NCBI GenBank assembly: GCA_013265495.1
Contig: MU062555.1
Span: 62,001-126,000 of the forward strand
DNA length: 64,000 nucleotides
Direction: 5' to 3'
Source of the DNA: Vicugna vicugna
Taxonomy: Eukaryota
In this document: positions 1-64,000 of the stretch, piece by piece
How the letters are laid out: every line of letters begins with the position of its first letter
How positions within the stretch are numbered: the first letter of the stretch is position 1
Translations under genes and position numbers: made by a program
The notes under the pieces: model-generated
The model's database searches: none
What the model was told of the DNA's origin: nothing
What the model saw: the letters and a program-made list of their open reading frames with translations, nothing else

Positions 1-2
1 AC

Positions 3-414
3 TCTTATGGGTTGAACTGTGACCTCTAAAGAAGTAAAGTCCTAGTCCCCAGGCCTCAGAACATCAGTGACCGTATTTGGAAATCGGGTCAGTACAGATG
101 TAGTTAGTTAAGACGAAGTCATACGCGAGTAGAGTGGGCCCCTCTTCAAGTTACTACTGGTCTGTTGGTAGAAGAGGGAAACCTGGACACAAAGATGCTG
201 GGAGAGACCACGTGACGAGAGGCCGGGGCTGCAGAGATGCGCCTACAAGCCAAGGACACTGGCGCCCCCCCCACCCCAGCAGCTGGAGGAGGAGCACGGT
301 CCTGCCAGCACTTTGATCCTAGCCTTCTGGCTGCCAACACTGAGACAATAAATTTCTGTGTTCTGAAGGCCTACCGGCATGGTACTTAGCTGTGGCCATC
401 CCCAGGACACAGAC
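3..414 (+). mobile_element. MaLR solo LTR (MLT1A/B-like) in ANAPC2 intron 10
   Basis: Begins ..ttatgggttgaactgtg (MLT1 5' end); contains gaccgtatttggaaatcgggtc, cctacaagccaaggacac and tgagacaataaatttctgtg, all MLT1-like segments. Recognised from memory of the consensus; subfamily and ends approximate. Confidence 0.8.
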
Positions 415-2278
415 AAAGCCACTGGGCCGAGTGCCACTGAGTCCCTCCGCTAATCCTAACCCTAATCCTTAGGAGAAAGCAACAACTGACCCCGCTTTGC
501 AGAAAGGGAAGGGAGGCCAGGCTGGAAGCCTGCCTGGGCCATAAACAGGCACTCGAGCTCCAAGGCCGTGCCCTCGACAACCACCTCTCCAGGCTGCAGC
601 AGGGCAGGTGCAAGGCCCAGTGGCGGACGACACGGCCCCCCACACGCGTTTGGCATAGTCCTCAGGCCAGGAGCCCAGTTGGTGGGAGGCAGAGGCACCC
701 TGGCCACAGGCCCGACCTCTCGGGGCCTCCCTGGGGCCTGCCCTGGCCACTCCAGCATCCGGCTGGCGTTGAGACGAGGTGTGCTGGAGTGGCCGGCATG
801 TCGGGTCCATCAGGCTGGGAAGTATGCCGTGTCTGAGATATCACCAGAACCAGGGTCACACTCAGGCGGAAGCCAGCAGGGCCGCTCCCAGCAGGGGTGC
901 TGGAGAGCAGAGGGAAGCCGCGTGCCAACAGGACAGCCAGAGGGCTGGGGGAGGGCACCGAGCATGGGTGGACCAGCCGCGTACCTATTCTCAACCAGGA
1001 AGAGGTGGGGAGCAGTGCTGAGGCCCCACAGAGGAGCTGCTCCGGGGGCGGGAGCAGGGGCAGGAAGCAGGGGGTGGCTGGGAGCCACCAGACTCTCAGA
1101 GGCTGCAGGCCAGCTCCTGCGGTCCTGCCACTGCCCCGCCTCCCCACCCCGGGGCCCCCCGCCCTTGCCTGTCACTGGAAGTAAGGCCACTCGAGGGACT
1201 GGCCGTCCTGTGCTCAGCCCTCCACCCTCAGACACTAGGTTCCTCAGCCTTCATAGCAGCTGCATCTAGACCCAGGGCCACCTCACAGCAAACCTCCAGA
1301 AGCTGTCACCCCTCCTGCAGCCAGGCCTGGCCTAGCCCCCACCTGCTGCCTTCCTGGGGCTCCATCCCGAGGGCTCCCTGAGCCTCAGCTTCTGGCTCCT
1401 CACCTCCAGGGGTGTCCCAGGTCCCTCCAGGGCTCAGGATATGCACCCTGCATACCTGTGGCTCCGTTCTCTGCTCGGGTGCCTTGCATCCCCTCAGGCC
1501 TGTGGCCTCTTGGGCCCTACACCCCACTCCTCAGACTAAATGCCCCAGAACCTGCTTTTCCACCCGTCCCCAGAAACCTAAGACAGGTGTGCTGACTCCC
1601 TTCTCTCTCCCAACACTTCTCCACCGAAGCATCACCTGGAAGGAAAGGTCCTCTGTGCCACTGACCCCTGCCCATGCCAGGCTCCATCCGCCCACACCTC
1701 TTGCCTGGACCCCCTGCCCCGGGACTGCTGGGTTCGGCCCCGCCGGAGGGACAAGCAATAAACTCAGCCAATGGACCACCCTGAGCCCATGGCCCTGACC
1801 ACCCACACACCCTGTGGCACTGCCCCTTCTCTCCTCCTCACCAGAGCCTTGTGGCCCAGGGACCTGACAGCAGATGGCACAGTCCTGGTCCTTGAGTGTC
1901 CCGGGACCAGAAAGCTGCTTCCAGGGAAACAAGCCAGGGGAGGGGCAGGATGGGGATGGGCACAGAAGTCAAACACCTCAAGAGCAGCCTGGACGCACCC
2001 TGGACATGCCCTGGGCACATGCCAGATGGGCCCCCGCCCCTGACTCTCCCTCGGGAGAGCACAGCACCCCAGGCCCTGGTCCTGAGGTCAAGAGCGTGGA
2101 CTGTGGAAGCAGCAGCCCGGGGGCAAGCCCACCCCAGTGCTTTTGGAGAGAAAGCGCAGGTGCACACACACTCCCAGGAGGGGAGGGGCGGCTGTGGGTG
2201 GCGTGCAGGACGCAGACACAGGGGAGGGACACCCAGTCAGGACACGGGCCCGTCGGCCCCCTGGAGGCGCAGCAGTAC

Positions 2279-5200
2279 CTTCAGCTTCTCGTATTTCTTG
2301 CAGTAGACGTCCAGGGCCTCCCTGATGTCCTCGGGGACCTCCAGCTTCTCATCCTTAAATGGCGGCCAGAACTCACTGGACAGGATGACGGCGTAGACCC
2401 CAAACGGCGGTTGCTCCTCCACAGGCCGCTTCTCGTCCTCCTCGCGAATGTTGGCATTGATGCGGCGCGAGTCCGCCATGTCCTGAGGGGGAGACCAGGC
2501 CTCCTGAAGGCTGGGCTGGTGGGGACGGAGACTGGGCAGTGGCAGGAGCCCAAAGAGCCCACCTTGAGCATGACCTCGCAGAAGTGCATCGGGGCCTCGC
2601 CGAAGCGCAGCTTCAGCAGCTCCACGTTGCGGATCTCCCTGGAAGGGTGCGTCTCTGAGGGCTGTGGCATGCCCTGTCCCCACCTGCACCTGCAGCAGTG
2701 CCTCACTGCCCTCCCCAGTGCAGGGATGCCCCTCGGCCAGGAGGAGAGCCAGGGAGCACCGCCCAGACCCAGCCTGCACATCCCTGGGCCCACTCCCTCC
2801 CCAGGAGGCCCGGATCGTCACCCACACCACTAGGGTGGCAGAGGGCAGCCCTCGGGACTGAAGGCCACACCTCGTCCAGACCCAGAGTGGCCTGTCGGGC
2901 CTCACCGCTCAGGGCTGAAGCTGAGCTGGTGCAGCAGGCGGTCAGCCAGCAGGGAGCGGTACTCATTGATGAAGAGGTCCTTGCTGCCGTAGATGCTGAC
3001 CAGTAGGCTGATGATGTCGGAGGAGCGCCGCTTAGAGCTGGACTTCCCTGCACAGCACAGGCACCACTGGCACCTCTCAGAGACAGAGGCAGAGCCATCT
3101 GTGCCCGGGGAGGGCCCGCCCAGCGCAGCCCATGAGGCCCAGGTCTGGATCCCAGGTTGGGGTGGGGGGGTGCACCGGCTGCCCTGAGATCTGCTCCTCC
3201 CCCAACCCCACGAAAGCAGCAGAGGCGGGTGGGGCAGGCAGGGTGCCCTCCTACAGGTCTGGACGGGGACACAGTCCACCACCACAGCACATGCAGCAAC
3301 AAGCTGGAGACAACCCCCAACAGTCCAGAGCGCAGCAGGGCCGGCAGGCACTGACCTGGATCTGCATCCACAGGGTCAGGGACCCAGTCCTCTGGCTCAC
3401 CAGAGTCATCCTCACTGTCCTGGCCGGTCTCCAGGCTGGCAGGGTCTGTCTTGGACAGCTCAACAGCCAAGTCCCCGGTCCCATCCGAGTCCCCGGTCAG
3501 CCCCGCCACAATCTGCCGCACCGTGTCCTCCCGTGTCCTGCCAAGTGTGACTCCTCACTGCCTGTCCCACCTGACCACACGACCCCACCTGACCCATGCA
3601 GCCAGCTCCGGTCAGCCACATGCTAACAGCAAGCCCAGTAGACTTTCCCATGACCCCCAAAATCAAAGAGCCACCATTTTCGGACGACAGGAGCTGAGAT
3701 GATCAGACAGACTCATTTGTGAACAAGAGGCAGTAGGAGTGAGTCAGGGAAGCTCCAGATGTTACCCAGTCCAGGTCCCGAGCCTCTACTGCCCACCCTG
3801 GGGTCTCTGGGCGGCTGAGACACGGCACTCACTCAAACACGTTCTCCAACAGAGAGCCTAAGGGTTTCTGCTCCCTGTGGTAGGGAGGGTCAGGCACAAA
3901 GGCCCACTCCTCCATGACAGCCCTGGCCCCATGGGGGCAGCACCAGGCAGAGAGAGGTGGGGGTGTGCATGGGGACCCTGGGTTACGGGCACAGGAGCCG
4001 GCACTGGCAAAAGGGAGGAGCCCTGGCCCGGGAGATGGAGCGGCCCTGGTGCCCCCGGGCCGCGTCTGGCTCCACCACCAACGCGGGCAGCTCGGCTGAG
4101 TGGAGATGGGAGCCCAGTGCTCCCGAGTCTGAGCAGCTCCTGGGAGCCAGCCCAGCACTCACCTCAGGTAGCGGCGTATGGGCTCACAGGCCACCTCCAG
4201 GACGACCATGGAGGGGTCCAGCACGCGCAGCGCCTTGATAGCTGAGATGTAGAGGGTGATGATGTCACACGTGTTCACTCCTATGGCCGGGAGGGCACAG
4301 GGACAGGAGGCAGCCACGCTGGTAAGGTGACTGGCAAGCCGCCACTGTGACCTCACCCCTCAAGAGGCCAGCTGCCACTCTTCACCTCCCACCTGCTCAC
4401 GTGCGCTTTCTCCCTGCGCTGAGTGGGGTCTGTCCTGAAGGGATCGGGCACTGCCCTTGATCCCTATAGACTGCACAAACTGCTTCTTAACCTACTCCCT
4501 CCACAGGCCCCAAGGCTGGAAGGCTGGACCCTAGGGCTCCTGGATCTGGACCCGGAGGCTAAAAGGTACCTGGGTGAAGGAGCCGTGTCTCCAGGGCAGC
4601 TTTGAGGGACACGAGTAGCTGCTGCCTCTGGTCGGTCCGCTCCAGGCAGTACTTGAGGTCTTCGACAGCTGGCCGCGAATCTGGGAAGTCTGAAGGAAGA
4701 GAGCAGGTCCTGGCACGTGCACACAGGGCACACAGCCGCTGTGCACGTGAGAAGACACTCATATGGGCTGGGGGGTGAGCAGCCACGCCCCCACCTGACC
4801 CCAGGGAGAGGCGCCTGCTGCAGGCCTAGTGTGGCTCTCGCACCTTCCCGTGCCCACACACTTGACCATGACTGCCCTGCAGGGCAGACAGACAGCAACT
4901 CCCAAGGGCCAGCCCAGAGCCAGGACGAGACACCACAGTCCCAGGTGTACCCGCCCCTACTCCCCGAGAGCTGACGGGCAGAGGCTCAGGGAGGCGGCTC
5001 CCTGGCAGGCACGCCCACCTCGGATGATGCTGAAGAGCTCCTCAATGCGCAGGCCAGCATAGATGCGGTAGAAGAACCTCTGCACGTGGCAGCGCCACCG
5101 GCGCAGTGTGTTGCCAGCCTCTGGGGACGTGGGCCTGCTGGGGCCATCCTGCAGAAACACCTTGCCCAGCCAGCCGACCACCCTCTCAATCCACTGTCAG

Positions 5201-8200
5201 GAGAGCACAAGTGTGGGGATTTGGGGGCTGAGCCCAGAACAGGCGCTAGGAAAAGCCACGCAGCTACCCACCCTGCTGGCTGGCCCCAGGGCCACCTGCT
5301 CTGGAGTCCCAGAGTACACCGAAGTCAGCAGGATGAGGGGCTCAAAGGGGGCCTCCCAGGGCCTCCATCAACGCACACCCAGGCCCCTTCCACACACCCA
5401 GGGCCCATGCTCATCTCTGGTGACAGTGACTCTGAGGTAGGGCAGCAGGTCCGAATGCACAGGCGCACCCTGGGAGGCACACGCACAGCCACCCCTTCCA
5501 CACACAGGCAGCGCAACCCTCAGTGGGGGCGCTTCCGAGCGCGCACACATGAGCCTACAGGAGACGCTGCCACACAGACCCGGGGAGGGCACGTCCTCCA
5601 CAGGCTGTCCGGCCGCTGACAAGGCTGTCCAATCTGCCGCCTGGGGACAGCACATCTGCCTCACAGGCCTCCGGGCTCACACCTGACCACTGCCACAGAT
5701 ACACCTGCTTTGAATAGCATACCCATCCCCACCACTGCAGCTTCGCTCCAGTCTCAAGAAACAGGGGCTAGGAAGTGGTGAAGGAGGACAGGTGGGAGGT
5801 GGGAGCAGGCTGACAGCCCCCATGCTTGGGCCCAGCTTCTGTGGAACCCAGAGCTGAGCCTCAGACTATGCCCCAACAGCGTGGACACCCTGAGGCCCCC
5901 CCAGGAAACCCCAGGCTGTGACACTGCTTCCAGCCATGTGATCCCGCACAGACCTCACCAAGCACACCATGGGCTCTTCCTTGCTGTCACCATGGTGGGC
6001 CCAGAATGACCAGCCTGCACTCAGCACCAAGACGGATGGCTTCACCCACCAGCGAGGGCCTGATTCACCCAGGTCTCCATGCCCTGGCAGCTTCTACAGC
6101 CAGGATGTCCGTTTTGCCAGAAACCTATTCTCTGGTCCATAAGGGACAGGGCCTGAAAGGGGTCCTCACCTTATGGAACTCACGCAGAAAGGAGCGCTCA
6201 TACTCGCCCCGGCAGCGGTCCTCCATCCTCTCCCGGGTCACCTGGTGCAGGGTGGTGGTCACGGCCTCGGCACTGACCCGCTCCAGCAGACTGAGCCTGT
6301 GTCTAGAGGAGAGCCCTGCCCGTGGAGCACACAGAGCACACCAACAGGCACCCACCGCCACCCTCAGCACATACCTCCCCACGGACCTCCTGGCAGGGAC
6401 ACAGCTGCACCAAGAGCTCCAAGGAAAAGCTCCTGGGAGGACAGAGGGCTGGCAAGGGGCCACCTGCCCTCCCCAGCTGGCCCACCGCCCACGCTGGGGC
6501 ACTGGCCTTCCCCATGGGACCAGCATATCTAGCCACAAGAACCAAAGCTGCAGGAACACTCCCAGAAACACTCCTAAAACAGCAGCTAAGTGAGTTACCA
6601 CTCTGGCCACACATGCAGAGATGCAGCTGTTTGTGCTTTTCAGTGCGGACCACGGCCAGTAATTGCAGACTCATGAGAAAACAAAGAACATTTCCGTGTA
6701 ACTGTCACCTGGGAGAAACCCAGCAAAAGCCCTCAGGGACTCCCTGGCCCCGTCCAGCAACAGGGCCACGCCCCGCGGCCAGCCGGAAGACTAGCAGCTG
6801 CGCTGCTGCCACTTCACTCAATGGGACAAAACCATCACACGTGGTCAGGCAGCAGAGGGACCGCACAACACAACCCGACTCTAACAGCAAAATCCTTTCC
6901 TCCTCAAGAGGTCAGAAGGGCAACCTGTTCATCCAACATGTTGGTCTAACTTCTGACTTGCTCTAGACAAAAGAAATAGCAAGCCCCTTTTTACAATTAC
7001 AGAACAGAATAAATATCATTTCTCCACCCAAAAACTACAAAAAGCACAGCAGAATTCTACAAGACCCAAGAAACTTGGAATCATGTAATCTAAGTCTGAA
7101 GCCCTTAAATCTAAGTGCCAGCAAAATATGGAACTCTGAGCTAGTGTGACAGGCAGAAACAACCTGTGTTCAGGACAAAAGGTACAAACTCACAGCACAC
7201 AGATGCTGAGGACTCTCCCTCTGTCATGCTCCTGGCTATCACGACAAGCAGCAGAGACCCCCAGCTCTGCCACCTGTCTCACCAGCTCTCCACAGAGGCC
7301 AGCCGGGCCCAGAAGAGCAAGGCGGAGTCAGGAGGAACAGGGGCCTAGCCACGCAGGTGTGAGTACTCACAGGATCTGGCTGAGCTGGTGGAACTGCTCC
7401 AGCGCCTGGCGGCACCAGCACTGCTGTTTGTCACTGCCACAGCCTGCACACAGGGGGCTCTGCAGAAGGCGGTAGTACCGGCGGCGGGCATACCTGCTGT
7501 CCAGTTCTCCCTCCAGTTCTGGATCTGTACCTCCTTCCCCTTTTCTCTTACTCTGCATATAAACTCTCAAGAAGCGCCCATAAAGACGCTGGATCATCTC
7601 CTGAAAAGTTCTGGGAGTGGAAAAAAACAAGACGCCCCGCAACGTGGTGTGGACCTTTTCCCGAAGCCCCTGAGCGCCGGTGCCCATTAGCAAGCCCAAG
7701 CGAGTCCATTTCTCCAGGAGCTCTAGACTCCGCAGGTAGGGATCCAGGCGGCTCTCCAGCAGACCGAAAGCATCAAGGAGCAGCAGAAGGCACTGGGGCT
7801 CATCTGCACAGTTCTCGCGCTGGCAGATGGCATTCCAAAACTCTAGGGAGATGTTGGCCTGCAGGTCATTCTGCAGCACCTCTACGAACCACTCCTCCAG
7901 GACCGAGTGCAGACCGTGGCCTCGGAGAACCTCCACCGCCGCCCGGAGCTCCTCCTCCTTTGGAGGGACCGCGCCGCTGGTCCGGGAGGATGCCTGGAGT
8001 ACAGAAAACTGTGGGGAGAAGGGAATACAGCGCAGAGGTGGAGAGGGCGGTGACAGGTGGGGAGAGGCGAGGAAGAGACGGAGCGAAGGGGAGGCTGCGG
8101 AAACCCCGCTGCCCTTGCTCGCACGGATGCAGAGCCGACGCTAGGGAAGGGCTGTCGAACACGGAGGGACCGTAAAGAGAGGAGGCGAGACAAGCGGACG

Positions 8201-8368
8201 ACGGAGGAAGCCGTATGAACCCGCCGCCCTCTTCCCGGGCCTCACCAGTCCCAGTGCGGCCGGTGGCACCAGCCCGGTGCTCACGGTATTCCAGGCCACC
8301 AGCAGTTCCTGTGCGGGCCCGGGGTCGTCGTGCGCCTCAGCAGACGCCTCCTCCACCGCCGCCGCCAT
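2279..8368 (-). CDS. ANAPC2: Anaphase-promoting complex subunit 2 (cullin-like), exons 1-10, 3'-partial
   Basis: Exons (minus): 8246-8368, 7371-7993, 6170-6302, 5019-5193, 4570-4689, 4163-4280, 3356-3537, 2906-3047, 2563-2638, 2279-2482. All introns GT-AG with continuous phase; 632 codons. Peptides ELLVAWNTVSTGLVPPAALGL, RSSDIISLLVSIYGSKDLFINEYR and VYAVILSSEFWPPFKDEKLEVPEDI match APC2. The C-terminal exons (AMRTLSWKH..YRLPK) were not found in 1-2278, so they should lie left of the window. Confidence 0.97.
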
Positions 8369-8558
8369 CTGCACCCACCAGTTCCCAGAGCCTCCCGGCG
8401 TGGCGCGCGGTGATGACGCAGGCCTGGGCGCGCGCGCACAGCGATGACGCACGCGAGAGGCGCGCGACGGTGACGTCAGCCGTGGTCACCCCCGTGCGCG
8501 TGCGCGGGAAGCGATGCGGTAGCGGCGGTTGGAGGGAACGGGACCCCGGGCGACGACC
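8369..8558. promoter_or_regulatory. ANAPC2/SSNA1 bidirectional CpG-island promoter
   Basis: 190 bp between divergent ATGs (8368 minus, 8559 plus). Full CRE TGACGTCA at 8471-8478; half-CRE TGACG at 8414 and 8445; dense CpG. Confidence 0.85.
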
Positions 8559-9778
8559 ATGACCCAGCAGGGCGCGGCGCTGCAGAACTACAACAACGAG
8601 CTGGTCAAGTGTGAGCAGCCGCGCGGCGGGGCCCACCGGGCAGACTGGGAGGAAGTGGGGCTCGCCGGCTTGCGGGCCTGAGCAGTAGGTGGCCCGCAGC
8701 GCGCGGTCTGGCGTGTTGTACGGTCCGTGCGTGGGTGTCCCGGTCGGGGCGGCGCGGACGCCGTCTGGCCCTGTCCAGCGCACAGCCACAGCGTGGCCCG
8801 CCCCGAGTGCTGGGTATCTGGAGAGTGAGCACGCACGGCGTCCCGGGCCCGCGCCCGCGGTCTCGTGCGGTGCCTTCTTTAACCCCGAGACCCCGGGACG
8901 TAGGACACTGGCCTGGCTCGGGCGGAAGGTGGCCCAGCTGGCACCGAGGCCCTCCACTATCCTCTTCCCCACAAAGCGGTGGGCTCCAGAGTGGGAGGGG
9001 TGGTGTTCTTCCAGCCCTGGGCCCACAGCGCGTGCCCTTCTCGGCCTACCTTAGGCATTGAGGAGCTGTGTCAGAAGCGGGAAGAATTGTGCCGGCAGAT
9101 CCAGCAGGAGGAGGATGAGAAGCAGCGGCTGCAGAATGAAGTGAGACAGCTGACCGAGAAGCTGGCCCGAGTCAACGAGAACCTGGCTCGCAAGATCGCC
9201 TCTCGGAACGAGTTTGATCGGACCATTGCGGAGACAGAGGCAGCCTACCTCAAGGTGGGGCTGGGGGCCTGCATGCTGGGCAGAGTCCCTCAAGACTTTC
9301 TGGCCTGGGGCGCCCCCACATAGGCCATAGGCCCACTGTGGAGTGACAGACATAGCATGGCTGTCATGTGGCCCGGGTCCTGTTGTTTGCACCATGCTTG
9401 TTACTACATCACTCCTTCCAGACACTGAGCAACAGAGTGGCAGCAGGAGCCAGAGCCAACCTGGGCCTGGCTTCCCAAAGTGTAAGGAAGGGACTTTGAG
9501 CTAGACTCAAAGGGAAAAGGGCCTTGCAGACCCTGTCCGCCCGTCCCTTCAGGCTGCCTTGTCCCACAGACCCTGTCCTGCTGTCCCCGGCACAGCATAG
9601 GATGAGGGCTGGACTCCAGAGCTTTCCCACAGGAGGAACAGTGACAGCTGTCTCACGTCTCTGTTCTCAGATCCTGGAGAGCTCGCAGACCCTGCTCAGT
9701 GTCCTGAAGAGGGAAGCAGGAAACTTGACCAAGGCCACAGCCTCAGAGCAGAAGAGCAGTGGAGGCAAGGACAGCTGA
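8559..9778 (+). CDS. SSNA1: SS nuclear autoantigen 1 (NA14), coiled-coil microtubule/centriole protein, 119 aa
   Basis: Exons 8559-8610, 9055-9254, 9671-9778: [29 protein letters not shown]...[30 protein letters not shown] introns in phase. Confidence 0.98.
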
Positions 9779-10178
9779 TGGGCCCCGGATGGAGGGCCCA
9801 CCTCCACTGTAGTCAACCCCCAGAAAGTGTTTTCAAAGCTTCTGTCCCTCATGGCAGCAGTTTCCTTCCCTTGGTGTCTTCAGTGCTGCCAGAGGCAGCT
9901 GCCAACCTCCACTGGCTCTGGGTGACAAGAAAGCCCTTGGTGCGGCCCAGCAAGTGGGGGTCCTGGCCCCACACTCACACAGGTTCTGGGTCAGCCCTAC
10001 TCAGGGCCTCTCTGAGGCCCCCACACTCCCTTGGGCTGCAAGGAAGAACCTGCTTCTAGTCTCAGCACCATAGGAGGCCCCTCATCTTGTTCCTCAGCCA
10101 GCAAGTGCCTAGGTCAATGGGGGACAGGCTGGGGCCCTCCTTCACCTGAGAGCTTGCCCTCGGGGCATGTGACTTATC

Positions 10179-10184
10179 AATAAA
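10179..10184 (+). terminator. Poly(A) signal of SSNA1
   Basis: AATAAA 400 nt after the stop, followed by a GT-rich tract (gttgtgtttgt). Confidence 0.8.
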
Positions 10185-11509
10185 AGTTGTGTTTGTAAAG
10201 ACCTGTGCTGGTTTGCTGCCTGTGTCAGGAGTGTGCCAGACACCCCCAGACCCAGAACCCCTACCTAGCTACAGTGCAGCTCCTGGGAGGGGAGAGGGGC
10301 GCCTGGAGTGGCTTTCCCTGTGACTGGCCTTGCTGGCCTTGAGGACAGAACTAAGGGTGCCCCTAAGCATTTCCTGTGACCCTCATCACCCACTGTCTTT
10401 CCCTGCCAGGGCCACTGGTCCTGTTCCCTGCCATGCCCTGGTGTCCTGCAGGAAGCCTGGCTCAGGGAGAGGCTCTTCCTGGGTTCAAGTCCTCCAACAA
10501 GGGCTGCTCCCCAGCTCTGTGATTCCAGACTCGACTCTGCGAGACAGCACAGCAGCCTCCCCGGTTGTGCCTGCCTCCCAGGCAGCCTGGGGCTCAGCCC
10601 CCCATCCTGAGTCACTTCTCGGTCCATCTGTCTTGACCTGTTGGCACCCACGGGGTTCCTACCACCATGGTCTGGGCGGTGCAGGAGCTGGGCCAGGCGG
10701 ATTGGGAAGTATGTATTGGCTGAGAGGGTCTGGAGAAACCTGGGCCCATCCCTCCCAGGAAAATGTGCTCCCTCCCAAGCCTGGCCAGGTGGCATCTCCC
10801 ATGGGCCTGACTCTCCAAGAGGAAAAGACCTGTATCCAATGCTCAGATTGTAAGCAGCCTGGCTCTGCACAGGCAGCTGAGAACGTCTCCAGACGCAGCC
10901 AGCCCAGCCAGGCACCAGGTCCCTAGCAGGCAGCTCTGTCTTGTCACCTCTCCAAATTCATCAGATTTCCAGGCTAGTACAACCCCAGGGGAGTGGTCTG
11001 CCTGCTACAGCCTTCCCACAGGCTCCTGTGGGCAAGGGAACCTTCTGATCCCGGAGGCAAGATCCCAGAGGCTCTGCCCACCTTCTCGATCCACTCCCAG
11101 GCTCTTGGCCTGCACTCCCATCCCTGTTACCTAGAGCCTAGGCCCCTGTACATGCAGTTCCAGGCCCAACCACAGCTCCACCTCTAGGGGACAAGGGGAG
11201 CCCCAGAGCCTGGGGATGCTCACAGGGCAGGCACAATGAGGTCCCTATTCCGGCCAAGCGGGTGGCTGGGAAGGGAAGCAGGACATCTAGGGCCATGGGG
11301 GTGGGGAGAGCCTGGACTACTGGGGCTGCGAGCTGCTGGGGGCAGGCTCCCCCGGGCACAGAAGTGCAAGCTAGGCTTCCATCACACCGTGTGGGTGGCC
11401 TCCTCCCCACTGCCAGTGCCTCCATGTAGCCCAGCAGACCCCACTCCTGCTCCCCCTTCTCAACCTGAAGAACATGCAGGGAAGGTGGAGGCAGCCTCGT
11501 CCAGTGCTG

Positions 11510-11515
11510 TTTATT
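11510..11515 (-). terminator. Poly(A) signal of TPRN
   Basis: tttatt on plus = AATAAA on minus, about 450 nt after the TPRN stop. Confidence 0.7.
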
Positions 11516-11961
11516 GAGTCCATCAGCAGAGGCGGGAAGACTTCCCGTTCACCAGAAGCGGAGTGGCTCATGCTGGGGGTGTGGGCTGGGGCCTTGCAGT
11601 CCTACAGAGGACAGGCAGCCGGGTCAGCCCCCCACCCTGGACACACCTGACAGCCACTGGGCACGGTGTCTAGCAGGACCCCATCACTCCTTCACAGGCA
11701 GTGTCCCCAAACGAGGGTCAGGGAACGAGACCCAGACAGCCCCATAGGAAGAAGCTGTGCCAGGTTCCTAAGGCTCAAGTCCCGACTACTAGCCTGGTTG
11801 AGACCTCAGGAAGAGAGAGTGGGAGCTGGGAAGGCAGGGCCTGGCAGGTCAGGGTGGTGGGGGAGGGCGGGTGCAGAATGAGTGTGGTGCTCTCAGGCAC
11901 TGCCCAACTCCCAGGGCCCCACCCCTGGGGCTCAGCCTTGCCCATCCTGGTAGGGCCGGGG

Positions 11962-14900
11962 TCAGAAATAGAGGGCTGGCTCGCTTCGGAAGTCCGAGAG
12001 GTCGTTCTGGCTGGCAGGGGTGAGCTGAAAGAGAAAGGCACAGAGGCAGCCAAAGGGGCTCGTCCAGACTTTAAAGACCCCCCCCTCCACCCCCGCCCTG
12101 GGCATCTGCCTGCCCGGCCCTGCTCACCATGACCTCTTTGGACGGTGGCTCCATCTCACTCGGAGCCTGCTCCAGCGTCTGCTCCTGCCACTTGCTGAAG
12201 GCCATGGAGTGTTTTGGAGTGTAGCTGGACAGGCCTGCAGGCCAAGTGGCACATGGGTGGATGTGTGGATGCGTGGACATGTGGCCCAGGCTCCCACAGA
12301 GCCGCCCATCCCAACAGGTGGGCACTCACCTGAGCTGCCGTTTGGCGGCCGAGGGCTCTCAGGCCCTGCGCTGTTCACAAACGAGGCTCGAGGCAGGAAG
12401 AGCACGAAGGGCTGCTCCTCAGCCCCATCTGAGCCGGACCCCTCCTCCTCGTCCTCCTCCTCCTCCTGCTCCTCCTCCTCGCTCTCCTTCTCAGCCTCTC
12501 CCTCCTCCTCCTGCAGGGAGCTCTCTGGGGGATACTCAAATGTGGTCTGTAGACTCTTGTCGTTGAAGGAGATCTTCATCTAGGGGCAGGAGGCACGTCA
12601 GCCAAGGCCCTGCTGCCCGGCCCCCAGGGCTCTTCCAGCCGGACAGAGCCGGGTGCGGTGACCCCGACCCACAAAGCGTGCAGTGGGGGGTGTCAGACCA
12701 GAGCAGGAGCAGAACCCACCATCAGCCCTTCAGAGGTTGTAAGAGGTGGGGGGCTGCCCCTCACCAGAGATGACAGCGTGTGCAGGCCCAGGGCCACCCC
12801 TCCCCGTCTCCAACCCCAGGATCACATCACCCTGAGTGGCCCACCCCTCCCAAGGAGCAGACCCCAGCCAACACCAGGAGCCCAAAGCCTTGGGGTTTCC
12901 AGAAAGGCCACTCCCAGGATTGGAGGTCTGCCTTCTCAGGGAAGCAGGGTCCAAGTGAGGCTGCACTTGGGAGCCCCTATCTTTGCGGGAGGCCTATATC
13001 TCCAGCGGAGCCCACAGCCTTAGCTTCCAGAAGCTTCTCTTGTTGGCAGGGGCTTCTCTCCAGGGCCAAGTTCATATCCCAGCTAGCCGGGCACCTGGAC
13101 GATCCTGCCCGCCACACGGACCGCTGCTGCTGGGCAAGGGCCCAGCAGAGTCAGAGCCAGGACCCCAAGGGCCCAGCGAAGTGCTGAAGCCAGGCGGTCA
13201 CCATGTGCCAGCCCCAGGAAGCTGGCACCAAGTGCTGTCACCACATTTTACAGCCTGAGTCAGAGGAAGCTCGGGGCTGCACCAGTGACCCTTTCCTCCC
13301 ACCCGAGCTGCCCATGTGGCCCACGTCCACACTGCCCACCCTACAGGCTCCAGAATTTCATACCCGGGCAAATCCTCCCCTTCTCCGTGGCCTCGGAGCC
13401 CAGACTGGGCTGCTGGTTCTGAAGGGCAGTGGGAACAGGCACCGGCAGGGGGACCACAGGCTCTGAGGGTCAGGATCCTCGCCCTTGGCGCCCCGGGACT
13501 GGGCTCCCCACCAGAGCCACTCGCCCCTCGAGGTCTGCTCAGAAGGGCTCAGCCAGGCCCCGCGGGTCGGTAATGAACATGAGAGCTGCCCGCCTGTAGC
13601 AGATGGGAGCAGCCCCGGTGGAGCTCGAAATATTAAACTCCAGGGCACAGGACACCGGCAGCCAGCTCAAGTTCCTCCTCTTCCCCTGGAAGGAGCCAGA
13701 GGCAGGAGCCAGGCCCTCAGGCAAAGAATCTGGGGGCCCAGGGACAGCAGGACGGGCAGGGGCCTTGCAGGAGGGCTGGGCTCGCAGCCCTGGGCGGCAG
13801 AAGGGCCCTGGCCCCAGGGGACACACGGCGGGCCGGCCAGGAGCGGGATGCCCGGCTCCGTAGAGCCAGCATCCAGAAACAAGGGCACACGCTCCTGCCA
13901 TGCCGCCACGCTCTCCCCACAGCCACACGTGTGCACACAGCCCCACACTGCCGTGGGCACCTCCAGGGCCCACTGCGCTCCTGGACCACCCAGTCTCAGC
14001 ACAGCTCCCACAAGGACACCAACCGCGCAAGCCGCTAGCACAGCCACAGCTCCCCTTGACCTGGCCATCTGCACAGATGGGCAGTCAGGGACCTGAGCAG
14101 ACTGGCAGACCACCACCAAGGTGGGCAAAACCAGGATTGAGACGTTCGCTCCTCTCTCTCAAAGGTGTGCTGCCCCTCACCTTGCCCTGCCCTAAAGCGG
14201 GCCCTACCCGAACCTCCAGCTGCCGCCACAGGAGGCCAAGCAGGGCAGAGGCCTGGCATGGGTGATCACCAGAGCTCGCAGAAGCCCACCTGCTGCCAGC
14301 CAGCCCAGGGATGGAGTCACCTGGCCCCTAGGACCCTGGACCTCTGGGACGCAGGGACAGAGACCCCAGGAGGAGCCAAGGCAGGATGGGGCCACTAGCA
14401 CAGGGATGCCCCCGTGCCCCAAGTCCCCACAGGGAACGGTGCTCCTGGGCATGCGGCATTGTCCCTGACGACCTGGAGTCCCCTAGGCCCATCCCCCGCC
14501 ACTGAAGAGGAGGGTAGGGCCAGCTGCCAGGCCCTAGCTGGATTAACATGCCCTCATTAGTCCACGTGACCAGCGCCTAGCAGGGAGGCTGAGGGGGCTG
14601 GGTGAGGACAGGCACCGAGCCTGGCACAGCCTGGCCAGGCAGGGACAGGGCAGTGCTCACAGGCCAGTCTGCACCCAGCTGGGGCCCGGGGCCCAGGTCA
14701 CGTCCCACCTCCCCTTCCATCTCCAGGCTCCTCGAATGAGTCTGCCCGGCCAGGCTCACAGGTCTCCCTCCTCTGAGTGCAAGTCTGTGGGTCACAGGAC
14801 ATCCCATGACTCATGCTGTGGGCGGGGGGGGGCCCAGCCTCCAGACCCCAGGCAGACAGAATGGGAGGGGGCGTGGCCAGGAGCTGGCACCTGTACACAC

Positions 14901-17900
14901 CTGGTCACTCAGCTCCTAGGGACTTTGCCCGCTGCAAGGTGCAGCCAGCAGGTGGGTCCTGGCTAGGCCTACTTCCTGCCTCTCACGGGAAGAGCACCCT
15001 TTGTTCCCTCACCCCACCCTGCCTATGCACGCCCAGCTTGGGTTACTGAAGGGCGTCCACCCTGGACTCTGGGCTGGGAGCTGGGCTCCACCAGCCCCAG
15101 GCTGGGCTGAACATCCGCCCCACCCTGCACTCCCCAGCCTGCTCCCATCCCCCACTCAGCCTGAGCTCAGGGGCCCGCGGGACCACCCCAAGCAGTCCCT
15201 GCAAAGCTCTCACAGCCACCAGGTGGGATGCCTGGGGTCGAGGGCAGCCCCCAGCCCAGGGCAGACCCCCGCTGGTGGGGAAGCTGAGTGGCAGAAGTCC
15301 CAGGCTGGCTCCGGTGGTCCTGGGGCTCTAGAAAGACCACTGTGGGGTGGCCTGCAGGAAGAGGCTGGGGAGCGGAGAGAGTGAAAAAGGAGAACAGAGA
15401 GGAGATGCAGCTGCACGCAGGAGGGGCCGCAGCATCCCGGGGAAGAGCAGGTGCGGAGCAGACCCTGAGGGCAGCAGCATGGGCTGAGGGGAGGTCTGAG
15501 GACCAGAGTGGTCTGCGTGGGGGTGGCTGTTACACCGCAGGCGAGGATAATGGCTCAGTGTTGAGGCTCAAGCCTTGGGGACGTGGCCTGCTTGGGCTCG
15601 GCAGAGGACCAGCAGGGAAGAGGGTGAGGAGGGCAGACAGGAGGGGAAGGAGCTGCCAGACAGGCAGGAGCCCGGCCAGCCGGCACCTCACAGAGGGGAG
15701 ACGCCCACAGCGCCAGCCCCACAGGAGGCAGGTGTGGAGGGCTGTGGGACGGCCCCGCCCACTGGGACAGTGAGGGGCAGGGGCAAGAGGGGGCGCGGCG
15801 GCAGTGCCTTGCAGCAGCCAGCTCGGGCATCCAGGTAGGGAGATAGGGCCGTTGCGATTCTGCCAAGAGATAACTAAGTGGGGATGTGTGCCTGGCTGGC
15901 TGGGCGCCCCTACCACCCAGGGCAGGGCGGCAGCCCTCCAAGGCCAGGTGAGATCACTGCGCCCTCCACTGAGGTGCCATTCTAGGGGCAGGCCCCACCC
16001 CTAGAGAGCTGCACCCCACCTGCCCCTGGGAAAAGGCACCAGCGCCTCCCACCACTGTCCTGGGTGGCCCCTGAGGTCCTGCTGGCCTCCAGGCCACCAC
16101 GTCCCTGGAGTGTGGGCCTGGAGGAACAGGATGGCGATCCAAATCACAGGCTGGCAGGGGTGGTCTGGGTGAGGATGAAGACCCTCAGCCCGAGGCCTGG
16201 AGGAGCAGCAGGCGAGTGGGACAACAGGGAATGGGCAGAGCCCAAGGGCAGCCCAAGGTCACCCTGAATGGCTGGGCAGCCGCACGCCTCCATCGCACCC
16301 AACAGGTGTTCAGGCTCTTCCTGGGCAGGGCAGCTGGTGCGTGCCCAGGCAGAAAATCACCCCTAGCAGCTCACAATGCTCTGGCAGGGCCCTAGCCAGG
16401 CCGCCTGGCCATGCCAGGCCTCATCCATCTGGACCCCCGACCACACAGGCTGGCATGGAGACTGGAGCCCGGCCTGCTTCTTCCTATCATGTCTTCCTGC
16501 CCCAACCACCATCAGGACCCTGCCCTGCCCTTTTAACCCCAACTTAGCCACAAGTGACCCCCATAGCTCTGACCCCAGCTGGGAAGAGAATGATCAGGCT
16601 TAAGGCTGCAGCCCTCCAGTCCCAGAAAGCAGCTGGGCTCACAGGATAAGGGCAGCCGGGTGAGGACAGGGCCTCGAACAGCTGCACTTGGTTCCTGCCC
16701 CCCAAGCTCCATGACCTCCTCCGGACCCCACAGCCTCATCTACAAAGCAGGGAGCACTATCACCTCCACTGCCCGAGGCCAACGTGGGAAAGGACGGCCT
16801 CCCAGAGCATCCACGGTCAAGGGTCAGGAAGCAGAAGGAGGAGCAGGCAAGGTGGAGAGGACAGGGGGTGGGGCTGGTGACCATGGCTACTGGCTGACCA
16901 CAGCACTGCCTAGAGGGTGAGGCAAGGTTAGGCACGCAGGACGGTGGGGGCGGGGCCACCGGAAGCACTGTGGGCGATGAGCGTGGATGCCCGATGGGGC
17001 AGATGGAGCTGGCAGGAGGGCCAAGGCCCTCACCCAAGAAGGGGCAGGTGATACAGGGAGAGAGGGAAGGGCCAAGGCCAACTCTGAGGCAGAAAGTCAA
17101 AAGGAAGCAGAGGAAGGAGGTGGCACGTGTTAGTAGACAGCGACAGCAGAACAGCAGGTAGGGGGCTCTGGTGACACAGGGCACATCACCCCCACTGCTC
17201 CAAGGAAACAGGCTGGGGACAAAGTTGGCCTAGGTGTGGGCAGCCACAGGAGAAGCCGGCCAGGCACCATCTTGGCTCCAGGGGAAGGTGCATCTGCCCA
17301 GTGCGCCTGCTGACTGGAGTCATGTGGGGATGGCCTTGGAATCTGCCCCAGGGCCAGACTGAGGAACTAGCTGCTAGAGTGACTAGGAAGAATCCGAGGA
17401 ACGTTTCCTCATGCCCAGAGGGTTCCAGGCCACCAGGCAGCCCTGCTGGGAGAGTGAGGCTCCAAGAGGGCTCCTGGCCCTGCACCTGGGGCTCTCTCTG
17501 GCTTAAAGTCTCTCCCCTCAATGAGGGGAGTGTCTTCAGCGCAGCCCAGCATCACACCCAGGCTCAGACAGGCCTGGCACACACCAGGAGTGGGATAAAC
17601 ACTTCCAAGAGGCCAGTCCTGCTAAGCTCTGGGCCACTATGCCTCTGGGAGCTGAGAGCCATTCTGAGCGGCTCCCAGTGCTGTGCCTCCAGGCTGAGAG
17701 GGAGGTAGGAATCTGACCCCACCCAAATCAAAGGTCTCCTGCCCCTTTCCCCTTCCATCCTGGCACCTGTTACTCGTATAGACCAAGACTCCTGAAGAAC
17801 ATGCCAGGCTACCCCCTCAAAGCCACATGAGGGCGGGGCCAACAGCTGGACCAACGACGGGACAGGCCTGCCCAGCCAATTCCAGACAGCGCCTCAGGAA

Positions 17901-20029
17901 CCAACAGGCAGACCTGGCACTGGCTTGACTGACTCTCTCCACCAGCCTCTCAAGGTACAGAGCAGGCAAGGTGTCCCCATGGGCCCAGGGTCATTAGGGT
18001 TCCACTGGAATCCAGACCAGAGATTCCCTGCCAACTCAGCCTCCCCTGGAGCCTGCATAGCCACCAGCCCCAGCTCCCCTCTGTCCACACAGAGGCTATA
18101 CCACACCCAGGCTAGGTGTCCTGGAAACAAGGTACATGCTACACTCACAACTCTGTGACCCATCACCTCGCCCCCTCCCTGCTGGTGACTCTGCCCCACA
18201 CTGACCTTCTTTCTTGAGGAGCCAGCCTTGGTGAGGCAGGACTTCTGCAGGGCCAGGTAGCCGCCAATCACCTCGATCTCGTGCACGGTGGGGTAACGCT
18301 TCTTCAGTGCTGTCCCCAGGGCAGCAGGTGACTCCGAAAGTCTGCCTGGCCCCTCCTCCTCAGCCTCCCTAGGCCTGGCCTCCCCACTGGCCTGCCGGGC
18401 CGCTGGCTTCCTCTTGGGCACCACCGTGAACGTGTTGCTCCCTCGGTGCTGGAGCAAAGTGGACTGCTCAGGCCTGGTGGGTTGTGGGTGGTACTGGGGA
18501 GGCCCACCAGCCCCGGAGCAGGGCAGTTTGGCTTCTTGGGGGAACTCGTCCTCCGAGTCTACCTCGTCAATGAAGGTGACCGGCAGCCCTGGCCTCCCAG
18601 GCTCCCCACCATTCTTGGCCAAGCCGGGAATCCTGAAGCCCTGGGTAGGCTCAGCTTCAGTGGCGGCCAGTGGGGACAGGGGTGGTGAGGATGGCCTCTG
18701 CCACCTAACAGCCGGGTCCACAAGGGCACTGGCTGGCCTGGGGCATCCCCCTTCCTCAGCCTCCAAGGGGCTCCTCTCACAGACAAATACACCATCCTCT
18801 CCAGGCACCTGCTGGGCCTCACACTCCTGCTGGGAGGCCCAGCCAAGCTCTCCTTCTGGAGACCCCACAGACTGCCTCCCTTCCCCAGGGTGGGCTCCGG
18901 AAGCCTTGCACTTGGGGATGAACACGAAGGAGTTTCGGGAATTCATGCGAAGGCTGGCCAGGGCCCGGGCCTGGATGTCCCCAGTGGGGATCGTGTCCGC
19001 GTCTGGCTTGGAGGCCGGCCGTATCTCGAAGGAGTCGTTGGCGCTGGTGGCCGAGGAGACCCACTGGCGCTGGCTGGGAGTGGCACTGGCAGGGCTGGGC
19101 GTGAGCAAGGCCGGGGGCGCGGCTGGAGTGGCACTGGGGGTCCCGGGGCTGGGGGACGGGTGGGCGGGGGCCTCCTCGGACTCCACCTTTGGCTTCCACT
19201 CGCCCGTCCCAGGCGCGGATCCCGCGAGAACGTTGGCAGCGCCGGCCCGGGACTCCAAGGATGCGGGCCCGTTGGGGAGCGGGCGAGTGCCCGCGCTGCG
19301 GTTCAGACCTCGAGGATGAACAGTGAAGGAGTTGCTGCTGGTCTTGTGCAGGAAGTCGCTGCGCCGGGGCCCGGGGCCAGGACCTGCGACGCGGACCTCG
19401 GGCTCCAAGCAGGCGGCGCGCTCGCCCACGCGCGGGACGGCGGGGCCAGGGGAGGGCGGAGGCGCGGGGCGCCCGCTCTCCGGGCTCCCGCGACGGCGCG
19501 GTACCACCGGCGGGTCGAACTTCTGGAGCAGGCGGCTCACGCGGCCGGGAGGCGGCGGTGCCTCGTACACAAGTACCTCGGCGGCGCGGATGCGGGCGGC
19601 CGGGCTGGGGCTCGGATCCGGGCCGGACGCGGGTGCCGGCGCCGGCGGGAAGCCGGGAGCCGACTCGATGATGAGGATGTTGTCCGCGCGGATGGTGCGC
19701 ACGCCCGGCACGAGGCGATACAGCTCCAGCAGCTGCTCAGCCGGCCGCACCCCCGGCCCCGCCGCGCCCGCGCTGCCGCCGCGCCGCGCCCCTCGCCGCC
19801 GCTCCGACTCGAGCCGCATGAACGGGTTCTCGCGCAGCGGGCCCAAGCTCTCCGCCAGCACCAGCTTCTCGGCGGCAGGCCCCGTGGGCTCCGCCTCGCC
19901 AGCTTCGGCGCCCAGCGCCGCGCCTCCACCCAAGGTGGCCAGCTTGGCCCGCTTCCGCTCCAGGATCTCCCGTTTCCAGGCAGGCATCGCGGTGCGGGAC
20001 CCCGGGCCTGGCCGCCCCAAACCAGCCAT
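11962..20029 (-). CDS. TPRN: Taperin (PP1-binding stereocilia protein), 747 aa
   Basis: Exons (minus): 18206-20029, 12330-12579, 12128-12234, 11962-12024. N-terminus MAGLGRPGPGSRTAMPAWKREILERKRAKL; KKRYPTVHEIEVIGGYLAL; KISF PP1-docking motif at the start of exon 2; Glu-rich tract; C-terminus LTPASQNDLSDFRSEPALYF*. Phases 0, 1, 0 are consistent. Confidence 0.97.
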
Positions 20030-20400
20030 GCTGCCGAGCGGCTGCCAGAGCCAGCGCGCACCGGGAACTGCGGCCACCGCCCGCCGCCGGCCTTCGCGCC
20101 CCGGCCACGCCCCTCTGGCCTCAGCCCATTGGAAGAGGCCCATTCAGACCCGCCCCGCACCCGGAGGCCCCACCTACGGCAGGGTAGGATGGCCGGCGGT
20201 GCTGATTGGAGAGTGCTCCCGACCCCATCTTCCCGCAGACCTCACTGGACAGCGCCCGTCGCCGGAGCAGGCCCCCATTGGGGAGGCCCCATTGGACACG
20301 CCCCCTACGCCTCACAGCGCTCTTCGGAGGCCCCCACTTCCGCCTCTGCTCCTTCGGCCCGCCGCTGCCGCGGGGCGGTGCCCGGAGGAGGCGGGCCCTG
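20030..20400 (-). promoter_or_regulatory. TPRN CpG-island promoter with several CCAAT boxes
   Basis: attgg (CCAAT on minus) near 20127, 20205, 20277 and 20291, two of them in a repeated ggcccc(c)attgg unit; GC boxes; CpG-rich. Confidence 0.6.
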
Positions 20401-21693
20401 ACCGGCCGGCGGACCTACAACCCTGGACACCTGCTGGTGGGTGCCGTTGACCGGGCTCAGTCCTTCCTTTTCGTGCCAGCACTCAGCCCGCCTATTACCC
20501 CTCTCCAGAAAGCTAGGTGGAGGAAGGGCCATCCTAGGACCAGAAGGCTGTCCCGCTCCCGTAGGCAGTGCACCGGCTGCACACACAGGCCTGCCGCCTC
20601 CTGGTGTTGGTCCCTCTCGGTCGAGGGACTGCCCACCTGCGGTCCGCGGTCCTCAGTCCCCTAACGGACTTACGGAGATGCCAAATGCGGGAGCCGTACC
20701 CAGCGCTGAGAAATTTCTCAGGAGTCCCTAGCCTTTGCCCAACCCCCAGAATCCACTCTTGCTCAGACAAGTGAGCTCTGCCCACACTTTGTCATCCAGG
20801 GCCCACCAAACACGGACCGCAGTGCAGAAGCTGTGAGTAGGTACAGAGGAAGGGCCACAAGCAGGGCCACAGCTCTCCAATGCAGACAGAGCCACAAAAG
20901 CCAGGGCGTGTATTGCACCCTGTTTTGCCTTTCCATGTTACTCCTTCTTCATCTGTTGAATCGCCCCCATCCCAAGGCCGGCAGGAGTGCCACTGACCCT
21001 GAGGGCACAGCTGCTCTGCTCGCTTGCCATAAGGAAGCTTACTTCCCGTGGAGGGCTGCACAGTGCCCACCACATTCTTTCAGGTTTGTTGGACACAAGG
21101 AGAGAAGGGAAATTCTTCGAGCACAGTTGTTACCTGCCCTACAGTCAGCAACTGTTCAGCAATGACACTACAGCCTCTCATGCCCCTCCCCTTTCAGGGA
21201 CTAGGCTCCACGAGCCCATGGGGCTCTGCAGAGCCCAGGGGCTGGTCTCAACCTGGCATGCACTTCTCAGTTGGTGGCTCCCACAGCAGCCTACAGCTAC
21301 CACTACTTTAACAGCCCTGTCTGTTAAGCTGGAGAAGAGAAACTGGGTTTCAACCTTTCAAGTGTTCCTTCAGGACTCTCCTCAAATCACCTTTCCAGAG
21401 GGAGCTAAGTCCTTCTAATGCTCCTCACGCTATGCCGACAGGATTACCTAATTCTGAGCCACCACAATAAAATGAGGGAACGACGAAACACACAACCTAA
21501 AAATATTAGAAGGAAACCCACTCCCAATGGTCAGCTTGTATCTGGTTTTGACACATTATGCCAATCCTGGGTAGGAGACATTCTCTTAGCAGGGGGACAA
21601 ACCAGACTAGTCTCCAGCTCAGGCATCTCGGTGGTCTCCATGCCACGCGGCAACCATCCCAGGAAAAGGGTCACAAAGCTGCTTCGCTAGAAT

Positions 21694-22174
21694 TAGGGTC
21701 CACAAGCTTGTTCTGTAAAGGGCCAGACAGCAAATATTTTAGCCCAGTGGTTCTTACCTGGGACGGTCTTCCTCCAGGAGACCTGGCAACATCTGGAGAT
21801 TTTGGGCTGTCATAAGTGAGGGGTACTACTGGCATCTAGTGAGTGGAGGCCAGGGATGCCACTAAACCTTCCACAGTGCTCAGGACAGCACCCCTCCTCC
21901 CCCTCCCCCAACAAAGAACGATCCAACCTAAAAGGCAGGCAGCGCCGAGACTAAGAGGCCCTGTGCACCAGGCCCCAGGTGGCTGTCAGATGACCTTGTG
22001 CACCAGGCCCCGAGTCACTGTTAAACAGCGCTGAGACTGAGGCCCTGTGCACCGCAGCCCCTGGGTCGCTGTCAGATTCTTCTTTGCTTTTACAAACCTT
22101 GGAAAATGTAAACATCTTCGTTAGCTGATGGGCAGTACAAAAACAGGCACTTGGCCACAGTTTGCTGACCCCTG
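21694..22174 (+). mobile_element. MER58-family hAT MITE split by a MER20 insertion
   Basis: 5' part ..ttctgtaaagggccagacagcaaatatttt (21694-21744); 3' part ..ggaaaatgtaaacatcttcgttagctg..gtacaaaaacagg..cagtttgctgacccctg ending at 22174. Both resemble MER58 termini from memory. Confidence 0.7.
21745..21963 (+). mobile_element. MER20 hAT-Charlie MITE (near full length)
   Basis: cagtggttct..ggcaacatctggaga..tactggcatctagtgagtggaggccagggatgc..aacaaagaa..ccctg follows the MER20 consensus along about 220 nt. Confidence 0.85.
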
Positions 22175-22491
22175 CTCTGCAGATCAGCAAGGCCCACAAA
22201 GACCACACTGCTAAGAACCAAGATTCCAATATCACACAAACTACTTGGCAGGTTGTCAACACAGGCCTCCCCCGTGTTGTCATCACCCTGGCTCCGCAGG
22301 CAGGAAGCCGGGATTCTCTGGGGGAACTGACCCCCATCTGCCCATGAAACTCTAGCCAAGTTCCAGCCCTCCTTACAACCTCAGCTCTGTAACCAGCGCC
22401 ACCACACAGCAGGGGGCATCTCAGCATTCATCGTGTTTCACCCTCAAGAGGTCAGGCAAACACTACACATTTCAGCAAAACATTCTCTTAT

Positions 22492-22497
22492 TTTATT
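22492..22497 (-). terminator. Poly(A) signal of TMEM203
   Basis: AATAAA on minus in an AT-rich patch about 860 nt after the stop. Confidence 0.65.
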
Positions 22498-23354
22498 TTT
22501 ATCTCAGCAAATGTTCTCATTTGGCACCTGCCTGGCATCAGACCAAAGACCTCAGGCTGACTAACGTGGGCTGAAGTCATTTGCAAACTTCTCATTTGTA
22601 GGTCTCAAGTCCTGTGAGCATCAGAGCACCTGTTCCTCTCTGGTCCCTTAAGGAGGCCTACATCTGTCTCAGGTGCACTAACAGCGCCGGCCACAAGGTG
22701 GTGGAAAGTCGCGATACTGCAAACTGCTGGGACAGGAAGCCGAGCAGCACCATGAAAACAAGTTCTTTTCTCCAGCGACAGTTCTCCAGATAGGGTCCCA
22801 GTCATGCTTATTCAACATATTCCTGTCTGCCTGGGTTGGAATGAAGAAAGGGCCCTCCTCCCCAGTAGCACAGAGGAGAAGACACAAGCTGGTTTACAAC
22901 TTTTTAGAGCTCAAGCATCTAAGGAAGTCTTGTCTGAAGGGATAGGGTTAGTTAGCTCTCAGGTCAGTGCTGCTGGCCAGAGGACCCCCCGGGGCCAGCT
23001 TTGCAGCCTTTGCATGGGGGTATTTTCCCAGGATCCATGAAAATACTCAAGAGTCCATCAGGACATTTTACTTGTATGCAGTTTCCAACTGTCAGATGAG
23101 TTCAGGACTGTCTGGCCTGGGGCCCTTCTTAGGATCTCAATTCAGGATTAGCTATTCAAAGCATGAAATAAGAGAGAATACATTTTAAAGATCAAGGCTG
23201 CTCTTTTTAGCCCTGCTGAGGAAACAATTTGAGATATGATTTGTATAGAGAAAACTGGGCACTCAGCAGGACACAAGCTGGCTTTCAGACCCAGACTTCT
23301 CTGATGCGGCAGAAGTGGGTCCTCAGGTTGGGGTCCAGCATGTCCTCTGCGAGG

Positions 23355-23765
23355 CTAGTTGACCCGGCAGGCGCGGATCATGAGCAGCTGTAGGAGAATG
23401 AAAACCGGAGAAGTGATCAGGCCGAACCAGAGCTCCCGAGTCTGCTCCACCAGCTTCTGGCACAACAACATCTCGAAGACAAACTTGAGGCTAAGAACCG
23501 TGAGGACCCAGAAAAGGCGGAGCACGGCCAGACGCTTCTCTCCGTCCTGGAAGAGGCGCACGGAGACGATAGTAGTGAAGTAGGTACTGAGCCCGTCAGC
23601 AGCGAAGAAGGGCACGAACACGTTCCACCAGGAGAGGCCGGGAGCCAGGCCGTCCACACGCAGGGCCAGCAGCACGGAGAACACCAACAGGGCCAGCAGG
23701 TGCACAAAGATCTCGAAGGTAGCGAAGCCCAGCCACTGCACCAGCTCCCGGAGCGAGAAAAGCAT
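23355..23765 (-). CDS. TMEM203: Transmembrane protein 203, single exon, 136 aa
   Basis: MLFSLRELVQWLGFATFEIFVHLLALLVFSVLLALRVDG...WNVFVPFFAADGLSTYF...LLMIRACRVN*; four hydrophobic segments. Confidence 0.98.
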   Translation of the reverse strand: MLFSLRELVQWLGFATFEIFVHLLALLVFSVLLALRVDGLAPGLSWWNVFVPFFAADGLSTYFTTIVSVRLFQDGEKRLAVLRLFWVLTVLSLKFVFEMLLCQKLVEQTRELWFGLITSPVFILLQLLMIRACRVN

Positions 23766-32113
<8,348 letters not shown>

Positions 32114-32431
32114 GGAGTCGTCCTGCTGGCCGTGGCCACTCCCGCCAGTGGTCTCAGGGGGGCCCCGTCTGATCCCAGCCGGAGGACTGTCAGCTCTTCT
32201 GCACAGCTGACTCAGCTCCCACCCTCACCCTGACCCTGCTACCTGTCCACCACCCAGCCTACCCCTACACCATGGCTCCAAGTCTGCCCCTCCCCTCCTT
32301 CCAGGGTTCCTGGGTCCTGGTCAGGTTGGCTCCCTGGGCTGCACCACCCCACCCAGAGCTTAGGACCTGAGCGGCCGGAGGAGGCCCCCGGCAGCACACC
32401 CTTCGTCGCCCTGTTCCAGGACAGACCCCAC

Positions 32432-32437
32432 AATAAA
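32432..32437 (+). terminator. Proximal poly(A) signal of NDOR1
   Basis: AATAAA about 320 nt after the NDOR1 stop. Confidence 0.65.
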
Positions 32438-33018
32438 CGATGGCCTCTGGGTGGCTGCTTCCCACCTGCTCCTCCTGGTGTTGTCAGGGTCCTTAGGTGG
32501 GAGGTGGGCCCACAGCTCACTGCATGGGAATAGCCCACCCAGGGTGGGCACAAGTATACTGCCGCTCAGCCAGGCGCTTTGGTGCTTGATTCTGATGCGC
32601 TGGGGTCCAGCTGTTTGCCCACCTTATACAGGCTCCGCTCTGGCCCCTGCAGCCAAGCAGTGGGAGGCCTGAGGCACCAGGCCAGGGTGCTCCAATCCAC
32701 TGGCCCCAAAACAGAGGCCCTGGGCCCTGGGCGGGGAGGGGCGTGGCCCAAGATGGGGTGCCAGTGGGAGTGGAGTCCCCGCCCCTGGGAGGGGAATTTT
32801 TGTTGGAGAAGTTGGGCGGGCCTACGCACCCTGCCTCCACCTAGAATCGGCTGGCTGGCTGGCAGTCAGTCACTCCCTGACACGCAGATCCCCAAACCTG
32901 GGGCGGGGCTGGGGCAGATCCTGTTGGGGACAGAACACAGGGCCTAGGAGCTGGCCCGGCAGCTGGGGACCAAGTGAAGTTCACGTTGAGTGAGGCTCGA
33001 AGCCAGGAGGAGGCGGCC

Positions 33019-33958
33019 ATTGCTGTAAGGTCAGTGCCAGACCCTGCCCTAGAGGGCCACACTGAACTTCACAGCCTTAACCACCCCCATCGCAGCCCTG
33101 GAGTCCCCGCCCACCCATCCTGACTCCTGCCCTGGGGCTGCCACCCCTGAACTGTGCCCTAGGGCCCCCACTCATGGCCCCACTGACCTCAGCTCTGGGC
33201 TCACCAGTCCGCCTTCGGCCTCTCTGGGCCCTGAGCACCTGGATTCACTGTGCCAGGTGCTGGCAGACGACGGGTTGGACAGCAGGGCCCCTGCGAACCT
33301 CCAGGGTGCCAGGATTCTGGACAGTGAACCCCTGCTGGGGGCAGCAGTCATAGACTGCCCCTGGGCCCCCACAGAGGACGGGGACGAAGACGAGGAGGAG
33401 CAGGCTGGGGAGCAGGGGGAGGAGGAGGAGTGTCCCGTCTGCACAGAGCCCTACCGGTCCGGTGAGCACCAGCTGGCCCTGCTGAACTGCGGTCACAGCC
33501 TGTGTGCAGGCTGCCTGCACCGGCTGCTGGGCGCGGCCCCCAGTGCCGACCTGGGCCGGGTGCGCTGCCCGCTGTGTCGCCAGAAAACACCCATGCTTGA
33601 GTGGGAGATCTGCCGGCTGCAGGAGGAGCTGCTGCAGGCCGACGGGCCCCAGCGCCCCGCGCCCGCTGCTCCCCTCGGGCCCCTCCACGAGAGCCCCGGG
33701 CCCTGGGCCCGCCTAGAGCACCGCTACCAGCTGCACTTCCTGACGAGGCCCCTAGGCGGCCGAGGCTGCCTGCCCTTCCTGCCCTGCCCGCCCTGCCTGG
33801 GTGCCTGGCTCTGGGCCCTGCGGGAACGAGGGCCCTGCGCCCGCCGCATGGCGCTGCTGGGCCTGCTGGCCCTCGAGCTGCTGGGGCTACTGCTCATCTT
33901 CATGCCGCTCATACTGCTGGGGCTGCTCTTCGTGCTGCTGGACGGCTCCAGCCGCTGA
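33019..33958 (+). CDS. Unnamed C3HC4 RING finger protein with C-terminal transmembrane region (RNF183/RNF186/RNF152-like); start uncertain
   Basis: Frame open from 33053 to TGA at 33956-33958. Acidic tract, then CPVC-x15-CGH-x2-C-x2-C-x17-CPLC, then a hydrophobic tail ALLGLLALELLGLLLIFMPLILLGLLFVLL. Proposed structure: 33019-33029 plus 33163-33958, 268 aa if AUU-initiated. No in-frame ATG precedes the RING. Confidence 0.8.
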
Positions 33959-34750
33959 GAAGAGCCCGCCGGGTCTGCCACCAGCACGGCCTGGGCTTGA
34001 GGTAGCCATGGCCACCAACGGATGGGAGGCCCAGACTGGCCCAGGCCCTGGAGCCGTGGGGCCTGATGGCCAGGCTGAAGAACCCAAGGTCGATCAGGGC
34101 ACTAACTTTCAACCCAGACCCAAGCCTCGGACCCAGGGCCACCCAGAAGCCTCTGACCCAGCCGGAGACTCCACACTGCCCTGCTGCCCAGACGCTAGCC
34201 AGTGGTGCCTAAGGACAGCACCAGAGGAGGCCTGTGACCAGGGCCCGAAGTGCCCCTCGAGGGACAGGCCCCATGCTGACACTGGGCTGTCCCCGCTCTC
34301 CAGCCTGGCCTGTCTGCAAGAGGGGCACAGACACCGCGGACACAAAAATGAACAGAGGCCTGGGTCAAGTGCTCGGAGTGGGTGGGGCCCTCAGCAGGCA
34401 CCTGCCCACGTTCCAGCTGAGAGTCAAGTGTGTGTTCCCTGAAGGTCAGGGTAGCCGAGGGGAGGGCCCCTGCTGCACAGGCCCGGCCCACAAAGGGCCT
34501 CCTCTGCCGCCGGGCTGGGGTCCAAGTGGCGGCCCTGAGCAGCCCCAGGGGTGGAGGGGAGTGGCAGCACATGCCCCTCAGCCACAAGGGACCAGGGCGG
34601 GCCCTGGGGCCGAAGGCACCCTCACTCCCCTGCAGCCCCCCATGGCTGAGCCTGGGGCCTTTATTTGAGGGACAGACGCAGTCACAGCACCCCCCTCGTG
34701 GGCTCATTGGTGGCACGCCGAGCCCTGTGCCCGGCACAAGAAATGCTGTC

Positions 34751-34756
34751 AATAAA
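34751..34756 (+). terminator. Poly(A) signal for the RING-TM gene or a long NDOR1 3'UTR
   Basis: AATAAA about 800 nt after the RING-TM stop. Confidence 0.6.
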
Positions 34757-35523
34757 CAGCTGCTCCTGACAGTGTCGTGACTGAGTCCTTATCGTCATCA
34801 CCCTGCCTCCACCAACTAGGTGACAGAGCCCCTTCTTCAAATCCAGGTCGTCTGAGTGCCAGACCCAGGGCCCTGAGGGCTTCACATCTGACGGTGACTG
34901 CAGCCAGCCTGTGTCCCAGCCTCGGCTCAGACTGGCCCGTAGGCCCTTCTCACACCACCTCAGAGAGCCATGCGGGCACCAGGAGCCGGCTGGACGGAGC
35001 TGTCTGCCTATAGGCTGCACTCACGTTCAGCGGGCAGTGCAGAGGAGATGGCCTCCCTTTGCCTGGCTGGGCCTGCTTTGTGCACCTGCCCACACAGTCC
35101 TGCCTGGTGCATACAAGCAGCTGGCTCTGCGCAGAAGCACAGGGCCTTCACGCACACACGCACACGGTCAGGCCCAGCCCTCCCAAGCAGCACGCCTGGC
35201 CCAGCCTGGCCCCCAGCGAGCAGAGCAGGCCTACCCCCAAGCAGCACCGGGCCTTCCTCTGGCTGCTCCAGCAGAGACCCTGTCTGGGCAGTAGCCCTGG
35301 GTACCCACCCTGGCCCAGGCCTGTGCACAGACCGAGGCTTCAGTCCAGGGAACAAGGTGCAAACTTTGGCAAAGAGTTTTAATGGCAAAGTTGGCTGCAG
35401 CGACAATGCCACGCGGGTGGGGGCCAGAAGCTGTGGTGGGCAAGGGGTCAGCGGGCAACAGGGCAGGGCCAGATCCCTGAAGAAGCAGCGAGCGAGGACC
35501 GGTGGGCGGCGGGTGAGTGGGCA

Positions 35524-36321
35524 CTACATGATGGAACAGGCAGACAGCGGGTTCCGCACGTGGCAGGTGCACGCGGCCCCACAGTACTGCCGGAAGGTCT
35601 GGTAGCAACTGCCCTCAGGCTCGCCCCCCCACTGGCCACCGGATGGGGCGGTCAGCGCCTCAGGTGGCAGGCGGCTCAGGATGGACGTGTTGACAGCCAG
35701 CGCAGCCAGGCCGTAGTCAGTGAACAGCACAGTCTCACGGCGGCAGGTGGGACAGGAGATGAACTTGTATTTGGGGCAAGACTCGTAGAGAATCTGCAGG
35801 CACTGCTCACACACAGAGTGCAGGCAAGACAGCACGCGGGGCCGCCGCTGAGTGACGTTGTACGTGTGGCCGCAGGTGGGGCACTCGAGAGGCTCACCTG
35901 CGGCTGATGCCGCTGCTGCTGGGGCCCCTGAGGCAGCAGGGCCAGGCCGAATCACATACTGATTCACGATGACCTCGTCCGCGGGTGCCACTCGGGGGAA
36001 GCCCAGCTCCGCACTGCCCTTGCGGGACCGACGTGGCAGGGGTGGGGTACGGGGCGCCCCTTCCAAGGCAGGCATGTCCCCCCCACATGCCTGGTTGACG
36101 ATGATCTCTGTGTCTGAGGGCCAGGCTCGCTTGGGTGCCAGAGCCGGGGTGGGCCGGGGTGCAGGTGGGAAGCAGGGGGCGGCCGCCTGCAGCTCGGGGA
36201 ACTTCTCAGGGTGGACGATCTTCATGGCCTCCATCTTGAGGATGACATGGGGGCCCTTCAGGCAGGACATGAGGAACCCTGGCCAGCCACTGCCCGCCTC
36301 TGGCCCAGGGTCAGCCGGCAT
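35524..36321 (-). CDS. RNF208: RING finger protein 208, 265 aa, single coding exon
   Basis: MPADPGPEAGSGWPGFLMSCLKGPHVILKMEAMKIVHPEKFPEL...CPTCGHTYNVTQRRPRVLSCLHSVCEQC..CPTCRRET...RNPLSACSIM*. Candidate 5'UTR intron 36521-37055 (GT-AG on minus); ATTAAA on minus at 35378-35383. Confidence 0.97.
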   Translation of the reverse strand: MPADPGPEAGSGWPGFLMSCLKGPHVILKMEAMKIVHPEKFPELQAAAPCFPPAPRPTPALAPKRAWPSDTEIIVNQACGGDMPALEGAPRTPPLPRRSRKGSAELGFPRVAPADEVIVNQYVIRPGPAASGAPAAAASAAGEPLECPTCGHTYNVTQRRPRVLSCLHSVCEQCLQILYESCPKYKFISCPTCRRETVLFTDYGLAALAVNTSILSRLPPEALTAPSGGQWGGEPEGSCYQTFRQYCGAACTCHVRNPLSACSIM

Positions 36322-36599
36322 CCGGCTGTCTCCAGTCAGACTGGGTGTTCGGGTGGATGGGAGAGTTGGGTGCGGCCGGGGGGGAGGGGAGGGGGCAGCA
36401 TCCTGGTCCCGCCAGGCCTGGTGGGGACCCTGGCCGCCCTGTGGACTCCTGGGGGTGGCTGGCAAGAACTTGGGGGGAAGGGCCCCACCCAGTGGCCACA
36501 GTGGCTTCTCTGGTCCAGTCCTAGAAGGAGGAGAAAGGGGCGGGGGAGGGGGAGAGGAGCAGGGGCAGGGGGGCGTGGGAGGCTGCCCTGGGCTGGCAG

Positions 36600-37450
36600 T
36601 CGGGCCCAGGGGCTCACCCAGGGTCTCCAGTTGCCGAGGCTGGCGAGGGGGCGTTGGGGGGGGTCCCCCTGCAGCCGAGATCAGCAGTCCCGGGGCCGGG
36701 ACATCCGGGCAGGCAGGGGCTAGGTGGGCCCCATGGCTCCAGGACAGGGCGCCCAGGGAAGGCAGCTAGCCTGAGCCCTGGTTGCGGAGGAACCCAGGCC
36801 CCAAGCACGGCGGCGGTGGGAGCAGAGGAGAGGCCTGGACGAGGCCCGAGCTGCAGGTGAGAGACAGCGTGAGGGCAGCGCCCGGGCCCACCCTCATCCT
36901 GCACAAAAGACAGGGCGCCCGACCTCTGACCCTGACCCTCGCTGGACTCGGAACCCAGCCCCCTCCCCAACCCCCGCCCCCCAAGCCCGACCTCTGCCCA
37001 GGAGTGGGGGCCGGCGAGTGGCGACCCCGCGCTGTCCCGCCCCGCCCGCACTCACCTGCCCCAGCCTGGCGTCCCCCGGCCGCGCGCCGCCGCCGCAGAG
37101 GTTGTCTCAAAGGCAGGCCCGAATGCGGCGCCCGCGCCTTGGCCCGGCGGCTCCGGAGGCTCCGGCGGCGACCTCGGGCGATGGCGTGGCCGCGGCGGCT
37201 CCAGCGGAGGCGCGGGGACCGCAGTGCGCGCGGCGCCCGCCCGCGCCCGCAGCGCCACCCCCTGTCTGGGGACCCGCGCGGGGTCCGCGGGGCGGGGCCA
37301 GTCTCTCAGCCGCCCCTCGATCCACCGCGAGCCTGGCGCCGGCTCTCGGGGTCGCCCTCCCCTTCCCCACACCCCCGCTGGCAGCGTGCGAGTCAGGACC
37401 CCCGCGGCGTCCCCACCTCCAGTCTCCCTAACCCCGTCCCTGCCTGGCTG
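36600..37450 (-). promoter_or_regulatory. RNF208 CpG island with non-coding first exon
   Basis: Dense CpG; minus-strand donor at 37055/37056. Confidence 0.6.
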
Positions 37451-40155
37451 ACCCTGGGTCCTGGTCAAGACCCCCACCCCAGTTCTGGAGGGGAAATCCT
37501 GCTTTGAGGTCTCACAGTGCCAGAGGAAGGAAGGGAAGGAGAGAGTCCAGGGGTGGACCCAGGAAAGCTGGTTCCCAGGACCCCACCCTGGGACTGCCTT
37601 GTGTCCCACCAGAGAGTCAAGGTCTCTGCTTGTCTTTCCACTTGGCCACCAGTGGGAATGCTTCCGGGGCTTTCTGGCTCACAGGTGCAGCGGGGTGTTT
37701 CCAGCGCTGGCAGGCTCCAAGAGGGCAATGGTATGAGCATGAGCAGGGGTGGCATCGAGGGAGTAACAGTGGTTGGGAGCAAGCTCCCAGGGCAGGGCAG
37801 CTGGACAGATGGGTGGTGTGAGAGGTCTGCAGAAGGTCAGACAGTCGGTCAGGCCACCGTCGGCCAGCTCACAGAGGTCACGTACCTACACAGGGTGGGG
37901 TGCCCCTTCTGGCATCTCGTCAGGGCAGCAAGCGCTGGGTTGTCACACAATTGTGTGCTAACCTGACCCCACCCAGCAGAGAGGCCCCATTCCTTTCTGC
38001 TTCCTCCTCAGGCCAGCCTCCCCAGCTCCCTTGGGATATACCCTCTGCCTGTGAGGAGCCCTCAAGTGAGAGGGAGAACATGCTGGCAACTACAGGGCAG
38101 GGGGCCAGGGCTGCAGGGGCCTCTAGAGTGCCTTTTCCTGACCTGCCAGGGCCACCATGTGGCATGCTGGCACTCCTCTGCCTGGCACTGGGCCCTGCAC
38201 CTGACCCTGAACAGCCCCAGCCTCTTCTGGCCACAGCTCCTCTCCTCTGTACAGTCCAAACTGCACCTGGCTAGAGACCTAGCTCCCAGTCCTGCAGAGC
38301 GACAGAGCCCAGAGAGAGATCAGTGTTCCTGATGAAGGGGCCCACTTGGGCTGGAGAGGTAGCCCTCGCCCATAGCGTTTGAATTTGCGGCTCTTTGCAA
38401 CCTCCGGCCTGTGCCTAAGTTTACTCTGCCATTCAGGGAGAGCAGGGGCCTGTGGGAGGGGCGGCGAGGGCCTTATGGGGACCTGGCAGGAAGATAGGGC
38501 AACCGAGGCAGCCCCGGACAGGGGAGGGCCGGGGGTCCAGCCTCCGCCAAGGGCTTTGCTCATCTCATATGCACTCTGGGAACGTATTCAAAGTGGCACC
38601 GGCCACCAGGCCCTACTCCCTGACAGCGGCCCTGCCCCTAGGGATGAGGTCCAGCCCCGTGCAAGCCTCCCGATCCGGGCGTTTCAGAGCTGGGCGGCCC
38701 AAGCCCATCCCGGACGGTCTGAGGCCAGCTGACCCCGAACCGGATCTTTGGGGAAACCGTCGAGCGCGGAGACTTCTGGGGAATAAAGTTCCCACCAGCC
38801 TCCCTCATCCCCAGCCCGATCTGTTTTGCGCATGCGCCAGCCTCCGCCTCCCAACGAGCAGCAGAGTCTGTAGGGGTGGTGGGCGGGGTTTCCGGCGCCT
38901 GCGCAGTGGGCCTCTGTCGCCCGCCTTCTAAGTCCGGGTCTCTCGGCCCGTTTCGCCCCGTATCCGGTGCCCCATCGGTAGAACTTGTGTCCAGACCGGT
39001 CTGACCGGCCCCACACAGGCCACTCTGATCACCTGGCCTCTGGGCCCCGTCTGGTTTGATCCCGCCCTTCCTGGGGGTTCCCCCGCGAGCTCCACGGGTT
39101 AGGGATGTGGGTCCAGGCCGCACCCCACTGCCCCCGTCGCCCCAGAGGGAGCTTACCAGTGCCAGGCCCAAACTCACGTGATCACATCCACTGTCACCCC
39201 CGTCTACAGCGACCCTGTATGGCGCAAGCTATGTGCCACCTTACAGATGAAGGTGGGAGGGGGTGCAAGGGCCAAGGACGGGGATGCTGAGGAGGGACTT
39301 GGGGCCCACGAGCCGACCGCAAAGGGAAACCGTAGTTTCTTATATGAGCTAGAAGCGTCACTTGTGTATGAAGCCCATGTCGCCAATCTTAAGTACGTTT
39401 TATTGGCAAAAGTAAGTAAATCAAACATTTTTTTATCAGTTAAAAAACAGCAAAGCTCCGCGCAGTCTGTTCACAAACACCTTGATCTCTGCCTGCGAGG
39501 TCGAAGCTGTGAGTGACAGTGGGCACCTCTTCCTTCTGCTTCAAAGCAGGGGCTTTGAGGTGTGTGAGTGATGCCCGGGGACCCCAGACGACCTGCGGGC
39601 CTGGACTCTGTGGACCTGACCCCAGTGACCTGCAATCCAGGAGGGCCAGGACATGCCCCAGATGTGTTGAGTCTGAGTCACCCCGAATGGCAATGTCCCT
39701 CAGAGCCCAAGCCTTGGCCACCACCCATCTGAAAAAGGAAGGGTGGGTGGGCACTGTGCTGGAAGAGCTGGGCCTCCTGGGATCTTGGGAACCCTGTCTG
39801 GGAGCCCCGCCCATGGCCCCGCCCCTCCCCAGTAGGGAAAAGGCAGCAGCCAGTCCCTCAGCTCACAGACACTGGGACCTGGCCCAGAGGACAAGAGGAC
39901 TCCTTGCTACCATCACCACTTCAGGTGAGTCCTGAGCTGAGGGGCTCCCCCCACCCACCCAGGACCAGCTTAGCTGCATCTTCCAGCCTCCCCCACCCCA
40001 ACCCAGCTCCATCGCAAGGCACTGCCTCTCAGGGAAGGCAGAGGACCCCTGGGGCACAGCTGGGAGACACTTGCCTCCTTGCACATGCACTGACACACAG
40101 ACCTTGAACACTCTTGGCATTTCCACAGCCTCTGCCACCCCTGCCAGGCTGGGCC

Positions 40156-40545
40156 ATGGACCCCCACAACATGATGGTCAAGAACCCATATGCCCACATC
40201 AGCATCCCGCGGGCTCACCTGAGGCCTGACCTGGGGCAGCAGCTGGAGGCGGCTCCATTCTCCTCAGAGTCGCAGCCTGTGCCTCTGGGGCCCTGCACCC
40301 TGGAACCCGCCAAGGAGGCCCCAGGGTCCAAGGGGGCCAATTCCATCCAGGGCCAGCAGGCCTGGCAGCCACCCGGCAACCCCTGCAGCAGTGGGCAGCG
40401 CCCGGCAGGACTGACATATGCGGGCCTGCCGCCAGTTGGGCACGGCGACGACATCGCTCACCACTGCTGCTGCTGTCCCTGCTGCTCCTGCTGCCACTGC
40501 CCCCGCTTCTGCCGCTGCCACAGCTGCTGCTGTGTCGTCTCCTAG
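40156..40545 (+). CDS. CYSRT1: Cysteine-rich tail protein 1, 129 aa
   Basis: [31 protein letters not shown]...[32 protein letters not shown]. Candidate 5'UTR intron 39925-40128; AATAAA 40822-40827; AP-1 site TGAGTCA 39674-39680 upstream. Confidence 0.96.
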
Positions 40546-42955
40546 CCTGGCCCCCGCCAGGCCGTCGGGCCTGCTGCTGGACCGCTGGCACAGCAGCCGG
40601 GCCGGCCTCTGCTCAGGCGACCACAGCGGTGCCCAGACTGTTGGGACAGCCACTGGACTGTTGTCATGGGCATTGGCCACCCCCCACCCTGGCCAGGGGC
40701 ACCTACTTGCCAAGAAGGCTAGCATCTCAGCTCATGCCCCCAAAACAGAGCCCTGAGTGCCGGCTGCAGTGGCAGCCCTGGGGACACTCTTGACCACCCC
40801 TTCAAGGCCCAGGGCCCAGGCAATAAAGCAGAGTGAGCTTTTGTTTCGGCGACTCTTCTCCCTTGCTGCTGCCCCTTTTGGGAGGGGTCCCAGGCTAGAC
40901 ACCACAGGCTGCCAGCCTCTACGGGACATTTGGGGGTGGGGAAGCCATTGTCTCCTGACCACCTAACCTGCACTGCAGGTCTCAGGTCTGCCCTGAGAAA
41001 AGATGGACAGGCCTGGGTTTGAGCTGCACTGCGTTCCCCGGGCCAAGGCTGAGCCTGGGAGACAGGTCAGTCAGTGGGTCAGACAGCAGGAGGATGCTGT
41101 GTGTGGTCCTGGGTGGGTAGAGCCCAGGAGAAGCCTCCAGGAAGAGGACCAGGGTGGCGGCCAAGTGGTGGGAGGGACCAGCACTGGCAGGTTTCTGGGA
41201 GGGGAGCCCAGGCGGCCAGCACCAAGCCCTGCCCACCTGTGAGTCACTGCCCTACCTCGGCTGGGCATTTTTCTGGTTTCCCTCAAAACATCCAATTTCT
41301 GAGCAACTGCTGTGTGTGACTCCCTGCTGTCCTGCCTTTGGGGCCCGGGCTTCCTGGCGGGGTGGGTGAGTGGGCAAAGATGTGGGACCAGACCCGCCTC
41401 CCACCTGTCCAAGCAGCGTAGCACAACTGTGTCAGGGGACATGGGAGGAGCTGAGCAGCTCGGCACCGGGGTGAGGCGAGGATGCTGGTGTGGAGTGTGA
41501 GCTGGGGGGGGCGGCTCTGAGCACCCTTACATTTTTGGGGCTGGGCGGAGAAAGCTGGAGGAGGAAGCTGAGCTGGCCTTGCAGGAAGGACTGGTCCTGG
41601 TGCCGGCCCTCCTCATCCCTGGTGACTGGCCACATGGCAGGACCGGTCTCAGGTATGGGCAGACACATCAGTGGCCTGACTGCAAAGGGACTCAGGTATG
41701 CCAGGATCCAGCCCCTGCCCTATGGCTGGCTCCTACAAGAAGATTGCCCTACCCAGGCCAGCCACAAAAACCCATCTGACCAGTCTAGGAGGCTGGGGGC
41801 AGACTGCTGGGGTGCTAGGAATAAAAAGAGGGCCCCTCTGACCCCTGGCCTTCCCTAGCCGGGCAGAGAGGGTCCTGGAGGTCCTGACCCCGTCCCAACC
41901 CCTTCCCACACACCCCATTATCCTGTGCACACAGTCCTTGTAAGTGGACTGGCCCAGGGGCTTTGGCCAGGTGGATGCTAGGGGCAGGCAGCCTCTGATA
42001 GGGGCGTCCAGGGCTTCCTACGGTGCCCTCCCCCTCAGGGAGTTTCTGGGTGGTCTGTGTGTGTGTGAGCGGGGATCTCCACACCAGTGCCTGAAGGCCT
42101 CCTTGGAGCCTTGTGGGGCTGGCCACTGCCCCATAATGGGAACACAACAGGCCCAGCCCAGGCAGGGACAAAGGCACTGGGACAAGTCCACAGGGACATG
42201 CACAAAGGCATTGAGCCACGGAGCAGCAGGACCCCTCAGGGCGCTGAACTGGTGGGAGTCCTGGCAGGCTTCCTGGAGAAAGTGATGCCTGAATTTAAGA
42301 GCTTGAACTGAAAGCCAAAAAGCTCTCCCATTGTTGGGGGTAGGGGTTAATGGGACACGAGTGAGCATGAGTGCGCGGGTTTTGGACGCAGGTCTGGGTG
42401 GACAAGGCGAGAAAATGGGCAGTGTTGAGGAGTGACACTGAGGCCTGGGTGAGGGGTTAGTGGAGTGGGGTCTGAGCGTGGACGGGCGGGGCGGTTGGAA
42501 TGGGGGGCACCTTATCTCCTGCTGAGTTGGTGGTGCCGATGGATCTAGTTGCAAGCTCTTTGTGGCTGAAAGGGGAGCCCATGTCTGCCCGCAGCCACCA
42601 CCTGCCTCCCTGCTGACTGGTCTGTGCTCAACCAGTAACGCGAGCCCCAAGGAGGGAGCCGCAGGGCACCCTGGGTCCCCCCCACCCCGGCCACCCCGGC
42701 CACCCTCTGGCTGGGCATAGGGCACCCAGCAGAGCGGATGCAGGTAAGAGAGGCCTGGGGCTCAGGCAGGCTGGGGTGGGTGGGTGGGGGCCAGAGATGG
42801 TGCGAACAGCAGGCCAGGATGCTGCCCAGCCAGCAGCCACAGGAACCCAGGCTGCACCCAGACCCTGGTGTCTGCTAGCCCCAGTGGCCACCACTCAGCC
42901 TCCAGGTCTGTGGAGGCCTGGGTTTGTGTCCTCTGGGGTGAGCTCCCGGTGCTGA

Positions 42956-43498
<543 letters not shown>

Positions 43499-45870
43499 GC
43501 TCCCGGCAGGGGAGCTGCTGCCTGCGCCAGGCCTGCCTCAGAACCTCTGACCACGGCACGGGCAGCCGGGAGCAGCCTGGGGGCAGAGTGTCCTGGGTGC
43601 CACCCCTCGGGGGTCACAGCCTAAGGCCTGGAGCTGTGCCCAGAGTACCAGGAGACTCTGCAGAGGCTGGAATCCCAGCCAGGATTCCCAGGCCCCTGTG
43701 TGCAACAGGGGGTGGGGCACTGCTGTCAGAGTCTCGCTTGGACCAAATGCAGGGCATGGCTCCTGAAAGGGTCTGATGGCCAGTCCCTGGGGTCTGGGCT
43801 GCAGGTCGGAGGGCCAGAGCCCAGAAAAGGCTAGTCTTGGTCGTGCTGGAGCAGTTTCCCTCCTCAACAAAGTGTCCCAGAGGTGTGAGCTGGCAGCGGA
43901 GGGAGGGCCACTTCCTTCACCTCTGGCCTGTGAGGCAGCCCTGTGAAGTTCATTCACTCAGCTGAGCTCACTGAGCTCCCACCGTGTGCTGGATGCTGGT
44001 TCAGGAGGGTCGTCTGCAGGCACAGTCACCTCTGTAAAAGGTGTCCAAGGAGCTCCAGGCCCAGTGAGGTGGGGACAGGCCCGAGGTGGCACTGCTCAGA
44101 GCTGCCACCCACCCCCACACGGGGCTCTCGGCTTTCTTCTACCTCCCAGTGGCCACCATGCAGACTGTTCAAGGGGAGCAAAGCAGGTGCCGGAGATTAC
44201 GGATGCAGACACCCACCAACCCGGCTGCAACAGCCCCACCCCCACACAGGAAGGAGCTGTCACTCAGGAGCCCTGGGAGGGCTGCTGGGCCAGGCCAGGG
44301 CAGTGGGTGGCAGGATGGGAGAGACGGACAAGAGAATGTGCTGAGAGGACACTCAGAAACCTCCTTCCAGGGGTCAAAGTCCTCTGGGCACAGCGGTCGG
44401 TGGGCAGCCAGCAAGGTGTTTGGAAGACTAGGCCTGAGAGGGAGGTGCCCAGCACCAGCAGGGGCAGGAAGGGGACTGACCCCAATAAGGGGGAGCCCAC
44501 AAGCAAGAGGGCCTGTCAGGGGTCAGCCGAGGAGAGAACAGATTGGGCCAAGCCTTCTGGTCCAGGTGGGGTCTGGCAGTGGGCTGGGCAGCAATGAGGC
44601 CTGGGGAGGGGCCTCGCCCTCCCACTGGCAACAGAGGCACGGCACCCATGAATGTGACCCTTGCTGGCCACCACTGGGGATGAGCCTGTTGGGAGCTCTG
44701 CCAGGCCCAGCCCTGCCCAAACCCAGACCTGAACTGGATGACCTCCGGGGCTGGTGCCCTCCCGGGTCACATGGAAAGGCCCGCCCTCCCCACCCAGTTG
44801 GTGCCATCTGACTGGGGCAGGAAGACCACGATAAGGTCTGCAAGGCTCAGGGCAGACTTCCTCAGGGGTCCCCAGGCCAACCCACCAGAGCACCAGCATC
44901 CTGCCCGGCCTTGGCAGGCAGCATGTAGTATCCAGTAGTATCAGAGACGTCTGCTTGTGGACGTCCAGCAGGAAGGGCCAGTTGCTCAGCCCTGCAACAC
45001 CCTGGGTGACAGCGGGACCTGGCCGAGGCAGACACCTGGGGCTTCGATGGTACCCCTCGGGGGCCTCAGCTCCTGGGTAAACATTAATGGGGCTCAGTAC
45101 ACAGCAGGTCATGTGTGCGCCCAGCGGATCTTTGACCTGCAGCTGCTCCTACCCTGAGTCTCCTCCCCGAAGGTGCCCCTCACTACCCACACAGGTAGGA
45201 GCTTCTAGAACCAGGGGGGCCCCTGGGGTCAGGGCTGGGTGACCTCCAGGCCCAGGGCTGCGGCTCCCCTCTGAGCCTCCAGATGCTGAGGGTGAGAGAC
45301 CAGCTTAGGGGCAGCAGGAGGGAGGGGGGCCTGGGAGTCAAGGTAGGGGCTGGACAGGGGCTCCAGGTCCAGCAGGCTGAGGGGGAGCCCTGCGGAATGG
45401 CTGGGGGCTCCTGAGCCCCTTGTCCTGCGCCCATCAGCGGGCAAAGGGCCCTCACCAGGCAGAGACGTTGCCATCTGGTGTCAAATGCTAAAGCCTCTGT
45501 GGTGACCATTGGCAGTGGCCTCCGTGACCCTTGATAGGAGAGGCCCCCGGCTCCCAGCCACTTCCGGCCCACACCCCAGCACCCTGGGCTGCCCACCAGG
45601 CCTCCTTCCAGCCAGAACCAGCAGTAAAGCTAGGGCTCCCTCACCTCTGCCCCCCTAAGCTGGACCAGGCCTGCCTGACAGCCACTTGAGGCAATGTAGC
45701 CATCCCCCTGTGGATGGAGGAAGGGGAAGGTCACCGAGGCCAACAGCGAGTGGGACGGGAGGACAGCAGTGAGGTACCCTAGAGCCTGGGGGGAGGGGGA
45801 AGAGCTGTCTCACCTGCACTTTCCCCAGCAGATCTGGACCTGGGCCTGGGTCTGTCCCTGCCTGAAATCC

Positions 45871-50398
<4,528 letters not shown>

Positions 50399-53300
50399 GG
50401 GATGGCCACCCTCCACCCAGCTGACCTCTGGGTGCCCTGGGTGATCCCAGTCACTGCGGACTTGTGAGTCGCCTGGATCACCCTCTTTGCAAATAAACAA
50501 GGCAGCACCCAGGTGTGGGTGGTCTTCCCTTCCGTAACCCAGGGCTAGTCAGGGCCACCAGCGCCCTCCCGCCTCTGCAGGGAGCTGGGGTGAGGCCGCA
50601 CCCATGCTGACCCCTAGTGGACACGCGGTGCGGGCGTTGAGCCCAGAAGGGAGCTGGCCGCCCCTGGAGTTGCGGATACACAGCTGACCCTGAAGCCCCA
50701 AGCTGTAACTCTGATCTTCTCAGCAGCCACCAGGGACAGAAGGCCCTAAGCAGCGGACTTGCCACAGCAAGAAGCTGGGGGTCCAGGGAGTCTGGAGGTG
50801 GCCGGGGCTTTTCCTGTGGGTGTAGGAAGGAAGGGTGGCTGGCTTCCACCCACTGCCACCCCAAGGTCACGTGGGCAGCTTCTGTGTGGTCCCGCGCCAC
50901 CTTCGGCGGCCTCCCTGGAGGAAGTCATGTGGCCGCAGCGGGGCCAGAGTCCTGCAGGTGCGTGGGGGATTGGGGAGGGGACGGGTAACAACCTGGTGGA
51001 CCCAAGGCGCCCTACTTCTCCCCACCACCCTTCTACCTCTCTCTCTCTCCCCCTACAGGGCTGCAGAGCACAGGGCTGTGGGGGTGGGGGGGATGGGGGC
51101 AAGCCAGCAAGCAGTTTCCGGGGTCCGCCGGCCTGCAGGCCTGCAGCTGGCCGGCTGCCAGGGGCACCACCCCGCGGGCCTGGGCAAAGCAGGTGCTCAG
51201 TGTTCCCCACCCAGACCTAGCAGGAAGCAGGTCCTGCAGAGACTCCTGGCAGCCCTCGCCCTAGAGGCCCTTACTTGAGTAAAACACTTCCACTGGGAGG
51301 CAAGCGAAGGCCTCTGGGCCGAGTGCCCACCTGGCAGTGGCCTGCGTGGAGAGGGGGCCGCTCCCGGGCCCCGTTCCCCCTCTCAGTGAGCTAGGTTTCC
51401 ACACAGGAAGGCTTGTGTGACAGCCAGCCGGTAACCGGACACCTCTGCAGCCCGGGGCTGCCCACAACCCCAGCCCGACCCCACGCCACCCCGGGGACAG
51501 AAGCGCGTTCAACCTGCACCTCGAACTTGTGCACTGAGAAGGGTGCACAGGCGCAGACCCGCGAGCACAGGGGCTGACCCCGCTCAGGGTCTGATTTGCC
51601 CCATGTCTTAGTTTGCTGGGGCCTCCAGGCACCTCCTTCCTGTCCAGGGATGCTGCCCTGACGGGGCACTTTCCTTCCCAGCCTCCCCCCCAGGTTTGCC
51701 TCACCAGACCCAGTGGGGGAATGGGTGTGAACAGCCAGGAAGATGAGACCAGGGGACCCCAGAACCAGTTACTGCCCACGATCATGTTCTTTCATTTCTC
51801 GGGTTCTCTCAGCGCCCCCATGTCCCCCCGCCCCTCTCAGTCTCCCCTACCCGAGCCTGCCAACAAGCTTCTAAGTCTCCTGAGCCTGAGGCACATCCTG
51901 GCCTCAGAAGGAGGTAGCCACCTGTTCTGAGAGCCACGAGGGGCCTCGTGGGAGGAAGACCCCTGGGGCAGGCTCATGTACCCCTTTTTGGCTTCCCCCC
52001 ACTTTTGTGACCTCAGGACGCTCCTGTGGTTCTGACATAAGCCTCACTCCCATGAAAGTCCCCTGAGGAGGGGCTGGGCCTGGCTACTTCCATGGGGACA
52101 TAATGGGAGCTCCCCCTCTCCTCAGTGGGAAGGCGGGGAGAGGGGAAGAAAGTGCCCCATGCACCTCTCCTTCCGGGAGCAAGTGAGGCCGCCCACAAAG
52201 GCTGACTCCTGGGTCCTTTGAGGCCACAAACGACAGTCTGCCTGGCGGTAAGGCACCCTCCCGCTGGGACCATGGCCACCGGTAAACAGACCTGTCCTTA
52301 TGGATGCCTCCAGCAGCTGCAGGCTGGGGCGGGAGGGCCAGGTGCCTAGCACTCCCACTGCCCCAGCCCAGGCTTCCCTGTGTGTCTGGCCCTCTCTGCC
52401 TGGCATCCCACCAGGCCACAGACCCCCCTGCCCCACGCAGGGCCACCTCTCCACACTGTGTCACCACATAATCTCTATTTTGTTACTTGTAAAGTGGGGA
52501 TGCCACAGGGAACTCCCAGCCCACCCATCACAGGAAGCAGAGGTCTTTTCCAGTGGGGGTCTCAGGCAGGAGTGGGAGGGGAAGAAGAAAGGCTTTGATA
52601 CACATTTCAAAGACAACCTCAGCAGGCTCGTGCCAGCTCCCTTGGAGAAAAGTCTGAGCTGCTCCTTTGCTCAGTGATTTGTGGACTTGTGACAAGACCA
52701 TGCTACCAGGCCCAAGAGCCTCCCTGCTGCAGTGCCTGGGCCTTGCAGACTGCTGCTTGGGCAGCTGAGCTACTTTGCAGGGCACTGTGAGGACCCAGGG
52801 TGCCAGGCAGTGACCCTGCACATCCCACTTGCCATGGCCTGGGGCCTACCTTCCTGGAAGGGTGTAAGGGAGGGGGCTGGTACCCTAGGCCCTGCTGGGA
52901 CCGACCAGCACTTCGAGGTGCTGACTCACCCTCTGGGTCAGTACTGCAATCCCCACAAGGCAGCTGCAGACCTTTCTCAGAGGACGGGAAGATTAATGTC
53001 TATGCCAGCATGCTGCTTGTCCCAAGGATTTCACTCACCCATTAGGTATACCGTACTACACTGTCCACCGCAGTCTGCCGCGGTGCTGTGGTGTTATAGA
53101 TTATATGGTGAAGCAGGGAACACGTCCCCTCCAAAGGGAAATAAATTGCCAAGCATTGCCCCCACCCAACACCCTCAGGCTGTGTAGCAAAGGGGGGTAA
53201 GAAGCTCACTGAGAAAGCCAGAATCTACAGAGGCCCCAGTGGCCATGGCAAGGGAGACTGTCCAGGGCAGACCCAAGAGTATAGTTCATTATTTTTAAGT

Positions 53301-53499
53301 TATTATGAAGATATACCAAAAATGTACCGTTTTTAAAATGATTGATTAAAGGTGTGATTACATGTAATTTAACTGTTTCTCCTTTACAAGTTCTCCCACT
53401 CCCCAAACTAAAATCAAGGAGAAGTAAAAGCATTTGTCCACCCAGGTGTCCTGATCCGTGGCTGCCCAGAGGGCTGGGCGCCGTCCTCGTTTCCACGCA

Positions 53500-54470
53500 G
53501 CTCTGTGCGCCCCTGGGGCCAAGGCACCAAGGTGATGGGCGCGGCGCCAGCGTCGTCTCCACAACAAGCGGCTGCCGGGCAGGGCAGGGCCCTCGCCCCG
53601 CCCTGCCCTCCTCTCCCCACCCCCGCCCACCTCTCCCCTCCTCCACCCCTCCTCCCCCGCCCGGCGCATAGGCCCCGCACGCTCCCTCACCTGCCCGCGA
53701 CGGGAGCGGGCGTGCGGACCAAGGAGAGGAGCAGGGGGCAGCGAGGCTTCCGCCACCCTGCGGAGAGGGCCTCAACTCCACCGACACGCCCGCCCCGGCG
53801 CCGCCGCCCCTTGGCCCCTGAGCCCTGTGCGTCCCTGCTGTGAACGGCCCCGCACCCCTCCACGGCTGGGACACCCCGCAAAGTGCGCCGCGCAGGCCTC
53901 GAGAAGGCGCACGGCGGGGACCGGGTCTGCGCGCTCGCCCACGGGGCACGGCGCCGCCTGCCTTTCCCGGCCCTCGGGCCGGCCCTCCCTCCTCCGCTGC
54001 CCGGCCCCCGCCCGCGCCCAGAGCCTACGGCCCCGCCCGCGCGGGTCCCCGAGGCACTGCGGCGGTTACCAGGACGCTGGCCCCGCGCAGCCAATAGCGC
54101 CAGCCTGTCGGCGTGCCCTCCGAAACCAGCCAATGAAAGGACAAATCAATCATTTGAAACACCCAATGGACAGAGCACCGCAAAGCGAGGGGGGGATTTT
54201 GATTGGGAGAGCAAAGGCCGCGGCTGTCCAATCAAGAGCGAAAGGCTTCGGAAGGGCGGGCGTTAGGCGGTTCGATTGACAGGGGTGGAGCCAGTCAAAC
54301 GAGGCCGCTTACCAGCCTCACTCTGGCAGCCCAATACGAGGGTGGCGGGGGCGGGCCCGGTGGGTATATAAGCACCGGCGGTGCGTCGGTTGTAGCACTC
54401 TGCGCGCCAGCTCGTAGGCCCTCGCCTCCGACTTTCTGCCTCCGCCGCCACCCACGCCGCCGCCGCCGCC
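53500..54470 (+). promoter_or_regulatory. TUBB4B CpG-island promoter with TATA box and CCAAT cluster
   Basis: TATATAA 54365-54371; CCAAT at 54091, 54130, 54162, 54228, 54331 and ATTGG at 54202; GC box ggggcggg near 54348. Confidence 0.85.
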
Positions 54471-56654
<2,184 letters not shown>

Positions 56655-56803
56655 AGCTGTCTGGTAGCCGGTAAAGCGTGGAAGCCGTGTGAACTCTTTA
56701 TTCACTCACAACCTGTTCTCTGATAGCCTTGTCTCCTTGTGTGTGTATTTGTTCTTCCTGTCTTGACATCACATGCTGTACAGACACCACCATTAAAGCG
56801 TTT

Positions 56804-59927
<3,124 letters not shown>

Positions 59928-60010
59928 CTTGCCTCAGCTCTGCCTTGGCTGGCTCCAGCCCCTCTCCTGCCCGGGCCTGTGCGGCTGGCTCCTCCCAGAG
60001 AGGAGTCCCC

Positions 60011-60023
60011 GTTGCCTGGCAAC
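60011..60023. promoter_or_regulatory. RFX X-box upstream of CIMIP2A
   Basis: GTTGCC-T-GGCAAC, perfect inverted half-sites, 84 bp upstream of the ATG. Confidence 0.75.
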
Positions 60024-60469
60024 CATTGTGAAGAGGCCCCGCATTGTTGGGCAGCACCTGAGCCAGGCCCCTTCCTAAACCCTGTGAGCACTCCCATTTC
60101 ACGGCTGGGACACTGAGGCCCAGACAGGGCACAGGTTGGGGACATGGCACACTGAGGACCTACAGCTTGGAAAATTAGAACTGTAGTTGTGTCTGAGTCG
60201 GCCCTGCAAGGAAGCCAGGGGCAGGGCTGGGCCTGGAGCTCTGGACTCTTACTACCCATGGGAGGGCAAGAGCCGACTGGAAAACAGCCCTCCTCCCACC
60301 CTAAGCCCCTCCTCAGATGAGAGAACCTGGAAGCTTGGAAGGCACTGTCACAAGTCTCAGCAGTGAGGTTCCTGAGCTGGAGAGCTGCCGGGACTCTGTC
60401 CTGGAGGTCTTTCCCCTGGAGCTGGGCTCTATTTTCCATTTTAAACAAACTCTCGATTTTTCTTTCCAT

Positions 60470-60533
60470 CTTCCTTCCTTCCTCCTTCCCTGCCTCCCTC
60501 CCTCTTTCTTTCTTTCTCCTTTTTTTTTTTTTG
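60470..60533. repeat. Pyrimidine-rich simple repeat with poly-T
   Basis: cttccttccttcctccttccc..ctttctttctttctcc followed by a T run. Confidence 0.7.
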
Positions 60534-60544
60534 TATAGGGAGGA

Positions 60545-60760
60545 CCATAAAAACGAAGAAAAATGTCATAAAGGAAAAGATCAGCAGGTTCAAGTACACG
60601 TCAAAACACAGCTTAAAGCACCCTGCACGGCAGATGATGGCCTGGGCAAAAAGTCTGCAACAAATGTTATGTGCAGATATGATATCAGTAGAAACAACCT
60701 TATAAAACAAACACATGAAAAATTAACACCCCAACAGGAAAATGCACACGTAGCGTGAAA
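60545..60760 (+). mobile_element. Ancient L1 ORF2 3' fragment
   Basis: aaaggaaaagatcagcagg..ctgggcaaaaagtctgcaacaaat..aacaccccaacaggaaaatg resembles the L1M ORF2 end; recalled only. Confidence 0.5.
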
Positions 60761-61876
60761 GTCTTAAGGAAGGGCCCCGTCAGCGAACATACGGACAGAA
60801 GGCTGAGCCTCAGTCAAATGAACACTGATGAGGTGTGGATGTGGGCGATTTCTGACGCTCCGCGCCAGCGTGAAAACCACCTGTAATTTGGGACTCGGGT
60901 CAAGCGCATCCAAGACCACACGTGCTTTGATCCACTGCTTCCACTCAATGTGTCCAGCCGAGGAGATGATCCACGTTTAGCTGGAGACGGACGTGCGTGT
61001 CATCTAGGGAGAAATCCAGCTACTCATGTCCAGTGACAGGCTGGGAGCCCCTCACCCTGATAAAATGTGTGTTTCCTCAAGCAAGTCTCTATCAGTCTGT
61101 CCATCCTGAGGCCAGACAGGTTCAGTGTGGATGCAAGGGTCTGGAGGAGAGACAGGGGTGCGAAGGATGAGACGTTCTTGGCCGGGCCCTGCCTGGGAGG
61201 GTCTGGCCAAGGCCGGGGCTGGGGCTGGTAGGCTGGTCAGTTCTGGAGGGCACCACAAGGGCCCCGGTGCGCAGGTGGACTCTCACTCGCTCAGCCTCAT
61301 TATTCCTTTGCATTTCAGCCTGAGCAGCCCCAACTGTTGATGATGCCTCCCAGCCTCTGTGCCCCTGAGAAGACAGGCCGCCACACCTCAGCCATGCCTG
61401 GGCTGCCTCTGGGGTCAGCTCAGTCCACTCAGACCCACCCTCTGTTGGTTTGCTTTTTCCAGGGCTGGGTTTCCAGCGGGGGCTCCTCCTCCTCTGGGGA
61501 GTCTCCAGGGACTGCTCCACCAACCCCTCTCCCACTTTCCGCTGGCCTTGCATGGCTAGGCATCCCACAGCACCTGCTGCCTTCTCCACCCCCTGCCAGG
61601 GCCTCAGTCCTCCCAGAAGCCCTATGAGAGTGGACCCCAGCCCCCGAGGAGACCCAGTCCAGGAATGGGGAAGGGCGAGGACAAGAATGGGGGAGGGGAA
61701 GAAAGGAGGCCAAGCCAGGGGTCACAGGGTCATGTTGGGGAGCCTCTGGCAAGGCTGATCCCAGGGCAACCCACCTGGGAGGTCAGGGGAGGGGCCCCGC
61801 CAGGGCTGGACAATGCTGCTCCCCCAGGCAACAGGGGGTTGGCAGGACCAGCCAATGAGGTCACAGAGCCATGTGA

Positions 61877-63310
<1,434 letters not shown>

Positions 63311-64000
63311 AGCTGCCACCCCAGTGATCACGAGACCCCTGCCTCCCTGGGGGCCTGATCAGGCCTTCCTCTGGAACTCAGTGTCCACAGCCTGGCCTTC
63401 TGACCCTCTGGGTACCCCCAACCCGCCTTCTGACCAGTTGACCCTTCTGTGGGCTGTGGTTGCAGAGGGCCCAGGCTGAAGCCCCCCACCTGCCCACCCC
63501 CTTGCTATGTAGGGATGCTGTTTGTTCTTCCGAATCACACTATATCTTGGCCACTGTCCCTTGCCCAGTGAGCTGTCCTGCTACTGACCTATCATGTCTG
63601 GCTTTCCTTGGCCAGGGGTCTCCCTTAACTTCCCCTTCAGTGCCCTCTCTCTAGGGTGGCTGGGGTGGCAACCTGAGACTTCCTGGTCTGGGACAGGGTG
63701 GGAGGGGCCTTGTGGGCAGTGTAGGACATTCTTACCTAGCCGTGCCACCCATGGGAGAGGACTAGCTGCCAATCTACCCAACAGTCATGCTGCTTGCTGA
63801 TTCGAGGAACTGACCGTTGGGGTGGAGATGGGGGGGCGGGTGGACAGACTCCTTGAGTTGTCACCTTGAGGTCAACCTGCCCAGCCACCAGGTAGGGCCC
63901 AGAGGACCAGCTCATTAGGGCCTGGCCCCTCTTCTCCCAGCACTTGCCCAAAGACCCTGCGACTCATCCAGGGCCATACAGGCCAAGCTGCAGGCAGTTG

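What the first reader, a model, noticed from the sequence alone, without database searches (positions are those of the whole stretch)
32880..33958. Hidden RING-transmembrane E3 ligase gene with no in-frame AUG: candidate AUU-initiated protein
Seen: an intact C3HC4 RING plus hydrophobic C-tail. The frame is open from 33053, and its first in-frame ATG lies after the RING (the track's start at 33257 is a GTG). A strong donor AAG|GTCAGT (33029/33030) and an acceptor ccctag|G (33162/33163) define a 133-nt intron. Splicing places GCGGCC-ATT-G (33019-33021; G at -3, G at +4) in frame: (I/M)AVRAPTHGPTD..., 268 aa. The exon-1 frame stays open back to 32881 without an ATG, and GC boxes lie at 32730-32910. 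An out-of-frame ATG at 33174 opens a 59-codon ORF ending at 33353. Inference, three options: non-AUG initiation; an ATG>ATT start loss or base error in this genome; or a frameshift that detached the 33174 ATG. I recall a recently added, still unnamed RING-like locus at this position in human, so the gene may not be wholly new; the start-codon problem is the part worth testing.
Basis: partly seen in the sequence, partly recalled or inferred. Interest (0 to 1): 0.85.

Follow-up and report, generated by a model that had tools for sequence, protein, structure and literature searches.

The report
RING membrane ligase gene, likely CUG-initiated
This is the alpaca copy of an already-predicted but unstudied RING-finger membrane protein gene between NDOR1 and RNF208; placental mammals in general lack a normal ATG start for it, and comparison of 12 species points to a conserved CTG codon at 33098 as the start, not the ATT at 33019.

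Summary
The window is alpaca. NCBI already models this gene as "ring finger protein-like, partial", using the same 33029|33163 splice and no start codon.

The missing ATG is not an alpaca defect. Nine of 12 placental orthologues have no in-frame ATG between the upstream stop and the RING. Ten marsupials start at an ATG that aligns within about three codons of alpaca 33098.

The evidence favours the in-frame CTG at 33098-33100 as the start:
- **Conservation:** it is kept, with a purine at -3 and G at +4, in 11 of 12 placentals. The twelfth, tamandua, has lost it and carries an in-frame ATG in strong context 26 codons upstream.
- **Frame:** in a codon-blind nucleotide alignment, all 16 gap events from the CTG to the RING are multiples of three. 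In the 300 nt upstream the counts are 16:23:20, and the last frame-breaking gap ends 8 nt before the CTG.

The ATT at 33019 and the acceptor at 33162 are not conserved, and the proposed intron would remove the CTG.

The predicted product is 286 aa: a disordered N-terminus, a C3HC4 RING and a C-terminal membrane anchor.

Non-AUG initiation is therefore supported, but at a different codon. This would be a new member of a known kind.

The parts
32783..32818 (+). Conserved promoter-like block: a CCCCGCCCC GC box followed by a GGGGAATTCC-like motif and CTGTTGGAGGAGT, about 300 nt upstream of the candidate start
   Evidence: Alignment of 8 placentals; also present in the rodent and shrew loci. Its function is inferred, not tested.
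33019..33021 (+).
   Evidence: Alpaca-specific. The aligned bases in the other species give GTT, CTG or CCG. It lies in a region whose indels do not preserve the frame.
33027..33036 (+). AGGTCAGTG(C), a 5' splice-site-like motif kept in the placentals examined (variant in rodentX); purpose unresolved
   Evidence: GGTCAGT found in 11 of 12 loci, with rodentX reading GGTTAGT and GGTCAAG in a duplicated copy. It forms an inverted repeat with CACTGACCT about 30 nt downstream in most species, without covariation.
33030..33162 (+).
   Evidence: The acceptor AG is present only in alpaca and bear. The interval contains the conserved CTG and 21 further codons that stay in frame across species.
33092..33101 (+). 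Candidate initiation site gcagcc-CTG-g: CTG at 33098-33100, G at -3, G at +4
   Evidence: CTG (TTG in tenrec) with R at -3 and G at +4 in 11 of 11 aligned placentals. No other in-frame column before the RING has more than 3 species in strong context.
33098..33958 (+). Proposed single-exon coding sequence: 286 codons plus TGA
   Evidence: Open frame. All 16 gap events from the CTG to the RING are multiples of 3. dN/dS from the RING to the end is 0.19-0.62.
33098..33430 (+). N-terminal region of 111 codons: weakly constrained and predicted disordered
   Evidence: dN/dS 0.32-1.29. AlphaFold pLDDT about 30 for residues 9-106.
33431..33577 (+). C3HC4 RING finger, Cys112 to Cys160 of the 286-aa protein
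   Evidence: Pfam RING models score above their cut-offs. All eight ligand positions are invariant in 22 sequences. PDB sequence hits to the TRIM32, TRIM21 and NOT4 RINGs.
33848..33940 (+). C-terminal hydrophobic helix, residues 251-281, followed by five residues (tail anchor)
   Evidence: Highest Kyte-Doolittle 19-mer is 2.96, at residues 261-279. AlphaFold predicts helix 246-285 with pLDDT 84-96.
33174..33353 (+). Out-of-frame ATG and its 59-codon ORF; incidental
   Evidence: The ATG is the overlap of in-frame CAT-GGC. It is present in whale and bear and absent in yak, horse, gibbon and beaver.

Best explanation
The locus is the alpaca orthologue of the vertebrate "ring finger protein-like" gene, which sits between NDOR1 (same strand, upstream) and RNF208 (opposite strand). 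It is a single-coding-exon gene for a 286-aa protein with a disordered N-terminus, a C3HC4 RING and a C-terminal tail anchor. The protein is presumably a membrane-bound E3 ubiquitin ligase with a cytosolic RING.

In placental mammals the ancestral AUG, which marsupials still have, has been lost. I propose that translation starts at the in-frame CUG at 33098-33100, in the context gcagccCUGg, decoded by initiator tRNA as Met.

Shown here: the gene's identity and synteny; the placental-wide lack of an in-frame ATG; conservation of the CTG and its context; and the switch to frame-preserving evolution at that codon.

Inferred, not shown: that ribosomes actually initiate there; that the mRNA is unspliced across 33030-33162; and E3 ligase activity.
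For: 1. **Identity and synteny.** 100% match to XP_072815108.1. Orthologues in whale, yak, horse, bear, beaver, tenrec, gibbon, shrew, tamandua and armadillo all lie just downstream of NDOR1 and upstream of a 244-274-aa gene on the opposite strand. That neighbour is RNF208 in the window.
2. **No in-frame ATG before the RING** in alpaca, whale, yak, bear, beaver, tenrec, gibbon, shrew and armadillo. In-frame stops lie 16 codons (alpaca) and 10 codons (armadillo) upstream of the CTG.
3. **Conservation of the start site.** CTG or TTG with R at -3 and G at +4 in 11 of 12 placentals. It is the only such in-frame column before the RING. In armadillo it is the only in-frame near-cognate for 33 codons after the stop.
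4. **The exception fits.** Tamandua has CCC at the site and in-frame ATGs 26 and 17 codons upstream, the first in strong context.
5. **Frame preservation.** In a codon-blind MAFFT alignment, 16 of 16 gap events between the CTG and the RING are 3n, against 16:23:20 upstream (Fisher p = 7e-8). Seven of seven are 3n if the acidic repeat is left out. The last non-3n gap ends 8 nt before the CTG.
6. **Marsupials.** Ten species, all 232 aa, start MA(V/M)GSQEPEP. This aligns to the placental (V/I)A(T/A)LGS(P/Q)P within 0-3 codons.
7. **Protein-level check.** Leu occupies this position in most of the placental cluster-representative models that span it: 41 by pattern match plus about a dozen by eye.
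8. **Out-of-frame ATGs** appear from +49 nt onward in several species. A much later start would put them ahead of it.
Against: - I have no transcript, ribosome-profiling or peptide evidence.
- The N-terminal 111 codons are only weakly constrained. dN/dS is 0.9-1.3 within cetartiodactyls and codon-position bias is nearly flat.
- Leu is often encoded by CTG in GC-rich genes, so conservation of the codon alone is weak evidence.
- The GGTCAGT motif 70 nt upstream looks like a splice donor, and I cannot say what it does.
- ATG depletion in the leader is marginal once compared with the reverse-complement control: 5 ATG against 12 CAT upstream, 23 against 15 downstream, p = 0.04, and the species are not independent.
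- DNA was available for only 12 placentals and one marsupial, and for no other camelid.
Confidence: 0.6

Rival explanations
1. The reader's model, which is also NCBI's partial model. Exon 1 ends at 33029 and splices to 33163, and translation starts at AUU 33019 to give a 268-aa protein.
For: The donor-like AG|GTCAGT is kept in the placentals examined. The alpaca AG at 33161-33162 is preceded by a pyrimidine-rich stretch. NCBI's model uses this junction. The ATT has G at -3 and G at +4.
Against: The ATT is alpaca-specific, and the acceptor AG is found only in alpaca and bear. The intron would delete the conserved CTG and 21 further codons that stay in frame in all species. Exon-1 sequence evolves with frame-breaking indels. 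Orthologue models use non-homologous N-termini, so this junction is not a shared feature. From general knowledge, AUU is among the weaker near-cognates.
Confidence: 0.04
2. Translation starts further downstream, at one or several near-cognates close to the RING. Candidates are GTG 33257, CTG 33260 and CTG 33335. On this reading the region 33098-33250 is 5' leader and the product is about 200-230 aa, like the human 201-aa and Kogia 193-aa models.
For: Primates, lemurs, hedgehog and Kogia have acquired in-frame ATGs 18-60 codons before the RING. The N-terminal region is weakly constrained. CTG 33260 has a strong context in alpaca, whale, yak and bear.
Against: Frame-preserving indels begin at 33098, not later. 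No downstream near-cognate is conserved in strong context in more than 3 of 11 species. Out-of-frame ATGs at +49 to +76 nt in bear, beaver, alpaca and whale would capture scanning ribosomes before a later start.
Confidence: 0.1
3. A conventional AUG lies in an unrecognised upstream exon, for example an alternative NDOR1-linked or intergenic exon, that is spliced in frame onto the RING exon.
For: NDOR1 ends only about 650 nt upstream on the same strand (AATAAA at 32434). The in-frame TAG at 33050-33052 could double as an acceptor AG, and similar YAG|(A)GGGCC sites exist in whale, bear and beaver. I could not examine any RNA data.
Against: Between 33053 and 33090 the frame is not conserved: there are 1-, 2-, 4- and 6-nt indels. 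Armadillo has an in-frame stop 10 codons before the CTG. There is no conserved AG within 8 nt upstream of the CTG. In marsupials the ATG sits in this same exon, with an in-frame stop 3 codons upstream.
Confidence: 0.08
4. The camelid copy is losing function. The frame is still open but the gene is no longer translated, or is under relaxed selection, so the missing start needs no special mechanism in alpaca.
For: Alpaca-lineage substitutions in the RING-to-end region are 12 nonsynonymous to 5 synonymous. The other eight species pooled give 96:105. Alpaca comparisons give the highest core dN/dS, 0.36-0.62.
Against: The difference is not significant (p = 0.08). All eight RING ligands, the conserved juxtamembrane Cys-Pro motif and the anchor are intact over 286 codons with no stop or frameshift. 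The start-codon situation is the same in species under clear purifying selection. RNA-Seq libraries of a close relative hold 32-45% of the sampled words of the stretch.
Confidence: 0.08

Closest known systems
"Ring finger protein-like" orthologous group (NCBI Gnomon models in mammals, birds and reptiles; some marsupial entries are named RING finger protein 225 or 225-like)
   Same: The window is 100% identical to the alpaca entry. Synteny is the same (NDOR1, this gene, RNF208), as are the RING, the EWEICxLQEELL helix, the CLPFLPCPPCLG motif and the C-terminal anchor.
   Different: None in kind; the window's gene is a member. What this work adds is that the placental models carry arbitrary, non-homologous N-termini, or are marked partial, because no AUG exists. 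A conserved CUG fits the data better.
RNF224 and RNF208, the neighbouring RING genes in the same 11-kb cluster
   Same: RING-HC domains of the same subtype: 32% identity over 73 aa to RNF224 (E 2e-9) and 33% over 57 aa to RNF208 (E 1e-8).
   Different: Similarity is confined to the RING. Both neighbours start at ATG in the window and lack this gene's C-terminal 31-residue hydrophobic helix.
Tail-anchored RING E3 ligases such as RNF183, RNF186, RNF152, RNF182 and RNF225 (architecture recalled from general knowledge; several database names for orthologues point to them)
   Same: A cytosolic RING plus a single C-terminal transmembrane helix. Sources name some orthologues RNF183-like, RNF182 or RNF225-like.
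   Different: This gene is not orthologous to any of them, since it sits at a different locus. It has a disordered N-terminal region of about 110 residues ahead of the RING. As far as I know, those genes use AUG starts.
Mammalian genes translated only from a non-AUG codon: EIF4G2 (GUG), TRPV6 (ACG), STIM2 (UUG), TEAD1 (AUU)
   Same: There is no in-frame AUG for the conserved coding sequence, and a near-cognate codon in good context is conserved. More than 60 non-AUG proteoforms have been reported (PMC9789052).
   Different: Those cases have experimental support, whereas this one rests on comparative sequence only. Here the outgroup (marsupials) still has the AUG, so the switch can be placed on the placental stem.
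RNF228 (HGNC:55809), a recently named single-exon RING gene
   Same: Another RING gene added late to the human catalogue, on PhyloCSF and Ribo-seq support (PMC12807706).
   Different: A different locus. A deletion table places RNF228 in 2q36 beside PAX3 (PMC12549294), not next to NDOR1 and RNF208.

Membership tests
RING-HC (C3HC4) zinc finger | Eight ligands in the order C-x2-C ... C-x-H-x2-C-x2-C ... C-x2-C | tested here: met
   CPVC...NCGHSLCAGC...CPLC at residues 112-160. All ligand columns are invariant in 22 sequences. Pfam zf-RING_5, zf-RING_2, zf-RING_UBOX, zf-C3HC4_3 and zf-C3HC4 all score above their cut-offs.
RING-HC (C3HC4) zinc finger | E2-dependent ubiquitin ligase activity | not testable with these tools
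   Inferred from the domain only.
Tail-anchored membrane protein | A single hydrophobic helix within about 30 residues of the C-terminus and no N-terminal signal peptide | tested here: met
   Hydrophobic run at residues 251-281 of 286, KD 2.96. AlphaFold helix 246-285 at pLDDT 84-96. The N-terminal 19-mer has KD -0.6. No dedicated topology predictor was run.
"Ring finger protein-like" orthologous group | Position between NDOR1 and RNF208, and full-length similarity to the group | tested here: met
   Gene order in 10 placental loci and in the window. Identity to placental members is 61-100%.
Genes initiated only at a non-AUG codon | No in-frame AUG upstream of or within the start of the conserved coding sequence | tested here: met
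   Nine of 12 placentals have none between the upstream stop and the RING.
Genes initiated only at a non-AUG codon | A near-cognate codon conserved in favourable context (purine at -3, G at +4) | tested here: met
   CTG or TTG in 11 of 12 species, all with R at -3 and G at +4; this is the only such column.
Genes initiated only at a non-AUG codon | The coding signature begins at that codon | tested here: met
   Gap lengths are 16 of 16 multiples of 3 downstream and 16:23:20 upstream, with the boundary 8 nt before the CTG. The dN/dS support is weaker: 0.32-1.29 in the first 111 codons.
Genes initiated only at a non-AUG codon | Direct evidence of initiation (ribosome profiling, N-terminal peptide or mutagenesis) | not tested
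No Ribo-seq or proteomics tool is available.
   The ATT is alpaca-only. The acceptor AG is in alpaca and bear only.

The most novel reading that the evidence does not exclude
Placental mammals lost the ancestral AUG of this tail-anchored RING ligase about 100 million years ago and have since made the protein only from a CUG. The conserved leader element 70 nt upstream (AGGTCAGTG, which pairs with CACTGACCT) acts as a regulatory RNA hairpin or U1-binding site that sets how much initiation the CUG receives. That would tie the ligase's abundance to start-codon stringency or to stress.
Probability: 0.12. Interest if true: 0.75.

Novelty: new member of a known kind. Interest (0 to 1): 0.55.

Why it matters
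If the CUG start is real, this is one more mammalian gene made only from a non-AUG codon. It is unusual in that the AUG-to-non-AUG switch can be placed on the placental stem, because marsupials keep the AUG.

The result also has a practical use. Dozens of automatic gene models for this locus carry unrelated, invented N-termini or are flagged partial. A single conserved start would give one consistent protein of about 270-286 aa across placentals.

It further defines the full-length product of an uncharacterised membrane RING ligase in the NDOR1-RNF208-RNF224 cluster, which any functional study of that protein would need.

Tried and rejected
- **RNA-seq.** The look-up of sequencing runs found alpaca runs holding 96-99% of the sampled words, and RNA-Seq runs of a close relative (several labelled reproductive system) holding 32-45%. 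I therefore have no junction or 5'-end data.
- **Logan contigs of a rodent orthologue (L009-L016).** These are colinear with genomic sequence, promoter included, so they say nothing about splicing.
- **RNF228 as the human counterpart.** Rejected, because it maps to 2q36. Literature searches for the NCBI gene name and for the three neighbours gave nothing on this gene.
- **ATG depletion in the leader.** It looked strong against mononucleotide shuffles: 4 observed against 30 expected. Most of that disappears against the reverse-complement control, 4 ATG against 9 CAT. With 11 species the result is marginal, p = 0.04, and I treat it as weak.
- **The hairpin AGGTCAGTG / CACTGACCT.** RNAalifold predicts it, but there is no covariation. 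The 3' arm is lost in gibbon, shrew and tamandua and has a mismatch in alpaca.
- **A small stem just after the CTG.** It is weak (-6.7 kcal/mol) and not at the spacing known to help non-AUG starts.
- **Rfam.** Nothing near a gathering score.
- **A second search with the opossum N-terminus.** It found no monotremes and no further marsupial clusters.
- **Human DNA.** I did not fetch it.

Full report
**What is there.**
- The RING frame is open from 33053 to TGA 33956-33958, and its first in-frame ATG (33593) lies after the RING.
- 33257 is GTG.
- AAG|GTCAGT lies at 33029/33030 and ccctag|G at 33162/33163.
- ATT 33019-33021 has G at -3 and +4.
- ATG 33174 is out of frame.
- Pfam RING models score above their cut-offs.
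- The C-terminal 31 residues are strongly hydrophobic.

**Identity.** A protein search returns a 100% match to "ring finger protein-like, partial [Vicugna pacos]", XP_072815108.1, 314 aa. The window is therefore alpaca, and the gene is already predicted, but as 5'-incomplete.

Orthologues are annotated in many mammals, birds and reptiles. In ten placental loci the gene lies directly downstream of NDOR1 on the same strand, and upstream of a 244-274-aa gene on the opposite strand. In the window that neighbour is RNF208 (35524-36320, minus strand), followed by CYSRT1 and RNF224. The RING is 32-33% identical to those of RNF224 and RNF208.

RNF228, a recently named single-exon RING gene, is at a different locus, 2q36. 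I found no paper on this gene.

**The missing ATG is placental-wide.** I walked the RING frame back to its upstream stop in each locus.
- Alpaca, gray whale, yak, bear, beaver, tenrec, gibbon, shrew and armadillo have no in-frame ATG before the RING.
- Horse has one 183 nt upstream of the site discussed below.
- A rodent has one 5 codons after that site, in weak context.
- Tamandua has two just upstream of it.

The automatic models for these species have unrelated N-termini: far-upstream ATGs, ad hoc splices, or ATGs that arose near the RING in some lineages, such as the human 201-aa and Kogia 193-aa models. This rules out an alpaca-specific ATG>ATT loss or an assembly error as the cause. Independently, six alpaca runs from two studies hold 96-99% of the sampled 31-mers of 32850-34100.

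**Where coding begins.** A nucleotide alignment shows an in-frame CTG at alpaca 33098-33100 (gcagcc-CTG-g). It is matched by GCC(A/G)CC-CTG-G in whale, yak, horse, bear, beaver and gibbon. Close variants occur in shrew, armadillo and the rodent, and tenrec has TTG.

Scoring every in-frame codon column from there to the RING, this is the only one where all 11 aligned species have a near-cognate with a purine at -3 and G at +4. No other column exceeds 3 species.

The strongest evidence is the indel pattern in a codon-blind MAFFT alignment of 11 placentals.
- All 16 distinct gap events between the CTG and the RING are multiples of three.
- Seven of seven are multiples of three if the acidic repeat is set aside.
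- The 59 gap events in the 300 nt upstream split 16:23:20 by length mod 3 (Fisher p = 7e-8).
- The last frame-breaking gaps end 8 nt before the CTG. They include a 1-nt gap in yak, horse and shrew.

The conserved reading frame therefore starts at about 33090, and the CTG is the only near-cognate codon available there. In armadillo an in-frame stop lies 10 codons upstream, and the CTG is the only in-frame near-cognate for the next 33 codons.

Tamandua is the one species in which the CTG has become CCC. It has in-frame ATGs 26 and 17 codons upstream, the first in strong context. That looks like a replacement start.

At the protein level, Leu occupies this position in most of the placental cluster representatives that span it.

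**Outgroup.** Ten marsupial orthologues are all 232 aa and begin MA(V/M)GSQEPEP. In opossum an in-frame stop lies 3 codons upstream of the ATG. Protein and DNA alignments place this ATG within 0-3 codons of the placental CTG. Divergence is too great to fix the exact codon. The simplest history is that the therian ancestor started here with AUG and the placental stem lost it.

- The ATT is alpaca-specific. The other species read GTT, CTG or CCG there.
- The acceptor AG exists only in alpaca and bear.
- The exon-1 region evolves with frame-breaking indels.
- The intron would delete the conserved CTG plus 21 further in-frame codons.
- ATG 33174 is the overlap of in-frame CAT-GGC (Thr-His-Gly-Pro). 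It is out of frame in whale and bear as well.

NCBI's junction is best read as a device to keep a protein alignment in frame. I could not check that against reads.

**Selection and structure.** From the RING to the stop, dN/dS is 0.19-0.62. In the first 111 codons it is 0.32-1.29, with little codon-position bias. The N-terminus is therefore only weakly constrained in sequence, although its frame is kept.

AlphaFold, run with a 22-sequence alignment, gives pLDDT of about 30 for residues 9-106 and 66-81 for the RING. It predicts a helix after the RING and a confident C-terminal helix, residues 246-285 at pLDDT 84-96.

Alpaca-lineage changes in the core are 12 nonsynonymous to 5 synonymous, against 96:105 elsewhere. 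This hints at relaxed constraint but is not significant, p = 0.08.

**Unresolved.** GGTCAGT at 33028-33034 is kept in 11 of the 12 placentals; the rodent reads GGTTAGT and GGTCAAG in a duplicated copy. It resembles a 5' splice site with an unusual C at +3. It is also the 5' arm of an inverted repeat, AGGTCAGTG with CACTGACCT. RNAalifold folds this as a 10-bp stem, but without covariation, and the 3' arm is lost in three species.

A conserved GC box plus a GGGGAATTCC-like block at 32783-32818 looks like the promoter.

Evidence for ATG depletion in the leader is marginal once a reverse-complement control is applied.

**Limits.** DNA was available from 12 placentals and one marsupial, and from no other camelid.

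**Verdict.** Non-AUG initiation is the best reading, but at CUG 33098 (confidence about 0.6) rather than at AUU 33019 with a 133-nt intron. Exclusive non-AUG initiation is a known phenomenon: EIF4G2, TRPV6, STIM2 and TEAD1 are examples, and more than 60 proteoforms have been reported (PMC9789052). This would therefore be a new member of a known kind. Its particular value is a datable AUG loss and an immediate use in correcting annotation.

Noticed in passing
window 33027-33068: AGGTCAGTG is kept in 11 of the 12 placental loci (variant in the rodent). It is the reverse complement of CACTGACCT about 30 nt downstream. Alpaca has one mismatch (CACTGAACT), and the 3' arm is lost in gibbon, shrew and tamandua. 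It could be a splice donor, a U1 site, a leader hairpin or a DNA motif.
   Followed up: partly
window 32783-32818: A GC box (CCCCGCCCC) followed by a GGGGAATTCC-like motif and CTGTTGGAGGAGT is conserved across placentals in otherwise poorly conserved intergenic DNA. It is probably this gene's core promoter, only about 350 nt after the NDOR1 AATAAA at 32434.
   Followed up: partly
orthologue models P0010, P0011, P0013, P0029, P0034, P0073 and others: Automatic gene models for this locus in different mammals have mutually non-homologous N-termini or are flagged partial. The whale model even uses the AG inside GGTCAG as an acceptor. This looks like a systematic annotation artefact of forcing an ATG.
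   Followed up: partly
window 33431-33955: The alpaca lineage has 12 nonsynonymous and 5 synonymous derived changes in the conserved core, against 96:105 in eight other species. This may reflect relaxed constraint in camelids but is not significant (p = 0.08).
   Followed up: partly
window 33128-33154 and the aligned loci: The same 27-nt (9-codon) segment, around PELCPG, is absent in bear, shrew, beaver, the rodent and armadillo. These species are not a clade, so this is a recurrent in-frame indel at a short internal repeat.
   Followed up: no
window 35524-36320 (-), 40114-40545 (+), 43028-43498 (+): RNF208, CYSRT1 and RNF224 follow in the order expected for the region syntenic with human 9q34.3. 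The three RING genes share only their RING domains.
   Followed up: partly
runs X7, X25-X36: Confirmed RNA-Seq libraries of a close relative, several of them labelled reproductive system, hold 32-45% of the sampled words of 32900-33960. This hints that the locus is transcribed in reproductive tissue.
   Followed up: no
L018:1501-1560 (tamandua): Tamandua has lost the CTG (now CCC) and has gained in-frame ATGs at 1501 and 1528. Its xenarthran relative, the armadillo, keeps the CTG and has no ATG.
   Followed up: yes
human and primate models P0044, P0020, P0050 versus gibbon L008: Anthropoid primates have an in-frame ATG (MEGAWALP) about 26 codons before the RING, and gibbon has GTG there. The human sequence also differs beside the RING histidine, reading CSHGLC where others read CGHGLC.
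   Followed up: no
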